DNA of 64,000 bases from Alphaproteobacteria bacterium. Its GTDB lineage: Bacteria > Pseudomonadota > Alphaproteobacteria > UBA828. How positions within the stretch are numbered: position 1 is the stretch's first letter; every line of letters starts with the position of its first letter. The notes beneath the pieces were generated by a model. The model had not been told where the DNA came from and searched no databases. It saw only the letters and a list, made by a program, of their open reading frames with translations. The position numbers were made by a program, and so were the translations under genes. The DNA is taken from contig CBDCCI010000002.1 in assembly GCA_965214705.1 (NCBI GenBank), forward strand, positions 1,760,001-1,824,000, written 5' to 3'. This document shows, one piece after another, positions 1 through 64,000 of the stretch.

Positions 1-2272
1 TCCAAGGCTCCTGTCTCGAAGGTACGGTAGTCACCGTTATTTCTTCATTCCGTGGCCCGTCGGCGATCTCGCCGACGACAAGAAGCACCCTGGGGCTCAC
101 CGACGCCCCTTGCCGAAACGGAGTTCGGAGTTGCTTGTTGACATAGCCGGATGCCTGACGCGGTAGCGGCGCAGGCGAACCTTCGAATACGAGGATATTT
201 CTTGCTTGATCGAGAGACGTGTGCGCCTCGGGTCTGCGGTCGGGACAGTAGGCCCAGAGCGCGCGAGCCACGTTACCGGGTGCGAGCGAAGCCGACGGTC
301 TTCGCTCGAACAGGACACAGCATCGGCGGGCATCGCCCCCTCCGAACGGTCGTACGGCCTCAAGATCGAGCGATTGCGCCAGGATCGGTTCGTGCCATTC
401 GCGAAATCTGGCCCAGCTTTCCGCCCGCAAGGCGGACTTCTTAACAATCCAGGCCGCCGGGTCATGGTCCGGGCTTGCGAGATACAGCTGCCGCGCACGT
501 TTGATGAAGAGCTGGGCGATGTCGAAGTGCGGCGCATTCCTCCCGCCGGTCCAGAGATCGAGGTCCCTGTCGGCAAATTGCTCTAGATCTCGCTTGCGCA
601 CTTCGGCCTGGATATCCGCCATGGAAACCCATGGAGGGTTGGCGACGATACGGTCGACCTTTTGGTCGGACAAGCGGACCGGGCCGGTGGTGTTGGCGAT
701 GTACCAAGTCCACACGGAGTTCCCTTCCTTGGCGACGATCTCGATGAATGCGGCGTGGCACGCCTCTACTGCGGCCCGGTCGTCCTCTGGAACCGAATTG
801 CCGATGTCGGCCGACAATGGCCGGCCCATGCTGGCTTCCTCGATAAGCCGACGCAGGTCGTCGGTGAAGGTCGGCAAGTCGACGAACGATCGCGGTAGCA
901 GCAGTTCGCGCCCTTGCGGGGTCACAATCCGGATTTCCCCGTTCAGGGGACGGAAGAGCGACGTCTCGTCGTCCGCATTGACGAGCAGCGAGTCCCCCTC
1001 GTAGATCCGGATTCCCGCTTTCCCTCCTGGAGGTTCTGCAGGAAGGGCGCGGAGTAAAGTGGCCCGGGATATTTCCGCAGCTACCGGATGAACGTCGATA
1101 CCGTTTATCAGTCTCGCGACAACCGCGGCGCGTCTCGCGGCTGTATGGCCTTCAAGGGACGGTGTGCCGAGCAGGCGCTGCGCGGCGTAGTAGAGAATCG
1201 TCCCGGAGCCACATGCAGGATCGAGGAACCCGATGCCCTCCAATCGCCCCTGGTTCCGCTCATCCGCGATCGCTGCCGCAATGGCGCGATCGCACCAAGC
1301 CTCGTCGAGCAACTCCTCGACGATCAGACCGGCCAACCAATCCGGTGTGTAATATTCCCCAAAGACCTTACGGTCGCGTTCGCCGACGAAACGTTCGTAA
1401 AGCGGCCGAAGGACGTCTCCCCGCCGCCGGCGCCATTCATAGCCGTGGACCTGCTCCATGAGTCTTGCTGCCCACGTGCGACCACGGGTCGTTGCAAGAA
1501 TCCAGGCGACAATTCCGTCTACCAGCACGTCCGAGGGATTCGGAGCATCGTTCGGCTCGGCCAGTGTCTGCACCACGCCCCGGGCGAGAGCCACCAGAAA
1601 CGAATGAGTGACGAAGAGACGGTCTCGCGCCGCCTCGTTTTCCGGCTCCATGCTTGCGGTTCGGAGCATATCGAGCCACAGGTCTCTCTTCGTCCGTGTT
1701 TCCGCGAGATACGCGCCTCCCAGTTCCGAATAAATCGCCTGGAGCTCGTCGTGTGCGGGCTCGAAGAGGGGCCGCGGGTCCGAGGGAACCCATGGTTTTC
1801 CTATCGGGTCACCGCCGACGAGGGGACTGATGCGATGAATAAGGTCCTCGGCGCCCCTTGGCACGAACCCTTCGAGGAGTGTTCGGGCGCGCGTTTCGCG
1901 CTCGTTGTCGTAAACCCAGGCATGCCATACACGCCCGTCTGTCAGAATGCCCACCCACGGGCGCTCGGCACGTTCGTCGAACGCGAACATCTCCTTGTCA
2001 CGACGCAGTTCGCTCAGGACATAGCGCTCAAGCTGTTGCAGCGGCGATTCGTTGTTTTCCCGGGCCTGCGGTGCGTGGGGATCGCGCGCCAGTCCGCGAG
2101 CTTTCGTTTCGATGATCGTGCGCCGGCGTTGAAGGTAGAGGTCAGCCGGACCACCAGGAGTGGGGTACGAGAGGGTGTAGTCGACATCGAAGGAGCCGAG
2201 AAAATCCCCAACATTGCGCCGAACATTGTCCTCATGAAGCCTCGGTGACGCGTCCAAAAGCTGCTGGGCCGC
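1..2272 (-). CDS. Type IIG/IIL-like restriction-modification enzyme (N-terminal PD-(D/E)xK nuclease + gamma-class N6-adenine MTase); runs off the left edge; native start lost
   Basis: Not in the ORF track (no stop in window). Manual minus-strand translation in one frame gives PADLYL..IIETK..QLERY..GILTDGRVW, FGEYYTPDWLA (~1337-1363), FLDPACGSG (~1202-1228) and NPPW (629-640). Confidence 0.85.
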
Positions 2273-2370
2273 CTCGATGGTCCAGTGCCCGCGATTGAGG
2301 GTGAGCAGGCGTTCCGGCGATGCGGCCTGCGGGGTCAGGCTGGTGACGCCGTAAGCCGTCTCGCAGCTCC
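2273..2370 (-). pseudogene. ISAs1-family transposase, distal fragment (RSCETAYGVTSL..LNRGHWTIE), truncated and joined to the R-M gene
   Basis: Manual translation shows ISAs1 motifs ETAY.VTSL and RGHW.IE; continues 3961-4381 in frame once the 1590-bp IS110 is removed. Confidence 0.85.
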
Positions 2371-2379
2371 TTTTATGAG

Positions 2380-2702
2380 GCTGTGGAAGTCAAGGAACGA
2401 AGCCTCTGTCTACCTCATGTGGAGCCCTCCCTGGGTTGGCAGTATCTTCGGCAGCTTTCGCCGGGTCGAAACGCTTCTTGCATCGGTCGCGCCTCAAGTA
2501 CGCATACCCACCTTTTATCCGGGCGGTTGTCGGCAAGGGTGTGCCGAATCCGTCCCCCAATCCCGCTTGCTGCGGGCGCAGCGTTCCGGAGGCGGGACCC
2601 ATCTCTTGCCCGGCGTATTTCAGCCCGCGAGCAACCCGGCCACACGCCACCCGGCCCAGCGCCTGCCGCGTCCGGCCGGGCTGGAACAGTGCGGTCTCGG
2701 TG
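2380..2702 (-). ncRNA. Putative seekRNA/bridge RNA of IS1111-type element 1
   Basis: Contains TCTTGCC (2604-2610, identical to flank 3961-3967), TGCTGCG (2568-2574, 6/7 to the other target arm) and CTTTTAT (2512-2518, identical to element end 2370-2376). Scaffold motifs shared with 6898-7234. RNA limits are approximate. Confidence 0.7.
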
Positions 2703-3890
2703 TCAGGCGAGCTTGGCGCCCGTCGGCACGAGACCGGTCCCGGAGAACCGCCACAGCGCGATGAGCAGCTTGCGGGCGAGCGCCACGATCATCACTCGGC
2801 GAATGCGGCCCCGAGCTCCGGCGGTGCGTTCCTCGAACCACTTGCTGAGCACGCTGTCGGGTTGATGGCGCAACCAGCGCCACGCCATTTGGATGAGGAG
2901 GGCACGGATCCAGGCCGGACCGTCGCGGCCGATCCCCTGATCGCGTTGCACGTCCCCGCTTGCCCATGGGGTCGGCGTCAACCCGACCCAGCTCGCAAGC
3001 TCACGGCGGTTGTGGAAGTCGCGGTAGAAGATCTCGTGCTCAAGCAGCGTCGCGTCGTTCGCGCCGATCCCCTTCAGCTGGGTCAACGTCGCGATCTTGG
3101 CCGCCGCCTTCTCCTGGCTTCCCTCCGGGGCGACCGGCGCCGGGATAGCCTCGCCCTGGCGGGCAACCGCATCTCGCTCCGCCTCGACTTCCGCGATCTG
3201 CCGCTGCACGAGCGACAGCCGCTCCACAAGCCGAAGGATCTCCTGGCGAGCCCGCGGCGGGAACGGCGATCCATATGCGGTCACCGTGTCCGCGAACGTC
3301 TCCTCGAACCCTTTGGCGCGGGGGTCCAGGTCGAAGATGCCGTGCAGCTTCAGCAGCCCCTTGATCGAGTTGGTCAGCGAGGTCCGCTCCTTCACCAGGC
3401 GCCGGCGCTCGCGAAGCAGCCGCTTGCGATCCTCCTCCTCGACGCTCGGAACCCGCACCTGGCTCAGCACCGCAGCATCGCCCCGGTCGTGCGCGAGCAG
3501 CGCACGTACCATCTTCTTCGCGTCGATCCGATCCGTCTTGCGCTGCTTCGCCTTCCGGTTCACCAACAGGCTCGCCGGATCGAGCACCACCGTCTCGATG
3601 GACATCTCCCGGTCCAGCCAGCGCTCCAGCCAGAAGCCCTCGTAGCCCGCCTCGTAGCAGCACAGAACGCGCACCTCTCGGTCGAGAGCCCGTTCAGCCT
3701 TGGCCCGCTGCTTCTCGATCAGATCCCTGAGGCCTTCCGTGTCCGCCGGCCCGAGCGAGTGCAGGCCGATCTTTTCGCTGGTCGGGCTCTTGACCCCAAC
3801 CACCCAGCTCTTCCGGCTGACCTCAATCGCCACGTACAGCGTGTCATGCTCCGCCTCGGCCGGCGCAGCGGTCTCGTTCAATGAGGACAT
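2703..3890 (-). CDS. IS110-family recombinase/transposase
   Basis: VAIEVS, YEAG, KTDRIDA (DEDD-like, first residue E), GIG, GL.P.PWASG, VALARKL motifs. Confidence 0.95.
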   Translation of the reverse strand: MSSLNETAAPAEAEHDTLYVAIEVSRKSWVVGVKSPTSEKIGLHSLGPADTEGLRDLIEKQRAKAERALDREVRVLCCYEAGYEGFWLERWLDREMSIETVVLDPASLLVNRKAKQRKTDRIDAKKMVRALLAHDRGDAAVLSQVRVPSVEEEDRKRLLRERRRLVKERTSLTNSIKGLLKLHGIFDLDPRAKGFEETFADTVTAYGSPFPPRARQEILRLVERLSLVQRQIAEVEAERDAVARQGEAIPAPVAPEGSQEKAAAKIATLTQLKGIGANDATLLEHEIFYRDFHNRRELASWVGLTPTPWASGDVQRDQGIGRDGPAWIRALLIQMAWRWLRHQPDSVLSKWFEERTAGARGRIRRVMIVALARKLLIALWRFSGTGLVPTGAKLA

Positions 3891-3960
3891 ATCGTGTCTC
3901 CTTATGAGGATTGGTCAGAACGGCACCGTAGCGCCGGTCTTCGAGTCGCCTCATAGGATC

Positions 3961-4393
3961 TCTTGCCGGATTTGACGTGCCGGGTTTCGCGCCGCACGGC
4001 GAAGATCTGTCCGACGCCGGGGAAGTTGAGGTAGTCGTTGAGCTCGCTGGAGACCCAGATGGAGCGCCGCTCGCGGCGGCCGTGCTCGGGCTTGGGGCTC
4101 TCGTCCGCGAAGTCCGGCGCGCGGCCTGCGATGGCCTCGTCGAGAGTGAGCCGGATGTCGTCGAGCAAGGTGGGCTGGTTGCCCTTGACGGTGAACAGAT
4201 AGTCGGCGCCGCGGTCGCGCAGATAGGAGGCCAGCGCGCGCTGGGTGAGCAGAGCATCGGCGGTGACGGTGCGGCCCGCGATGTCGGGCACCGTCTCGAT
4301 ACCCGGATCAAGTCCGGGCAGGGGGATGATGGTGCCGATCTCGTTGGTGCGCTTCTCCCCTTCGTCGGCGTCGGGCCTCATGCCGACTTTTTT
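3961..4393 (-). pseudogene. ISAs1-family transposase, central DDE segment (second frame)
   Basis: TNEI, TADALLTQ, VKGNQPTL and EHGRRERR motifs; follows an A6G run at 4387-4393; cut by IS110 at 3960. Confidence 0.9.
4300..4320. repeat. REP-like palindrome TGCCCGGACTTGATCCGGGTA (minus strand) inside the ISAs1 coding region
   Basis: Perfect 6-bp stem CCCGGA/TCCGGG with 5-nt loop; translated as PGLDPG; resembles the common alphaproteobacterial CCGGRCTTGAYCCGG repeat. Confidence 0.55.
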
Positions 4394-5465
4394 GACCCCA
4401 GGGCGCCTTGGTGTCGTGGCCTATGATGCCGAGCACATGAGCCTGCGTGCCATCGTCATCGATGGCGCCGCGGATGGTCTTGCCGTCGATGGCCAGCGCG
4501 CTGTCGCCCGAGCCGTGGGCCTCGTGCCAGGCCCTGAGCGCGGCGTCGAGCTGGACCGGATCGACGCGGATCAGCAGGCTGCGCATCGCCGACAGGCTGG
4601 GCGGGCGGTACCGGCCGTCGCGGCGGCGCACGCGGAAGCGCTGCAGCACCCTGGGACTGAGGTCGTCGACCCATTCGCTGATCGCCTTGTAGCCGCGCAT
4701 GCCACAGAACGTCGCGGCGGCGGCGAGCGCCAGTACCGTGGGCAGCGCATGGCGCCGGCCCTGGCGGCGGCGGGGATCGTCGATGCCCTGGAAGAACTCG
4801 GGGAGGGATCGCATCTGTGCGGCGGTGAGCGTCATCTTCGGCACTCCATGTCGCAGACGGGGGTCGAGATCGTCGGCCCGCAGCCGGGCCCGCGCGGTGC
4901 GGGACAGGGGAAGAAGGAACACGCGCTTGGGCCGTGCGTGCTCGCTGTAGCCGGCCCCGCCGCGAGCGAAGCCGCGGGTGCGCCCGACCTCGATCCAGTT
5001 GGCCGCGCGGTAGACCGTACCCCGGAAGAGCGCCGGGTCCACGAACGTCTCCGCCAGCAGCACGTCGTGACCGAAGCGGATCGGCCAATCCCTCACCAGA
5101 CGGCGCGTGCACAAAGACAGCACCCGCGAGCCGAGATTGCGCTCACCGCCGGGCAGGATCAGGAAGCGCGAGTTGTTGGTGACCAGGTGAAGACGACCGA
5201 ACTGAAGGCCGCGGTCCCAGCCAATCCAGCGATCGCGCGCACCGCACTTCAGCGCCGGTGCCGAGAAGACCGCCAACGCCAGCCATCGCCCCCGATGGTG
5301 CGCGACATAGCGCACGGTCTCGCCCATCCCCGGCACCGCGCCGAGGTAGTGGTGTGTCTGCATCAAGTCGCGGAAGCGGGCCTCGTCCTCCGCCGCCACG
5401 ATGTCGACCACCACCTCCGATAGAGCTGCCACAGCTTGCCAGTCCCCACGGCTGCCTCGCGGCAC
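4308..5465 (-). CDS. DUF4338 (DruA-like) domain fused to ISAs1 transposase N-terminal region
   Basis: HHYLG, RDRWIGW, NNSRFLILP, ETFVDP..F.GT.YRAANW, then DDPRRRQGRRH and AIDGKTIRGA. Confidence 0.85.
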   Translation of the reverse strand: MPRGSRGDWQAVAALSEVVVDIVAAEDEARFRDLMQTHHYLGAVPGMGETVRYVAHHRGRWLALAVFSAPALKCGARDRWIGWDRGLQFGRLHLVTNNSRFLILPGGERNLGSRVLSLCTRRLVRDWPIRFGHDVLLAETFVDPALFRGTVYRAANWIEVGRTRGFARGGAGYSEHARPKRVFLLPLSRTARARLRADDLDPRLRHGVPKMTLTAAQMRSLPEFFQGIDDPRRRQGRRHALPTVLALAAAATFCGMRGYKAISEWVDDLSPRVLQRFRVRRRDGRYRPPSLSAMRSLLIRVDPVQLDAALRAWHEAHGSGDSALAIDGKTIRGAIDDDGTQAHVLGIIGHDTKAPWGQKSRHEARRRRRGEAHQRDRHHHPPART

Positions 5466-5532
5466 TCATATCAGGACACGGGGAGCAAGTTCACTATTTC
5501 AGGCAACTCGCTGGAGGGCCTAGCCAAGGGTT

Positions 5533-5574
5533 AAGGGTTGGGCAGGCTCTCTCTCGAGAGCCTGCCCAACCCTT
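5533..5574. repeat. Terminal 19-bp perfect hairpin of element A1 (4-nt loop)
   Basis: AAGGGTTGGGCAGGCTCTC-TCTC-GAGAGCCTGCCCAACCCTT. Confidence 0.95.
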
Positions 5575-6897
5575 TTGAACGGAGGCGCGGGCCACGAGAG
5601 GCGAAGTTGAGCTATGTGGAAAGTGCGCTGATGTCAGCGTCAGGCGGCATCCACCGGCAGCAGAGTTGCGCATGAGATCGACGCTCGCGCCGGCCTTTCG
5701 GCAGGCATGCGGGCGCACGCTGCGAGGACTGAGCGGGGTGTGAGCCGAGGGCTGTCAGCCCGGCCCAAGCGGAGACAGGTTCGGTCGTGCGTCGGCGCTT
5801 TGGCGCCGTTGCGCGGGGCCGAAGCGAGCGGGCGTCTCACGGTTTCCCCCTGTGGGTCGGCGGCACGGCCGGCGGACCGCGCGTCGAGCGGGGCTCATGG
5901 CGGCGGCGGATTTCGCGGACGAGGCGCATGACGCCGCCGCAGTGGGGGCAGGCCACGGGCGCGGTGTCGATCACGGTCTCTTCGTCGGGCTCGGCCCGAG
6001 CGCCGCCCACGCTTTCCTCGGGGACGGCGCAGCCGAGGGCGCCGAGAGTCTGGCGTGCTCTCTCCAGCGTGCTGGCGCGACAGCCGTTGGCGAGAATGCC
6101 GAAGTAGCGGATGCGGTGCATGCCGTCCGGCAGGACGTGCATCAGGAAGCGGCGGATGAACTCGTCTGCGCTCACGGTGGCGATGCCGTAGCGCGGCTTT
6201 CTCTGCCCCGGCGCCTTCGGCTTGCGGTGGCGGAAGGAGACCGTCTCGCCGTCGAAGGAGACGATGCAGCTGTCGGAGATGGCGATTCTGTGAGTGTAGT
6301 GCGACAGGTACCGGAAGACCTGCTCAGGCCCGCGGAAGGGCCGCTTGGCGTAGACCACCCAGTCCCTGGCCCGGGCGGCGGCAAGCGTGGCGTGGAACTC
6401 GCCGGGATTGGCGAGGTGGGCGAGGGTGCCGTGGAACTCCAGGTCCCCCCGGCCGTGGGCGCGGGCGAGCTCCTCGAGGAAGAGGCGGCGGAACAGGCTG
6501 CCGAGGACCTTGACGGGGGCGAGGAAGGTGGTGCTCCCCGTCTTCCACTCGCCGCTGTCTACGTCGAAGCCCGCGTTGGGCACGACCACGTGCAGGTGCG
6601 GGTGGAAGCGGAGCTTCTGATCCCAGGTATGGAGGACCGCTGTGCCGCCGATGCGCATGCCACCGTGGTGGGGATCGGCGGCGATGGTGCGCAGGGTCTC
6701 GGCGACGGCCCGGAAGAGGATGTCGAACACCACCCTTCGGTTGCAGAAGGCAATGGCGGCGACCTCCTTGGGCAGGGTGAAGACCACATGGAAGTAGGGC
6801 ACCGGCAGGATGTCCCCGGCGCGGGCCTCGCTCCAGAGGTTGGCGGCGAGACCCTGGCAGGTCGGGCAGTGGCGGTTGCGGCAGGAGTACTTATGAG

Positions 6898-7234
6898 CTC
6901 TCTCTGCAAGGCCCGACTTCATCTACGTGAATGGCATTCGTGATCTCCCCATTCGCATCCGCGGCCGATGTCCAGGCAGAACGTCTTTTCCACGCAGCAG
7001 CTTGTCACGCTGCTCAGCTCTTATCCGGTTCGGAACTCCGGCTCTCGCCGGCTCCGCGACCCCAATACCGCATCCAGGCGGTGACGACGTTCCGGGAGAC
7101 GGGACCCATCTGTAGAACGGTGCCATTCGGCGACCCAACTCTTGCCCGGTCACACGCCTTGCCCGGCATCCTCCGCGGTCGCGTCCGACCACGTCGGAAC
7201 CTCCTGCTCTCTCCTTCTCGTTCGGCCAACGCCG
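6898..7234 (-). ncRNA. Putative seekRNA/bridge RNA of IS1111-type element 2
   Basis: Same scaffold as 2380-2702 (TTATCCGG, CCCAAT, GTTCCGG, GGGACCCATC, CACACGCC). Variable 7-mers TGTAGAA (7111-7117) and TCCAGGC (7073-7079) each match their own target arm 5/7. Confidence 0.65.
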
Positions 7235-8431
7235 TCAGGAGACGATGGCGCCCTCGGGCACCAGTCCCTGGGTGGCATAGCGCCACAGCGCGATCAGCAG
7301 CTTGCGCGCGACCCCCACGATCGCTCGCTTCCTCGCTCGCCGGTCCCTCCCGCCACCGGCGTCCCTGGCAACGTAGGCATGGAACCACTTTGTGATCGCG
7401 CTTTCCGGTTGCAGTTTCAGCCAGCGCCAGGCCATCTGGATCATGTGTTTCCTGACATGCGAGGGGCCGGCCTTGCTGATGCCGAGATCGTGGTCAACAT
7501 CTCCGCTCGCCCACGGCACCGACGTCAACCCGGCCCAACTGCCCAGCTCGCGCCGATTTCGGAAGTCCCGATAGAACACCTCGCCGGCCAGCAGCGTCGC
7601 GTCGTTGAGGCCGATGCCGTGAATGCGCGTGAGCGCCGCAATCATCGCCGTTCCGTCGCGATCGGACGCGTCCTGGGCTTTCCGGCCAGCCTTCAGCAGG
7701 GCCCTCTTCTCGGCCTCGATCGTGTCGATTTGGCCCTCAATCAGGCGAAGCATCGACGACGCCCTCTCGATCTCCGCCCGCGCCCGCGGCGGCAGCGGCG
7801 CTCCATAGCCCGTCCGTGCGGGCGCGAGCCGTTCGAGAAAGTCCGGCTTGCGCGGCGCCAGATCGAAGATGCCGTGCAGCTGCAAAAGCCCCTTGATCCG
7901 ATTGTTGAGGCGGGTGCGCTCACTGACCAGCGTGTCCCTCTCGCGTAGCAGGCGCCTGGCGTCCTCCCGGTCCACATCCGGCACGCGCACCCAGGACATG
8001 GCCTCCGAATCGCCCTGGTCCCACGCCTTCAGTGCGCGAACCATCCTCCTCGCATCGATACGATCGGTCTTTTTCTTCTTGGCGCGCCGGTTCACCCGCA
8101 GGCTCGCCGGATCGTTCATGAAGATATCGATCTCCGCGTCACGGCGCTCGATATCGCGGGCCAGCCAGAACCCCTCGTAGCCCGCCTCGTAGGTCAGCAT
8201 TACCCGCGGACGGGCGCCCAACTCCCTCGCCACCCGTTCCCGCACCGACCCGACGAGATCCAACAGTGCCGCCGTGTCGGCAGCGGCCAGTGTGTGGATG
8301 CTGATGCTGCCGCCCGAGGCATCCGGGCAATGCACGCCCACAATCCACGATTTGAGGCTGATCTCCACCGCAACGTAAATCGTGCTATGAGTTGCGCCTG
8401 TCAGCGCGGTCGTGTCTGGACCATTCGACAT
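7235..8431 (-). CDS. IS110-family recombinase/transposase
   Basis: VAVEIS, YEAG, KTDRIDA, PWASG, VARKL; divergent paralog of 2703-3890. Confidence 0.95.
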   Translation of the reverse strand: MSNGPDTTALTGATHSTIYVAVEISLKSWIVGVHCPDASGGSISIHTLAAADTAALLDLVGSVRERVARELGARPRVMLTYEAGYEGFWLARDIERRDAEIDIFMNDPASLRVNRRAKKKKTDRIDARRMVRALKAWDQGDSEAMSWVRVPDVDREDARRLLRERDTLVSERTRLNNRIKGLLQLHGIFDLAPRKPDFLERLAPARTGYGAPLPPRARAEIERASSMLRLIEGQIDTIEAEKRALLKAGRKAQDASDRDGTAMIAALTRIHGIGLNDATLLAGEVFYRDFRNRRELGSWAGLTSVPWASGDVDHDLGISKAGPSHVRKHMIQMAWRWLKLQPESAITKWFHAYVARDAGGGRDRRARKRAIVGVARKLLIALWRYATQGLVPEGAIVS

Positions 8432-8733
8432 CCGTCCGCTCCGTTGTTGACGATCTCTCTCGGAGAGAAGGTGCTGGCCTTCTCTCCGAGTTTCTTTAGC
8501 CGTCAGACTCGATTCGGTGCCACCCGCTCATGGTATCTGAAGAGCGGATGCTCGCGCCCGCAGCCCTCGCAGGCGTACATGTGGCCGCCGAGCACGGCGG
8601 TGCGGCACGCCTCGATGGCGCCCATGACCTTGAGCCGGGCGGCGTCGATGCGCCCTTTGTGGCGCTCACGGAAAGCGGCGCCGGCGCGGCGGAGGATCTC
8701 CGCCACGCCCGCGCGTTCGGCCTCCACGCGCCG

Positions 8734-9612
8734 TCAGTTGCGCAACGCTGCGAAGCCTGAGATCGGGTGGTCGAGGCCCTCGAACATCTTGCCGGTGACG
8801 CGGGCGTAGTGACGGGTCGTGTTCGCGCTTCGATGGCCGAGCATGTCCCGGATCACCTCGATATCGCCGCCGCGCTCGAGGAGATGGGTCGCCGCCGAAT
8901 GGCGCAGGCAATGGAAGGTGTAGCTGCGGTCGAGCTCGGCAATGTCGCGCGCCCTCCTGAAGGCGGCCTGCAAGGTCTCCGTTGCGATGGGCCTGTCGAG
9001 CGAGACGCCGTAGAAGAGCCAGCTCGTCGGACGCGGCCAGATGTTCCTGTAGTAGGCGCGCAAGTAGTGGATGACGCTGTCCGGCAACGGTGCCATTCTC
9101 TCGGTGCCGCCTTTGCCGGAGGGGATGTGCAGCAGCTTCTTCTCCGACAGGATGTCGCCGACCTTGATGGCCAAGGTCTCGGAGATGCGGAGCCCGCCGC
9201 CATAGCCGGTGACAATGGCAGCACGGTGGCGGAGGTCGGGCGTCGCAAGGATGAGGTGCTCGACCTCCTGCTCCGACATGTAGCGCGGCAGCTTGCCGGG
9301 CTTCTTGCGGGAGCGCAGGCCGGCGACGTGGTCAGGCCAGCCGAGTGTGTCGATGTAGAGGAAGTTCAGCGCGGCGAAGGAGACGTTGGTCGTGCCCGGA
9401 CTGAGCCCCTTGTCGATCCGCCCCAGGTACCACTGGCGCACCTGCTCGGCGTCGAGCTCGTCCGGCGAGGCGTCGTAGTACCTGGCCAGGTTCTTGATCT
9501 CGCAGATGTAGGCCTTGGACGTGCTCGCGGCCAGATTGGCGATGCGGAGCTGCTCCTCCATGCGCTGGCGAAGAGGGGTGACGGTGTTCGTGTCGCACGC
9601 GGTCCCGGTCAT
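8734..9612 (-). CDS. Tyrosine recombinase/integrase of element A1
   Basis: GLRISE, GKGG, HCLRH, LGH and TRHY catalytic motifs; start chosen at MTGTAC after a GGAGA RBS. Confidence 0.93.
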   Translation of the reverse strand: MTGTACDTNTVTPLRQRMEEQLRIANLAASTSKAYICEIKNLARYYDASPDELDAEQVRQWYLGRIDKGLSPGTTNVSFAALNFLYIDTLGWPDHVAGLRSRKKPGKLPRYMSEQEVEHLILATPDLRHRAAIVTGYGGGLRISETLAIKVGDILSEKKLLHIPSGKGGTERMAPLPDSVIHYLRAYYRNIWPRPTSWLFYGVSLDRPIATETLQAAFRRARDIAELDRSYTFHCLRHSAATHLLERGGDIEVIRDMLGHRSANTTRHYARVTGKMFEGLDHPISGFAALRN

Positions 9613-9923
9613 TATCGATCTCCCTGGATCGCGACGGCGCGCCGCCGGACCGATCCGGCGACGGTCCGTCGCAGGGGTCGATGCTAACCACTGGTGATCG
9701 GGAGGCTGCTGGGGATCCGCCACTCGACGGGCGGAGCGCCACTGACGCAACCGGGAAGCGAACGCACAGGGCAAACGGCACCCGCGACGCCTCGGAAATG
9801 AATGAACTCTACGCCGCTAACTCCGCGTAGCGGCTTCGTTCTAAAGCCGAAGTACAAATCCGCCCTGGCAGGAATCTCGCGCAGGATGACGACATTGGTC
9901 AGATGTGGTAGCCTGTGGCCGTT

Positions 9924-9994
9924 CTCTTCACGGGGCCTCTTCACGGGGCCTCTTTACGGGGCCTCTTTACGGGGCCTCTTTACGGGGCCTCTTT
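9924..9994. repeat. Tandem repeat, 13-bp unit CTCTTYACGGGGC x5 plus partial
   Basis: Directly visible; no spacers; ends ~30 bp upstream of the lipoprotein start. Confidence 0.95.
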
Positions 9995-10116
9995 GAAGCG
10001 CGTTCGGGAGGGAGGCCCTGAAATCCATGACTACAAAAATCAGGAATTTACCGCTTGTGGCGGTGGCAGCGTTGGTGCTGACCGTGTCCGCATGCGGGGG
10101 TGGCGGCCCGGCCACC

Positions 10117-10203
10117 GACGGCGATGACATGATGCCCGGTGACGGCGACGGCATGACGCCTGGTGATGGCGATGGAATGATGCCGGGCGACGGCGACGGA
10201 ATG
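10117..10203 (+). repeat. 24-bp coding repeat (DGDGMMPG-like x3.6) in the lipoprotein linker
   Basis: Visible in DNA and translation. Confidence 0.9.
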
Positions 10204-10395
10204 GTGACCGAATACGGGCACGGGTTGGAAGCCAGCCCCCTGTCCTCGCCGACTGCCTCGAGCGCGACGGATTCGCTGGAGAATTTGGATGCCGCCGAGA
10301 CGGCGTTTGCGCCTGTAACGGCGCCCGTCAAGATCACGTCGGACGACATGGGCCAGGCAGGCGTCGTGTTGCTGGAGGACGACGAAGAGGCGTAA

Positions 10396-12555
10396 CCCAA
10401 GTTGGCACTTTTCCGCTGCCTGTGTTCCCTATTGGTTTGATTCAACGCGATATTTTTCTCGGTCGATTCCAACATGGCCCCACATTTTGTGAGATTCTGT
10501 CAGCTCATCAGACGGGTCCTCGTGCGGTGGATGGCGGGGTCCACGCCCGCCGCCGAGGAGATTGCGGCAACCTCGGCGGCCGGGCGCGTGTCCTGGCGGT
10601 TGACGATCAAGGTGCCGTCGGTCTGGCGCAGGCGCGTGGTGATCCGCACCCAGGTCCGCATGCTCTCGCGGATCGACGCCCAGCACTTGTGGATGCCGCG
10701 CGCGGCCAGCCGGGTACGGATCAGATGCACGGCGTGGTAGGCCAGCACGGCGATCAGCAGGTGGGCCGCGATGCGCCGGTCGAGCTGGTGCCAGATCGGG
10801 CGAAGGCCGAGCTCGGATTTCAGGCTCCGGAATGTCGCCTCGATATCCGTGATCCGCCAGTACGTCCGCAGGACCGTCTCGATGTCCCAGTCGACGTGGC
10901 TGGTGCGCAGCACATAGGCACCGGCGCCCTCATCGGCCTCGTCGTATCGCGGCCTGCGCTTGAAGCGCACGGCGGTGGCATTGGGGCCGGTTTTCGCCCT
11001 CTCGACCGTGATCTCGTAGTGCCTGGCGACGGCGGAGAAGCGCTGCTTGAGGTGGCCTATGCTCTCCAGCACCTTGTCGTAGCGCTTGAGGCGGCCCTTG
11101 ACCGGGAGGCCGCCGTGGAGCCTTTCCAGCGCCGCCTCGAAGCGGTTCCGCCTCAGGCCGATGATCGCGTTCTCGGCCTTCTTCTTGCCCTCGCTGACGA
11201 CGTAGAGCCGCGCCTCGCCGTCCTCGCTGGCAAGCCGCCAGGCCCGCACCTCGTGGCGCGCGCTGGTGATCAGCAGGGCCTCGGGTCCGCCCTCGGGCGG
11301 CGCAGGCCTGGCACCGCGGCTGACCGCGATCCAGTCGTAGCCCTGCTCGCCCAGCCACGCGATGTTTTTCTCGGTGGCGATGCCCGCGTCCATGACCACC
11401 GTGGGCTTCGGCGCCGTGCCGCCGCACACCGCCTCGAGCCGCGCCAGCGCCTCGTGCAGCGTGCCCGGCTCGCTCACGTTGCCCGGCAGGATCTCGCAAC
11501 TGCGCGGGAAGCCCGCGCCGTCGAGCGCCAGCGCCAGCGTGATGAGGGGACAGTCGTCGCGCTTCTGCTTGGAGCGCCCGAACCTGGGAAGCTCGCCGCC
11601 CGTGTGGCCGTGGTAGTGGACGTTGGTGAGATCGTAGAAGGCGATCGTCTCGGGCAGGTCGAGCAGTGCGCGCTCACGGTTGAACAGCTCCCGCTGGATG
11701 GCGGCGCGGTGGCGCCAGAGCAGGTCGCCGATGCGGTAGAGCGTCTTGCGCCGCAGCGCCTTGCGGTCGCCCTCCAGGCCCAGGAGCTCGGCGGCCGCGC
11801 TGTCGTGGCGGAGCCAGCGGCTGGTATCACGCTCGCTGGCGGGATGGACCATCCTGGCGACGATCAGCGCGCTGGCGATGCGCCCGTCGCGGCCCTTGAT
11901 GTCGAGGCCGTGGAGGATTTCGGCGAAGCCGAGGGCGTCGAGGGCCTTGAGGCACAGGCGCTCGCAGCCGACCGTGCGCGGGTTCTCGTGCTCCAGGGTA
12001 TCGAGGTCGACGGTGGCGATGTCGGGCTTGCGCGCCTCTTCCTGCATCGCCTCGACGCGGAACCCCCTGGCCCTGAGCTTGGCGACGATGTCCTCGGCTG
12101 CGGCCCGCACATCCGCCTCGCCCTCGAACAGCGGCGGCTTGCCGTGAAGCAGCGCCTCGGCGAGTTCGGTGACGGCCTTCCACTTCTCGCGCGGCACCGG
12201 ATAGTCGGTGCCGAGATTGAGCAGCGTCCTGTGGCGCACCTTGTCGCCGACGCGCTGGGCGAGCACGAGGCGATGGCTTCGGACCGGCTGGCCGGCCTTG
12301 TCGGTGTGTGTCCTGGTTGCCTTGATGTACATGGCGGCGCCGTTTCTGCGATGCCTGTTTCGCATACACGGCGTTCGCGGCATCTGGCAAGAGGGATATC
12401 GACTCAACTCCAAAGTCCTGGCCCCACAATTGGCTTCCAGGACCACGAATGGCAAATGTGGGTCTCAGGTGTCCTCCAACCCCAACATCTAGTGGTTCAG
12501 CGCCGCAAAACTAGCTCGAACAGGCTCGGCTGGTCGGAAAAAGTGCCAACTTGGG
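10396..12555 (-). mobile_element. IS1634-family element 1, inserted in the IS66 terminal repeat
   Basis: TIR CCCAAGTTGGCACTTTT/AAAAGTGCCAACTTGGG; flanked by GTAA on both sides. Confidence 0.9.
10500..12332 (-). CDS. IS1634-family transposase
   Basis: FYDLTNVHY, FGRSKQKRDD, VMDAGIAT, IEATFRSLKSELGLRPIWH. Confidence 0.93.
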   Translation of the reverse strand: MYIKATRTHTDKAGQPVRSHRLVLAQRVGDKVRHRTLLNLGTDYPVPREKWKAVTELAEALLHGKPPLFEGEADVRAAAEDIVAKLRARGFRVEAMQEEARKPDIATVDLDTLEHENPRTVGCERLCLKALDALGFAEILHGLDIKGRDGRIASALIVARMVHPASERDTSRWLRHDSAAAELLGLEGDRKALRRKTLYRIGDLLWRHRAAIQRELFNRERALLDLPETIAFYDLTNVHYHGHTGGELPRFGRSKQKRDDCPLITLALALDGAGFPRSCEILPGNVSEPGTLHEALARLEAVCGGTAPKPTVVMDAGIATEKNIAWLGEQGYDWIAVSRGARPAPPEGGPEALLITSARHEVRAWRLASEDGEARLYVVSEGKKKAENAIIGLRRNRFEAALERLHGGLPVKGRLKRYDKVLESIGHLKQRFSAVARHYEITVERAKTGPNATAVRFKRRPRYDEADEGAGAYVLRTSHVDWDIETVLRTYWRITDIEATFRSLKSELGLRPIWHQLDRRIAAHLLIAVLAYHAVHLIRTRLAARGIHKCWASIRESMRTWVRITTRLRQTDGTLIVNRQDTRPAAEVAAISSAAGVDPAIHRTRTRLMS

Positions 12556-12635
12556 GTAAGCGGTACGCAGACCCCATACCGGAATCTGGCTTGACTACGA
12601 CGGGGATTTCTTGAGGAGCGCCGTGAGCGCGCGAG

Positions 12636-14351
12636 TCATTTTGCCTCGGGCTGGAAGTTCCACGGCAGAAGCTCCTGGATGCCCGACTGCGGGTGGCCCT
12701 TGGCGATCTTCTCGAGCGTGCTCCGCATCCAGGCGTAGGGCTCGACGCCGTTCATCTTGCAGGTCTCGATCAGCGAGGCGATGCGGGCCCAGGCTTGCGC
12801 ACCCTCGTCGTTGCCGGCGAAGAGCGCGTTCTTGGCGGTGAGCTTCAGCGGCCGGATTCGGTTTTCCACCAGGTTCGAGTCGATCTCGACACGACCGTCG
12901 TGCAGGAACTCCAGCAGCCCGTCCCACTGGTTGGCGATATAGGTCAGCTTCTCGCCGAGACGCGAGCGCGGTGAGACGCGCGAGCGCTGCTCGTCGAGCC
13001 AGACACCGAAGGTGTTCACGATCGGCGCCGACTCCTCCCAACGGATCGCGCGGCGCTCCGCCGGCGGCTTGCCCCGGATCTTCTTCTCGATCGCATAGAG
13101 CTTCGCGATCCGATTCAGACCGGCCAGCGCGATCGGCGATGCGCTCGAGTCGTATACCTCTTTCAGCTTCCGTCTTACATGCGCCCAACAGAGGGCCCGC
13201 GTCACAGGGCCTTCCGCCCGGTCCGGCCGCGCCAGGATGTTGTGGCCCGAGTAGCCGTCGAGCTGCACCGTCCCCGAAAAGCCCTCCATAAGCTCGGCGC
13301 CATACTTGCCGCCGCGGCCGGGCGCATAGCGATAGACGACGCCCGGCGGGTCCGTGCCGCTCCAGTGGCGCTCGTCACGCACAAGGGTCCACATGTAGCC
13401 CGTCTTCGTCTTGCCCCGGCCCGGGTCGAGAACGCGGATCGTGGTCTCGTCCAGACCCAGGTGATCCGACTTCTTCAGCTCATCCTCCAGGCAAGCGACC
13501 ACGGGGCGCAGGTGAAACGACGCCTGGCCCACCCACGTCGCCAGCGTCGCACGGTGAACCTCGATCCCCGAGCGCTCGTAGATCTGCGACTGGCGATAGA
13601 GCGGGCAATGATCGCCGTACTTCGCGATCAGCACCTGCGCCAGAAGAGCCTCGGTGGGAAGGCCGCCCTCGACCAGAGCGGCCGGCGCCGGCGACTGCAC
13701 CACCCCGCCCCCCTTGCACTTGTTGCAGGCGTAGCGGGGGCGCACGGTCTCGATGACGGTGAACTTCGCCGGCTCATAGTCCAGCCGCTCGCTGCGGTCC
13801 TCGCCGATCTTCGTCATCTCGCCGCAGCCGCAGGGGCACATGATCGTGTCCGGCTCGATCACCTCCTCGCGCCGGTCGACCTGGGGCCCGAAGCGCACCC
13901 CGCTGCGCGACCCCCGGGAAGAGCGCCGCCGGCGCTTGCCGCCAGCCCCCTCGTCCTGCTCCTGGTCATCTGCCTCGGGCCGACCGCCGGCTTCAGCGAT
14001 CGCCGCCCAAAACTCCTCGAACGTAAGCTGGCGCTCGTCCTCGCCGAGCTTCTCGGAGCGCGGACCGAACAGCGCCTTCCTGAGCTCCTTGTTGAGATGC
14101 TCAAGCCGGCTGATCTGCTCCGCGCTCTGCGCGTTCTCGGCCTCCAGCCGTGCCGCCCGCGCTTCCGCCGTCTGCCTCGCCGCCTCCGCCGCGCCGCGTG
14201 CCTGCTCCGCTTCGCATAGGGCTGCTTCCGTCGCCCGGCGCGCCGCGCGCTCGTCGTCAAGCTCCGCATGCAGGGCCGCCAGCGCCGCCGAAACCACCGC
14301 AGGCGACGGCGAACCGGCGCTGCTGAGGGGTGAGGGCGTGACCTTCGGCAT
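12636..14351 (-). CDS. tnpC: IS66 transposase TnpC
   Basis: LFGPRSEK, CPCGCG zinc finger, PLYRQ, DETT, CWAHVRRK, IDSNLVEN. Confidence 0.95.
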   Translation of the reverse strand: MPKVTPSPLSSAGSPSPAVVSAALAALHAELDDERAARRATEAALCEAEQARGAAEAARQTAEARAARLEAENAQSAEQISRLEHLNKELRKALFGPRSEKLGEDERQLTFEEFWAAIAEAGGRPEADDQEQDEGAGGKRRRRSSRGSRSGVRFGPQVDRREEVIEPDTIMCPCGCGEMTKIGEDRSERLDYEPAKFTVIETVRPRYACNKCKGGGVVQSPAPAALVEGGLPTEALLAQVLIAKYGDHCPLYRQSQIYERSGIEVHRATLATWVGQASFHLRPVVACLEDELKKSDHLGLDETTIRVLDPGRGKTKTGYMWTLVRDERHWSGTDPPGVVYRYAPGRGGKYGAELMEGFSGTVQLDGYSGHNILARPDRAEGPVTRALCWAHVRRKLKEVYDSSASPIALAGLNRIAKLYAIEKKIRGKPPAERRAIRWEESAPIVNTFGVWLDEQRSRVSPRSRLGEKLTYIANQWDGLLEFLHDGRVEIDSNLVENRIRPLKLTAKNALFAGNDEGAQAWARIASLIETCKMNGVEPYAWMRSTLEKIAKGHPQSGIQELLPWNFQPEAK

Positions 14352-14444
14352 GGGCCACCCCTTAATCCGATTCGCCAATGCATGACCAGGGAAAAGTGCA
14401 GGCGGGACCGCGACCGAAATCTGCGGCCCCGCCTGCGTGCCGCC

Positions 14445-14795
14445 TCACTCCGCCGCCAGCGGGCGGCGAACCGGGCGGGCCTTCACCCGGCGCCAGTCCA
14501 GACCCTCGAAGAGGGCCTCGAACTGGCCCTTCGTAAGGCGCATCACACCATCCTCGATCCGAGGCCAGGCGAAGCGGCCCTGCTCCAGACGCTTGTAGGT
14601 CATCACCAGACCGCTGCCGTCCCACGCAAGGAGCTTGAGCCTGTCGCCGCGGCGCGAGCGGAAGATCACGATCACCCCGGAATAGATATCGAGGTCCAGC
14701 TCCCCCGCCGCCGTCGCCGCAAGCGCGTCGTGGCCGCGACGAAAATCAACCGGCCGCGTCGCCAACACGATGCGAAGCGAGGGGGCCGCGATCAT
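14445..14795 (-). CDS. tnpB: IS66 accessory protein TnpB
   Basis: VDFRRGHD, FRSRRGDRLKLL, KRLEQGRFAWP. Confidence 0.95.
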   Translation of the reverse strand: MIAAPSLRIVLATRPVDFRRGHDALAATAAGELDLDIYSGVIVIFRSRRGDRLKLLAWDGSGLVMTYKRLEQGRFAWPRIEDGVMRLTKGQFEALFEGLDWRRVKARPVRRPLAAE

Positions 14796-15217
14796 GACGA
14801 CGCCCGGCCCAGGCCCGAGGCCACCGCAACAATCCGATCGACCGCGCTCTCCACCGGAAGGCGAACGACCACGCCTAGCGCCTCGATCGCCACCGTCCGC
14901 TCGGACGTCACGCTATCAACCACCACGGGAACAAATGGCGGTGCAGAGCCACCAATCCGAGCGCCCGGAAGAGTTCCCTCCCGCGCGCGCCGCCGCCACT
15001 TGGTCAGGGTCGTATCGCTGACGCCATGGCGGCGCGCGACCGCCGCAACCGAAGAGCCCGGCTCAAAGCTCTCCGAGACAATCCGCGCCTTCTCATCGTC
15101 CGGCCAGCGTCGCATGGGGGCCGGCTCAGACGGAGCCGGGGCGGCTCCCTCAGAAGCTGGGATCTCAACCGAAGCAACAGCGACACCGTCGCCAGATGCC
15201 AAAATCGAATCTGTCAT
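14792..15217 (-). CDS. tnpA: IS66 accessory protein TnpA (single HTH)
   Basis: RRWPDDEKARIVSES..VARRHGV..WRR. Confidence 0.88.
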   Translation of the reverse strand: MTDSILASGDGVAVASVEIPASEGAAPAPSEPAPMRRWPDDEKARIVSESFEPGSSVAAVARRHGVSDTTLTKWRRRAREGTLPGARIGGSAPPFVPVVVDSVTSERTVAIEALGVVVRLPVESAVDRIVAVASGLGRASS

Positions 15218-15392
15218 CGCGATCTCTCCTGTGTGGCTCGTGGTCAAGGCGGAGAGTCAGCCCCGAAATCAGATCCGCTGGAAGTATGGGGGCCCGATAC
15301 CGCTTACGAAGAGGCCTATCTGGAGTCGGTCATACACGACGGCGCGGCGGGGTATAGCGTCGTCTACGTTATCGACGGACAGAAGACGCAAG

Positions 15393-17071
15393 GGGTGTGA
15401 TTCTCGTATGGCGATATGCCAGTCGTGATGGCGCTAAAGGATATGGGCTGGTTCATTTTGGTCAAGTAGCGAGTGCCAGGACTTCGGTTGGGCTGATGTT
15501 GTCGTTAGCTGGTCCGGATCGGGCGTCCATGAGCGCATCCCATGCCCGGTCGAAGAGGCCGGATTTGATCAGGGCGCGGAAGGTCAGAACCGCCTGCCCG
15601 CCGTCGATCCGCCAGCGCATGCCCGAGCGTTTCAAGCGCTGCGCGACGAGGGTCTTGCAGGCCGCCTCGACCACACCCGAGCCGATGGCGATGCCCTCTT
15701 CCTTCAGGGCGTGGTAGCGCATCCGATGGCGGTGCTTTCGGAAGAAGGCCAGCTCGCGCTCGATCTCGGCCGGGTCCCCCTTTGCCCTGTCCAGGAGGTA
15801 GCGCAGTGCCCGGATCACCTTGTCGACGCCGCGGGGGTCGTGGCGCAGGATTTCGCGGTGCTTCTCGAACCAGTGGCGCGCCACCGCATGGTCAGAGGCC
15901 ACGCGGAGATGCTCGCAAGCGTGCCAGAAGTCGATGACCTCGGTCTCGGGCGAGAGGCTTTCGAGGAAGGTCCAGTTGTCGGCGGCCCCGTCGGCGACGG
16001 CGCCGATCCTGATCTTCGGGCTCACACGGCGGATATGGGCGACCTCGCTTGCAAGTTGCGCTTTCAGCGCGGCCTTGCCGCTCTCGGGCATACGGCCGAG
16101 ATAGAGGGTCTTCAGCCGTTGGCCCTCGGCGTCGTGGAAGGAGACCGTGCCGCAAGAGGCCTCGCGCCAGCACGCCTCGGCACGGCCGTCCTCGCCGGCC
16201 CGCAGCGCCACCATGACGCCGTCAAGGGAGACGGACGCGGTGACCGCATCGGGCGGTATGCCCTGGGTTTCACGGATGCTGGCCAGCGTCTCCGGGGCGA
16301 CGCTCTCCCAGTGCTCATGCATGCTCAGGGCCAGGCGCTGCAGCGTGCTCACCGACGGCGTCATTCCGCCCATTTTCGCGAAGAACTCCTCCGCTTCACG
16401 CGGCGTACAGTGGCCCATCATCATCAGCCCGAGCTGCGCCGCCGGCCGCGTCAGGTAGTCGTCGATGAGGCCCAGGCTCTCGTCCACCGGCACCAGCGAC
16501 GTGCTGCTCGCGCCGCTGCGATAGCGCGCACGCCGATAGGTCACGGGACCGAGCGTCGTCATGATCGTCTTCGGCGTCGCCGCCACCCGGACCCAGCTCT
16601 GTCCGTCGCGCTCGATCCGGCTCGCACCGTCGTCGCGGCTCTCGGCGAAGGCCCCAAGGAGCTTGCAACCCAAGCCGTTCATGGCGTCCCGCAGCCCCGT
16701 CTCAACCGTTTCGAACGTCTCGGCAGACGGGTCAGACCCAGCCTGTTCGCGACAGAACTCCACCACCTGGGCGACCGCTTCGGCGACTTCGGCAGGCAGG
16801 CCCAAAAGGTCGATGGACGAGGCGATGAGAGACTGCGACACTGGCATGGGAACGCTCCTGATGTTGGGTCTGATGTTGGGTTGTCGGCGCGGCATCCTAC
16901 CGCATCTCGCGGTGCGGAGCGTTCCCACCCACCACTGCTGGATGCCGCCGTTGTGACAAAATCCGGCCCTGCACCGGCCGATTGTCACGAAAACCCGATT
17001 CTGGCTGCCTACGGCCACCCGCCAATCGCGCTAAATCAATGACTTACGATCGCCATGCCAGACCTACACCC
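15393..17071 (-). mobile_element. ISKra4-family element
   Basis: GGGTGT/ACACCC ends; 8-bp TSD GACGCAAG at 15385-15392 and 17072-17079. Confidence 0.88.
15462..16847 (-). CDS. ISKra4-family transposase
   Basis: SLDGVMV, ADGAADNW, DFWHACEHL, IGSGVVEAACK, RLKRSGMRW. Confidence 0.9.
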   Translation of the reverse strand: MPVSQSLIASSIDLLGLPAEVAEAVAQVVEFCREQAGSDPSAETFETVETGLRDAMNGLGCKLLGAFAESRDDGASRIERDGQSWVRVAATPKTIMTTLGPVTYRRARYRSGASSTSLVPVDESLGLIDDYLTRPAAQLGLMMMGHCTPREAEEFFAKMGGMTPSVSTLQRLALSMHEHWESVAPETLASIRETQGIPPDAVTASVSLDGVMVALRAGEDGRAEACWREASCGTVSFHDAEGQRLKTLYLGRMPESGKAALKAQLASEVAHIRRVSPKIRIGAVADGAADNWTFLESLSPETEVIDFWHACEHLRVASDHAVARHWFEKHREILRHDPRGVDKVIRALRYLLDRAKGDPAEIERELAFFRKHRHRMRYHALKEEGIAIGSGVVEAACKTLVAQRLKRSGMRWRIDGGQAVLTFRALIKSGLFDRAWDALMDARSGPANDNISPTEVLALAT

Positions 17072-18832
17072 GACGCAAGTCGATTTCGAGGCTGCCGACT
17101 GGGTTTGGGTTCCGCCAGTAACAGACTACTACCAAAAGACCGTCGGCGGTACGACATACGGATTTGCGCACACTCCAATGGTCGCAGACTTTAAGACCGT
17201 TCACCGGCGCTATTTTCAGCTCTTCGCGTGGGAGACGGGCGAGCTGCGAGGCTACGCGGCGCTCGGGGCACTCACGCCGTCGCAAACTCTCGTAAACCTC
17301 GGTAGTGCGACTTACCAAGGCCATATCATCGCCGAGAGACACAACAACTTTACCGACCCGGATTTCAGGGCGGTCCGCGACCTGATGTGGGGTGAGTTGA
17401 CCCTGAACGCCGACTTCTCTGCGAGCACGATATCTGGAGGCGCCCAAAACTTGTGGATTCTACCGTCAGCCGGAACTTGGACGCCGGCTCCGGATACGAA
17501 CTCGATCGCCATTTCGAACGGCGAAATCGATGGGAGTCAATTCCACGCCGAATGGGCGGGCCAGGATACCGACACGAGCTCGGCTCAGGAGGACAGCTTT
17601 CGCGGATTCGAGGGGTCGATGCTGGGCGAGTTCTACGGGCCCAACGGCGAGGAGGTCGGCGGTGTGTTCAGCGGCGAGCGCGCAGCGACCGACCAGGTCA
17701 TCAACGGCCGCTTCGGCGGCGAATCCCAGTCGGCAGCCGCGGCGCGAGCGGCGGTCCAGACCGCGGCGGGTCGCGATGAAGGCATCTCAGTGAGTCAGGA
17801 CCCTGCGGTGTACGCTGACAGTTCCAGCGACACCTTGGCGAGCTTGCTGCCGGACGGCAACACGGTCTTCGCCCCGATCACCGCGGCGCTATACAGGGAC
17901 TGGGACAACAATGAAGTCAGGCAGCCAACAAATGGTGCTGCGTTCGTGAAGTCCATTTCGAGCGACGGCGCAAACGGCTTCAACCTCACCTACGTGATCG
18001 ATGGTAGAGATACAGTGGTGAACTTCTCGACCGATACCTGGAATGAACAATGGAGCAGTTATAATGTGAACCGGAGGGGCGGTGAACTCGATATATGGCG
18101 GTTCAACGACTATTGGCTATGGGCCCATACCGGCTCCTTCTACGATGACCCGAACGACAGAACGAGCGGTTCGTCGGAATTCGCCTACTTCGATATCAAT
18201 GGATGGCAACTTGATAGGACTGGCGACCAATTCCGAGGGTACTCGGTCTACGGCGCGCAGACGCGGCCGCAGAACTTGCCAACGGGAAGCGCCACCTACT
18301 ACGGACGCATGAGCGCTAGCATGTGGCTTGGCGATAATTCGGAACCGTATCCGGGAGATAGCGAATATGTCTACGGCGCTCTGACACTAAACGCCAATTT
18401 CGACAACAACGAAGTCGACGGGCTAATTGACGATCTCTACACGCAGGTCGGTGACTTCAGTACTCCATCCGAGGCGATGGGGACCGGGAACTCGATCGAC
18501 ATTTCCAACGGCGTGATTGCGGATAGCGGGTTCTCTGCTGACTGGGCGGGCTTGGACACTGACGCCAACTCCGCTGCCGAAGACACCGTTCGCGGTTTTA
18601 CAGGAACCATGCTTGGCCAGTTCTACGGACCGGCGGCGGAAGAGGTCGGTGGCGTCATGAACGGGCACCGGCCTCCCATGGGCGACCTTCCTGACTTGTA
18701 CTTCAGCGGAGCGTTCGGAGCGTCGCAGCCCGATCCTAGCGCCCAGCAGTAGGCGAAACATTCGGTTCGCGTTCACGGCTAGACGAAGGTGTCCCCATAG
18801 TTCGGGTCACCACTGTTGTTGCCGCGTGCGCC

Positions 18833-20131
18833 TTGACGGCCTTGGTGGCTGCCGGAGCGCACGCGGAGCCCGTTGAAGCAACCGCTCAGCCTCCGGCCGC
18901 CGCGCCCGAGATTTCGGACTTGGCGGCCGGTCGCCTGCTGATGGAGGCCGGGCGCTTCGAGGATGCGCTGGCGTTCCTGAAGCAGGCCCAGCCAGCTAGC
19001 GAAGAGGAAGCGATCCAACGGCGCTTCTTGTTGGGCGCGGTCTACATGCGCTTGCGCCAGCCGCGCGAGGCTGCCGAACAATACGAAGCGATCCTCGTCA
19101 TCCGTCCCGATCTGACCCGGGTACGACTGGAGCTGGCCCGCGCGCATTACGCCGCCGGACAGGACGACAAGGCCAAGTACCACTTCCAGCTCTCCCTCGG
19201 GGACAAGTTGCCTACGTCGGTCGAGAGTGTGGTGGAAGGGTTTCTCAACGCCATCGACGCGCGCAAGCGCTGGTCGGCCTATGTCTCGATCGCCGCACTG
19301 CCGGAGACCAACGCCGTCCGCCGCACCGACAGGGAAACCGTGCAGATCGGCGGCGCGACCTTCCGGCTGAACGAGGACGCACGGGAAGCATCCGGCATCG
19401 GCACGCAGCTCTCGGTGGGCGGCGCCTTCTTTCCGACCATAGGCCCTGGCCTGCGCGGGCACTTGGCCCTCTCCACAGCCGCCAAGCTCTATGAGCAATC
19501 GGCATGGAACGACATCGCGCTCGTCAGCAAGGCCGGACTCACGCGGCTGTTCGATGGCGGCAGCGCGTCAGGTGGCGTACAATTTGGTCGCCGCTGGCAA
19601 GGCACGGCAGGGTTCCAGTCCAGCGTCGGGCCCTGGGGGAGCGTCGACTACCGCCTGTCCAACCGGACGCGCGTCAGCGCCTCCACGAGCGCCGATTACC
19701 GCAAGCACGATGAGAGGGACGGCCTGGATGGCTGGCGCGTGTCGCTCAATCCCGCCGTCCGCTACGTGCTGGACAGTCAGACCGTGCTGGAGGCGGGGCC
19801 GCAGTTCGAACTTGTCGACGCGCGCGCGGATCACCGGAGCAGCCGCCTGACCGGTCTTGGGGTCGGTATCTCGCGGGCATTCGAGAACGGGATTACGGCA
19901 TCGCTTTCCGCATCGGCCCAACTGAATGGATACCGTGGCGAGGACCCGCTGTTCGGGAAGACAAGGGAAGACCGGATTGCGTGGCTGAGCGTCAGGGTGT
20001 TGCACCGGTCCTTTCAACTTGGCGGCTTCGCGCCTTATGTAGGCTACACCTACGAGCGCAGCACCTCCAACATTTCCCTGCACAATTACGAGAACCACGG
20101 CGCGATCCTGGGCCTCACCCGAGAGTTCTGA
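18833..20131 (+). CDS. Slam (surface lipoprotein assembly modifier, TPR + DUF560 beta-barrel; type XI secretion)
   Basis: TPR with RVRLELARA, P.TN..R.T motif, amphipathic beta-strands, C-terminal Phe; directly follows the TbpB-like gene. Start uncertain because the hydrophobic signal extends upstream of the TTG. Confidence 0.88.
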   Translation: MTALVAAGAHAEPVEATAQPPAAAPEISDLAAGRLLMEAGRFEDALAFLKQAQPASEEEAIQRRFLLGAVYMRLRQPREAAEQYEAILVIRPDLTRVRLELARAHYAAGQDDKAKYHFQLSLGDKLPTSVESVVEGFLNAIDARKRWSAYVSIAALPETNAVRRTDRETVQIGGATFRLNEDAREASGIGTQLSVGGAFFPTIGPGLRGHLALSTAAKLYEQSAWNDIALVSKAGLTRLFDGGSASGGVQFGRRWQGTAGFQSSVGPWGSVDYRLSNRTRVSASTSADYRKHDERDGLDGWRVSLNPAVRYVLDSQTVLEAGPQFELVDARADHRSSRLTGLGVGISRAFENGITASLSASAQLNGYRGEDPLFGKTREDRIAWLSVRVLHRSFQLGGFAPYVGYTYERSTSNISLHNYENHGAILGLTREF

Positions 20132-20744
20132 CAGCCGCCTCGACCTGCTCTGATGCCCGCGTCTGACACCGCGGGATTCAGACCCCCCCTCGCCATATCG
20201 GCGGGCCAGAGATGCGGCCTTCGGCCAACGAAAGAGCCTCGGCATCCCGGATGATGTTTCTTTCGGTGCTCAATAGCTCCGCCCACACGCGCCCCTGTCA
20301 ACGCTTGACCCTCGCCCTCGCGAGCGACGGCCCATGACTCGGGGTGGAAGTGGTGGCTCACCTTCTCCTTCCTGTTGGACTTTCACCAACTGCACTCGCA
20401 CCAGTTCGCCTGGCGCACACCGTTCCCACTCCGCATCGGTGGCCATGACCGCGCGCTGGTGCCGTCCGCCGGCGTCCTCCTTCATCGTGGCCATCCGCCC
20501 GTAGGGACCTGCTGCAACCGCGACACGCGGCTACCCTTGAATGTAGAATAGATCACGAAATTCATATGGAATTCCTAGCACCAAATATTATATGCCATAC
20601 GTGTGTCCTGTCTGAATGATCCATTTTCGCCACAGGCACCATATCAGTGCTCCACAGGAAATTCCACATCTCGGCTTCCCCAAATGCAACTCACAAGAGA
20701 CACAAGATCAGCCGATGTGTCCTCCACCTTCGCTCCATTCGCCC

Positions 20745-20790
20745 TTGACATCACTCATAACCCACTGTAGCATAAGTCTAATACAGGAGG
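20745..20790 (+). promoter_or_regulatory. sigma70-like promoter TTGACA-N17-TAGCAT followed by AGGAGG with no ATG/GTG start
   Basis: Motif match and spacing in an AT-richer segment. Confidence 0.5.
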
Positions 20791-20832
20791 AAACTGCAAC
20801 CCTGCGTCCGCCCTCGTTTGCTGCAAAATTGC

Positions 20833-21570
20833 TTAAGGAAGTGCACACCTCGCGATCAGCCGATAGACGCCGAAGCGGGTGAACGGTGTCCCGAGCCGGC
20901 TGACGAACACCGCGTCATCGCCTGCGCGATCGCTGATCTCCTCCGCGAGTACGCGCTCGGTTTCCGGCCATAGCGGGCACTGGCGCGTCTTGCCGCCCTT
21001 GCCGTGCAAGGTGGCGAGATCGTGCCCGCCTTTCCGCGTTCCGATCTGCAGATCGCATACCCTCAGCTGGATGGCCTCGGACACTCTTGCGCCGGTGTTG
21101 TACAGGAAGAGCATAAGCGCGTACTCGCTCCGGCCCCGCCGGGTCTTGCGGTCGGGCGTCGCCAGCATCGCCTCCATCTCCGCCCGGGTCAGCCATCCGA
21201 CCGGCGGCGGCACCGATCTCTTCGACGCGATCGCCCGGATATGACCGCACCATTCGACATGGACCGGGTCGCGGCTGCCGACGAAGCGCGCGAAGGCCTG
21301 GATCGCAGCCAGTCGCTGATTGCGAGTCCGGACGGAGCAACCTCGATCCGTCTCGACATGGGCGAGGAACTCCCGCACGCATCCGGATGTGATGTCCCAT
21401 ACCGCGAGCCGGTCTACGGGCTTGCGCACCTTTCGGCTGACGAAGGGCAACAACAGGCGGAAGGTGTCGCGGTAGCTCTTGCGGGTGTTCCTGGCCAGAT
21501 TGCGTTCGGTGACGATGTGCTCGGTGAAGAACCGGCGGAGCCACGGGCCGAGGGTTGCGGGCTCAGGCAT
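20833..21570 (-). pseudogene. RIT third tyrosine recombinase (RitC-like), C-terminally truncated
   Basis: RTRNQRLAAI, YNTGARVSE and GKGGK present; stops before HxxR and the catalytic Tyr. Confidence 0.88.
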
Positions 21571-22513
21571 GCCGACCTCCCGCCGCATAGCGGGCGAACC
21601 GTAGCGACGCCTCTTCCAGGAGCTCCGGCGTCATCGACAGATAGATCTTCGTGCCCTCCAGATCGGCGTGACCGAGATAGGTGGAGAGCACCGGCAGCAG
21701 CCGTTGCACATCAGCGCCTTGCCGATACCAGCTCGTCAGGCGGTGGACGGCGAAGCTGTGCCGCAGATCGTGCAGCCGCGGGATCGTCCGCCCCGCCGCG
21801 GGACGGTGGACCCCGGCGAGGCGCCTCAGCGTGTCGAACGCGGCCAGCACCGTGCTACTGGCGAGCCGCGTCCCGTCCCGGTTCGCCAGGAGCAACGCGT
21901 CCCGGCCTTCCACCAGTCCGGCGCGCTGGCGCAGGGTCACGTGGCTTCCCAGAAGCGCTGCAAGCTGAGGGCCGACCGGGACCAGCCGGCTCTTGTAGAA
22001 CTTGGTGGCCCGGATGGTCAGGACGGCGTTCGCCAGATCGACGTCGGCAAGGGAGAGGCGAGTCGCCTCCCCGAATCGTAGGCCCGCGCCGTACAAGAGC
22101 AGAAGCAGCGTCCGGAACGTCACCGCGTCCAGCTGGACTGCGCGGCGCCGGCTCGCTTCCACGGTCGCGGGGTCGAACAGGCGCGCAAGTTCGTCGCGCG
22201 AGTAGATGTAGGGCGGCGCTCGGACGGGCGATCTCGGTGCGTCGGCCGGCATCGGTGAGCGGGACGCATGGCCGCGGCTGATCGCATGGCGCCAGAAGCC
22301 GGCAAGCGCATAGTATCTGTTCTCGCAGTGGCGCCTCGACACGCCTTCGCCCGCGAGATACGCCCGTACCTGCCCGGCGTTGATCGCGTCGCAGGCGGCT
22401 TCGCCATCGGCATGGTGAAGGAAGCCGCGCAACAAGCTCGCGCCGCTCGTGAACTTCGCGCCGTGAGCCTGTCGCCAGAGCACGTAGCGTTCGATCGCTT
22501 CTCGCAGGTTCAT
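21563..22513 (-). CDS. RIT second tyrosine recombinase (RitB-like)
   Basis: PYIYS, TKFYKSRLVP, HDLRHSFAV, LSTYLGH..T..Y. Confidence 0.92.
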   Translation of the reverse strand: MNLREAIERYVLWRQAHGAKFTSGASLLRGFLHHADGEAACDAINAGQVRAYLAGEGVSRRHCENRYYALAGFWRHAISRGHASRSPMPADAPRSPVRAPPYIYSRDELARLFDPATVEASRRRAVQLDAVTFRTLLLLLYGAGLRFGEATRLSLADVDLANAVLTIRATKFYKSRLVPVGPQLAALLGSHVTLRQRAGLVEGRDALLLANRDGTRLASSTVLAAFDTLRRLAGVHRPAAGRTIPRLHDLRHSFAVHRLTSWYRQGADVQRLLPVLSTYLGHADLEGTKIYLSMTPELLEEASLRFARYAAGGRHA

Positions 22514-23757
22514 ACCAGGCCCTCCATGTCGAGAGCCGCTACTTCGCGAAGCGCAGCGAGGTCGACCTTGGCGTAGATGGTGGTGGAGGTCGGATCTCGG
22601 TGCCCGAGGAAGTCGCCGATCACCTTCATCGACGTGCCCCGATCCAGCAGATGCTGGGCTGCGGCATGCCGCAGGGCGTGAGCCCCGCGTCGCCCGGTGA
22701 CGACGCCGATGCCAGCCAGCCGATCGCGGACGATCTTGCCCAAGGCCTTCCGGTCGAGCGGTCGGATCGGCGCGCGTGTTGTCAAGAAGAGACTGCGCCC
22801 GAAGCCGGACGGCCGCGCCTCCCTGATGTAGCACAGGATGGCGTGGCCCACGCCCTGCGACAGCGGCCACAGATGAGTGCGTCCCGGTTTCGGACAGCGG
22901 ACCCGGAGCATCGCGTTCTCCCAGTCCAGGTCATCGAGCTGCAGCCCGCCGACCTCTGCCGTCCGAAGCCCGTATGCGATGAACAGCATCAGGATCGCCC
23001 GATCGCGCTTGTCGATGGCCCGGTCGCCCGTAACCGACGCCAGCAAGCGCACGACATCCTCGCGCGGCAGCCCCTTGGGCACGGCCTCGTCGGCCATGAA
23101 GCGGGGCGCCACGATGCCCGCGGCAAGGCCCTCTCGGCACCAGCCGCGCATCTCGGCGAACAGGAAGAACGCTCTCAGCCGCTGCGCATAATCATGCCGC
23201 GTCCGGCGGCTCCAGGCACCCCGCTCATGCTCCGCCGCCATGGCATCGTCGATGTCGGTCATGCCGACCGCGCTCAACTGCACGCCCTTGGCAGCCAGGT
23301 GCAGGAAGAAGTGGTCGGCCGCTTTGCAATAGCTCTGCACGGTCGCATCGGAGAGCCCGTGTTCCTCGCGCGACCATCGTGCGAAGGCCTGGACCTCGGC
23401 GTGATGCGGATGGCGGTCGTCATCGACCTCGTCGAGCCAGCCCAGGAAAGCGAGCCAGCGAACACCGTGGCTGACGAAGCGGTCGCGCGTCTTCGGTGTT
23501 GCGGCTCGGTCGCACCGACGACCTCCGGGCCGCGCCCATATCGTCGCGGCTGCCTCGATCCGCGACCGGTCCACCGGTTCGCCATCTTCGAGGTTGAGAA
23601 GACGCACCAGACTCAGCTGATCGTTGGCGCACTTGCGCAAGGTCGACCGTCTCGCGCCGGTCGCCTTGAGATGAGCGAGGTATCGCTCCCGCTGCTCCAC
23701 CAGCGGCGCCTCTCGATACTTGTCGGCGGTGTAGGGGAAGAAGATGTCATCGAACAT
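22510..23757 (-). CDS. RIT first tyrosine recombinase (RitA-like)
   Basis: RDRAIL, GLR..EV, HALRH, LGH....T.IYAKVD...LR.VA; overlaps the next gene. Confidence 0.92.
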   Translation of the reverse strand: MFDDIFFPYTADKYREAPLVEQRERYLAHLKATGARRSTLRKCANDQLSLVRLLNLEDGEPVDRSRIEAAATIWARPGGRRCDRAATPKTRDRFVSHGVRWLAFLGWLDEVDDDRHPHHAEVQAFARWSREEHGLSDATVQSYCKAADHFFLHLAAKGVQLSAVGMTDIDDAMAAEHERGAWSRRTRHDYAQRLRAFFLFAEMRGWCREGLAAGIVAPRFMADEAVPKGLPREDVVRLLASVTGDRAIDKRDRAILMLFIAYGLRTAEVGGLQLDDLDWENAMLRVRCPKPGRTHLWPLSQGVGHAILCYIREARPSGFGRSLFLTTRAPIRPLDRKALGKIVRDRLAGIGVVTGRRGAHALRHAAAQHLLDRGTSMKVIGDFLGHRDPTSTTIYAKVDLAALREVAALDMEGLV

Positions 23758-23813
23758 GTTGGCCTCCTTGTGGTTGGAGGCGCGAGTTTCCCGACGATGC
23801 AGGGTGATGGAAG

Positions 23814-24842
23814 CTATGTTGATCCCACGAGGGGCCTATCGGTCAGCGCGAGTTGGGTATGCAGGCGGCCACTCAGCACCTCGACGCCGAGCCGGCGCAG
23901 GTCGCCGTTGAAGTCGTCCAGCGCGGGCACGAGCGTCAGCGCCTCGACGCCAGCGCCCCGCGCGCGATCGGCCAGGGTTCCCGCCGCACGCCGTCCTGCG
24001 GGATCGTTGTCTCGCGCGATGTAGAGCCGTCGCAGACCGGCAGCCAGTTCGAGGGCGGCGAGGTGGTTCGCCGAGAGCGCCGCCGCCATGGGCATGGCGG
24101 GCAGCGCGCATCGCAGCGACAGCATCGTCTCGATGCCTTCGCCGGCGGCGAGGACGTTGCCGGCCGCACCGAACCGGACGGCATGGCCGAGAAGGTCGCC
24201 CATCGCGCGTCGCGGCGTATCGATCGGCGCCTTGCCCAACCCGTCCGGGGCGATCCAGGTGCGATGCACGCCGGTGATCGCGCCCGAGAGGTCGGTGACG
24301 GCGGCGATCATCGCCGGCCAGGTCTCGGTCGGCGCATGCCCATCCGGGCGATACCAGCAGCGCGGATGGAAGCGGAGCGCTTCGCAGCTCGTCAGATGTA
24401 CGATCCCGCGGTTGCGCAGGTACGCCTCGGCCAGCGTGCCGGCGATCGGTCTGGCGATCGCCCAGAGCCTGCGCGCAGCTTCGGCCGAGCCCCTCGGGGC
24501 GGGCGCTCTTGACGCGACCGGCGGTTCGGTCCGGGGCAGCGACAGGAAGCGCCGCGCCTCCTCGGCGACCTCGCGGAACTCCGTGAGCCCGCAGCTCTCG
24601 CGGATCACGTCGAGCAGGTCGCCGTGCTCGGCCGAGGCCGCATCGCTCCAGCGCCCGGCGGCCCCAGGGCCGGCCTCCGGCCCGCTCAGCCGCACGTACA
24701 TCGACCGGCCGGGCGTGTTGCGCACGTCGCCCACCATCCAGTAGCGGCCCTGACGCCGACCCTTCGACAGATAGTGGCGGCAGACCGCCTCGGCGTCGCG
24801 CGCGAGGCGCCGTGCCAGCTCGGAAGCGTCGCGCGGCATCAC
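23814..24842 (-). CDS. Toprim-domain (primase-like) protein of alphaproteobacterial plasmid/ICE type
   Basis: AEAVCRHYL..GR..GRYW, GVHRTW, GEGIET, ARDND.AG, DFN.DL. Confidence 0.88.
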   Translation of the reverse strand: MMPRDASELARRLARDAEAVCRHYLSKGRRQGRYWMVGDVRNTPGRSMYVRLSGPEAGPGAAGRWSDAASAEHGDLLDVIRESCGLTEFREVAEEARRFLSLPRTEPPVASRAPAPRGSAEAARRLWAIARPIAGTLAEAYLRNRGIVHLTSCEALRFHPRCWYRPDGHAPTETWPAMIAAVTDLSGAITGVHRTWIAPDGLGKAPIDTPRRAMGDLLGHAVRFGAAGNVLAAGEGIETMLSLRCALPAMPMAAALSANHLAALELAAGLRRLYIARDNDPAGRRAAGTLADRARGAGVEALTLVPALDDFNGDLRRLGVEVLSGRLHTQLALTDRPLVGST

Positions 24843-24865
24843 GCGACCCTCCCCGCGGGACTGAG

Positions 24866-24947
24866 GTTATGTTGCCGAGAAACCGCAAAGCGCGTGCAGC
24901 TGCGCCGCCCAGCGCCGGGCCGCAACATAACCACCGGCGCAACATAA
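24866..24947. repeat. RIT-like terminal structure (TTATGTTGC...CGCAACATAA-N7-CGCAACATAA)
   Basis: Two direct 10-bp arms (24921-24930, 24938-24947) and one inverted arm (24867-24875). Confidence 0.65.
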
Positions 24948-25184
24948 TCCGTCCTGAACGAAGCCGCTACGCGGAGTTAGCGGCGTAGAGTTCATTCATT
25001 TCCGAGGCGTCGCGGGTGCCGTTTGTTCTGTGCGTTCGCTTCCCGGTTGCGTCAGTGGCGCTCCGCCCGTCGGGTGGCGGATCCCCAGCAGCCTCCCGAT
25101 CACCAGTGGTTAGCATCGACCCCTGCGACGGACCGTCGCCGGATCGGTCCGGCGGCGCGCCGTCGCGATCCAGGGAGATCGATA

Positions 25185-26063
25185 ATGACCGGGACCGCGT
25201 GCGACACGAACACCGTCACCCCTCTTCGCCAGCGCATGGAGGAGCAGCTCCGCATCGCCAATCTGGCCGCGAGCACGTCCAAGGCCTACATCTGCGAGAT
25301 CAAGAACCTGGCCAGGTACTACGACGCCTCGCCGGACGAGCTCGACGCCGAGCAGGTGCGCCAGTGGTACCTGGGGCGGATCGACAAGGGGCTCAGTCCG
25401 GGCACGACCAACGTCTCCTTCGCCGCGCTGAACTTCCTCTACATCGACACACTCGGCTGGCCTGACCATGTCGCCGGCCTGCGCTCCCGCAAGAAGCCCG
25501 GCAAGCTGCCGCGCTACATGTCGGAGCAGGAGGTCGAGCACCTCATCCTTGCGACACCCGACCTCCGCCACCGTGCTGCCATTGTCACCGGCTATGGCGG
25601 CGGGCTCCGCATCTCCGAGACCTTGGCCATCAAGGTCGGCGACATCCTGTCGGAGAAGAAGCTGCTGCACATCCCCTCCGGCAAAGGCGGCACCGAGAGA
25701 ATGGCACCGTTGCCGGACATCGTCATCCACTACTTGCGCGTCTACTACAGGAACATCTGGCCGCGTCCGACGAGCTGGCTCTTCTACGGCGTCTCGCTCG
25801 ACAGGCCCATCGCAACGGAGACCTTGCAGGCCGCCTTCAGGAGGGCGCGCGACATTGCCGAGCTCGACCGCAGCTACACCTTCCATTGCCTGCGCCATTC
25901 GGCGGCGACCCATCTCCTCGAGCGCGGCGGCGATATCGAGGTGATCCGGGACATGCTCGGCCATCGAAGCGCGAACACGACCCGTCACTACGCCCGCGTC
26001 ACCGGCAAGATGTTCGAGGGCCTCGACCACCCGATCTCAGGCTTCGCAGCGTTGCGCAACTGA
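25185..26063 (+). CDS. Tyrosine recombinase/integrase of element A2
   Basis: R-K-HxxR-H-Y motifs; nearly identical to 8734-9612. Confidence 0.93.
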   Translation: MTGTACDTNTVTPLRQRMEEQLRIANLAASTSKAYICEIKNLARYYDASPDELDAEQVRQWYLGRIDKGLSPGTTNVSFAALNFLYIDTLGWPDHVAGLRSRKKPGKLPRYMSEQEVEHLILATPDLRHRAAIVTGYGGGLRISETLAIKVGDILSEKKLLHIPSGKGGTERMAPLPDIVIHYLRVYYRNIWPRPTSWLFYGVSLDRPIATETLQAAFRRARDIAELDRSYTFHCLRHSAATHLLERGGDIEVIRDMLGHRSANTTRHYARVTGKMFEGLDHPISGFAALRN

Positions 26064-26069
26064 CGGCGC

Positions 26070-27311
26070 GTGGAGGCCGAACGCGCGGGCGTGGCGGAGA
26101 TCTTCCGCCGCGCCGGCGCCGCTTTCCGTGAGCGCCACAAAGGGCGCATCGACGCCGCCCGGCTCAAGGTCATGGGCGCCATCGAGGCGTGCCGCACCGC
26201 CGTGCTCGGCGGCCACATGTACGCCTGCGAGGGCTGCGGGCGCGAGCATCCGCTCTTCAACTCCTGCCGCAACCGCCACTGCCCCACCTGCCAGGGTCTC
26301 GCCGCCAACCTCTGGAGCGAGGAGCGCGCCGGGGACATCCTGCCGGTGCCCTACTTCCATGTGGTCTTCACCCTGCCCAAGGAGGTTGCCGCCATTGCCT
26401 TCTGCAACCGCAGGGTGGTGTTCGACATCCTCTTCCGGGCCGTCGCCGAGACCCTGCGCACCATCGCCGCCGATCCCCGCCACGGCGGCATGCGCATCGG
26501 CGGCACCGCGGTCCTCCATACCTGGGATCAGAAGCTCCGCTTCCACCCGCACCTGCACGTGGTCGTGCCCAACGCGGGCTTCGACGTAGACAGTGGCGAG
26601 TGGAAGACGGGGAGCACCACCTTCCTCGCCCCCGTCAAGGTCCTCGGCAGCCTGTTCCGCCGCCTCTTCCTCGAGGAGCTCGCCCGCGCCCACGGCCGGG
26701 GGGACCTGGAGTTCCACGGCACCCTCGCCCACCTCGCCAATCCCGGCGAGTTCCACGCCACGCTTGCCGCCGCCCGGGCCAGGGACTGGGTGGTCTACGC
26801 CAAGCGGCCCTTCCGCGGGCCTGAGCAGGTCTTCCGGTACCTCTCGCACTACACGCACAGGATCGCCATCTCCGACAGCCGCATCGTCTCCTTCGACGGC
26901 GAGACGGTCTCCTTCCGCCACCGAAAGCCCAAGGCGCCGGGGCAGAGAAAGCCGCGCTACGGCATCGCCACCGTGAGCGCCGACGAGTTCATCCGCCGCT
27001 TCCTGAGGCACGTCCTGCCGGACGGCATGCACCGCATTCGCTACTTCGGCATCCTCGCCAACGGCTGCCGCGCCAGCACGCTGGAGAGAGCACGCCAGGC
27101 TCTCGGCGCCCTCGGCTGCGCCGCCCCCGAGGGAAGCGTGGACGGCGCTCGGGCCGAGCCCGACGAAGAGCCCGAGATCGGCACCGCGCCCGTGGCCTGC
27201 CCCCACTGCGGCGGCGTCATGCGCCTCGTCCGCGAAATCCGCCGCCGCCATGAGCCCCGCTCGACGCGCGGCCCGCCGGCGCTGCCGCCGACCCACAGGG
27301 GGAAACCGTGA
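26070..27311 (+). CDS. IS91-like HUH (Y2) transposase with Zn-binding domain
   Basis: CEGC..CRNRHCPTC, HTW.Q....HPHLH, YLSHY, IRYFG, CPHC. Confidence 0.95.
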   Translation: MEAERAGVAEIFRRAGAAFRERHKGRIDAARLKVMGAIEACRTAVLGGHMYACEGCGREHPLFNSCRNRHCPTCQGLAANLWSEERAGDILPVPYFHVVFTLPKEVAAIAFCNRRVVFDILFRAVAETLRTIAADPRHGGMRIGGTAVLHTWDQKLRFHPHLHVVVPNAGFDVDSGEWKTGSTTFLAPVKVLGSLFRRLFLEELARAHGRGDLEFHGTLAHLANPGEFHATLAAARARDWVVYAKRPFRGPEQVFRYLSHYTHRIAISDSRIVSFDGETVSFRHRKPKAPGQRKPRYGIATVSADEFIRRFLRHVLPDGMHRIRYFGILANGCRASTLERARQALGALGCAAPEGSVDGARAEPDEEPEIGTAPVACPHCGGVMRLVREIRRRHEPRSTRGPPALPPTHRGKP

Positions 27312-27573
27312 GACGCCCGCTCGCTTCGGCCCCGCGCAACGGCGCCAAAGCGCCGACGCACGACCGAACCTGTCTCCGCTTGAGCCGGGCTGACAGCCCT
27401 CGGCTCACACCCCGCTCAGTCCTCGCAGCGTGCGCCCGCATGCCTGCCGAAAGACCGGCGCGAGCGTCGATTTTATGCGCAACTCTGCTGCCGGTGGATG
27501 CCGCCTGACGCTGACATCAGCGCACTTTCCACATAGCTCAACTTCGCCTCTCGTGGCCCGCGGCTTCGTTCAA

Positions 27574-27615
27574 AAGGGTTGGGCAGGCTCTCTCTCGAGA
27601 GCCTGCCCAACCCTT
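27574..27615. repeat. Terminal 19-bp hairpin of element A2
   Basis: Same stem as 5533-5574; loop is in the opposite orientation relative to the element. Confidence 0.95.
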
Positions 27616-27839
27616 AACCTTGAACTGAGCCGCGTTCCGCGGCGGGGCGCCTCGGCCGCCGGGTGCCCAGAGTGATCTCCTTGCCGCGCGTAAGTTGAGT
27701 GTGGCCGTTCGCTCCAGCGTCTGGGCGCAGGGTCGAATCCTGTTTCTCCCTCGTTGATCGATGGTCGTCGACCGCCAAGCCGGCGAGCAAGAGCATGGGC
27801 GTGTCTTCGTGACAGACCAAACCCAGAGGGAGACGCCCC

Positions 27840-28694
27840 ATGACGGCACTTCGCCAGCGCATGATCAACGACATGACGGTTCGCGGCTTCGCCGAGAACA
27901 CCAGGAAGTCCTACCTCAACTCGGTCTCCGGGCTCGCGGTTCACTACGGTCGCAGCCCCGAGCACATCTCAGCGGAGGAAGTCCAGGAGTACCTCATCTT
28001 TCTTCACGAAGAGCGGGGGCTGGCTTGGCAGAGCTGCAACAGCGCTCGCCAAGGGATCCGCTTCCTCTATCGCATCACGCTGGGCTTGCCCGAGCCGCAC
28101 TTCTATCTGCCCTTCGCCAAGACGCCTTCCACCCTGCCCGTACTGCTCAACCAAGACGAACTGGTGCGGCTGTTCAGCGTCACCATCAACCGCAAGCACC
28201 GCGCCTTGCTGATGACGGCCTATGCAGCGGGGCTTCGGGCGAGCGAGCTCGGCCGGTTGCAGATCAGCGATATCGACTCACAGCGGATGTGCCTGCGCGT
28301 CGATCAGGGCAAGGGCAACAAGGACCGCTACGTCCCGCTCTCGCCCCGGCTGCTCGACGAGCTGCGCGAGTACTGGCAGCGGGTACGGCCCGAGCACTGG
28401 CTGTTCCCCGGTCGGATTCCCGGCCGGCCGATGACGCGCCATGGGCCAGCACACGTTTACGATCGAGCCAAGGACAAAGCCGGGATCGCCAAGCCCGGCG
28501 GGATCCACACGCTGCGCCATTGCTACGCCACCGGGCTCCTCGAGGCCGGCGTCGAGCTGCATGTCATCCAACGCCGCCTCGGGCACACCTCAATCCGCTC
28601 GACCATGCGCTACCTTCACCTTGCTCACGACAAGACGTCCGCCACGCCGTCGCCCCTGGACCTGCTGGAGTTTCCGCGTCCTGCCCAGGCCTGA
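27840..28694 (+). CDS. Tyrosine recombinase/integrase of element B
   Basis: MTALRQRMI N-terminus, GLRASE, GKGNKDR, HTLRH, LGH, TMRY. Confidence 0.95.
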   Translation: MTALRQRMINDMTVRGFAENTRKSYLNSVSGLAVHYGRSPEHISAEEVQEYLIFLHEERGLAWQSCNSARQGIRFLYRITLGLPEPHFYLPFAKTPSTLPVLLNQDELVRLFSVTINRKHRALLMTAYAAGLRASELGRLQISDIDSQRMCLRVDQGKGNKDRYVPLSPRLLDELREYWQRVRPEHWLFPGRIPGRPMTRHGPAHVYDRAKDKAGIAKPGGIHTLRHCYATGLLEAGVELHVIQRRLGHTSIRSTMRYLHLAHDKTSATPSPLDLLEFPRPAQA

Positions 28695-28697
28695 CCG

Positions 28698-30589
28698 GTG
28701 GCTCATGTCGGCCACGCGGCGCCAGCCACACGGCCGGCGCTGGAGGTCGCGGACATCCTGCGCGAGCGCGGCGACGCCTATGGCGAGACACATCTGCTCT
28801 CGGCCCAGCAGCAGAGGGTCGTCGACGCGCTGGTGAACTGCCGCACCGCTGTGCTCGGCGGGTTCAAGGCAGAATGCGATCACTGCGGGGCGGTGACGAT
28901 CCAGTACGCCTCGTGCCGGAACCGTCATTGCCCCAAGTGCCAGACCCTCTCGCAGACCAGGTGGGTTGAGCGTCAGTGCGCCGATCTGCTCGACATCGAC
29001 TACTGGCATGTCGTGTTCACCCTGCCCCACGAGCTCAACCCCGTGGCCCAGGGCAATGCCGCGCTCATCTACAGGCTGCTCTTCAAGGCCGCCTCCCAGA
29101 CCCTGCTCGAGTTCGGCCGCAATCCCCGCTGGCTCGGCGGCGAGCTCGGCATCACCATGGTGCTGCACACTTGGGGGCAGAATCTGGGAGCGCCAGGCTA
29201 ACTCTGTCGTGGATAGCCGGTGAAAGTCCGGTGAAGGGAAGGACTAACGAACCACCCTTGCCTTGAGCCGTGCGTCGGCCTTCGCGAGGAGGCAGGCGAA
29301 GCGTCGGTAGAGGTGCGCGTGGGCAGGACATTGAGCACCGAAAATGCCGTCATTCGGAGTGCCGAGGCCATCCAGAAGGTCGAAGGCAACACCGGCCGCC
29401 CGCTTTCGTGAGGGCCGGCAGGGCTCCGCGGTGTCCAAGACCCCAGGCACGCGCGTACGTCCACACAGGGGACCTGGGAGGCCTCTTCATCACCCGTGCC
29501 TCAGAGTGCGGGTCGTGACGGGAAGGGTGGATGCCCATAGCCGTCGATGTACGATGGGGAGGAATCTGACTCGGTCGTAGTACCGTTGAAACGGGGGAAC
29601 AAAGGGGCGTGACAACCTTGGCGGACTTCGTGGAGGAAAGGACCGGGGCCAACGGGAGATCGGGGACCTGAAGCATGTGCCGGGCACAGAACCGGGTAAG
29701 CATGTCACAGGAGGGTCTCCGAACACGCCGCCGTGCGAGACGTCGCAAGAGCGACGAGAGTGCGCCGGACGTCTGACCGGAGGCAGGAGCCGGATGCCTT
29801 AGCGGGCACGTCCGGATCTGCGCGGGGGGCGCTGGGTAACCAGCGTCCCTACCGCGAAGACAGCACATCCATGTCCACTGTATCGTCACCGACGGCGGTC
29901 TGAGCCCGGACAGAGAGCGCTGGCTCACTCCCGCGCGCAAGGGCTTCCTGTTCCCCACGGTCGCGCTCTCGAAGGTCTTCCGCGGCAAGTATCTCGACTT
30001 CCTCGGCGCCGCGCACCGCGACGGCGAACTCCGGCTCAAGGTCGTCGGCGGTGGTGACGACAGCCGCGAGTTCGAGTGTCTGAAGACCGCGCTGCGGTCG
30101 AACGACTGGGTGGTCTACACCAAGGCCCCGTTCGCCGGCGCCGGGCACGTTCTGGCCTATCTCGGGCGCTACACCCACAAGGCTGCCATCGCCAATCATC
30201 GCCTCGTCGACTTCGACGGCGAGCACGTTCGCTTCCGTTGGCGCGACTACGCTGACGGCAACAAGGTCAAGGTGATGCGTCTCGACGTCGACGAGTTCAT
30301 CCGCCGCTTCCTCCTGCACGTCCTCCCGCGCGGCTTCACCCGCCTGCGCCACTACGGCTTGCTCGCCAATCGCTGCCGGGCTCGCAAGCTCGCCCGCTGC
30401 CGAGACCTGCTCGGCCAGCCTGCCCCTGAACCGCGGGAGCCGGAAACGACGCAGCAGATGATGCTGCGACTGACGGGGATCGACATCACCGTGTGCCGCC
30501 AGTGCGGCGAGGCAACGCTGCGGCAAACCGTCATTCTTGAGCCGCAGCCCCAAGCAGCCATGCGGGCGACGAATACCCGACCGCCGTGA
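28698..30589 (+). CDS. IS91-like HUH transposase interrupted by a group II intron (join 28698-29187, 29859-30589; 406 aa)
   Basis: Spliced sequence reads HTWGQNLG-QHIHVHC, 1221 nt in frame; CRNRHCPKC, YLGRY, LRHYG. Confidence 0.88.
29188..29858 (+). ncRNA. ORF-less group II intron (671 nt)
   Basis: 5' GAGCGCC; domain V GAGCCGGATGC..GCACGTCCGGATC; domain VI ending CCCTACCGCGAA; EBS1-like CCAGA (29372-29376) complementary to exon end TCTGG (29183-29187); only IEP termini remain. Confidence 0.9.
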
Positions 30590-31148
30590 CGATGCGTCAG
30601 AACCGACAAGGTCCGACAACAGTCCCCCCGGCCGCCGCGCCGCGACCGCTCCTGCGCCCGCTTCGTGCTGCCCGGCGGCGAAACATCGTCGCGAGCCCCT
30701 GCACAGCCGCGTCGCAACCTGATAAGTGGAGATTCAGAGTGCCGGCGCCGCCAGCGACACCAACAGGTTGCACCGCTTCGGCCTAATCGGCTCCCACCCA
30801 GCGGTTACTTTCCCCATAGCCCGGCACTACGGCCGTGCAGCGCGGCTCAGCTCAATGCCTGTATCGGTCCTGCTGCGCACGACCGATACAGGCCAATTCA
30901 TTATGTGCAGTTGAACATAAGACGGAGGCCGCTCCTGGGCTCGGTCGGGCTGATCCTGCGCGACAGGTAGCGGCGCAGGAACTCCTTCTCCCAGGCGCGG
31001 GTGCGCTTGAGCGCCCGAGTCAGCTCCGGCTCTTCCATCGTCATCATCACGATGTAGGGTAAGCGGTATCGAGGCCCCATACTTCCAACGCATCTGATTT
31101 CGCGGCTGACTCTTGGCCTTGGCAAGGAGCCTTGGAGGAGGCATCGCG

Positions 31149-31751
31149 ATGAAGGATTTGGATTTTCTGCGTGGCCACGAGTTCGGCGGTCACTCGGTCG
31201 AGGCGCGAGCGCCTGAAGAGGCCGCCCCATCTGCCGCAGCCCCATCTACGGCAACTGTTCCGGCTGATCACACTCGGCGGTCATGGTCCGCCGAGGAGAA
31301 GGCACGGATCGTCGCGGAGAGCGACAGGCCGGGAGTTGTGCAGAAGGAGGTCGCGGCTCGCCACGGCATCAGCGCACAAACTCTTCGTCAGTGGCGCAGT
31401 CGGTCAGCGGCTTCCGGGAAGCGGCGTGGCCGGCCTTGGCCGGCTGATGTGAAGGCGCGGATTGTTGCGGAGAGCGAGCGCCCGGATGCATCGATATCGG
31501 CAGTTGCCCGCCGTCACGGCATCAGCGAGAAGACGCTGCGCACCTGGCGTCGCCAGGCGGCGAGTGACGCTGGTGGCGATCGGCAGGGAGCCGGGTCTTC
31601 GCCCCCCTATATTCCGGTTGTAGTTGACGGGTCTGCGTCCGAGCGGACGGTCGCGATTGAGGCGCTGGGCGTCGTCGTTCGCCTTCCGGTGGAGAGCGCG
31701 GTCGATCGGATCGTGGCTGTGGCCTCGGGCCTGGGTCGTGCGTCGTCATGA
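31149..31751 (+). CDS. tnpA: IS66 TnpA with two tandem HTH repeats
   Basis: W...EKARIVAES..VAARHGIS..L..WR occurs twice. Confidence 0.88.
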   Translation: MKDLDFLRGHEFGGHSVEARAPEEAAPSAAAPSTATVPADHTRRSWSAEEKARIVAESDRPGVVQKEVAARHGISAQTLRQWRSRSAASGKRRGRPWPADVKARIVAESERPDASISAVARRHGISEKTLRTWRRQAASDAGGDRQGAGSSPPYIPVVVDGSASERTVAIEALGVVVRLPVESAVDRIVAVASGLGRASS

Positions 31752-32098
31752 TCGCGGTGCCCTCGCTTCGCATCGTGTTGGCGACGCGTCCGGTTGATTT
31801 TCGTCGCGGCCACGACGCGCTTGCGGCGACGGCGGCGAGGGAGCTGGACCTCGATATCTATTCCGGGGTGATCGTGATCTTCCGCTCGCGCCGCGGGGAC
31901 AGGCTCAAGCTTCTCACCTGGGACGGGACCGGTCTGGTGATGACCTACAAGCGTCTGGAGCAAGGCCGCTTCGCCTGGCCCCGGATCGAGGACGGTGTGA
32001 TTCGCCTTACGAAGGGCCAGTTCGAGGCTCTCTTCGAGGGCCTCGACTGGCGCCGGGTGAAGGCCCGCCCGGTTCGCCGCCCGCTGGCGGCGGAGTGA
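31748..32098 (+). CDS. tnpB: IS66 accessory protein TnpB
   Basis: Near-identical to 14445-14795. Confidence 0.95.
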   Translation: MIAVPSLRIVLATRPVDFRRGHDALAATAARELDLDIYSGVIVIFRSRRGDRLKLLTWDGTGLVMTYKRLEQGRFAWPRIEDGVIRLTKGQFEALFEGLDWRRVKARPVRRPLAAE

Positions 32099-32182
32099 GG
32101 CGAGACGCAGGCGGGTCCGCAGATTTTTGTCGAGGTCCCGCCTGCACTTTTCCCTGGTCACGCATTGGCGAATCGGATTAAG

Positions 32183-34274
32183 CCGAACTTCCAGTGTGGG
32201 ATAGTCAAAGAACCGTTGTGCGGCAGGGGTTTCGGCGAGTTTCGAAGCGACGATTACTGGACAGGTTTGGCGGTGGTCATCCCCTTTTCGGTGAGCGCGG
32301 GCGCAGGATGGGGCCGCAGCCCGAGCAATGCGAACGCCCTTTCCTGCAGTTCGGTCGGCTTGGTCAGGGCGGGCACGGCGAAGTCGGTTCCGGTGGCGAT
32401 CTCAGTGGCAGCAAGCGTGCCGAGATGGCCGAGGAGATCGCGGAAGTCGCACACCGCAAGTCCATCATCCGTCTTTCGGCGCTTGTCCTTGCGCCGGGCC
32501 TTTTCCGAGCGTTCCGGCGGCGCCACCGGGTTCGCGGACAGCGGCGCTCCGTCCTCCTCGGCGAACAGCAGCGGCGCCAGCCTGCGGCGCATGTGCCACT
32601 CGACATACCAAGCCAGCATGCAGATCAGAAGATGCGCCCGTACTCGGTCGTCGCGCCAGTGGAAGATCGGGCGGATCCGCAACGACACCGTCTTGAGCGA
32701 GCGGAAGGCGCGCTCGACGCGTGACAGGCTCTTGTAGACGCGGACCGCCTCGACGTCCTCGATCTCGTCCTCGTCCACGTTGGTGCGTATGACGTAGAGA
32801 CCGTCGAGGGCGGCCTCGGCGTCGATCGACGCCCGGTCGCGTTCGCAACTGAAGGTGCCGCTGCCCTCGTCGAATTCGAAGCGGAAGTGCTTGGCCATCT
32901 TGCGGCGGCGCAAGGTTCCCAGCCGACGGTTCAACTCGTCGCGGTCGATGTCGCCGGCGGCGTGGCGCGCGGCGAAATCGCGCGCGTCCGTCTCGGTCGC
33001 ATTGAGCAGCCCGTCGCGGTTGCGCTTGCGCTCGGCCGCCAGAACCGGGTTGTAGCAGACGATCAGCCTCTCGCCGGGATAGTCCGGCGTGGTCACCCGC
33101 GCGAGGCCCCAGGTGTCGAACAGGCCGGGCGTGACATGCCCCCGGTCGACGAGCTTGCGGATCGAGGATGCGCGCAGCGCCGTGATCCAGTCGATGCCGT
33201 TGGGCGCGAGGTCGCGGTCGATGCGGGTCTGCGCGATCATGCCGCGGTCCCCCACCAACACCACCCGCCGGATGCCGAAGCTGTCGCGGACCTTGCGCAC
33301 CTGGCTGGCCAGAGTCATCGGGTCGCCGGTGTTGCCGGCGAAGGCCTCGATCGAGACCGGACAGCCATCGCGGGTGCAGAGGAGGCCGTAGACGATCTGC
33401 GGGCGGTCGCCCCGGCGATCCCTCGAATAGCCGCGCTTCGCCATGGGGCAGGCGTTGCCCTCCATGTAGCTCGAGGACACGTCGTAGAGGACGAGATCGT
33501 CCTCTCCGAGATGGCGCCGGGCGAGCTTGCGCTCGATCGCGCCCTGTCGCGCGCCCAGCCAGTCCATGGCGGCGTAGAGTTCGTCGACGCTGACGCCTTC
33601 GACGCCGAGCAGGGCGGCGAGGGTGGTTGTGCCGGCCGCTCCCAGTTCGCGCTCGACGCGCAGCTTGGCGCCGGGCCGGATCAGGCGGGCGACGATCATG
33701 GCGATGACGAGGGCCCTGCGGCGATCGGGCCGGTGGAAGATGACGCGGTCGAGGCCGATGTCGCGAAGGGTGCCGAGAACGGCGCTGACGGCGCCGTGCG
33801 CCCGGCTGGCGCGCAGTTCGACGTCGGCGCTGTCGGGATTGAGGGCGGGTCCGCGCTTGAGGGCGCGTTTGAGGGCTTCGATGGCGTGTTCCGGGAGGGC
33901 GGAGAGGTTGCACAGGGTGCGCTTCTTGGGTTTTCCGTCCTGCCAGTAGGACTGTCTGAGGAGGTGGCAGCGGGAGTTTCCGGACCGGGTGGTTTCGATG
34001 TGCATATCGATCTGCCTAGCGAATCGCGGCAATCATATCGGAAAGGCTTGGGAATGCGGAGCAATTATCGTAACGAGAAAACTATCTACTGACTAGTATT
34101 CAGGTTTTGGTGGATGCGCCGGGACGGCGTGATCCAGCGCTGGAGCGCCGAATCGCGGCGGTTTCGGCGATCATTTCGGGAATTTCGCGCCAAACCGGGC
34201 GCTAAACTGCGCAGAAAGGGCGGAAACAGGCAAAATCCGGCCAGATCGGCAATCAGATGCTAACGGAAGTTCGG
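32183..34274 (-). mobile_element. IS1634-family element 2
   Basis: TIR CCGAACTTCC/GGAAGTTCGG; 6-bp TSD ATTAAG (32177-32182, 34275-34280); empty site visible in IS66 copy 1. Confidence 0.93.
32254..34005 (-). CDS. IS1634-family transposase
   Basis: LYDVSSSYMEG, GYSRDRR, VGDRGMI, VERAFRSLK..LRIRPIFH. Confidence 0.95.
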   Translation of the reverse strand: MHIETTRSGNSRCHLLRQSYWQDGKPKKRTLCNLSALPEHAIEALKRALKRGPALNPDSADVELRASRAHGAVSAVLGTLRDIGLDRVIFHRPDRRRALVIAMIVARLIRPGAKLRVERELGAAGTTTLAALLGVEGVSVDELYAAMDWLGARQGAIERKLARRHLGEDDLVLYDVSSSYMEGNACPMAKRGYSRDRRGDRPQIVYGLLCTRDGCPVSIEAFAGNTGDPMTLASQVRKVRDSFGIRRVVLVGDRGMIAQTRIDRDLAPNGIDWITALRASSIRKLVDRGHVTPGLFDTWGLARVTTPDYPGERLIVCYNPVLAAERKRNRDGLLNATETDARDFAARHAAGDIDRDELNRRLGTLRRRKMAKHFRFEFDEGSGTFSCERDRASIDAEAALDGLYVIRTNVDEDEIEDVEAVRVYKSLSRVERAFRSLKTVSLRIRPIFHWRDDRVRAHLLICMLAWYVEWHMRRRLAPLLFAEEDGAPLSANPVAPPERSEKARRKDKRRKTDDGLAVCDFRDLLGHLGTLAATEIATGTDFAVPALTKPTELQERAFALLGLRPHPAPALTEKGMTTAKPVQ

Positions 34275-34289
34275 ATTAAGGGATCGGCC

Positions 34290-36005
34290 ATGCCGAAGGT
34301 CACGCCCTCACCCCTCAGCAGCGCCGGTTTGCCGTCGCCTGCGGTGGTTTCGGCGGCGCTGGCGACCCTGCAGGCGGAGCTTGCCGAGGAGCGCGCGGCG
34401 CGCCGTGCGACCGAAGCAGCCCTATGCGAAGCGGAGCAGGCACGCGGCGCGGCGGAGGCGGCGAGGCAGACGGCGGAAGCGCGGGCGGCACGGCTGGAGG
34501 CCGAGAACGCGCACAGCGCGGAGCAGATCAGCCGGCTTGAGCATCTCAACAAGGAGCTCAGGAAGGCGCTGTTCGGTCCGCGCTCCGAGAAGCTCAACGA
34601 GGACGAGCGCCAGCTTACGTTCGAGGAGTTTTGGGCGGCGATCGCTGAAGCCGGCGGTCGGCCCGAGGCAGATGACCAGGAGCAGGACGAGGGGGCTGGC
34701 GGCAAGCGCCGGCGGCGCTCTTCCCGGGGGTCGCGCAGCGGGGTGCGCTTCGGGCCCCAGGTCGACCGGCGCGAGGAGGTGATCGAGCCGGACACGATCA
34801 TGTGCCCCTGCGGCTGCGGCGAGATGACGAAGATCGGCGAGGACCGCAGCGAGCGGCTGGACTATGAGCCGGCGAAGTTCACCGTCATCGAGACCGTGCG
34901 CCCCCGCTACGCCTGCAACAAGTGCAAGGGCGGCGGGGTGGTGCAGGCGTCGGCGCCCGCCTCTCTGGTGGAGGGCGGCCTTCCCACCGAGGCTCTTCTG
35001 GCGCAGGTGCTGATCGCGAAGTACGGCGATCATTGCCCGCTCTACCGTCAGTCGCAGATTTACGAGCGCTCGGGGATCGAGGTTCACCGTGCGACGCTGG
35101 CGACGTGGGTGGGGCAGGCGTCGTTTCACCTGCGCCCCGTGGTCGCTTGCCTGAAGGATGAGCTGAAGAAGTCGGATCACCTGGGTCTGGACGAGACCAC
35201 GATCCGCGTTCTCGACCCGGGCCGGGGCAAGACGAAGACGGGCTACATGTGGACCCTTGTGCGCGACGAGCGCCACTGGAGCGGCGCCGACCCGCCGGGC
35301 GTTGTCTATCGCTATGAGCCCGGTCGCGGCGGCAAGTATGGCGCCAGGCTCTTGAAGGGCTTTTCGGGGACGGTGCAGCTCGACGCCTACTCGGGCCACA
35401 ACATCCTGGCGCGGCCGGACCGGCCCGGCGGCCCCGTGACGCGGGCTCTGTGCTGGGCGCACGTCAGGCGCAAGCTGAAAGAGGTGTACGACTCGAGCGC
35501 CTCGCCGATCGCGCTGGCTGGCCTGAAGCGGATCGCGACGCTCTATGCGATCGAGGAGAAGATCCGGGGCGAGCCGCCGGCGACGCGTCAGGCGATCCGC
35601 TGGGAGGAGTCGGCGCCGATCGTGAACGCCTTCGGTGTCTGGCTCGACGAACAGCGCTCGCGGGTCTCACCGCGCTCGCGTCTCGGCGAGAAGCTCACCT
35701 ATATCGCCAACCAGTGGGACGGGCTGCTGGAGTTCCTGCACGACGGCCGCGTCGAGATCGACTCGAACCTGGTGGAAAACCGAATCCGCCCGCTGAAGCT
35801 CACCGCCAAGAATGCGCTCTTCGCCGGCAACGACGAGGGTGCGCAAGCCTGGGCCCGCATCGCATCGCTGATCGAGACCTGCAAGATGAACGGCGTCGAG
35901 CCTTACGCCTGGATGCGGAGCACGCTCGAGAAGATCGCCAAGGGTCACCCGCAGTCCAAAATCCAGGAACTGCTGCCGTGGAACTTCGAGCCCGAGACAA
36001 ATTGA
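34290..36005 (+). CDS. tnpC: IS66 transposase TnpC
   Basis: Same motifs and length as 12636-14351. Confidence 0.95.
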   Translation: MPKVTPSPLSSAGLPSPAVVSAALATLQAELAEERAARRATEAALCEAEQARGAAEAARQTAEARAARLEAENAHSAEQISRLEHLNKELRKALFGPRSEKLNEDERQLTFEEFWAAIAEAGGRPEADDQEQDEGAGGKRRRRSSRGSRSGVRFGPQVDRREEVIEPDTIMCPCGCGEMTKIGEDRSERLDYEPAKFTVIETVRPRYACNKCKGGGVVQASAPASLVEGGLPTEALLAQVLIAKYGDHCPLYRQSQIYERSGIEVHRATLATWVGQASFHLRPVVACLKDELKKSDHLGLDETTIRVLDPGRGKTKTGYMWTLVRDERHWSGADPPGVVYRYEPGRGGKYGARLLKGFSGTVQLDAYSGHNILARPDRPGGPVTRALCWAHVRRKLKEVYDSSASPIALAGLKRIATLYAIEEKIRGEPPATRQAIRWEESAPIVNAFGVWLDEQRSRVSPRSRLGEKLTYIANQWDGLLEFLHDGRVEIDSNLVENRIRPLKLTAKNALFAGNDEGAQAWARIASLIETCKMNGVEPYAWMRSTLEKIAKGHPQSKIQELLPWNFEPETN

Positions 36006-36639
36006 CTCGCGCGCTCACGGCGCTCCTCAACAAGTCCCCCTCGTAGTCAACCCAGATTCCGGCATGGGGTCTGCGTAACGCTTACGATGTAGGCGTAGTT
36101 CTCGGCGGCGGCGCCGATCTCCTGCAGGTTGGCCTCGGGGTCGCCGGCGATGATCGTCGCGGTACTGAGAAAGAAGATCGCTTCCTCGTCGTCCTTCGGC
36201 ACGCCGAGGCCGCGCGCATAGAGCACGCCGAGATTGAAGCGGCTGGCTGCATCGTCCTGCTCGGCCGCGCGCCTGAACCACTCCGCCGCCGCCTCGTAGT
36301 CGCGCTCGACACCGAGGCCGCCGGCATAGATGGTGCCCATGTTGAACTGCCCGGTGACGTCGCCCTGCTCGGCGGCGCGCCGGGTCCAGCGCAACGCCTT
36401 GGCATAGTCGACCGCGACCCCCTGGCCGTGGATGTAGAGGCTGCCGATCGCCGCCTGCGCCCGCGCGTCGCCCGCTTCGGCGAGCGGCTGCCATGCCTCG
36501 AGCGCAGCGGCTATATCGCCCCGCTCGAAGGCGGCCTGGCCCGTGCCCCAGTCCGCGGCGGCGGGCCCGGTGCCAAGCGCGAGCGCCGCAACGAAGAGGA
36601 CCGCGAGCGACAAGCGTGTGCGCCGGCGCATTCGCCTGT

Positions 36640-38184
36640 TCACTCCCATTCGATCGTTCCCGGCGGTTTCGAGGTCACGTCGTAGACCACGCGGTTGATG
36701 CCCTTCACCTCGTTGACGATGCGATTCGCGACACCGCCGAGGAAGCCCATGTCGAAGTGGTAGAAGTCGGCGGTCATGCCGTCTGCCGAGGTGACGGCGC
36801 GGAGTGCACAGACGTGCTCGTAGGTGCGCGCGTCGCCCATCACGCCCACCGTCTGGACCGGAAGGAGCACTGCGAAGGCCTGCCAGATGGCGTCGTAGAG
36901 GCCGGCGCTCCGGATTTCCTCGATGAAGATGGCGTCGGCCTGCTGCAGGACCGCGACCTTCTCCGCCGTCACCTCGCCGGGGATGCGGATCGCGAGGCCG
37001 GGGCCGGGGAAGGGGTGGCGCCCGGTCAGCGCTTCGGGCATCCCGAGAGCGCGGCCGAGGTCGCGCACCTCGTCCTTGAAGAGCGAGCGCAGCGGCTCGA
37101 CCAGGCTGAGGTTCATCCGCTCAGGCAGCCCGCCGACATTGTGGTGGGACTTGATTACGACGCTCGGCCCGCTGACGGAGACCGATTCGATCACATCCGG
37201 GTAGAGCGTTCCCTGGGCCAGGAAGTCGGCATCGCCGGCGCCACGCGCGGCCTCCTCGAACACGTCGATGAAGGTGGCGCCGATGATCTTGCGCTTCTCC
37301 TCGGGCTCGGTGACGCCGGCGAGCCGTTCCAGGAACACGGCCTGCGCATCCTCGTGGACAAGCGGGATGTTGTAGCTGCCGCGAAAGAGACTGGTGACCT
37401 CCTCGGCCTCGCCCTGGCGCATCAGGCCGGTGTCGACGAACACGCAAGTGAGCTGGTCCCCGATCGCCTCGTGCAAGAGCACCGCCACCACCGAGGAATC
37501 GACGCCGCCTGAGAGCCCGCAAATCACCCGTCCGTCGCCGACCTGTGCCCGAATCGCCTCGATGGCGCTGGCGCGGAACGAGGCCATCGTCCAGGTGCCT
37601 TGGCACCCCGCGACCCTGCGCGCAAAGTTCTGCAGCAGCGCCGCGCCGTGGGGCGTGTGCACCACCTCCGGGTGGAACTGGATACCGTAGAAGTGGCGCG
37701 CATCGTCCGCGATAGCCGCGAAGGGGGCCGAGTCGGTGCGGGCGACCACGCGAAAGCCCTCCGGCACCGCCGCCACCGCGTCGCCGTGGCTCATCCAGAC
37801 TTGCTCGCGCGCGCCCACCTGCCAGACGCCATCGAAGAGCAGGCAGGGCTCGACGATATCGAGGTGCGCCCGGCCGAATTCGCGCTGTGAGGTGGATTCC
37901 ACGGCGCCACCGAGTGCCGCGCACATCGCCTGCTGGCCGTAGCAGATGCCGAGAAGCGGAATGCCGAGCGCGTAGATCGCCTCGTCGGGGCGGGGCGCCT
38001 CGACCTTGGTAACGGACGCCGGGCCGCCCGAGAGGATGACGCCTTGGGGCGCCAGGCGCTCGATCTCTGCTGCCGGAGTCGTGAAGGGCCTGATCTCGCA
38101 GTAGACCCCGGCCTCGCGCACCCGGCGGGCGATCAGCTGGGTCACCTGCGAGCCGAAGTCGAGGATCAGGATTTGCTCGGTCAT
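36640..38184 (-). CDS. guaA: GMP synthase (glutamine-hydrolysing)
   Basis: [46 protein letters not shown]. Confidence 0.99.
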
Positions 38185-38278
38185 GAGTCGGTCTTAGGCG
38201 CGACCCTCAGCGTGCGATGGACTGCGATGCGGTTGCCGCCTATCGTAAAGCGGCACGGGAAGCGGAAAGGTCGCGGTC

Positions 38279-39433
38279 GTGGATAGCACGGCACTTGCCG
38301 AGCCAAAAGTGCCAGCGAAGGCATGGCTCAGGCGGACGGCGATCGCATGCGGTGTGCTGGCGGCCATGGCGTGCGCCGATGCGCTCGCCGGTGACCCGAT
38401 CACGGACGCACTCTCCCTGGTCGCCCAGGAGCGCTACGCGGAAGCGCACGAAGCGCTCGAACCGCTGGTCGAGCGCGAGCCCAATGCGCCCGGCGTGCGG
38501 CTGATTCAAGGCATCCTGAATGCGCGCGAGGGAAACTTCGCCGAGGCGATCGCCATATTCGAAAGCCTTCGAGACGATCATCCCACGATGTTCGAGGCGC
38601 ACAACAACCTTGCCGTGCTCTACGCCAAACTCGGACGGTTGAACGATGCGCGGGAGACGCTCATCGCGGCACTGGAGCTGAGACCCGACGCGGTCGTGTA
38701 CGCCAATCTCGGCGACGTCTATTTGCAGCTCGCGGAGAAGGCCTACATGCGCGCCCATGAGCTTCGCGTGGAGGGCTCTCCAGCGGCTGAGGGGAGCGAA
38801 CAGGCCGCGGCGAGCCCAGAGCCGGCAGCGACGGCGGAAGAGCCTGCCGCAGTTCAGATAACGCAGGACGAAGAGCCTGCCGCAGTTCCGACGACGCAGG
38901 CCGAAACGAAAGTGGAGACCGCAGAGGCGGAGAAGCCCGAAGTGTCGCCTGCCCAAGCGTCGATCGAGAACTGCGTTCGCGCGGAATGGTTCAAGAATTC
39001 CGATGCTGCTTACGAGGCGGCGGCCTGGATGCGCGCGCGCGGAGCGACGGAAATCAAGGTGCGCCAGGAGGAGCGCGAGGCGGTCAAGAACCACCACGTG
39101 TATATTCCGCCGCTTGCGAGCCGCGCGGCCGCTTCCGAAGTGGCGGACGAGCTTCGAAGCCGGGGCGTCAGCGACATCTGGATCTTCCGTGAAGGTGCGC
39201 GGGCCAACGGGATATCGCTGGGCGTCTTCCGGAACGAGCGTTACATGCGCCGCCGCGTCGCCGAGATCAGGGCGCTGGGCTATCCGGTCGTGTCCGCGCC
39301 GAATATGAAGGCCGTCAACGTCCATGTGATCGAGGCGGGCCTGGAAGGCGACCGCTCCGCCTTCGACGAAGCCTGGAAGACGGCGTTCCCGGAACAGGCC
39401 ATCCGCACCATCGATTGCGCCGGACAGGGCTGA
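38279..39433 (+). CDS. Exported TPR + SPOR-like domain protein
   Basis: Signal peptide, TPR (NNLAVLYA..NLGDVY), low-complexity linker, VYIPP..ISLGVF SPOR-like C-terminus. Confidence 0.75.
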   Translation: MDSTALAEPKVPAKAWLRRTAIACGVLAAMACADALAGDPITDALSLVAQERYAEAHEALEPLVEREPNAPGVRLIQGILNAREGNFAEAIAIFESLRDDHPTMFEAHNNLAVLYAKLGRLNDARETLIAALELRPDAVVYANLGDVYLQLAEKAYMRAHELRVEGSPAAEGSEQAAASPEPAATAEEPAAVQITQDEEPAAVPTTQAETKVETAEAEKPEVSPAQASIENCVRAEWFKNSDAAYEAAAWMRARGATEIKVRQEEREAVKNHHVYIPPLASRAAASEVADELRSRGVSDIWIFREGARANGISLGVFRNERYMRRRVAEIRALGYPVVSAPNMKAVNVHVIEAGLEGDRSAFDEAWKTAFPEQAIRTIDCAGQG

Positions 39434-39551
39434 GGCGCCGTCCAGCACCATCCCAGCGTTCACGACTCCCTTCGGATCGTTCGTCCGGAGCATCGGAACG
39501 CGTATGCTGTCGGCAGCGAGAAGGGGGACGGAGAGCGGGGCGGGCATTCCG

Positions 39552-39812
39552 ATGGAACGATGCAACCCGCACGCGTGGCGGACGCCGGTCGTCGGCGATA
39601 CAGCGCTCGTCTGCGACGTCTGTGAATACCGGATGGACCTCGCGCGCGACATCACTGCCGAGGCGCAGGCGGAGATTCTGCGTGAATACCGCCGGCACAA
39701 CGGGCCCATCGTGGGCGGTCACTTCGAGATGGCGCTGGAGGCTGCCCTGGCGGCTGCACGGGAGCGTGCCTCGGATGTCAATCCAGAGTCATCGGAGGAG
39801 GTGGGCGCGTAG
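39552..39812 (+). CDS. Small hypothetical protein with CxxH and CxxC
   Basis: ORF fills the intergenic space; MERCNPH..CDVC. Confidence 0.55.
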   Translation: MERCNPHAWRTPVVGDTALVCDVCEYRMDLARDITAEAQAEILREYRRHNGPIVGGHFEMALEAALAAARERASDVNPESSEEVGA

Positions 39813-39813
39813 C

Positions 39814-39957
39814 ATGAAGCGCTTCCTGAGGGACGCTGTCGTCGCGCTGTTCGTCGGCGCAGTCCTAGTGGCGCTGGCCATGTTCCTGAAGCAACCTGCC
39901 AACGACGACCCGTCAGGCGACGGCCCCACACCGGCCCAGGAGTCGCCGACACAGTAG
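39814..39957 (+). CDS. Small single-pass membrane protein (47 aa)
   Basis: GGAGGAGG upstream; MKR followed by a hydrophobic helix. Confidence 0.5.
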   Translation: MKRFLRDAVVALFVGAVLVALAMFLKQPANDDPSGDGPTPAQESPTQ

Positions 39958-39963
39958 GGCACC

Positions 39964-41157
39964 TCAAACTGACGCCTTCAGACGCGTACCCAGGTAATCG
40001 ATGGCGGCGGAGGTGCCGCCCTTGCCGTGGGGGATATCGAGGGTGGCGAGACCAGTCTCGATGGCGCCGAGCGTGCCGAGCATCATGGGCGCGTTCACGT
40101 GGCCCATGTGGGCGATGCGGAGGGCGTGGCCGGAAAGCGGCCCGAGCCCGATGCCGAGGCTGACGTTGCAAACCTTCCAGACCCAGTCGAGCAGCCGGCC
40201 CAGGTGGGGCTCTTCCAGAAGAATCGTGGTTACGGTGGGCGAGCGCTCGGCGGGCTCCGGTATGTTGAAGGAGAGCGGCCCGGTTTCGCTCCAGCGCTCC
40301 ACGGCCGCCTGGGTCGCGCCCGCCAGCAGCTCGTGGCGGCGGAAGGCGGCCTCCATGCCTTCCTCGAACAGCATGTCGAGGGACTTGCGCAGGCCGAACA
40401 GCAAGTGCACCGGCGGCGTGCCGCAATATTTCATGTAGTGAAGCTCGCCCTCACGCACGGTCCAGTCCCAGTAGCGGGTGCGGAGGCCGGCGTTGGCGTG
40501 GGCGGCCAGCGCTCTTTCCCTTGCGGCGATGAAACTCAGGCCGGGCGTCATCATGAGCCCCTTCTGCGCGCCACCGACCGCGACATCAATGCCCCACGCG
40601 TCCATCTCGAACGGCATCGAGGCGAGCGAGGCGATGACATCGACCATGAAGAGGGCGCCGTGCCCGCTGCGGGCGATGGCCTGGCCCAGCGCCGCGATGT
40701 CGTTCGCGATGCCCGAGGCCGTGTCCACCTGCACTACCAGGATGGCCTTGATCTCGCCCGCACTGTCGGCACGGAGGCGCAGCTCCAAGGCCTCGGGCAA
40801 CACCGCCCGATTGGGCTCGGCCTCCAACTCCTCGACCTCGATGCCGAGCGGCTCCGCCATCTCGCCCCAGCCGACGGCGAAACGCCCGCTCTCCAGCACC
40901 AGCACCTTGTCGCCGCGCGAGAGGACGTTGGAGAGCGCCGCCTCCCAGGCGCCATGGCCGTTGGCGATGTAGATGTACGTGCGGCCCTGCTCAGTGCGGA
41001 AGACGCGCCGCAGATCGTCCAGGCAACTGTCGGTGACGGCGGTCAGCTCCTCGCCGTAGATGTCCACCGCCGGCCGCTGCATGGCCTGCAGCACCTCGTG
41101 GGGGACGGTAGTGGGGCCGGGGAGGGCCAGGAAATCGCGGCCGCGGCTTACGGTCAT
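39964..41157 (-). CDS. Class V aminotransferase (serine/alanine-glyoxylate type)
   Basis: PGPT, GHGAWEA, VD.IASL, AQKGL..PGL, RIAHMG. Confidence 0.93.
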   Translation of the reverse strand: MTVSRGRDFLALPGPTTVPHEVLQAMQRPAVDIYGEELTAVTDSCLDDLRRVFRTEQGRTYIYIANGHGAWEAALSNVLSRGDKVLVLESGRFAVGWGEMAEPLGIEVEELEAEPNRAVLPEALELRLRADSAGEIKAILVVQVDTASGIANDIAALGQAIARSGHGALFMVDVIASLASMPFEMDAWGIDVAVGGAQKGLMMTPGLSFIAARERALAAHANAGLRTRYWDWTVREGELHYMKYCGTPPVHLLFGLRKSLDMLFEEGMEAAFRRHELLAGATQAAVERWSETGPLSFNIPEPAERSPTVTTILLEEPHLGRLLDWVWKVCNVSLGIGLGPLSGHALRIAHMGHVNAPMMLGTLGAIETGLATLDIPHGKGGTSAAIDYLGTRLKASV

Positions 41158-41287
41158 GGCGCACCTCGTGGAGTTCGGCGGCCGGGCGGGCCGCCGGCGC
41201 TTGGCCTACTCCTCCCGCATCGGTTGGGCAAGCCCGTCGTTCAGTGCCTCGGCGGCATGGGACGGCCGGGGCGCGAAGGTATCTCCC

Positions 41288-42133
41288 TCACAGCCCCATC
41301 TGGGCGAGGGCCGCCTGCGTGAGGGCGCTGCCGGGGCGGCCCATCTCGCTCACCACGTTGAAGTGGTGGAGCCCTTCGATCTCCATGACGGTGGCTTCGA
41401 AGCCGCGCGCCTGCCAGGCCTCGGCGAAGGCGCGGTTCTGAGCGACGAACGCGGGCGTTTCCTCTGCCCCCACGACGGCGATCAGGGGCGCGCCGGCCGC
41501 CGGCAGGTTGTGGATCGGGCTGTTGCGCGCGGCCGATTCGGCGTCGAGCCGGACATCGTCGTTGATGCTGGTCTCCAGGATCGGCGCCAGGTCGAAGATG
41601 CCGGAGATCGGGGTGCCGCCCTTCACCAGACCGGCCGGGCGCCCGCGCGCCGCCCAGTCTGTGCAGAGCATCATGGCGGTGAGGTGCCCGCCGGCTGAAT
41701 GGCCGGAGACGAAGATGCGGTCAGGATCCCCGTTAAGCCGGCCGGCATTGTCCGCGATCCATTCGAGCGCCGTGCGGCACTGCTCGACGATGGTATCGAG
41801 GGTCACCGCAGGCGCCAGCGCGTAGTTGAGCGACACCGCCGCACCGCCGGCGGCGACGAAGCCCTCGGCGGGGAACGAGTGCACGTCCTTGTCCATGGCG
41901 CGCCAGTAGCCACCGTGGATGAAGACCTGGATCGGCGCGCAGCCCGCCGGCGCCGGGAACAGGTCGGCGGTCATGTTGGGGCCAGCGCCGTAGCGGACAT
42001 CGAGGGTACAGGCGAGGGCCTCGCGCACCCGCACGCTCTCGGCTTCCCACACCGCGAAGTAGTCTTCGAAGTCGGGGTGGCGCTTGCGCAGGTTGTAGCC
42101 CGGCTCCTGGGGCAGATCCCGTTGCTCGTTCAT
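41288..42133 (-). CDS. Alpha/beta hydrolase, arylformamidase-like
   Basis: HGGYW, GHSAGGHL, SGIFDL, HF.V. Confidence 0.9.
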   Translation of the reverse strand: MNEQRDLPQEPGYNLRKRHPDFEDYFAVWEAESVRVREALACTLDVRYGAGPNMTADLFPAPAGCAPIQVFIHGGYWRAMDKDVHSFPAEGFVAAGGAAVSLNYALAPAVTLDTIVEQCRTALEWIADNAGRLNGDPDRIFVSGHSAGGHLTAMMLCTDWAARGRPAGLVKGGTPISGIFDLAPILETSINDDVRLDAESAARNSPIHNLPAAGAPLIAVVGAEETPAFVAQNRAFAEAWQARGFEATVMEIEGLHHFNVVSEMGRPGSALTQAALAQMGL

Positions 42134-42214
42134 CCGCTTGCTCCCGTTGTTCGTCAGCGCCGTTACTCTCCCCGAAGCACGTCGAAGGCGATGCTATCAC
42201 GGACCGCCACCGCC

Positions 42215-43318
42215 TCAGCCGCGCTCGGCACTTGACTTCGTTACCGGGCCGGGCCGGTGGCGCGCCGCGTAGCGCACGAGCTTTCGCGTGAGCGTCGGGA
42301 GCGCATGTTCCGAGAAGCGCGATGGCGGGCACCAAATGCCGCTCTTCTCGGAGCCGTACTCAGTTTCCGCTGCGGCCACCAGCAGCTCGATCTCGAAATG
42401 GGTGAAGCCATGGCGGACCGGCTCCGGCAGCGCCTGCCACGCCAGCGACTGGGGCGCATGGGCCGAGGCTTCTGCTAAATCCCAGGGCTCGTTGCGCCAG
42501 GGCGTAGTCGGCAGCTCGATCATCCCGCCGAGCAGGCCCTCATCCGGCCGGCGACGCAGCAGCACGGCGCCATCTGGGCGCATCAGCCAGAAGGCGACGC
42601 CGTGGCGCAGCGGGCGCTCTCGCTTCGGCGACCGGCGCGGCAGGTTCTCCGCCGTGCCGCGCGCGCGGCCTTCGCAGGCGTTCTGCCAGGGACAGGCGAG
42701 GCAGCCGGGATTGCGCGGCGTGCAGACGCTCGCGCCGAGGTCCATCAGCGCCTGCGCGTAGTCGCCGGGGCGGGCCTCGGGCGTGAGTTCGGCGGCAAGG
42801 GCGTAGAGCGCGGTCTTCGCCTGCGGCAGCGGGGTCTCCACCGCGCGCAGGCGGGCGATCACCCGCTCCACGTTGCCGTCGACAACGGTCGCCGACCGGT
42901 CGAAAGCGATGGCCGCGATCGCCGCGGCGGTGTAGCGCCCGATCCCCGGCAGGTCCCGCAGCGCGTTCTCTTCGGCCGGGAAGCGCCCGCCGTGCTCGGC
43001 GACGAGGCGCCGCGCGCAAGCGTACAGATTGCGCGCGCGGGCGTAGTAGCCGAGCCCCTGCCAGGCGTGGAGCACGTCGTCGAGCTCGGCTTGGGCCAGC
43101 GCTTCGAGGGTCGGCCAGCGCTCCAGGAAACGCTGGAAATAGCCTCCGACCACCGGAACAGTAGTCTGCTGCAGCATGATCTCGCTGAGCCAGACCCGGT
43201 AGGGATCCGGGCGGACGCCGGGGGCGGCGCGCCAGGGCAGCCGGCGGCGGTGGCGGTCGTACCAGTCGAGCAGCGCGTGCGCCAGGTGCGCGGGCGAGGC
43301 GGGCCGGGCGGCGCTCAT
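42215..43318 (-). CDS. mutY: A/G-specific adenine glycosylase
   Basis: VWLSEIMLQQT, GLGYYARARN, LPGIGRYTA, VDGNVERV, C..R.P.C..CP....C. Confidence 0.98.
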   Translation of the reverse strand: MSAARPASPAHLAHALLDWYDRHRRRLPWRAAPGVRPDPYRVWLSEIMLQQTTVPVVGGYFQRFLERWPTLEALAQAELDDVLHAWQGLGYYARARNLYACARRLVAEHGGRFPAEENALRDLPGIGRYTAAAIAAIAFDRSATVVDGNVERVIARLRAVETPLPQAKTALYALAAELTPEARPGDYAQALMDLGASVCTPRNPGCLACPWQNACEGRARGTAENLPRRSPKRERPLRHGVAFWLMRPDGAVLLRRRPDEGLLGGMIELPTTPWRNEPWDLAEASAHAPQSLAWQALPEPVRHGFTHFEIELLVAAAETEYGSEKSGIWCPPSRFSEHALPTLTRKLVRYAARHRPGPVTKSSAERG

Positions 43319-43393
43319 GGGCGGCGGCGCTTCACAGCGGGCGTCGGAGGGCGTACACCCATGGTCTGGACCCTGCGACTCCCGGCCTCAGCC

Positions 43394-43861
43394 ATGCGCA
43401 AACCCCGCCAGGCGCAGCCGCTCGCCGCACTGATCGGTAAGATCACCGCCAAGTCCTTCGAGTCGCGCGGGCTGGTGGCGGCGGGGATTGCCACCGAATG
43501 GCCGGCGATCGTGGGCGAGGCCGTCGCCGCCTCTTCGTGGCCTGAGCGTCTGGGACGGGACGGCACGCTCAGAGTGTGCGTCTCCGGGCCAGTCGCGGTC
43601 GAGCTTCAGCATCTCGAACCCCAAATTCTGGAGCGGATCGCCGCTTTCTATGGCTACCGCGCGGTGACGCGGATTGCCTATGTAAACCGTGCGCCGTCGC
43701 CACAGCCAGCGCGGGTTTCGGAGCGCCGGACCGCGCCGAAAATCGACTCGGAGTCGGCTGCACGTGTCGAATCTGCCGTCGATTCCACCGGGGACCATCG
43801 CCTGAGGTCGGCCCTTGCGGCCCTGGGCCGGGCGGTCGCCGCCCGCTCGCAAAGAAAGTAA
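43394..43861 (+). CDS. dciA: DUF721/DciA family protein
   Basis: WPAIVG..A, ELQH.EPQILERI..FYGY; divergent from mutY as in alphaproteobacteria. Confidence 0.85.
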   Translation: MRKPRQAQPLAALIGKITAKSFESRGLVAAGIATEWPAIVGEAVAASSWPERLGRDGTLRVCVSGPVAVELQHLEPQILERIAAFYGYRAVTRIAYVNRAPSPQPARVSERRTAPKIDSESAARVESAVDSTGDHRLRSALAALGRAVAARSQRK

Positions 43862-43987
43862 GCTGTTGATAATACGCAAGTATTGCGATTGAAACCGCAG
43901 GGCGCAGCCGGGTGCTTGGGTGGCGCGGCGGCCTTCCGTGTTGAAAGCTATACAATTTGACGCAGGCGGGCGTACAGTCCGGCGCGA

Positions 43988-44731
43988 ATGGTGAACGACG
44001 TCTCTACGCCGCTGGAAGAGCCGCCGAGCACGGAAAGCGTCTCGGTGTTCTCGTCCGTGCGGCAGGTGGACCAGCCGCCATTGGCGTTGCCGCCGGGCCT
44101 CGCCTTCAATTGCCGGCTGGAGATGGAGGGGCTGCGCTTCCTCGGCCTGCTGCCTTCCGGCGCCGTTCCCGTCGCGTTCCTGGATCCGCAGTATCGCGGC
44201 GTGCTCGACCATCTCGCCTACGGCAACGAGGGTGTGCGCCGGGGCGCCGCCCGCGCCTCCCTGCCGCAGATGACCGACGAAATCCCGCAATTCATCCGCG
44301 AGATCGACCGCTGCCTGATGCCGAGCGGCCATCTCTTCCTCTGGACCGACAAGTATCACCTTTGCACCGGGATCGGCGACTGGCTTGAGGGCACGTCCCT
44401 CGAGATCGTGGACATGGTCACGTGGCACAAGAAGCGGATCGGCATGGGCTACCGCACCAGGCGCGCGAGTGAGCACCTGATCGTGCTGCAGAAGGCGCCG
44501 CGCAAGGCCAAGGGCGTGTGGAAGGTCCACACCATCCCGGATGTGTGGAGCGAGGCCATCGGCAAGCGCGACCGTGTCCATCCGAAGCCGGTGGGGCTCC
44601 AGAGCGCTTTGATCGAGGCTGTCAGCAATCCGGGTGACGTGATCATCGACCCTGCGGCCGGCTCGTTCTCGGTCATGGAGGCGTGCAGGCAGAAGGAGCG
44701 GACCTTCCTCGGATGCGACATCAACGGATGA
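43988..44731 (+). CDS. Orphan beta-class N6A/N4C DNA methyltransferase
   Basis: FLDPQY (motif IV variant), W.K, E...V..K, HPKP, IIDPAAGSF (motif I), FLGCDI. Confidence 0.88.
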   Translation: MVNDVSTPLEEPPSTESVSVFSSVRQVDQPPLALPPGLAFNCRLEMEGLRFLGLLPSGAVPVAFLDPQYRGVLDHLAYGNEGVRRGAARASLPQMTDEIPQFIREIDRCLMPSGHLFLWTDKYHLCTGIGDWLEGTSLEIVDMVTWHKKRIGMGYRTRRASEHLIVLQKAPRKAKGVWKVHTIPDVWSEAIGKRDRVHPKPVGLQSALIEAVSNPGDVIIDPAAGSFSVMEACRQKERTFLGCDING

Positions 44732-44741
44732 GGATACGCAG

Positions 44742-45362
44742 ATGATTTCGCGCCGTTTCCTGGTTGGGGCAATGGCGGTCCTACCAGCCGCCGCTATGCT
44801 GGTGCCGGTCGCGCCCGGCCGCGCCGCCGGCATCGGCGAGAGGCCCGGCGACATGGCGGTCGGCGACCCCGACGCGCCGGTCACCGTGATCGAGTTTCTC
44901 TCACTCACCTGCCCCAGTTGCTTGCGGTTCCACAAGAACGTCTACAACCGGCTGAAGCCGGAGTACGTAGACACCGGCAAGGTGCGCTTCGTGGCCCGCG
45001 ACTTTCCGCTCAACATGCCGGCCGTTGAGGCGGCAGTGCTCGCCCACTGCGCCGGCCGGGACCGCTACTTCACTTTCATCGACGTGCTGTTCCAGACCTT
45101 CGACGACTGGGCAAGTTCGCGCGACTACACGGACATGCTCGCGCAGATCGGCGAGCTGGGCGGCGTGAGCCGGGACCGGTTCGAGGAGTGCCTAAACGAC
45201 AAGGCACTCGAGAACACGATTTTCCAGTCGATAGTGGACGGCCAGGCCGAATACGACGTGAGCGGGACACCGACACTGGTCGTCAACGGCGAGAAATACG
45301 ACGGCAAGATGACCTTCGATGCGCTTTCCAGGCACATCGACCGTCTCCTCGCGGGGTCGTAG
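44742..45362 (+). CDS. DsbA-family thioredoxin-fold protein
   Basis: Tat-like SRRFL leader, GDPDAPVTVIEF.SLTCPSC, RDFPL, GTPT. Confidence 0.93.
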   Translation: MISRRFLVGAMAVLPAAAMLVPVAPGRAAGIGERPGDMAVGDPDAPVTVIEFLSLTCPSCLRFHKNVYNRLKPEYVDTGKVRFVARDFPLNMPAVEAAVLAHCAGRDRYFTFIDVLFQTFDDWASSRDYTDMLAQIGELGGVSRDRFEECLNDKALENTIFQSIVDGQAEYDVSGTPTLVVNGEKYDGKMTFDALSRHIDRLLAGS

Positions 45363-45377
45363 ACGGAGCGCACGGCC

Positions 45378-48300
45378 GTGCAGGTAACGAAGCTCAGGGT
45401 CGCGGGCTTCAAGTCCTTCGTCGAGCCGACAGAGCTGCACATCGAGCCGGGGCTCACCGGAATCGTCGGCCCCAACGGCTGCGGCAAGTCGAATCTCGTC
45501 GAGGCGATGCGCTGGGTCATGGGTGAGACCGCGCCCCGCCAGATGCGCGGCGGCGGCATGGAGGACGTGATCTTCGGCGGCACCACCCGCCGCCCGGCGC
45601 ATGATATCGCCGGGGTCACGCTCGGCCTCGACAACTCGGACGGGACGGCGCCGCGCGAATTGAGCGACGCCGCCGAGATCGAGGTGACCCGCCTCATCGA
45701 GCGCGGCGAGGGCTCGACCTATACCGTGAACGGCAACGAGGTCCGTGCTCGCGACGTGCAGCTCCTGTTTGCCGACGCCGCCACCGGCGCGCACAGCGCT
45801 GCACTGGTGGGGCAGGGGCGCATCGGCGACATCATCGGCGCGAAGCCGGCCCAGCGCCGCGCCTTGCTCGAAGAGGCGGCCGGAATCACCGGCCTGCACG
45901 CCAGGCGGCATGAAGCAGAACTCAAGCTCCGGGCGGCGGAATCCAACCTGGAGCGTCTCCAAGACGTGATCGGCACTTTGGAGACTCAACTGCGCGATCT
46001 CGAACGCCAGGCACGCCACGCCAAGCGCTACAAGCGTCTCTCCGAGAGGATTCGCGAGACCGAGGCGGCGCTGCTTCTGGTGCGCTGGATGGCGGCCCGA
46101 GCCCGTGTCGAGGAGGTGACGCGCCAAGCCGATGACGCCGCTCGCCGGGTGGCCGAGGCGACGGAGGCCGCTGCCCAGGCTGCGCGCCGGCAGGCGGACG
46201 CCGAGACGGTTCTACCCGAGCGCCGCCAGCAGGAAGCGGAGCGCGCCGCGGCCCTGCATCGGTTGCGCATCGAGCATGAACGGCTGGCCGAGGAGGAGGA
46301 GCGCGTCGCGCGCGCCCGTGAGGAGAATGCGCGCAAGCGTTCCCAGATCGCCGCCGATGTCGAACGCGAAGAAGCCCTCGCGCGGGATGCGGAGACGGCG
46401 CAGGAGCGCGTCGACGAGATCCGCGAGAGGCTCGCCCGTGCGGCCGAGGGCGATGCCGCGGCCGAGGCGGCGGCGCGCAGTGCGCGGGAGGAGGCACGCG
46501 CCGAGGTCGAGGCGGTGGAGCAACGCCTTGCGGCGCTTGCCCAGACACAGGCCAGGGCCGAGGCGGAGCGCGAGGCGCTTGGCAGGAGGATCGAGGAAGC
46601 GCGAACCCGACGTTCTCGGCTTGAGCAAGAGCTTGCGCGGGGGCGGGAGGAGCGCGCCGCGCTGGAGCGGGATGCGCCCGCCGATGGGCGGTTGTCGGAA
46701 GCCGAGGCAGAAGAACGTGTCCGGAGCGAGAGCTTCGAGGCGGCGCGCACCGCGCTGCAGGAGGCGGAGACGGCGCGGGCGGAGGCCGTAGACCGCGAAC
46801 GTGCGCTGCGCGAGAAGCTGCGCGAGGCGGACGCAGCGCTTGCAGGCGGCGAGGCCGAGCGTGCGGCCCTTACCGCGCTGCTCGACGACCCGGCCGCCGG
46901 CCCCGGCCGGGCGCTCTGGGATCGGGTTACGGTCAAGCCCGGCTTCGAGGCGGCCGTGGGCGCCGCGCTGGGTGACGACCTCCAGGCCAGCACGGACACC
47001 GACGCACCGGTCCATTGGCGAAGACTGGCGCATGCGGACGATGCCCAACCGCTGCCTGAAGGCACTGCGCCGCTGGCGGAAGCGGTTCGCGCCCCCGAAG
47101 CGCTGGCCGCTCGGCTCGCACAGATCGGGGTGGTGGCGGAGGCGGACGGAGCCCGCTTGCAGGCGGAGCTTCGTACCGGCCAGCGCCTGGTGAGCCGGGA
47201 AGGCTCGCTCTGGCGCTGGGATGGCTTCTCGGTCGCCGCCGAGGCGCCGACGGCCGCCGCCCGTCGGCTGGAGGCGCGCAACCGGCTGGCCGTGCTGGCG
47301 GAGACCTGCGCACAGGCGGAAGGCGACAAGCGCACGGCGGAGAACGCGGTCACGGCGGCGGCCGCGGCCAGGGAAGACGCCGAATTAGCGTGCCAGCGTG
47401 CCCGCTCACGTGCTGATGACGCGGCAGAGGCCTTGCGGGCGGCTCGGGAGGCGCGCGCGACGGCCTCCGCCGAGGCTACGGCCACGCGCTCGCGTCTCGC
47501 TGCGCTTGACGAAACCGCGGCGCGGCTCGAACACGAGATCACCGAGACCAGGGAGGCGGAGCGCGCAGCCCGTGCTGTGCTTGACGCGCTTCCCGCAGAG
47601 GGTGCCGGGGGCGAGGACGAGGGCGAGCGGCTACGCGCCGCTCTCGTGGGACTGCGCGCGCGCCACGAGGAGGCAGCGCAGCACCACCATAAGGTTGCGC
47701 AAGCGGCGGACGGGCGTGGCGCCCGGATCGCCGAGCTGGTGCGGGAAAGCGAGGGCTGGGCGGCGCGCGCAGACAGCGCGCGGAAGCGACTCAGCGAGCT
47801 CGCCGACCGTCTTGACGAGGCCCGATCCGAGCAAGCGGCGCTCGACGCCCGACCAGCCGAGCTCGAGGCGCGGCGCGCCGGGCTTCTGGGCACGATCGAG
47901 CAGGCGCAGGGCGAGCACCGCGCCGCCGTCGATGCCCTGGCGAGCGCCGAGAGGGAGACGAAGGAGACCGCAAGCGCGCTCAAGCAGGCCGAAGCGACTC
48001 TGGGTGAGGCGCGCGAGGCTGCGGCCCGGCTGGACGGCCTCATGACCGAGGCCGGGCAAGCGGAGACGGTTGCCGGCGCCCAGATCATGGAGCGCCTCGG
48101 CGTCGGGCCGGAACAGGCGCAGGAGATCGCCGGGATCGATCCCGATGCCGAGCTTCCCGATGCCGAAGCCGTAGAGATCAAGCTGCAGCGGCTGATGCGC
48201 GAGCGCGAGAACATCGGCGCCGTCAACCTGCGTGCGGAGGAGGAGGCGAGCGAGCTCGACGAGCGCATTCGCGAGATGCAGGACTCCCGCACCGACCTGC

Positions 48301-48839
48301 TGGAGGCGATCGGGCGCCTGCGCCGGGGCATCGCCGGCCTCAACCGCGAGGGGCGGGAGCGGATGCGGGCGGCGTTCGAAACGATCGACGGGCACTTCCG
48401 CAAGCTCTTCACGGAGCTCTTCGCTGGCGGCAAGGCGCATCTTGCACTGGTCGATTCGGACGATCCCCTGGAGGCCGGGCTGGAGATAGTGGCGAGCCCG
48501 CCCGGCAAGCGACCGCAATCGCTCTCGCTGCTCTCCGGCGGCGAAAAGGCGCTGACTGCCATCGCGCTGCTCTTCGCCGCGTTCCTCACCAACCCGGCGC
48601 CGATCTGCGTTCTTGACGAGGTGGACGCGCCGCTCGACGACAGCAACGTGGAGCGCTTCTGCACACTCATCACGCGGCTGGCGGAGGAGACCGACACGCG
48701 CTTCATCGTCGTTACCCACCATCGCATCACCATGGCCCGTGTCGACCGGCTGTTCGGCGTCACCATGGTGGAGCAGGGGGTCTCCGAACTCGTCTCGGTC
48801 GATCTGGAGCGCGCCGTGCAATTGCGCGAGACAGCCTGA
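45378..48839 (+). CDS. smc: Chromosome segregation protein SMC
   Basis: GFKSF, GPNGCGKSN, coiled coils, LSGGE, LDEVDAPLD. Confidence 0.98.
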   Translation: MQVTKLRVAGFKSFVEPTELHIEPGLTGIVGPNGCGKSNLVEAMRWVMGETAPRQMRGGGMEDVIFGGTTRRPAHDIAGVTLGLDNSDGTAPRELSDAAEIEVTRLIERGEGSTYTVNGNEVRARDVQLLFADAATGAHSAALVGQGRIGDIIGAKPAQRRALLEEAAGITGLHARRHEAELKLRAAESNLERLQDVIGTLETQLRDLERQARHAKRYKRLSERIRETEAALLLVRWMAARARVEEVTRQADDAARRVAEATEAAAQAARRQADAETVLPERRQQEAERAAALHRLRIEHERLAEEEERVARAREENARKRSQIAADVEREEALARDAETAQERVDEIRERLARAAEGDAAAEAAARSAREEARAEVEAVEQRLAALAQTQARAEAEREALGRRIEEARTRRSRLEQELARGREERAALERDAPADGRLSEAEAEERVRSESFEAARTALQEAETARAEAVDRERALREKLREADAALAGGEAERAALTALLDDPAAGPGRALWDRVTVKPGFEAAVGAALGDDLQASTDTDAPVHWRRLAHADDAQPLPEGTAPLAEAVRAPEALAARLAQIGVVAEADGARLQAELRTGQRLVSREGSLWRWDGFSVAAEAPTAAARRLEARNRLAVLAETCAQAEGDKRTAENAVTAAAAAREDAELACQRARSRADDAAEALRAAREARATASAEATATRSRLAALDETAARLEHEITETREAERAARAVLDALPAEGAGGEDEGERLRAALVGLRARHEEAAQHHHKVAQAADGRGARIAELVRESEGWAARADSARKRLSELADRLDEARSEQAALDARPAELEARRAGLLGTIEQAQGEHRAAVDALASAERETKETASALKQAEATLGEAREAAARLDGLMTEAGQAETVAGAQIMERLGVGPEQAQEIAGIDPDAELPDAEAVEIKLQRLMRERENIGAVNLRAEEEASELDERIREMQDSRTDLLEAIGRLRRGIAGLNREGRERMRAAFETIDGHFRKLFTELFAGGKAHLALVDSDDPLEAGLEIVASPPGKRPQSLSLLSGGEKALTAIALLFAAFLTNPAPICVLDEVDAPLDDSNVERFCTLITRLAEETDTRFIVVTHHRITMARVDRLFGVTMVEQGVSELVSVDLERAVQLRETA

Positions 48840-49003
48840 GCGCCCGCACGCAATTTCTGGCGGCGCAAATTCATAAGTTATTTCAGTCCTCTAAGGCGCT
48901 TGGGGGCGCCGTTTCCCCGGCTTGACAGGGGGCAGGGCAGTCCCTATGGTGCGGGCGCTTTTCGACTGCGGGGCACGCGCGCGCCCTGGCCGAGCGGGTT
49001 TGC

Positions 49004-49354
49004 ATGGACGACAAACCACGGCCATCCCTGGAGGATCTGGACTCCCGGCTGCGCAAAGCCCGAGGCGGAAACGAGTCGGGCAATCGTGGCCGGTTGCCCG
49101 ACACGCGTCTTGGGCAAGCGCTGCACCTCGCGATCGAGATGGCGGCCGCGCTGGCCGTCGGCGGCGGCATCGGCTGGCTGCTCGACGAATGGCTCGGTAC
49201 AAGGCCGTGGCTGTTCGTGGTCTTCATCTTTGTGGGGATCGCGGCCGGCATCCTGAACGCGTTTCGGGCGGCACAGAGAATGGGGGCCACGCCGTTGTCC
49301 CGCGAGAGCGCGGACGAGCGGGGTGAAGGACAAGACGGGCGAAGCCAGGGGTAG
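49004..49354 (+). CDS. atpI: AtpZ/AtpI family protein
   Basis: G..IGW.LD.WLGT.PW..G..AG..N; first gene of the F0 operon. Confidence 0.9.
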   Translation: MDDKPRPSLEDLDSRLRKARGGNESGNRGRLPDTRLGQALHLAIEMAAALAVGGGIGWLLDEWLGTRPWLFVVFIFVGIAAGILNAFRAAQRMGATPLSRESADERGEGQDGRSQG

Positions 49355-49362
49355 GACAGCCA

Positions 49363-50133
49363 GTGGCAACGACGGATAACGGCGCCGGGCATAACGGCGA
49401 CGCGCATCACGGCCCGCTCGATCAATTCGCGATCAACCGCTACGTCGAGATCGACCTCGGCGGTTTCGACGCGTCGTTCACCAACTCAGCGCTGATGATG
49501 TGCGTGACCGTGATCATCATCACGCTGCTTACCACGGTAGGCATGGGCCGCGGGCGACTGGTGCCGGGGCGGGTGCAATCCATTGTGGAGATGAGCTACG
49601 AGATGATCGCCCGAATGTTGGGCGACATCGTGGGCGGCCGCGGCGCCCAGAAGTTCTTCCCGTTCGTGTTCAGCCTGTTCATGTTCCTGCTGCTGGGCAA
49701 TGTGCTCGGGCTGATTCCCTACTCCTTCACCTTCACCAGCCACATCATCGTGACGCTCGCGTTCGCGCTGGTGGTCTTCGTCGGTGTGACGATTCTCGCG
49801 ATCGTCATCCACAAGCACCGCTTCCTGACCTTCTTCCTGCCGCCCGGCGTGCCCATGTGGATGGCGCCGCTGCTGGTGCCGATCGAGGTCGTCTCCTACA
49901 TGGCGCGGCCGATCAGCCTCTCCGTGCGGCTCTTCGCCAACATGATGGCAGGGCACTCGATCCTGCACGTGTTCGGCGCCTTCGTCTTCGTCCTGAGCTT
50001 CGCCGGCGTTCTGCCCTTCGCGTTCATCGTGGCGCTCTACGGGCTCGAACTCCTTGTCGCCGTGCTCCAGGCCTACGTCTTCACCATTCTGACCTGCCTC
50101 TACATCCGCGACGCGATCGAGTTGCATCACTGA
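49363..50133 (+). CDS. atpB: F0 ATP synthase subunit a
   Basis: RPISLSVRLFANMMAGH, LQAYVF.IL. Confidence 0.98.
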   Translation: MATTDNGAGHNGDAHHGPLDQFAINRYVEIDLGGFDASFTNSALMMCVTVIIITLLTTVGMGRGRLVPGRVQSIVEMSYEMIARMLGDIVGGRGAQKFFPFVFSLFMFLLLGNVLGLIPYSFTFTSHIIVTLAFALVVFVGVTILAIVIHKHRFLTFFLPPGVPMWMAPLLVPIEVVSYMARPISLSVRLFANMMAGHSILHVFGAFVFVLSFAGVLPFAFIVALYGLELLVAVLQAYVFTILTCLYIRDAIELHH

Positions 50134-50190
50134 GCGGCGAGACGCGGGTCACAAGCCACAAACTCCGAACAAACCGAGGGAACCAGGATC

Positions 50191-50430
50191 ATGGAAGCAG
50201 ATGCAGCGAAACTGCTCGGTCAGCTCATCGGCGGCGGTCTCGCCACGATCGGTGTGGCGGGCTCCGGTGTCGGTATCGGCATCATCTTCGGCAACTACGT
50301 CTCGGCGGCGGGACGCAACCCGGCGGCGGCGCCGAAGCTGTTCGGTAACGTGCTGCTGGGCTTCGCGCTGACCGAGGCGATCGCGCTGTTCGCGCTCGTC
50401 ATGGCCTTCATCATCCTGTTCGGCTCCTGA
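50191..50430 (+). CDS. atpE: F0 ATP synthase subunit c
   Basis: GxGxGxG, RNP loop, FALTEA. Confidence 0.98.
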
Positions 50431-50474
50431 TCGACGGCAGTCCGGCTGCCTGAGACGGAGGCAGGAGGCGCCCC

Positions 50475-50966
50475 ATGCCACAGCTCGAGATGGGGGACTA
50501 CGCGCCCCAGATCTTCTGGCTGGTCGTCACCTTCGTCGCGCTCATGGTGATCATGTGGTCCGTGGGCCTGCCGCGGATCCGCCGCGTCATCGAGGCGCGC
50601 GAATCGAAGATCAGCGACGACCTGGCCGAAGCCGAGAGCGCGAAGGGCAGGGCGGAAGCCGCGCTCAAGGCCTACGAGGAGGCGCTGGCAGAGGCGCGCT
50701 CCAAGGCCCACGGCGTGCTCGCCGAGACCCAGGCGAAGCTCTCGGCGGAGGCGGACGCGCTGCGCGCGGAGCTCGACGCCGACCTCGCGGCTAAGGCGGC
50801 AGAGGCGGAGGCGCGCATCCAGGAGACGCGCGCCCAGGCGCTCGCCAGCCTGCGCGACGTGGCGGGAGACGTGGCCCGTGCCGCGACCGAGCGGCTGGTC
50901 GGCACCGCACCCTCCGAGGCCGCCGCCCGTGCCGCGGTGGAAGCCAGCATGGGCGAGGGGCGCTGA
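50475..50966 (+). CDS. F0 ATP synthase subunit b'
   Basis: MPQL...Y.PQIFWL, LPRI...E.R...I..DL. Confidence 0.93.
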   Translation: MPQLEMGDYAPQIFWLVVTFVALMVIMWSVGLPRIRRVIEARESKISDDLAEAESAKGRAEAALKAYEEALAEARSKAHGVLAETQAKLSAEADALRAELDADLAAKAAEAEARIQETRAQALASLRDVAGDVARAATERLVGTAPSEAAARAAVEASMGEGR

Positions 50967-50969
50967 GCC

Positions 50970-51527
50970 ATGAAGAGGATGGTCCGCAAGCCCGAGTTCT
51001 GGGTCATCGTCGCCGCCTGCGTCTTCGTCGTCGTCGGCAGCCAGATCACCGAGTCGGCAAACTTCTGGATCCTGATCGCCTTCATCACCTTTTTCGGCGC
51101 CTTCGGCCGTGCGGCCTACAAGAAGGTGACCGAGATCCTCGACAAGCGGGCGGAGCGGATCAAGAACGAGCTCGACGAGGCGGCGGCGCTCCGTGCCGAG
51201 GCCCAGGCGCTGCTGGCGGAGCACGAGCGCAAGCGCCAGGAGGCCGAGGAAGAGGCGCGCCAGATGGTCGAGCACGCTAAGGCGGAGGCCGAGCGCCACG
51301 CGGCCGAGGCGCGCGCCGCGCTCGAGGAGACCATGAAGCGCCGCGCCGCGCTCGCCGAGCAGCGTATCGCCCGCGCCGAGGAAGAGGCGATGCGGGAGGT
51401 GCGCCAGACCGCCGCTGTGCTGGCCATCGAGGCCGCGCGCCGTCTCATGAGCGAGACGATCGACGAAGACCGCGCCAACCGCATGATCGAGGAATCGATC
51501 CAAGAGGTCCGCGACCGGCTGAACTGA
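50970..51527 (+). CDS. atpF: F0 ATP synthase subunit b (two N-terminal hydrophobic segments)
   Basis: FW..IAF..F, LDKRAERI..EL.EA..LR.EAQ, AEQRIA.AE. Confidence 0.93.
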   Translation: MKRMVRKPEFWVIVAACVFVVVGSQITESANFWILIAFITFFGAFGRAAYKKVTEILDKRAERIKNELDEAAALRAEAQALLAEHERKRQEAEEEARQMVEHAKAEAERHAAEARAALEETMKRRAALAEQRIARAEEEAMREVRQTAAVLAIEAARRLMSETIDEDRANRMIEESIQEVRDRLN

Positions 51528-51584
51528 CCCACGCGCCGGGCAGTATAATGACCGCGCCACGGGCGCGGCGCGGGAGGCGCGACT

Positions 51585-52772
51585 GTGTACAAGGGCATGT
51601 ACGCGTACCCCTGGGACCTGGTGGACGAGGGGATCGGTGTCGCAACGGGCCGGATGCGCGACTGCGGCATCAACACGGTCACCCTCGCTGCGAGCTACCA
51701 TGCCGGCAAGTTCCTGCGCCCCCACTCCCCGGCGGGGAAGGTCTACTTTCCCGAAGACGGCACCGTCTACGTGCGACCGCGCGCCGGGCGCTACGGCGCC
51801 ATCAAGCCGATCCAGAGCAAACTCGCCGGCGAGCGCGACGTCTTCGCCGAGCTTGCGGCGGAGGCGCCCGACATGGGGCGCGTCGCCTGGACCGTGTGCC
51901 TGCACAACACGCCGCTCGGCATGCGCCACCCGGAGCTCACGGTGCGCAACTGCTACGGCGATTCCTACGTCTACAGCCTGTGCCCGGCTTACGAGGAGGT
52001 GCGCCGCTACGTTGTGACGCTCTTCGTCGACATGGCCGAGCGCTACGAGCTCGACGGACTGGCGCTGGAGACCCCCGGATTTCTGCCCTTTGATCACGGC
52101 TTCCACCACGAGTTCTTCCTGCTGCCGATGAACCGCTGGGCCGGCTGGCTACTCGGGCTCTGCTTCTCCGAGGGCACCATCGCCGCGGCTGAGGCGCGTG
52201 GGATCGATGCCGAGCGGCTGCGCTGGCAGGCGTGCGCGGCGCTCGACGGGTTCTTCGCGCGGCCGGAGCCGGTGCCGGACCTCATCGCCGCCGAGTGGTG
52301 GATCGCGGACCTAATCGCGGATCCCGAGTGGGCGGTATTCCTGAGCTGGCGCTGCCAGCTGGTGGCGGACCTGGTGGCCGAGGTCCGTGCGGCGCTGCCG
52401 GAGGAAACTTCGCTCGCGGTGATCCCGACCGTGCAGCGGCCGACGGCGGCGGCCTGGTCGGAAGGGACCGATCTGCGCCTGCTGGCCGAGGCGGCGGATA
52501 CGCTGGAGGTCCCGGCCTATGAGGCGAGCGCGGCGGCCGTCGCATTGGACGCCGGTGACGTGCGCCGCCGGGCGGGCGCGGGAGCGCGGATCAGTTACAT
52601 CCTGCGCCCGGCTCACCCCGACCTCGCGAACGGGGCGGAGACCGCTGCCGCCGTGCGTGGGCTCAAGGCAGGCGGGCTTCAAGGAATCGCGTTCTACAAC
52701 TACGGCCACGTCGCGCTCAGCGCGCTCGAGCGGGTGCGCGAAGCGCTGGCCGTGCTGGAGGAGGCGACATGA
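51585..52772 (+). CDS. Hypothetical protein, probable glycoside-hydrolase-like TIM barrel
   Basis: Y.YPWD, LAASYH, W.V.LHN, LCP, DG..LE, FYNYG; fold is inferred. Confidence 0.7.
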   Translation: MYKGMYAYPWDLVDEGIGVATGRMRDCGINTVTLAASYHAGKFLRPHSPAGKVYFPEDGTVYVRPRAGRYGAIKPIQSKLAGERDVFAELAAEAPDMGRVAWTVCLHNTPLGMRHPELTVRNCYGDSYVYSLCPAYEEVRRYVVTLFVDMAERYELDGLALETPGFLPFDHGFHHEFFLLPMNRWAGWLLGLCFSEGTIAAAEARGIDAERLRWQACAALDGFFARPEPVPDLIAAEWWIADLIADPEWAVFLSWRCQLVADLVAEVRAALPEETSLAVIPTVQRPTAAAWSEGTDLRLLAEAADTLEVPAYEASAAAVALDAGDVRRRAGAGARISYILRPAHPDLANGAETAAAVRGLKAGGLQGIAFYNYGHVALSALERVREALAVLEEAT

Positions 52773-53560
52773 TGCGCTTCGAGGGGAAGGCGGCGTTGGT
52801 GACCGGCGGGGGCGGCGGCATCGGCAGCGCCATCGCGCTGCGGCTGGCGGAGGAGGGCGCCGCGGTCGGCGTGCTCGACCGGCGGGGCGACGCGGCGAAG
52901 GCTGTAGCCGCGCAGGTGGAGGCGGCGGGAGGGCGCGCGCTGGCGCTCACGGCCGAGATAACGGACCCCGATTCGGTCGCCGCCGCATTGGCACAGATGA
53001 CCGACGCCATCGGCGCGCCGGACGTGCTGATCAACAACGCGGCCTGGGCGCTCAAGGGCGATCTGGAAAGCACCGACCTCGCCGACTGGCGGGCGGAGGT
53101 CGGGATCGACCTGGACGGCCAGTTCGTCTGCGCCAAGGCCGTGCTGCCCGGCATGGTCGCGCGTGGCGCCGGCGCCATTGTCAACATCGGTTCGGTGAAC
53201 GGCCTGATGGCGCTCGGCAACCCCGCCTACAGCGCCGCCAAGGCCGGGCTGCTCAGCTTCACCCGCTCGCTTGCGGTGGAATACGGTTCCAAGGGCATCC
53301 GCGCCAACATGGTCTCGCCCGGCACGGTGGAAACGGATATCGAGACCTGGCGTATCCGGCGCGAGAAAAATCCTGGAATTTTCGATCAGCTTGCGCGCTG
53401 GTATCCCGTCGGGCGCGTGGGCCAGCCGGAGGATATCGCCGCAGCCGTGGCCTTCGTCGCGGCCGACGAAGCGGGCTTCGTCAATGGCGCCAACCTGGTG
53501 GTCGACGGTGGCCTGACCGCCGGGCTTCCGGTGATGATTGAGGAGCTGATCCTGGAATAG
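52769..53560 (+). CDS. SDR family oxidoreductase
   Basis: TGGGGGIG, NNA, YSAAK, IRAN..PG. Confidence 0.95.
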   Translation: MMRFEGKAALVTGGGGGIGSAIALRLAEEGAAVGVLDRRGDAAKAVAAQVEAAGGRALALTAEITDPDSVAAALAQMTDAIGAPDVLINNAAWALKGDLESTDLADWRAEVGIDLDGQFVCAKAVLPGMVARGAGAIVNIGSVNGLMALGNPAYSAAKAGLLSFTRSLAVEYGSKGIRANMVSPGTVETDIETWRIRREKNPGIFDQLARWYPVGRVGQPEDIAAAVAFVAADEAGFVNGANLVVDGGLTAGLPVMIEELILE

Positions 53561-53669
53561 ACGCATCCCCAACCGACCTTTCCCTCGCTGCACAAACAGG
53601 CTCCCTTGCTCAGGCTTCCGGCCTGCCCTACTAGTGGACGGAGGCATTCAATTCGTGAGGTGGATATCC

Positions 53670-54077
53670 ATGTCCGAGACGCTCTCTGGTGGCTGCCTCT
53701 GCGGCGACGTGCGCTACCAGGTCCAAGGCGAGCCGGTGTACGTCTTCCATTGCCATTGCTCGATGTGCCGCCGGGCGGGTGGCACTGCGTTCCAGACATG
53801 GGCGGGCTTCGGAGACGATGCCCTCACGGTTACGCAGGGAACGACGGAACGCTACAAATCGTCGTCGTTTGCGACCCGGCGTTTCTGCGGACGCTGTGGG
53901 GGACAGTTATTCTACAATTACACCTCGGGGCAGAGCCCGTCGGTGTGGGTCACGGTGGGAACGCTTGACCACCCGGAGTCGATGACACCCCAACGCCACG
54001 TATTTGAGGGGGACCGCGTGCCGTGGGTGCACATGGAAGACGGGCTGCCAAGGACCGAAGGGGACCCGGAACTCTAG
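53670..54077 (+). CDS. GFA family protein
   Basis: GGCLCG, CHCSMCRR, FCGRCG. Confidence 0.93.
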   Translation: MSETLSGGCLCGDVRYQVQGEPVYVFHCHCSMCRRAGGTAFQTWAGFGDDALTVTQGTTERYKSSSFATRRFCGRCGGQLFYNYTSGQSPSVWVTVGTLDHPESMTPQRHVFEGDRVPWVHMEDGLPRTEGDPEL

Positions 54078-54110
54078 CGGGCGGCGCGGTCAGAAACGGC
54101 GGCGGACGTA

Positions 54111-55142
54111 GTGCAAGACTTTCTCGATTCGACCGACTTGATGGGCAATGGGCCGGCGCTGGCCGAACGGCTCAGGCGCGACGGCTATCTCTTCCTGCGC
54201 GGATTATTGCCTCGCGAGGCCGTGCTCGCGGTTCGCCGACGCCTTTTGGAAAAAGCGGCGGCGGGGGGCTGGCTCGACCCGGCGCACTCGATCGAGGAGG
54301 GCATTGCCAACCCGGATGCGGCCTGCAAGGACCCCGAGGAACGCTACATGGCGGTGTTCCGCGGCATCTGGGCCGACGAGGCGCTGCACCGGCTCCGGAC
54401 CCATCCGGCAGTGCTGGCGCTCTTCGAAGGCATCTTCGGCGAGCCCGCGCTCGCGCATCCCATGTTCGTCCAGCGCAACATCTTCCCGCAAAGCGAGAGC
54501 TTCGACTTCACCACGGGCGAGCATCAGGACAAGGTCCATATCGGCGGCGCAACCAATCACGCGATGTGGGTCCCGTTGGGCGATTGCCCGAGAGAGAAGG
54601 GGTCGCTGGCGGTCGCGGCCGGTTCGCACCTGGCGGGCGTGCTGGACACGAAGGTCGGCAGCGGTGCCGGTGGCATGGACATCTGTGTGCCGATCCCTGG
54701 TCGATGGGTGAGCGGCTCCTTCGAGGCAGGAGATGTGCTGATTTTTTCGGATACCACCGTGCATCGCGCGCTGCCCAATCGCTCGGCTGAGTTGCGGCAG
54801 TCCTTCGATGCCCGTTACCAGCCCGCAAGCCAGCCTGTAGCCGAGACCAACATGGTCCCGTATTCCGGTTGTGGGACCTGGGAAGAGGTCTATACGGGCT
54901 GGTCCTCCGACGACGAGAAGTATTACTGGACGGCGCTCTCCCCCCATGTCGTGCCGCTCGACCGCAGCTATTACGAGCGTCGTGACCAGATGGCGTTCGA
55001 GATGGCGGAGAGCGGCGACATCACGGCGCGCGATACGCTGCTGCGCATCGCCCAGCGCGATCCGAACGAGGAGAAGCGGCAGCGCGCGGAACACCTGCTG
55101 CGCCGTCTCGACGAAAAGGAAATCCCCGCCATCTCAGCGTGA
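54111..55142 (+). CDS. PhyH-family Fe(II)/2-oxoglutarate dioxygenase
   Basis: DGYLFLRG, HQD, WVPLGD, GDVLIF....H..LPN....R.S.D.RY. Confidence 0.92.
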   Translation: MQDFLDSTDLMGNGPALAERLRRDGYLFLRGLLPREAVLAVRRRLLEKAAAGGWLDPAHSIEEGIANPDAACKDPEERYMAVFRGIWADEALHRLRTHPAVLALFEGIFGEPALAHPMFVQRNIFPQSESFDFTTGEHQDKVHIGGATNHAMWVPLGDCPREKGSLAVAAGSHLAGVLDTKVGSGAGGMDICVPIPGRWVSGSFEAGDVLIFSDTTVHRALPNRSAELRQSFDARYQPASQPVAETNMVPYSGCGTWEEVYTGWSSDDEKYYWTALSPHVVPLDRSYYERRDQMAFEMAESGDITARDTLLRIAQRDPNEEKRQRAEHLLRRLDEKEIPAISA

Positions 55143-55184
55143 TGGCGGGGATTCCTAACTCGAGAACTTTACTGTGATAGCGGC

Positions 55185-57188
55185 CTATTCGGCGGCTTGG
55201 TCGAGCTCCGCGATGGCGTCGTTCCAGTGGGCGGCCGAGCGCTTCTTCATCATCGTGCGGAACTCGGCGGTGGTCTTGGGGAAGTACTCGCCGGTGCCCC
55301 AGTCCACGATGACGCCGTAGCGGCGCACCATGTCGAACTCGTCGAGCTCGCCATTGCGGTAGCGCTCGGCGACGGTAGCGCCGTCCTCCTCGAGCCAACT
55401 GCGCCGGGCCTTGGCGATGGCCGCACGCTCGGTGCGCGTGGCCTCGACGTCCACCTCGTAGCTCGCGAGGTCCAGATCGATGACCTTGAGCACGACGCCG
55501 TAGTCCTTGCGCGCGCGCTCGATCGAGACGTAGTCGTCCTCCACGTCGCGCATCACCAGGGCCGGGTCGCGCTCGAGTGGGTCGCCCAGGCCGCCGCCGC
55601 CGGCGGTGGGCCGCGAGAAGATGTCGCCGGACTCGATGGGTACGTCAGAGAAGATCGAGCCGAGCCACTCGCGCTCGTTCTTGCCCTTGCGCTGGATGTA
55701 GAGGCCGTGGGGCATGGACGGCAGGCCGCCCTTGATGCCCCAGACGATCGCGCGCTCGCGGTCGCAGATGTAGGAGATGACGGTGCTCTCGGCGTCTTGC
55801 AGCGTGCTGGTCTTGACCACGCCGGCGCCGCCCCGCCACTTGCCGGGGCCGGGGGAATCCGTGTTGATCTGGTACTCGTTGGCGATGATCGGGCAGAGCC
55901 GCTCCTGGCCCTCCACCGGTTGGGTCATCAGGCCGGTGCCGAAGCAGGCGGTGGTGACGTTGCAGCCGTCCTTGCCGTTGCGCCCGCCCCAGCCGCCGGG
56001 CAGCCAGTCGTAGAACATGAAGATGTTGCGGTCCTCGGTGCGCAGGTCGCGGCCGCCGGTGAGCAGGTATTCCAGGTTGAAGGCGCAGGCGATGGCGCGC
56101 TCGGGCATGATGTCGGACCAGATCTCGTAGATCGAGTTCATGATCTTCTCGAACGGCATCAGGAAGCCCGTCACCGCGACCGGCCACTTGGCGTCAACGA
56201 TGGAGTTCTCGGGCGCGATCACGTTGATCGGCCGGTAGAAGCCGGAATTGAGCGGGAGATCGGGGAAGTAGGTCTTCATGCCGGCGACCACGGCGGAGAA
56301 GGTGCCGCCGAAGGCCGAGTTGTAGAGCGTGCTGATGGTGTCGTGGCTGCCGGTGAAGTCGTAGGTGACCTCGTCGCCCTTGATGGTGAGCTTCACCTTG
56401 ATCGGGATCATGCCCTCGCCGAGGGCCGGGTCGCGGTCGATGTAGTCGACGTTCTCCCAGGTGCCGTCGGGGAGCTCGGAGATGCGCTGGCGGGTGGCGA
56501 GCTCGACGTAGTCCTGCACCTCCTTGCAGCCGGTGACAACGGTGTCCTTGCCGTACTTCTCCACCAGCCGCAGGATTTCGCGCTCGGCGACGCGGGTGGC
56601 CTCGGCCTGCGCGTTCATGTCGCCGATGATGGATTCCGGATCGCGGGTGTTGGCGGCGATCATCTCGGCGAAGTCGTGGCGCCACTTGCCCGCATCGATG
56701 AGTCGGGTGGGGGTGATGCGGATGCCCTCGCGGAACATCTCCTTGGCGAGCACGTCGAAGGAGCCGGGCGTGGAGCCGCCGACATCGGACCAGTGACCGT
56801 TGGACTGGGCGAAGGCGATGATCTCGTCGCCCACGAACACCGGGCGGATGATGCGCACGTCGTTAAAGTGGGTGCCGCCGGCGTAGGGGTCGTTGGTCAT
56901 GAACACGTCGCCCGGCCGCATGTCGTCCTTGAAGGTGTCGATGACCGCCTTGCAGGTGTAGTGCAGCGTGCCGACGTGGACCGCGATGTCCATGTTGCCC
57001 TGGGCGATGGAATCGCCGTTGGCGTCGTTCAGCGCGGAGGAAAAGTCGCGGTTGTAGATGACGAAGGAATAGCAGGTCCGGAGGATCTGCTCCGCCATCT
57101 GATCGACGGTCGTGATGAACGAGTTCTTCAGGACCTCGAAGGTGACGGGATCGAGCGTGATGCCGCTGCCGTTCTTGCTCATCTTCAT
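55185..57188 (-). CDS. Hydantoinase B/oxoprolinase family protein
   Basis: DP.T.EV, RDFS, NDPY.GGTH.ND, HWSDVGG, GGGGLGDP; ATGA overlap with the upstream gene. Confidence 0.95.
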   Translation of the reverse strand: MKMSKNGSGITLDPVTFEVLKNSFITTVDQMAEQILRTCYSFVIYNRDFSSALNDANGDSIAQGNMDIAVHVGTLHYTCKAVIDTFKDDMRPGDVFMTNDPYAGGTHFNDVRIIRPVFVGDEIIAFAQSNGHWSDVGGSTPGSFDVLAKEMFREGIRITPTRLIDAGKWRHDFAEMIAANTRDPESIIGDMNAQAEATRVAEREILRLVEKYGKDTVVTGCKEVQDYVELATRQRISELPDGTWENVDYIDRDPALGEGMIPIKVKLTIKGDEVTYDFTGSHDTISTLYNSAFGGTFSAVVAGMKTYFPDLPLNSGFYRPINVIAPENSIVDAKWPVAVTGFLMPFEKIMNSIYEIWSDIMPERAIACAFNLEYLLTGGRDLRTEDRNIFMFYDWLPGGWGGRNGKDGCNVTTACFGTGLMTQPVEGQERLCPIIANEYQINTDSPGPGKWRGGAGVVKTSTLQDAESTVISYICDRERAIVWGIKGGLPSMPHGLYIQRKGKNEREWLGSIFSDVPIESGDIFSRPTAGGGGLGDPLERDPALVMRDVEDDYVSIERARKDYGVVLKVIDLDLASYEVDVEATRTERAAIAKARRSWLEEDGATVAERYRNGELDEFDMVRRYGVIVDWGTGEYFPKTTAEFRTMMKKRSAAHWNDAIAELDQAAE

Positions 57189-59221
57189 GCCTCCGCTACG
57201 TGGATTCGAATGTTGAGCCATTCGTCCACTTCTGCGCGTACGCCGGGCGGGATGACGGTCGTCGAATCGAGCTGCTCGACGATGGCCGGCCCCTCGATGG
57301 TCACACCCGCCGGAAGCCCTTCGTGGGAGTATATCGGGGTCTCGAGGGCGCCCTCAACCTCGTCGAAATCGACCATGCGCGAGGAGTCCGCCACGGCCTT
57401 GGCTCCGTTCGCCGTATGGCTCATCAGCTCGGCCTTGGGCACCGTGCCGATGGCCGTGACGCTGAGGCGGAAAAGCTCGACCGGCGTGTCGTCGCGGCGG
57501 AAGGCGTATTCGCGGTCGTGGTCCGCGTGGAAGGCGGCGACCGCCTCGGGCACCGACGTGAAGGGCGAGGCCACCGGCACCTGGAGCGAGCGCCACTGGC
57601 CCTGGTACATCATGTCGATGCTGCGCTGCAGGACCATGTCGGCCTCCGCAACGCCTTCCTTCACCAGCCGGCGGTGCGCCTCCGCCTCCATCTCACCGAA
57701 GCGGGCCTCGATATCGGCCGGGTCGGCCTCGGCGGCGAGCGCGAGGTACGTCTGCGAGAGGTCGTGGCGCACGTCCACGAGCAGACAGCCCAGCGCCGAG
57801 GTGACGCCCGGATTGGGCGGCACGATCACGGTCGGGATGGAGAGTTCCTTGGCAAGCGCCACGCCGTGCAGTGCGCCCGCGCCACCGAAGGCGACGAGCG
57901 CGAAGTCGCGCGGATCGTAGCCCCGGCTGATGGAGATGAGCCTGACGGCGTCCGCCATGTTGGCGTTGGCGACGCTGACGATGGCCTTGGCGGCGGTGAC
58001 GGGGTCCATGCCGAGCGGCTCGGCGACGGCGGTGCGCACGGCTTCTTCCGAGGCCGTCTTGTCGAGCTCGATCTGCCCACCCGCGAGCGAGGTGCCGAGC
58101 CGGCCGAGGGCCAGGTTCGCATCGGTGTTGGTGGGCGTGGTGTTGCCGCGCCCGTAGCAGGCCGGGCCGGGATCGGCGCCCGCCGACTGCGGCCCGTTGT
58201 GCAGCGAGCCGGCATCGTCGATCCAGGCGAGTGAGCCGCCGCCCGCGCCGATGGTCAGCACCTCGATGCTGGGGAAGCGGATCGGGTAGCCGAACTCGAT
58301 GTGCCAGTCCTTGGTGACGCGGGATTCGCCGCCGAAGACCAGCGAGACGTCGCAGCTGGTGCCGCCCATGTCCAGGCCGATGGAGTTCTCGTAACCGCAG
58401 AGCATGGCGATGTGGCGGCTCGCGATGGCGCCGGCGGCGATGCCGGAGCCGGCGAGGCGGCCCGCGAACTGGCCGGCAGTCGCGGGCGTCATCACGCCGC
58501 CGCCTGAGTGCAGCATCAAGAGGTCGCTGGCGTAGCCGCCCTGCTGCAGCGCGTCGTTCATGCGCTTCACGTAGCCGCCGACGACCGGGCTCAGGATCGC
58601 GTTCACGACGGTGGTGGAGAAGCGCTCGTGCTCGAAGATCTCGGGCAGGGTCTCGGAGGACGTGGTGATCTCCACGCCCGGCAGCTCCTCCTGCAGGATC
58701 TCCTTCATGCGCGCTTCGTGCTGCGGGTTGATGAAGGAGTTCATGAAGCAGACGGCGACGGCCTCCACGCCGCGCTTGCGCAGGATTCTGGCTTTCTCGC
58801 GCGCGTCCGTCTCGTCCAGCGGGGTGGCGACCCTACCGCCGTGATCGATGCGCTCGCGCACGGTGAGCCGGTCGCGGCGCCGGATATAGGGCTGGGCCAC
58901 GTCGTTGTAGGTGTCCCAGAGGTCCTCCTTGTTGGAGCGCCTGATCTCGATCACGTCGCGATAGCCCTCGGTGCAGATCATCGCGGCGGGCGGCAGCCGG
59001 CGCGTGATGAGCGCGTTGGTGGCGACGGTGGTGCCGTGGGAGAAGAGGGTCACGTCCTTGAGCGAGACGCTCGCCTCGTCCAGCCCGCGCATGGCACCGA
59101 TCAAGGGGTCGTCGGGCGTCGATGCCGTCTTCGCGACCCTGAGCGCGCCTGAGTCCTCGTCGAGAATACAGATATCGGTGAACGTGCCGCCGATATCGAC
59201 CGCTACCCTGAGCTTCGTCAC
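57185..59221 (-). CDS. Hydantoinase A/oxoprolinase family protein
   Basis: DIGGTFTD, HGTTVATN, DMGGTS.D, GAGGGS, FGGAG.LH; GTG start after GGGAGGA. Confidence 0.95.
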   Translation of the reverse strand: MTKLRVAVDIGGTFTDICILDEDSGALRVAKTASTPDDPLIGAMRGLDEASVSLKDVTLFSHGTTVATNALITRRLPPAAMICTEGYRDVIEIRRSNKEDLWDTYNDVAQPYIRRRDRLTVRERIDHGGRVATPLDETDAREKARILRKRGVEAVAVCFMNSFINPQHEARMKEILQEELPGVEITTSSETLPEIFEHERFSTTVVNAILSPVVGGYVKRMNDALQQGGYASDLLMLHSGGGVMTPATAGQFAGRLAGSGIAAGAIASRHIAMLCGYENSIGLDMGGTSCDVSLVFGGESRVTKDWHIEFGYPIRFPSIEVLTIGAGGGSLAWIDDAGSLHNGPQSAGADPGPACYGRGNTTPTNTDANLALGRLGTSLAGGQIELDKTASEEAVRTAVAEPLGMDPVTAAKAIVSVANANMADAVRLISISRGYDPRDFALVAFGGAGALHGVALAKELSIPTVIVPPNPGVTSALGCLLVDVRHDLSQTYLALAAEADPADIEARFGEMEAEAHRRLVKEGVAEADMVLQRSIDMMYQGQWRSLQVPVASPFTSVPEAVAAFHADHDREYAFRRDDTPVELFRLSVTAIGTVPKAELMSHTANGAKAVADSSRMVDFDEVEGALETPIYSHEGLPAGVTIEGPAIVEQLDSTTVIPPGVRAEVDEWLNIRIHVAEA

Positions 59222-59303
59222 GAAGTCCTCCCTTCCGCGCTCTACCTGTTGTCGCCGCCGCGCCGGGGGCGCCGCGGCCTCCCTGTCTCCTTTGGCCCCG
59301 GCC

Positions 59304-60023
59304 TTACCCCGTCGCAGATGCCTTGCTGTCGCGAAGGTCGAGCTCCGGCGGCAGAACGGTCCGCTCGTCGAGGATTGCCGCCTCCAGTTGCGCCGGCGTG
59401 AGGTTGCGCACCTCGCCCAGGTCGGCGCCGGAGAGATCGGCGTCCGCGAGAGCCACGCCACCAAAATAGGCGCTCCTCAGCGACGCATTGCGAAAGCTGG
59501 TGCCGGGGAACTCGGCGCCCACCAGCATGGCGCCTTCCAGGTTCGCCTGCTCGAAGCTGGCACGACCCGCCCAGGTGCCGTGCAGATCGGCGCGGGTCAG
59601 CGTCGCGTGCTCCAGGTGCGCGCGGCCGAGCCAGGCGCGCTGCAGGCTGGCCTCCACCAGTGAGGCGTGCTCCATGCGGGCATCGCCGAGGGCGGCGTCG
59701 GAGAGATCGGTCTTGTCCAGCACCGCGCGCTGCAGCGTGGAGCCGGCGAGGTCGGCGCGGTTCAGGTTGGCGCCCGTGAAGTCGGCTTCCGAGAGATCGG
59801 CGCCCGCGAAGTCGGCTCGGAAGAGGTTGGCGCCCGTGAAGCGCGCGCGGCGCAGGTCCGCACCGGGGAAGCGCACGTCGAAGAGTTCCATGCCGGAGAA
59901 GTCGGCGCGCGCGCCCTCCGCACCGTCGCTCTTGAGCCAGCGCGCGTGGTCCGCGCGCGCCTGCGCGATGGTGTCGAGGTCGGGCCTCTCGCCCGCCGCC
60001 GTGCCCCCAGCGGGGTTCGCCAT
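59304..60023 (-). CDS. Pentapeptide repeat protein
   Basis: Many A(D/N)(L/F)xx repeats after H..WL...G..G.RA. Confidence 0.93.
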   Translation of the reverse strand: MANPAGGTAAGERPDLDTIAQARADHARWLKSDGAEGARADFSGMELFDVRFPGADLRRARFTGANLFRADFAGADLSEADFTGANLNRADLAGSTLQRAVLDKTDLSDAALGDARMEHASLVEASLQRAWLGRAHLEHATLTRADLHGTWAGRASFEQANLEGAMLVGAEFPGTSFRNASLRSAYFGGVALADADLSGADLGEVRNLTPAQLEAAILDERTVLPPELDLRDSKASATG

Positions 60024-60172
60024 GGCGCACACTCCCTTGCCCCGCGCAGCCGCGTCCCGGCGCCGCACAGGGTCCCTTCGCCGATGGTGGCTATCCAATA
60101 GCGATAGAAGGCGTTTCGATCAATGGTGAAGGGGAAAGGGGAACCACATGGTTAGATGGATGGACGGGGCGA

Positions 60173-60514
60173 TCACCAAGCCCAGTATTGGTCGCGGAGG
60201 CGCTCAGTCACAGCCTTCTGGGACTCGTCGATCTCGCGGATGTCGGTTTGCTCGCGGGCCATCTCTTCAGCTGCGCTCAAATCGGACTGCACGTCGAGAT
60301 GCTCTGGCGCGTCCGGGGCTGCGAGCCTGAGCGGCGCAGGAGTCTCCGGCGCCTCGATGACGCCGACGGCGCGCAAGGCAATGCCGGGGTTCTGAAGCCG
60401 GGCGTGCAAGGCGGCGCGTGCGGCTTGCGTGTGCCTCTGCCACGCCGCCGCGAGGTGCTGGAGCCCGGCCAGGAACTCGAAGAACGACTGCACCTCGGCT
60501 TTTTGGGGTTGCAC
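60173..60514 (-). CDS. Hypothetical protein
   Basis: GTG start after GAGGAG; no recognised motif. Confidence 0.45.
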   Translation of the reverse strand: MQPQKAEVQSFFEFLAGLQHLAAAWQRHTQAARAALHARLQNPGIALRAVGVIEAPETPAPLRLAAPDAPEHLDVQSDLSAAEEMAREQTDIREIDESQKAVTERLRDQYWAW

Positions 60515-60692
60515 GACGCACTCCTCTGTCGGTCGGCGTGAGGTCTCGGCTTCGGTCTTCGCGGGCCACCGCGACCCGTAGGTGTCACCAAACCGCAATA
60601 TATAGGGGTGGGGCGGTGCGTCAACCGCTTTCACTGGTATTGCGGCCCAAGGGAAGGGTTCGAGACTGCGGGCCCGGTTTGGTGCGTGTGGT

Positions 60693-61847
60693 CTATCCGG
60701 CGACCGGTGCGCCGGCCAGGCGGTTAGCGGGGACGAGGACGCGGCCTTCCATCAGGCGGCGCGCGGTGCGGATCACGGTGAGGCGGGCGATGCGGGGTGG
60801 GTCGGCGGCGGCGAAATCGACCGCGACCTCGGCGACGCCGGAAGGATGGCCGAGGCGGACGGGGGTCTCGTCGGCCGTGCCGGGGCGGGCGGCCTCGGCG
60901 GCGAGGGTGCCGGGGATGTGCGCGGCCGCGGCCAGCGCGAGCGCGGCGGTGAGCGGCAGCGCCCGGTGCGGACGGCCCATGGAAATTGCCCGCGTCGTGA
61001 GATCGACCGAGTCGGCCGCGAGGCGCGCGCCGCTCAGCGTCGTCGCGTCCGCAGGAGAGGCGACGAAGGCGACCTTGGGTACGCTCTCTGTCTCCGGCGC
61101 GAGCCTCATGGCGGCGGCGCCGGCACGGCGGATCGCCGCCAGCCGCGCGGCCAGGGCGGGGTCGGCTTCGATGACGCCGGGCAGCTCGACCCCGGTCAGG
61201 CCTAGGGCGTCGGCGCGGACGATGACCAAGGCGGTCGATGCGTCGATCAGCGTGGCCTCGATCGGGCCTTCGCCCGGCACATCGAGCATGTCGCGGACGT
61301 GGCCCGTCGGCAGCAGGCAGCCGGTGACGGCGCCGCCCGGCTCCAGGAAGGAGAGGCCGATGGGCGCGCCCTGGCCTGCGACGCCGTCGAGCACCGTCTC
61401 GCCGTCGGTCGCCGCGCGGCCGTTCGCAACCTGGAAACGCGCCTCGATCCGTTGATCCAGATTGCAGTTGTGCAGGGTGAGGGCGGCCTCGCCGTCCGCC
61501 GCCGGCACCAGCCCTTCGTCCACGGCAAACGGCCCGACGGCGGCGCTGAGGTTGCCGCAGTTGCTGCGGTAATCGACGCGTGCCTTCTCCACCGCCACCT
61601 GGCCGAAGAGATAGTCGATATCGACGCCGGGGCGTGTGCTCCGGCTCACCACCACCACCTTGCTGAGCGACGAGATGCCGCCGCCCATGCCGTCGAGCTG
61701 GCGGCCGTAGGGGTCGGGGCTGCCGAGCGCGGCGAGGAAGAGCGCGTCCCATTCGGCGCGCGCTGCCGGCAGGTCGCGGCGGTGGAAGAAGAGACCCTTG
61801 CTGGTGCCGCCCCGCATGAAGACGGCGGGGAGCGCGATCTGGCTCAC
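60693..61847 (-). CDS. prpF: PrpF-family isomerase
   Basis: MRGGTSKG, GSPDPYGRQLDGMGGG.SSLSK, NCGN, RTARRLMEG. Confidence 0.93.
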   Translation of the reverse strand: MSQIALPAVFMRGGTSKGLFFHRRDLPAARAEWDALFLAALGSPDPYGRQLDGMGGGISSLSKVVVVSRSTRPGVDIDYLFGQVAVEKARVDYRSNCGNLSAAVGPFAVDEGLVPAADGEAALTLHNCNLDQRIEARFQVANGRAATDGETVLDGVAGQGAPIGLSFLEPGGAVTGCLLPTGHVRDMLDVPGEGPIEATLIDASTALVIVRADALGLTGVELPGVIEADPALAARLAAIRRAGAAAMRLAPETESVPKVAFVASPADATTLSGARLAADSVDLTTRAISMGRPHRALPLTAALALAAAAHIPGTLAAEAARPGTADETPVRLGHPSGVAEVAVDFAAADPPRIARLTVIRTARRLMEGRVLVPANRLAGAPVAG

Positions 61848-61857
61848 GTCGGGCTCG

Positions 61858-63330
61858 TCACGGGCGGTTCTTGCGCGCCGCCGCGTCGAGGCCCGCGATC
61901 CGGCCGAAGACCGCGCCGCGCATCACCGAGGTGGAGCCGGTGTAGGTGCGGTAGTAGAGGCCGGCGGTCTCGCCTGCCGCGTAGAGGCCGGGGATGGTCT
62001 CGCCGTCGGTGTTGAGCACCTGGGCCGCCGGGTTGATCTTGAGGCCGCCGAAGGTGAAGCAGTTGGCGGCGATGATCGGCCAGGCGCGGTAGGGCGGCCG
62101 GTCCACGGGGCGCGCCCAGTTGGACTTGCGGGGCACGAGGCCGTCGGTGCCGAGGCCGTCGAGGGCGAGGGGGGTGAAGCCGTCCTCGGGCCGGCAAGCG
62201 GCGTTGTAGTCGCCGAGGGTGCGCGCGAGTCCTTCGCCGTCGATACCGAGGGCCTGGGCCAGCGCCGCCGGGGTCTCCGCCTCCACCGGCGGCCGGTCCG
62301 TGCGCACGGACTTCTGCCAGTTGGGCACGTCGTCGAGTCGGGCGTCGGTGATGGCGAAGGCGATGCCCTCCGTCTGCGCCATCATCCGGCGCGAGGCGGC
62401 CTCGTAGCTCGCGTCCACGGTCGCCGGCGCCTCGTCGACGAAGCGGCGGCCCTCGCGGTTTACCAAGATGCCGTAAGGATAGTTCAGCACCACGGGCTCG
62501 TGTTGGCCGGAGCGGGGGTCTACCGGCTGGGCGTGGAAGCTGCCGTAGTCGCCGCAGGGGGCGGCGCCGATCTCCAGCGCCATGCGGATGCCTTCGCCCC
62601 GGTTGTAGTAGCCGCCGCGCGCGACCGGGCGAATGAACTGGCTCTGCGGGCCGAGATAGCGGCTCAGCATCTCGGGGTTGCCCTCGAAGCCGCCGGAGGC
62701 CAGCACCACCGCACGCGCGGTGAGGCGCGTGGTGCGGTTGCGGGCGCCGGTCGCCTCGATGCCGGTGACGCGGCCCGTCTCGTCCTGGGTGAGGCGGCGC
62801 GCCGTGGTCTCGTAGTGGATGGCGATGCGGTCCGGCACGGTCTCGGCATGGGCCGCGAGCGCCTCCACCAGGGCGAGGCCGCCGCCGGCCGGCGCCATGC
62901 GGGTCGTGCTCTCGGTGATGAAGTAGTTGGGCAGGAAGTCGAACGCGACGCCGAAGCCGGTGAGCCAGCGGAGCGTGGACCCGGCGTTGTCCGCAAGCGT
63001 CGCGACCAGCTCGGGATCGACGAAGCCGAGGCCGCGCAGGAGCCTGGGCCACTCGTCGTAGGGCCTGACGCTGTCCCCGATCACGGCGGGGTCGAGGTGG
63101 CCGCCCGCGTTCTCGGCGAAGCGCTCCAGAAAATCCTCGGAGACCTCGTCGTGGCTCCGCATGCGCCAGAAGGATTCGGTGTAGCGGGTGTTGCCGCCGC
63201 GCTCCTCCCTGGGCGCGCGCTCCAGCAGCGCGACGCGGGCGCCGGCCTGCTGGGCGCTGACGGCGGCGGACAGGCCGGCGATGCCGCAGCCCACCACGAT
63301 CGCGTCGTAGCCGTCGTCCCCGCTCGCCAC
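61858..63330 (-). CDS. FAD-dependent oxidoreductase, tricarballylate dehydrogenase TcuA-like
   Basis: VG.G.AG, RGGNTRYT, LASGGFEGN, FTFGGL, GLYAAGE..GLYY..Y.G.TS. Confidence 0.85.
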   Translation of the reverse strand: MASGDDGYDAIVVGCGIAGLSAAVSAQQAGARVALLERAPREERGGNTRYTESFWRMRSHDEVSEDFLERFAENAGGHLDPAVIGDSVRPYDEWPRLLRGLGFVDPELVATLADNAGSTLRWLTGFGVAFDFLPNYFITESTTRMAPAGGGLALVEALAAHAETVPDRIAIHYETTARRLTQDETGRVTGIEATGARNRTTRLTARAVVLASGGFEGNPEMLSRYLGPQSQFIRPVARGGYYNRGEGIRMALEIGAAPCGDYGSFHAQPVDPRSGQHEPVVLNYPYGILVNREGRRFVDEAPATVDASYEAASRRMMAQTEGIAFAITDARLDDVPNWQKSVRTDRPPVEAETPAALAQALGIDGEGLARTLGDYNAACRPEDGFTPLALDGLGTDGLVPRKSNWARPVDRPPYRAWPIIAANCFTFGGLKINPAAQVLNTDGETIPGLYAAGETAGLYYRTYTGSTSVMRGAVFGRIAGLDAAARKNRP

Positions 63331-63420
63331 GTCCCCGCGTGTCCCATCTTGTCCCGGCGTTTGCGGCCGGGCGCCCGGCTATCTAACGTGCGCGCGCACG
63401 CACGGCAATGCGGGGGCGGG

Positions 63421-64000
63421 ATGACGGACGGTATCGGCGCGGCGGAGCGGCGGATGGAGGACGAGCGCTTCCTCACCGGGCGCGGGCGCTATCTCGACGA
63501 TCTCGCGCTGCCGCGCCAGGCTTGGGGGTGCGTGGTGCGCTCGCCCCACGCCCACGCCGAGCTGGGCGCGATCGACGCGCGCGCCGCGGCGGTGATGCCG
63601 GGGGTGCTTGCGGTCTACACCGCCGCCGATCTGGCCGAGGCCGGGATCGGGGCGATTCCCTGCGTGATGGCGCCCAAAGGTGCCGACGGCAGCGAGAGCG
63701 CGACTCCGCCCCGCCCGGTGCTCGCGGCGGGACGGGTTCGCGTGGTGGGCGATCCGGTCGCCTTCGTGGTGGCGGAGAGCACCGCCGAGGCGCAAGAGGC
63801 GGCCGAGGCGGTCACTGTCGATTACCGGCCACTGCCCGCGGTCACGGATGCCGAGGCCGCGCTGCGCGAGGACGTGCCCGAACTTCACGCCGAAGCGCCG
63901 GGCAATCTCTGCCTCGACTGGGAGCTGGGCGACCGGGCGGCGACGGAAGCGGCGCTGGCCAAAGCGGCCCACCGGGTGAGCCTGGAGAGCCTCAACCCGC
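63421..64000 (+). CDS. Xanthine dehydrogenase/CoxL-family molybdopterin-binding subunit (partial)
   Basis: Manual translation MTDGIGAAERRMEDERFLTGRGRYLDD..VRSPHAHA..VRVVGDPVAFVVAE; runs off the right edge. Confidence 0.92.
   Translation, partial: MTDGIGAAERRMEDERFLTGRGRYLDDLALPRQAWGCVVRSPHAHAELGAIDARAAAVMPGVLAVYTAADLAEAGIGAIPCVMAPKGADGSESATPPRPVLAAGRVRVVGDPVAFVVAESTAEAQEAAEAVTVDYRPLPAVTDAEAALREDVPELHAEAPGNLCLDWELGDRAATEAALAKAAHRVSLESLNP

Follow-up and report, generated by a model that had tools for sequence, protein, structure and literature searches.

Two insertion sequences, here called E1 and E2, lie near the start of a 64,000-nucleotide stretch of an Alphaproteobacteria genome (the window; assembly GCA_965214705.1, contig CBDCCI010000002.1, positions 1,760,001 to 1,824,000), each within the transposase gene of another insertion sequence, and the question that they raise is whether the choice of these sites is written in the elements themselves. 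A sequence-only reading of the window had proposed that it is, in short segments ("slots") that differ between the two downstream non-coding regions. Our answer, to which we give a probability of roughly 0.87, is that E1 and E2 are two separate and structurally intact elements of the IS110 family with IS1111 layout, each encoding a predicted seek or bridge RNA that would guide its insertion.

Both elements are read on the minus strand, and their ends were set to the base by empty copies of their targets in the same genome. E1 (2372–3959, 1588 bp) interrupts an ISAs1-family transposase gene, and the empty site C1:639713–639853 together with five more empty copies joins position 2371 to 3960 with a single core. 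The target of E2 (6890–8536, 1647 bp) is an IS91-family transposase gene, whose flanking sequences are found joined in empty IS91 copies, 66 of them exact and about 10 variant. The AG core claimed for both E1 junctions is borne out by the empty sites, which fix CT on the plus strand (AG in the sense of the element) at the right (2370–2371) and left (3960–3961) junctions, the core being single in the empty site and doubled in the occupied one. The same single-core pattern of IS110 elements, one AG in each empty site and two in the occupied sites, is found in the sublineages E1b and E1c. In E2 the left-junction core (8537–8538) is again CT on the plus strand, AG in the element sense, and the right-junction core position (6888–6889) reads TA in the window copy, where the empty sites and the copies of 92% identity have TT (plus strand). 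Over distinct junctions, AG was present in 59/59 on the left, with a search pattern that admitted AG or AA, and in 58/65 on the right.

The transposase genes of E1 (2703–3890, 395 aa) and E2 (7235–8431, 398 aa) are intact frames on the minus strand whose products are 53% identical. The assignment to the IS110 family with IS1111 layout made from the letters alone agrees with the protein profiles: Pfam PF01548 and PF02371 (DEDD_Tnp_IS110 and Transposase_20, i.e., the N-terminal DEDD/RuvC-like and the C-terminal Tnp domains) were found in both proteins, and NCBIfam NF033542 (IS110 family RNA-guided transposase) scored 200.7 bits for E1 and 174.8 bits for E2 with a cut-off of 140. Most of the non-coding sequence lies downstream of the gene (331 nt vs. 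69 nt upstream in E1, 345 nt vs. 105 nt in E2). The subterminal inverted repeat is 8 bp long in E1 (2374–2381 with 3948–3955) and 6–7 bp in E2; for IS1111 elements 7–17 bp have been described (PMC11208160). The motif GL-P----S(t)G, described for the C-terminus of the IS1111 group (PMC11187229), occupies residues 303–312 of E1 and is also present in E2 by alignment. Near the right end of E1 there is an outward-facing −35-like box, CTTGAC (2388–2394, minus strand), which may act as a junction promoter. Judged by eye, most related loci have CTTGAC about as far from their right end.

The scaffold words said to be shared by the two non-coding regions are indeed present in both, and an nhmmer profile places this scaffold downstream of the gene for the transposase in 70/80 related loci. 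The conserved core of the predicted 3′ RNA corresponds to positions 2503–2676 in E1 (profile match, alignment and covariation) and 7010–7182 in E2 (profile match and alignment), both on the minus strand. Over 58 sequences, the stem P1 is 99.6% paired, with four pairs altered on both sides, and the hairpin P2 98.9%, and both target-guide slots are unpaired in the RNAalifold consensus; a third conserved hairpin, P3 (2562–2576 in E1, minus strand), is 84.9% paired. The covariation score was 0.244, compared to 0.112 in shuffles (0/500 reached the actual value) and at most 0.082 when the partners were slid, although kinship among the sequences inflates measures of this kind, a caveat of the tool. 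Single-sequence folds of the loop region did not surpass those of shuffled sequences (z = 0.25 and −0.65), and the search of Rfam with positions 1–12000 of the window gave no family match at E values up to 1. The RNA runs found were metatranscriptome contigs only, which covered small parts and are uninformative on a small RNA. Of the slots originally proposed, slot 1 is unpaired in the consensus and slot 2 falls inside the stem-loop P3.

The left target guide is slot 1 extended by one base. In E1 (2603–2610, minus strand) it is identical to the left flank plus the core AG at 8/8 positions, and the TCTTGCC noticed at 2604–2610 is found again at 3961–3967. In E2 (7110–7117, minus strand) 6/8 positions are identical at the occupied junction, left flank and core taken together (TGTAGAA at 7111–7117 and TGAAGAG at 8538–8544 agree at 5/7, as had been reported), and against the empty target this guide gives five Watson-Crick pairs, two wobble pairs and one mismatch. 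The right target guide, slot A, had escaped the sequence-only reading; it sits on the 5′ side of slot 1, within the internal loop that the covarying stem closes (2627–2635 in E1 and 7137–7145 in E2, minus strand). Its reverse complement in E1 matches 5/7 of right-flank bases 1–7, with one additional wobble, and 0/2 core bases. That of E2 reads AA at the core positions followed by right-flank bases 1–7, of which 6/7 match at the IS91 site and 7/7 at a second site with an empty copy at C1:621479. In some relatives, among them the one 93% identical to E1, the register of the right guide moves by 1–2 nt. The E1 site matches the guide-specified target at 13/15 positions and ranks within the top 19 of some 15.8 million positions; the IS91 site of E2 reaches 11–12/15 by plain matching, and 179 other positions of the genome score at least 12/15 for the E2 guides, with no known use. 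The guide segments differ between the two elements, each matching its own site.

Slot 3, which had been described as tracking the end of the element, corresponds to the left donor guide (2512–2518 in E1, identical to the last five right-end bases plus the core AG; 7018–7024 in E2, the last five right-end bases plus AG; minus strand), and across the family it is exact in 10/11 distinct pairs that include seven right-end variants. For the second donor guide, which the sequence-only reading lacked, a candidate is now available at 2559–2564 in E1 and 7064–7069 in E2 (minus strand), with a reverse complement that matches the first five left-end bases at 4/5 and 5/5 positions, respectively. Its third base covaries across subfamilies, but the covariation of the segment is imperfect; it is also short and shares positions with a stem.

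What the sequences show is the anatomy of the elements, their exact ends, the agreement of guides with flanks, the covariation over relatives and the repeated use of one site; by analogy with the published work on IS621, ISEc11 and ISPa11, we infer that the RNA is made, is bound by the protein and directs recombination. Each element is built from a short left end, the gene of a DEDD/RuvC-type RNA-guided recombinase, about 330 nt of non-coding sequence for the seek or bridge RNA, and a right end bearing the subterminal inverted repeat. In the predicted RNA, P1 closes an internal loop with the small hairpin P2 inside, and the 3′ side of the loop presents the 8-nt guide that, being identical to the left flank plus core AG, would pair with the bottom strand. 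Both donor guides, the right one as a candidate, are located further 3′ than the target guides, one being the 5–6-nt segment at the foot of P3, which could pair with the first left-end bases, and the other the 7-nt segment identical to the last right-end bases plus core. The RNA-loaded recombinase would unite the right-end/core/left-end junction of the circular element with the target, and the strands would be exchanged at the core. This agrees with the descriptions of related systems, where the top-strand match of IS1111 seekRNAs lies 5′ of the bottom-strand match (PMC11187229), the core takes part in each of the four pairings (PMC11208160), and cleavage of the top strand occurs 3′ of a core whose first base is variable (PMC11208158).

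Both window copies could be stranded, immobile relics, in which case their guides would be records of past targeting, something that we regard as doubtful. E1 is the sole full-length copy of its 98–100% subfamily, the other two copies being cut at one common internal point, and its right guide is a poor fit to the site and is able to pair with the left one (−7.9 kcal/mol, reached by 1.4% of controls). In E2, the TA at the right core alters the base that corresponds to a core T described as nearly invariant in IS621 (PMC11208158). However, both transposase frames are open and full length, the ends and all four guide segments are intact, and runs of unrecorded kind, taken as DNA, hold the flanks of E1 joined without the element, a junction that may belong to another empty copy of the target.

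The site of E2 had been taken as a case of mismatch tolerance, and E2 does tolerate them: it occupies one and the same imperfectly matched position in 18 of about 96 IS91 copies. Part of the apparent mismatches can be read as wobble pairs and a target core other than CT. The repeated occupation could also have been produced by the spread of an IS91::E2 composite, which would make the imperfect match silent on tolerance. The junctions are identical at all 18 occupied sites, a minor flank variant, rare among the empty IS91 copies, is common to the occupied ones, the median difference among copies is 0.0% in the inserts and 0.25–0.44% in the flanks, and there are about 70 intact IS91 copies that could act in trans. 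On the other hand, diversity is slightly higher in the flanks than in the inserts, and the window copy of E2 differs by 8% from the other E2 copies inside IS91 flanks that differ by only about 0–1%. An 8% diverged E2 inside nearly identical flanks needs a second insertion at the same base and points to at least two independent insertions at one site with the same guides. Besides, E2-type copies are found at two other sites, each with an empty copy, where the right guide matches 7/7 flank bases (in the 88% E2-type copy only after allowing one missing junction base). Composite spread is an unlikely explanation, and the E2 insertions at IS91 look repeated and independent.

The clearest view of natural reprogramming, a claim that the sequence-only reading had based on the E1/E2 pair, comes from a sharper series, E1 and its relatives in the same genome at 93% and 80% identity, which carry other guides, and these fit the empty sites mapped for each of them. 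The relative at 93% shows 111 differences from E1, which are concentrated in both slots and near the right end. The guides differ at 7/9 and 4/6 positions, the 17-nt hairpin between them is identical, and the stems that flank them show only compensatory changes. Four sublineages of E1 (E1a–E1d) and three of E2 could be distinguished, with empty sites mapped for three of the former and for all of the latter. It is conceivable, if rather improbable, that whole guide segments are exchanged in an active way (through gene conversion among elements of one genome, or with a target as template) and not by slow point mutation, with separate settings for the cores. The latter may be the case in E2 and several relatives, where the target-core guide reads TT (plus sense) and the donor core is CT; such settings may give unlike junctions and regenerate both cores on excision. 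If this were true, the genome would be a natural experiment on bridge RNA reprogramming.

Guide and flank also go together over the family. The right guide matches at least 6/7 bases in 51/69 non-redundant guide-flank pairs, compared to 1.4% of 4636 mismatched controls. Slot 1, as the left guide, has a mean of 4.47/7 against the seven bases before the core in 60 non-redundant element-flank pairs and reaches at least 5/7 in 30/60, vs. 2.1% of 3502 mismatched-pair controls. Slot 2 does no better than chance. Its strings are where they had been located (TGCTGCG at 2568–2574 and TCCAGGC at 7073–7079), but the 7-mer of E1 is identical in 44/80 related elements having 34 different right flanks and lies in a conserved hairpin; it does not follow the target, and its reading as a guide is not supported. 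In the register originally proposed, slot 2 matches the flank at a mean of 2.13/7 (n = 47), and the 6/7 of E1 was a chance match, the single best of the 47; matches of this size from one genome are insufficient to call a guide. That all the guide-flank matches are due to chance or shared ancestry, with the protein picking the target and the slots being an unconstrained loop, is hardly credible, even though slot 2 illustrates how a 6/7 match can arise randomly in a 330-nt region and related sequences inflate covariation, because non-redundant pairs follow their flanks so far above the 1–2% of the controls, 93% identical elements differ almost exclusively in the slots and occupy different slot-matching sites, and the mechanism has been demonstrated experimentally in the relatives described in PMC11187229 and PMC11208160.

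With their exact ends, empty sites and four readable guide segments, the window and its genome are a well-mapped natural set, which also holds guide-exchanged sublineages and one imperfect site used many times. RNA-guided IS110/IS1111 recombinases are under development as programmable DNA insertion tools. For an IS1111-type subfamily with larger recombinases, this set could help to work out guide registers, the rules for wobbles and mismatches, and how much change the core tolerates, and for annotation it means that the target can be predicted by reading the non-coding tail of such elements.

The layout of E1 and E2 matches that of the published seekRNA and bridge RNA systems; the mechanism is a known one to which they add nothing new, and natural reprogramming, already published, receives a further case. 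Like the IS1111 seekRNA elements ISEc11, ISXne4, ISPa11 and ISKpn4 (Siddiquee et al., 2024; PMC11187229), they have the non-coding region downstream of the transposase gene, subterminal inverted repeats, the C-terminal GL-P----SG, two short target matches in one RNA with the top-strand match 5′, and close relatives that have been naturally redirected by replacement of the matching bases. They differ from the elements of that description in their transposases, which at 395–398 aa fall outside the IS1111 range of 330–350 aa, in their Alphaproteobacteria-type hosts, in having other insertion sequences as targets, and in that the donor guides, the right one as a candidate, are readable as well. 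With the IS621 bridge RNA, as described by Durrant et al. (2024; PMC11208160) and Hiraizumi et al. (2024; PMC11208158), they share the loop with two opposite-strand guides around a 2-nt core, the inclusion of the core in the pairings and, with the right donor guide as a candidate, a second guide pair that would read the joined ends, and on the opposite DNA strand their core reads CT and their guides follow the IS621 order (left 5′, right 3′). Unlike IS621 in the same accounts, the RNA of E1 and E2 is in the right end and not the left, the element has the reverse orientation with respect to the guide frame, and the donor part is a multi-hairpin junction instead of a simple internal loop. Neither a sequence match of E1 or E2 to IS621 nor an Rfam match was found, and among solved structures only the ISCro4 transposase is related by sequence (E = 0.005). 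Several relatives of E1 and E2 adjoin REP-like repeats. The REP-targeting IS1111 members ISPpu9 and ISPpu10, as presented in PMC12288879, resemble E1 and E2 in carrying, downstream of the transposase gene, a gene for a small RNA, and in inserting into repeated sequences, which in the case of E1 and E2 are the transposase genes of other insertion sequences.

Both E1 and E2, the two IS1111-type insertion sequences of the IS110 family in the window (C3:1760001-1824000), lie on the minus strand. Their transposases (E1, 2703-3890, minus strand, 395 aa; E2, 7235-8431, minus strand, 398 aa) are 53% identical, carry the Pfam domains DEDD_Tnp_IS110 and Transposase_20 and pass the NCBIfam model "IS110 family RNA-guided transposase". 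The protein search returned "IS110 family transposase" as the sole name, and the single match in the PDB by sequence, the ISCro4 transposase (E = 0.005), did not help the grouping. An Rfam scan of positions 1-12000 gave zero family matches at E up to 1.

The ends of E1 were taken from six empty copies of its host gene, an ISAs1-family transposase gene (window 3962-5465 and 1800-2369), in which the flanks are joined with a single CT (plus strand; AG in the element sense). Because this core dinucleotide is single in the empty copies and present twice in the occupied site (2370-2371 and 3960-3961), E1 spans 2372-3959 (minus strand). The N-terminal part of the host gene matches Pfam DruA (Druantia protein) and DDE_Tnp_1_assoc, and one of the six empty copies (contig C3, about 417114) is entirely without the AG core. 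Two copies 98% identical to E1 (C3:525942-527487 and C3:533042-534521) share the same internal cut point and the same foreign sequence and, with a detached left-end fragment 70 bases from one of them, look like a rearranged cluster. E2 (6890-8536, minus strand) lies inside an IS91-family transposase gene and also has related copies and empty target sites in the genome. The IS91-family element (window 5837-6889 and 8539-8700) has about 96 genome copies, in 18 of which an E2-type element is inserted, always at the same base, and its transposase gene is adjoined by a tyrosine recombinase gene (Phage_integrase plus SAM-like domain, 8734-9774).

All the strings quoted in the sequence-only reading were found in place in the window, and the scaffold that it described as shared by the two downstream non-coding regions is real. 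With a profile made from the genome's own copies we searched 80 related public loci, and 70 of them had the scaffold downstream of the gene, two only in part; there were 80 instances, 65 of them distinct. Partial RNA matches ending before model position 160 (L035, L041) were left out, and several of the ten loci with no scaffold match (L044, L046, L060, L062, L081, L082, L087, L094, L097, L110) have truncated genes. Aligned in the transposase sense, the copies display a strongly conserved scaffold interrupted by two hypervariable slots. In 58 sequences, analyzed by RNAalifold and our own pair count, a stem P1 (columns 34-45 with 101-110) was 99.6% paired, four of its pairs being changed on both sides, and a small hairpin P2 was 98.9% paired. 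The covariation score was 0.244, compared to 0.112 in shuffles (none of 500 reached the observed value) and to at most 0.082 with slid partners. Between P1 and P2 lies a loop whose two sides are unpaired, and these sides are the slots, slot A on the 5' side (E1 2627-2635; E2 7137-7145, minus strand) and slot B, which contains the first of the three guide slots proposed earlier, on the 3' side (E1 2603-2610; E2 7110-7117, minus strand). Minimum-energy folds of the whole regions were uninformative, as were single folds of the two loop regions (z = 0.25 and -0.65). Two metatranscriptome runs (4-5% of words) gave a scattered contig cover, uninformative as to a small RNA, its ends or its strand.

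We compared the slots with the flanks of every element having locatable ends, omitting from the corresponding count those with the left or right end missing from the fetched DNA; the ends of L092, L093 and an 88% copy of E2 were placed by hand. Slot B corresponds to the left flank in the same sense and ends in the core AG. Over 60 non-redundant pairs it matched on average 4.47 of the seven bases before the core, and half of them (30/60) reached at least 5/7, compared to 2.1% of 3502 mismatched pairs. Slot A corresponds to the right flank as its reverse complement, agreeing on average at 5.83/7 in the best of three registers (69 pairs); at least 6/7 was reached by 51 of the 69, compared to 1.4% of 4636 controls. 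Its main register is a 9-mer ending one base before P2, that is, two core positions and seven flank bases, shifted by one or two bases in a minority of elements. In E1 the match is 8/8 for slot B and 5/7 plus one wobble for slot A, with neither core base matched. The actual E1 site fits the guide-specified target at 13/15, which ranks it within the top 19 of about 15.8 million positions; the genome contains no perfect target for the guide pair of either element (best 14/15 for E1, 13/15 for E2). In the fold of the E1 loop the two target guides pair with each other; their complementarity (window 2603-2635) amounts to -7.9 kcal/mol, a value attained by 1.4% of the control pairs, and may lower the activity of the E1 copy or be a coincidence. 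The family as a whole does not share it, own pairs giving -2.42 vs -2.04 kcal/mol in controls. Many relatives adjoin similar G-rich repeats (L061, L063, L065-L068, L070, L073, L078, L106, L108) that are matched by their right guides, which suggests subfamilies targeting REP-like repeats.

The second guide slot of the sequence-only reading was a chance match within a conserved hairpin, P3 (2562-2576). The E1 7-mer there is identical in 44 of the 80 elements, whose right flanks comprise 34 different sequences, and in the register proposed the mean agreement with the flank is 2.13/7 (n = 47), the 6/7 of E1 being the single best. The actual second target guide is slot A. The other two slots stood, the third as the left donor guide (E1 2512-2518; E2 7018-7024), which reproduces the final five bases of the right end followed by AG and indeed tracks the element end, exactly so in 10 of 11 distinct pairs across seven right-end variants. 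A candidate for the right donor guide (E1 2559-2564; E2 7064-7069, minus strand) comprises the foot of P3 and two further bases. Compared with the five bases that begin the left end, its reverse complement agrees at 4/5 in E1 and 5/5 in E2, and its third base tracks the left end in most subfamilies, not in all (33 distinct pairs); judged on these matches, the segment is likely the second donor guide.

One example of guides changing together with their targets was found within the same genome, where E1 has the relatives E1b (93% identity) and E1c (80%, three copies), each with a mapped empty site. Their slots are unlike those of E1 and match their own sites: in E1b 8/8 for slot B and 8/9 for slot A, the latter with a two-base shift, and in E1c 7/8 for slot B against left flank plus core and 8/9 for slot A. 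E1 and E1b differ at 111 of 1594 columns, with clusters of differences in both slots and over the 80 bases that precede the right end. This series is a better reprogramming set than the comparison of E1 with E2. Two of the three E1c copies (C1:1326834-1328396 and C1:2642145-2643707) each lie inside another IS110-family transposase gene, in its 3' end, and at locus L034 one element sits inside the 3' end of the gene of a second copy; these are IS110 elements targeting IS110 elements.

The mismatch tolerance that had been proposed for E2 is supported by the repeated use of one IS91 site. E2 and its 92% identical copies have the same guides and the same IS91 position. Paired by hand with the target, the left guide forms five Watson-Crick pairs and two wobbles with one true mismatch, and the right guide 8/9 pairs, both core positions included. 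By plain matching the site reaches just 11-12/15 while 179 other places in the genome reach at least 12, so that position weights, wobble or something else must play a part. Over its whole length the window copy is about 8% different from the other E2 copies, although its IS91 flanks have only 13 and 1 differences from theirs in 1100 bases, indicating that the site was hit independently at least two times. The alternative is that an IS91::E2 composite spread as a unit. Among 13 full E2 copies the inserts are a median of 0.0% apart and the flanks 0.25-0.44%, a comparison that leans towards repeated insertion, though some spread of the composite may also have occurred.

The two E2 junctions are unlike in the element sense, AG at the left and AA at the right in the other copies and empty sites (TA in the window copy). 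A model in which E2 is two bases shorter, with a single AG-AA variant at C1, about 3005630, as its true target, was rejected because the empty IS91 copies (66 exact and about 10 variant, beside 18 occupied) carry AA alone, as do those of two other E2-type sites, because the longer end agrees with the left donor guide at 7/7 and because the E1c empty site fixes the homologous end. In that C1 copy donor and target dinucleotides are adjacent without an element, and another IS91 copy (C2, about 15360) is missing 3 bases at the E2 site; both may be scars of aberrant excision. Over the whole set the left junction was AG in 59 of 59 distinct junctions, under a search pattern that admitted AG or AA, and the right one AG in 58 of 65, AA in four, and TA, AC and GG in one each. 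The core dinucleotide called for by the right guide is AA in E2 and in nine other guide-flank pairs. Read on the other strand, as in IS621, the core is CT, and slot A, which then ends in CU or UU, is the left guide and slot B the right one, in the same order as in IS621. As described for that element, all four pairings include the core (PMC11208160), the top strand is cut 3' of it, and its first base is variable (TT works) while the second T is nearly invariant (PMC11208158). These rules explain the unlike junctions: the TT target core would be retained at one and the donor CT at the other. By the same analogy the window copy may be excision-defective, since TA alters the nearly invariant base.

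At the left end of E1 (window 3885-3959, minus strand) the terminal repeat pairs with a third repeat copy overlapping the ribosome-binding site (-29 kcal/mol, z = -3.55), a predicted fold that would keep transcripts reading through from outside from being translated. The E2 leader also has a strong hairpin, but a different one. In most relatives an outward CTTGAC box (window 2388-2394; loci L031-L110) was seen by eye, uncounted, at a distance of about 15-20 bases from the right end; in the circular form the box and the left end could together make a promoter, as has been described for IS621.

In IS1111-family elements a seekRNA derived from the downstream non-coding region is reported to co-purify with the transposase and to be essential, its bottom-strand match lying 3' of the top-strand match, and ISEc11 and ISXne4 are described as a natural redirection pair (Siddiquee et al., 2024, PMC11187229). 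For 93% of IS1111 elements a bridge RNA has been predicted in the right end (Durrant et al., 2024, PMC11208160). E1 and E2 resemble the seekRNA elements in layout, subterminal repeats, C-terminal motif and guide order, and differ in the length of the recombinase (395-398 aa vs 330-350 aa). Judged from their sequences, they are two RNA-guided insertion sequences of an already known type, and together with their relatives in the genome they are of value mainly as a clean natural data set.

Follow-up and report, generated by a model that had tools for sequence, protein, structure and literature searches.

The window (the whole 64-kb stretch of DNA that was analyzed) holds three elements, A1, A2 and B, of the IS91 family, each with a tyrosine recombinase gene upstream. 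A and B represent a deep IS91-family subgroup, in which the Y2 HUH transposase gene is directly preceded by a gene for an Xer/IntI-like tyrosine recombinase. We give an even chance to the reading that both enzymes take part in insertion: the HUH transposase would make a single-strand circle, and the recombinase would insert it by one strand exchange, as with the CTX phage or integron cassettes. The seating of approximately 90 copies suggests that the recombinase has a part, beside the transposase, in placing the element at its target. Members of the IS91 family mobilize resistance and virulence genes, and the role of the recombinase gene in this large and widespread subgroup has, to our knowledge, never been explained. 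The genome is an unusually clean data set, in which 88 copies can be set against 29 empty sites and two elements have diverged from each other, and it gives concrete predictions of the strand transferred, the phosphodiester cut, the 6-bp spacer, the dyad target and the folded junction. The elements are placed as follows:

5529-9843, reverse strand: element A1, an older copy with left dinucleotide TA, two IR-R mismatches and a split transposase gene
6889-8537, reverse strand: IS110-family element of 1,649 bp (PF01548 and PF02371), within the A1 transposase gene
24954-27619, forward strand: element A2, an intact copy of 2,666 bp including the left dinucleotide, with ends set from 88 paired copies and empty sites
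27620-30900, forward strand: element B (TTGAACTGAG...CAATTCA), abutting A2 without a gap, with 13 left and 9 right ends genome-wide

The genes of A2 and B are these:

25185-26063, forward strand: A2 tyrosine recombinase gene, 292 aa counted from the ATG, within a listed ORF that opens at 25023; PF00589 with 114 bits, PF13495
26070-27311, forward strand: A2 IS91-family Y2 HUH transposase gene, 413 aa; NF033538 with 382 bits, PF04986, PF14319
27840-28694, forward strand: B tyrosine recombinase gene, 284 aa, 33% identical to the A recombinase
28698-29189, forward strand: B transposase gene, part one (PF14319), stopping just ahead of the HUH motif
29190-29858, forward strand: ORF-less group II intron of 669 bp in the B transposase gene (Rfam RF02005, 168 bits)
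29859-30589, forward strand: B transposase gene, part two (PF04986)

The initial annotation described three elements with a recombinase and a Y2 HUH transposase. The gene pair is indeed recovered with Pfam and NCBIfam models, but the Y2 gene is interrupted in A1 by the IS110-family element and in B by the group II intron, and is intact in A2 only. The intron, present in five identical copies in the genome and missing from other B copies, is an insertion and stands outside the design of element B, whose transposase gene is uninterrupted in intron-free copies elsewhere. The A and B transposases both pass the 125-bit cut-off of the NCBIfam IS91 equivalog NF033538 (382 and 432 bits), and their HUH and YxxxY residues (H159, H161, H163, Y257 and Y261) are invariant in an alignment of A, B and two diverged copies. 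The recombinase had been credited with full catalytic motifs, and R142, K167, H234, R237, H260 and Y269 (the R-K-H-R-H-Y set) are likewise invariant. Both genes are under purifying selection, dN/dS being 0.36-0.57 in the recombinase gene and 0.31-0.32 in the transposase gene. The recombinase is not XerC or XerD proper, as its scores against the NCBIfam Xer equivalogs (118-135 bits) fall below cut-offs of approximately 330. Nor is it IntI proper: it reaches 130 and 158 bits against the IntI model TIGR02249 (cut-off 265) and is without the IntI-specific extra domain, because the match is split in two stretches that skip model positions ~176-252.

An exact-motif search of the genome returned 100 left and 95 right ends of A, of which 88 copies could be paired; 66 copies are near-identical and intact, and head-to-tail A-A and A-B arrays are also present. 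Element A reads TTGAAC...hairpin...TTAACC and inserts in one orientation, without duplication, directly 5' of TT(G). The absence of target duplication, claimed earlier, was borne out when filled sites were compared with the paralogous empty sites of 29 A copies, though TT flanks both sides of 72 of the 88. The left dinucleotide is TT in 84 of the 88 copies, and CT in A2. Three copies with a non-TT right flank have an empty site (C1 14074, C1- 678701 and C2 495334), and in all three the left TT is missing from it; therefore, the TT is brought by the element and no target is duplicated. The reverse holds for A2 and the copy at C3 286979, where CT is at the left junction and TT at the right; the A2 empty site has CT, and TGAA is common to the left end and the two targets. 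One old A copy carries AT on either side. Insertion orientation was unbiased relative to GC skew (36 versus 52, p = 0.11), which is scrambled in this genome.

This behavior bears on the main alternative, namely that the transposase acts alone as in IS91, nicking at the hairpin end, transferring into TT(G) and terminating at the left end, with the recombinase as a helper that may pair or mark the ends via the IRs, improve termination like Orf121 of IS91, or resolve tandem and multimeric products. We hold this alternative to be possible, if rather doubtful. It accounts for the transposases passing the IS91 equivalog, for the lack of duplication, the fixed orientation and the short target motif at the transposase-distal end, and the head-to-tail arrays would be possible substrates of a resolvase. 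Nevertheless, a mere DNA-binding helper would not need its catalytic residues fully kept at 33% identity.

At 87 A target sites, the right arm has T at +1 (71) and +2 (84), G at +3 (42), C at +6 (63) and G at +7 (49), while the mirrored left arm has A at -7 (41) and -8 (42; p ~1e-11 each), G at -12 (42) and C at -13 (42). The consensus is the dyad CGnnCAA-N6-TTGnnCG, with the insertion point at the border of spacer and right arm. Arm complementarity is highest at a 6-bp spacer, with 201 of 609 cells against 129-183 for the other spacers tried (172 at 7 and 183 at 5), although the left arm is weak and a matter of consensus only, permuted pairings scoring as high (217 versus 201) with no within-site covariation. 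As for B, four distinct left flanks end in ACATA(A/G)-N6 and its right flanks start with YTAYGT in 8 of 9, so that in this genome it sits at the same relative position within dif-core-like ACATAA-N6-TTATGT dyads. The B target corresponds to the inner part of a dif site, and dif sites are built 11-6-11 (PMC2731167). The candidate dif itself, at G000:C3:1885744, is unoccupied, and the B sites are dif-core-like repeats distinct from it; the two B relatives from other genomes (G029 and G178) showed no dif-like targets. Insertion by the transposase alone leaves the 6-bp-spacer dyad and the dif-core-like dyads of B without a reason.

The ends of A2 and B are built as follows:

24954-24967, forward strand: A2 IR-L, (T/C)TGAACGAAGCCGC, with its complement at 27560-27573
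27560-27573, forward strand: A2 IR-R, GCGGCTTCGTTCAA, present in every right end, in old copies with 2 mismatches
27574-27615, forward strand: A2 subterminal hairpin, 19-bp stem, loop TCTC (the minority orientation)
27614-27619, forward strand: A2 tail TTAACC, 6 nt at the right tip, its first two bases also pairing in the 19-bp stem
27620-27634, forward strand: B IR-L, matching the IR-R at 30841-30855 in 14 of 15 positions
30841-30900, forward strand: B right end, with IR-R CGCGGCTCAGCTCAA (30841-30855), a 13-bp hairpin (30857-30893) and the tail CAATTCA (30894-30900)

The A2 repeat had been given as a 12/12 match. The sequence does read so, with GAACGAAGCCGC at 24956-24967 matched by the complement at 27560-27571, but the true IR is 14 bp and extends over the flanking TT (TTGAACGAAGCCGC versus GCGGCTTCGTTCAA). 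The 14/15 match in B and the two mismatches in A1, which lie in its IR-R (GCGCCTCCGTTC), were correctly noted. A small palindrome, GCCGCTA...TAGCGGC, follows the A2 IR-L. The hairpins had likewise been rightly measured beyond the right IR, but they are not external: by BLAST, 91 of 91 right ends of A run on through the hairpin to ...CCCTTAACC, and in both A and B the hairpin is part of the element, at 6-7 nt from its right tip. Its loop is GAGA in 86 A copies and TCTC in 8, and compensatory changes were found in diverged A copies and in the B relatives of G029 and G178.

Being downstream of the last gene, the hairpin might be a transcription terminator only, with the short IRs as functionless leftovers. 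We find this hardly credible: there is no T-run behind the hairpin and a terminator scan makes no call, it stands ~250 nt past the stop codon, always straight after IR-R and 6-7 nt from the tip, compensatory changes keep it, and it recurs across phyla with unrelated sequence.

The fold computed for the circle junction consists of an IR stem, a bulge and the hairpin, with an MFE of -33 to -42 kcal/mol (z of -9 to -13). The A tail, at 6 nt, has the length of the target-dyad spacer, for which insertion by the transposase alone offers no reason. Moreover, the arm/spacer border of the target corresponds to the stem/bulge border in the folded junction, and the gene-complementary strand reads arm then spacer (CGTTCAA|GGTTAA), which is the polarity required by a tyrosine recombinase. 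The proposal of a two-enzyme system is supported by the IR linking the tip to the stretch ahead of the hairpin, by the dyad targets with 6-bp spacers in A and B, and by a folded junction with a matching border; the hairpin, on the other hand, gives by itself no pointer to the recombinase.

On the two-enzyme reading, and by analogy with IS91, the transposase would nick the gene-complementary strand at the right, hairpin-bearing and oriIS-like end; replication would displace the nicked strand, a second cut after ...GTTCAA would free it at the left end, and its closure would give a single-strand circle. There, the two IRs would pair, giving a junction composed of the IR stem, a one-sided bulge of 4-6 nt (the tail) and the hairpin stem. 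The recombinase of the element would then bind both this folded junction and the double-stranded dyad target, and exchange one strand pair at 5'-CAA|, the arm/spacer border. A pyrimidine is found at -1 in 73 of 87 A targets, which would allow the GG of the element to pair with the target after the strand swap. Replication would complete the insertion, in the same way as when the CTX phage enters dif or integron cassettes enter attI. Catalysis by two enzymes is proposed here from sequence, and insertion by the transposase alone would give identical junctions: if the HUH enzyme nicked the same strand after CAA, as in IS91, the products would not differ, and a TT-containing target beside the right end is itself IS91-like. 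Both points count against the two-enzyme reading, as do the weak left arm of the A dyad, the B relatives without dif-like targets, the deviating flanks of A2, of the copy at C3 286979 and of the old AT copy, the unbiased orientation, and the likeness of the A tail and stem end to the tips of integrase-less copies.

A further alternative is that the recombinase acts alone at the DNA ends, excising and integrating a double-stranded circle that the HUH protein merely replicates in the manner of a plasmid rolling-circle Rep. The dyad targets and the insertion at the arm/spacer border would be expected, and HUH proteins as a family are akin to rolling-circle replication proteins (PMC10288648). We consider it improbable, however, as the double-stranded junction has no good left arm at 6 bp (CCAACCC in place of the expected CGTTCAA), and the presence of 66 intact, near-identical copies favors a copy-and-paste mode over excision. 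In addition, all three informative copies have the non-TT dinucleotide solely at the right junction, with no target repeat at the left, which fits a one-strand exchange.

Comparison with the integrase-less IS91 family was based on three copies: L093 (IS91), L094, which we take to be IS1294, and L095 from Pseudomonas syringae, presumably IS801. A right-end palindrome is present in all three, so that a hairpin by itself is no sign of the recombinase. In A, the tail and the last part of the hairpin stem resemble the CCTAT(A/G)C tips of these copies, so the hairpin may serve the transposase alone. The IR from the tip to the stretch ahead of the hairpin was not seen in any of the three, which speaks against insertion without the recombinase. 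Subterminal palindromes stand at both ends of our elements, as they do in these three copies. PMC13181058 describes such palindromes for IS91, that of the right end as part of oriIS, together with a short T-containing target (CTTG or GTTC) at the transposase-distal end and an accessory gene upstream that tunes termination; the palindromes and this gene favor the helper role. IS91, IS801 and IS1294 also share the Y2 HUH transposase of the same equivalog, the lack of target duplication and the fixed orientation. Of the marks of IS91-family membership, which include rolling-circle transposition through single- and double-strand circles, our elements show the family-model match, the HUH and YxxxY motifs, the lack of target duplication, a short target at the oriIS end and two differing palindromic ends. 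In contrast to those three, however, the upstream gene here is, by its residues, a catalytically complete tyrosine recombinase, an IR of 12-17 bp links the left tip to the stretch ahead of the right hairpin, and the targets share a dyad consensus whose spacer is 6 bp. Relative to IS91, insertion falls between C and TTG and not 5' of the whole CTTG or GTTC, a register off by one base.

ISfinder and TnPedia hold IS91-family entries with the same two-gene layout, a tyrosine-recombinase ORF lying upstream, and give the role of the extra ORF as unknown. We know of no description of their ends, target dyad or mechanism, and our literature search found no published mechanism for recombinase-bearing IS91-type elements. 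Among relatives from several phyla, with 41-78% transposase identity, the recombinase gene lies directly upstream of the transposase gene in 142 of 144 (78/78 and 64/66 in the two sets). Of 84 analysable loci, 60 have the IR motif, compared with 36 out of 1,680 shuffles (~2%); by set, the figures are 35/51 versus 19/1,020 and 25/33 versus 17/660. In 19/35 and 20/25 of these loci, the 90 nt following the motif reach a folding z <= -2. These results uphold the common terminal design first noted in the window as a family-wide trait.

In the CTX phage, an HUH rolling-circle protein makes ssDNA, a folded hairpin mimics a recombination site, and an Xer-type recombinase exchanges one strand pair before replication finishes the insertion. 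The logic that we propose from sequence for A and B would be analogous, and B targets dif-core-like sites. In contrast to CTX-type integrators, the recombinase is encoded by the element, a 2.7-kb IS with ~90 scattered copies, and the A targets are not dif; an integrator using host XerCD and the chromosomal dif was rejected, given the element's own recombinase and the unoccupied candidate dif. The integron box consensus is TTRRRY and RYYYAA, to which the left tip TTGAAC and the pre-hairpin GTTCAA conform. In attC sites of integrons, R'' and R' boxes pair around L boxes that have extrahelical bases, and IntI recombines them. As in integron cassettes, the two repeats would pair round an imperfect hairpin, with the junction at AA| on the folded strand, and the recombinase has IntI among its relatives (TIGR02249, 130-158 bits); unlike them, there is neither an integron platform nor IntI, the recombinase being below the IntI cut-off and without its extra domain, and the element has its own HUH enzyme. 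Replication and tyrosine recombinases are involved both when CTX inserts at dif and when cassettes insert at attI (PMC9345347). IS200/IS605 and Helitrons resemble A and B in single-strand chemistry, subterminal hairpins marking the ends and lack of duplication (PMC10288648), whereas they use an HUH enzyme alone, in Helitrons with a fused helicase, and none has a fixed tyrosine recombinase partner.

Slightly short of an even chance, we suggest a third single-strand insertion route beside CTX-type phages and integron cassettes, namely an IS whose HUH enzyme makes the circle and whose dedicated Xer-like recombinase, operon-linked across phyla, reads the folded junction and the dyad and inserts by one strand exchange. 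If so, target choice (CAA-N6-TTG, dif-like sites) would be set by the recombinase. A two-enzyme route would also link rolling-circle transposons to Xer- and integron-type single-strand recombination, and would explain homing to dif-like sites. No circle junction turned up among contigs from four public runs, although assembled contigs lose rare molecules; these contigs break at 24955 and 27619-27621, that is, at the ends of A2.

Element A, present in the window as copies A1 and A2, and the diverged element B each carry a tyrosine recombinase gene and an IS91-type Y2 HUH transposase gene. The features considered here are as follows:

5529-9843, minus strand: element A1, an older copy of A
6889-8537: IS110-family element of 1,649 bp within the A1 transposase gene
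24954-27619, plus strand: element A2 (ORF listing, Pfam and NCBIfam scans)
25185-26063, plus strand: A2 tyrosine recombinase gene, 292 aa
26070-27311, plus strand: A2 IS91-family Y2 HUH transposase gene, 413 aa, seven bases after the recombinase gene
27620-30900, plus strand: element B (ORF listing, Pfam and NCBIfam scans)
27840-28694, plus strand: B recombinase gene, 284 aa
from 28698, plus strand: B transposase gene, interrupted by a group II intron
29190-29858: ORF-less group II intron of 669 bp in the B transposase gene (Rfam RF02005, 168 bits)

The transposases score 382 and 432 bits against the NCBIfam IS91 equivalog, whose cut-off is 125, and the recombinases are Xer/IntI-like, with scores under all curated NCBIfam cut-offs and with Xer proteins and IntI4 as the closest solved structures. 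As the recombinase match to the integron-integrase model comes out split, the IntI-specific insert is missing from these proteins. In an alignment of A, B and two diverged copies, neither enzyme varies at its catalytic residues, and recombinase dN/dS lies at 0.36-0.57. The intron in B is located just ahead of the HUH motif, and the other B copies of the host genome are without it. Five identical copies of this 669-bp intron occur in the host genome, two of them nearly in tandem (contig C1, 1859847-1861186), and a second group II intron match (D1-D4, 149 bits) lies on the minus strand of the window at 20159-20383.

Reading the sequence confirmed the terminal repeats and hairpins at the positions given in the initial annotation, which had also placed the hairpin outside the element. 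The latter does not hold, as 91/91 BLAST right ends pass through the hairpin to ...CCCTTAACC and diverge only afterwards. As for the repeats, their pairing stood but their length did not, the real repeat being longer: the left-tip sequence TTGAACGAAGCCGC pairs with GCGGCTTCGTTCAA directly before the hairpin, and the corresponding 15-mers of B pair likewise. Moreover, in contigs from four public runs, breaks fall at 24955 and 27619-27621. The host genome was searched whole (7.92 Mb, three contigs), and exact motifs located 100 left and 95 right A ends, forming 88 pairs, 66 of which are near-identical and measure 2,661-2,668 bp from GAAC to AACC. Element A takes up ~3% of this genome (some 90-100 copies), and most copies are 0-3 bases apart, suggesting that the element spread in a very recent burst. 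Its depth in the public contigs is ~8x that of B.

Comparison of filled and empty sites defined how A inserts. TT is found left of GAAC in 84/88 copies and right of AACC in 72/88, the latter count after correction of eight copies for a 2,090-bp IS in the tail, the stretch after the hairpin; these eight, with right flanks in common, had looked like read-through at the right end of A, and are really copies in which the tail was regenerated behind that IS. Paralogous empty sites were available for 29 A copies in the IS-rich host genome, and in the usual case the empty site reads N-TT-G and the filled one N-TT[GAAC...AACC]TT-G. Three copies have both an empty site and a right flank other than TT, and in 3/3 of them the left TT is absent from the empty site; examples of empty sites lacking it are GCGTCT/CTTCCC and GAGTA/CTATAC. 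The element is therefore TTGAAC...TTAACC, 2,666 bp with its own TT included, and it inserts immediately 5' of TT(G), duplicating nothing, so that the lack of a target site duplication noted initially is borne out. IS91 likewise has a short target beside its transposase-distal end, according to an excerpt of PMC13181058.

Some copies depart from this rule. In A2 and the copy at 286979 on contig C3, CT precedes GAAC and TT follows AACC, the reverse of what the three informative copies show; the empty site of A2, which is the left junction of B on contig C2, carries CT. The targets of both copies have TGAA in common with the left end of the element, and the two, which may be sister copies, differ from each other in loop orientation and at one informative site. 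In addition, two A copies have one or two extra T, and one old copy has AT at both sides. The genomes of relatives, all of different species and with flank identity of at most 85%, yielded no usable empty site. Orientation of A relative to replication direction is split 36 versus 52 (p = 0.11), in a genome with scrambled GC skew.

A target logo was built from 87 distinct A sites. To the right of the insertion point the consensus runs T (71), T (84), G (42), n, n, C (63), G (49), similar to the element's own left end, TTGAACG. A weaker mirror image is present six bases left of the insertion point, with A 41 at -7 and A 42 at -8 (p ~1e-11 each), continued in the outer part of this arm by G at -12 and C at -13 (42 each), and pyrimidines are preferred at -1 and -2. 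Complementarity between the arms is maximal with a 6-bp spacer (201/609 cells; 183 at 5, 172 at 7 and 129-162 at the rest). Permuted arm pairings score 217, so that the dyad belongs to the consensus rather than to individual sites. No second high-copy relative suited to an independent logo was found: in a metagenome scan one locus reached 77% and the others 44-56%, and the element in one further genome (G097) has 4 copies.

For B, the picture in the host genome is the same but sharper. Four distinct B left flanks finish with ACATA(A/G) followed by six further bases, and 8/9 right flanks start with (T/C)TA(T/C)GT, which places B at the border between spacer and right arm of ACATAA-N6-TTATGT. 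This sequence corresponds to the conserved inner part of the dif site, described as built 11-6-11 in an excerpt of PMC2731167. Only two unoccupied CATAR-N6-YTATG sites exist in the host genome, C3:1885744 and C1:3589632. The former coincides with the cumulative GC-skew maximum of its replicon and is probably the real dif of that replicon; the latter is a perfect B-type palindrome. B relatives in two other genomes (G029 and G178, 82% identical) have flanks that are not dif-like, and the generality of dif-like targeting by B is weakened as these relatives sit elsewhere.

The A tail, from hairpin to tip, measures 6 nt, equal to the target spacer; diverged A-like copies also have 6-nt tails (TAAAGA and TTAAGA), and the B tail has 7 nt. 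When right and left ends were joined by script, the junctions folded into a 13-14 bp stem formed by the inverted repeats, a one-sided bulge of 4-6 nt corresponding to the tail, and the hairpin (MFE -33 to -42 kcal/mol, z -9 to -13). On the strand complementary to the genes, which is the one displaced from oriIS in the IS91 model, the junction reads arm then spacer (CGTTCAA/GGTTAA), and so does the target (CGnnCAA/, then spacer); arm then spacer is the cleavage polarity of tyrosine recombinases.

In A right ends the hairpin loop is either GAGA (86 ends) or the exact complement TCTC (8 ends, including A2 at 27593-27596). Both loops occur on several SNP backgrounds, so the flip is recurrent, and such frequent flipping is consistent with repeated extrusion of the hairpin. 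A role of the hairpins as terminators is very unlikely, as they are not terminator-like. An A-A tandem joint in the host genome shows a perfected palindrome, probably a product of template switching. A solo palindrome of 50 bp (GGTTAA-hairpin-TTAACC), without A body, lies at C1:3505988-3506037; it consists of two A right ends fused tail-to-tail with separate flanks, one of which is the left end of B, and no reciprocal head-to-head product was found. Contigs of the four public runs, which cannot show rare forms, contain no go-back joint of the kind expected from a circle junction.

A profile of four transposases, run against one-genome-per-species contigs, returned 593 relatives. The best 79 of these 593 loci (41-78% identity) span Alpha- and Betaproteobacteria, Acidobacteriota, Planctomycetota, Gemmatimonadales, Syntrophomonas and Ignavibacteria, and a recombinase gene lies directly upstream of the transposase in 78/78 of those with upstream DNA, as it does in 64/66 loci of a metagenome sample. 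In a motif-anchored test, the inverted repeat between tip and pre-hairpin position was detected at 35/51 analysable genome loci (19/1,020 shuffles) and at 25/33 metagenome loci (17/660 shuffles); the raw repeat score had been rejected as a test, its shuffled controls reaching a score of 11 in 39/51 loci (maximum of 20 shuffles each). The 90 nt after the right repeat fold at z <= -2 in 19/35 genome and 20/25 metagenome loci. Hairpin stems are unrelated in sequence among the relatives, and among close ones the hairpins are kept by compensatory changes. Three integrase-less IS91-family copies were also read, with their exact tips unmapped: L093, annotated as IS91, L094, which we take to be IS1294, and L095 from Pseudomonas syringae, presumably IS801. 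All three carry palindromes, a small one on the left (GCAGCC...GGCTGC) and another at the right end, and no repeat between left tip and pre-hairpin position was seen in any of them. Set against the relatives, these sequences indicate that the hairpin is probably the oriIS feature of the family, and that the inverted repeat probably accompanies the recombinase.

ISfinder and TnPedia list IS91 members with such a recombinase ORF, whose role, to our knowledge, is given there as unknown, and a literature search turned up no publication on what the recombinase does in elements of this type. With confidence evenly balanced, we favor a model, drawn from these sequence patterns, in which both enzymes act in insertion: the HUH enzyme would produce a single-strand circle, the recombinase would put the folded circle junction into the dyad site by one strand exchange, and replication would complete the insertion. 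An excerpt of PMC9345347 describes insertion with replication, carried out by tyrosine recombinases, at dif in the case of CTX phage and at attI in the case of cassettes. Insertion by the HUH enzyme alone, as in IS91, with the recombinase as a helper, is a possible but somewhat improbable alternative; it keeps its weight because a HUH nick after CAA could yield every junction too, and the data, which fit both routes, speak to junctions and not to catalysis. However, it leaves unexplained the dyad and its 6-bp spacer, why B sites are dif-like, the spacer-length tail, and why a recombinase that is catalytically intact (dN/dS 0.36-0.57) is linked almost without exception, and it is on these four points that insertion by both enzymes is favored.

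Element A is also a target of other IS. The 2,090-bp IS (e.g., the copy at C3:1555947-1558046), with ends CGAACTTCC...GGAAGTTCG, targets CTTAAxC-like sites. The 1,649-bp IS110-family element has 18 full copies in the host genome, 13/18 of them at one exact site (directly after ...CCGCTCTTCA) within A-type transposase genes and 3 more with near-identical flanks; either it parasitizes A-type IS in a site-specific manner or it is carried along with them. Finally, a tandem array of 13-bp units (AAGAGGCCCCGTA/G, at least six units) adjoins the left flank of A1 at ~9900-10000 of the window.
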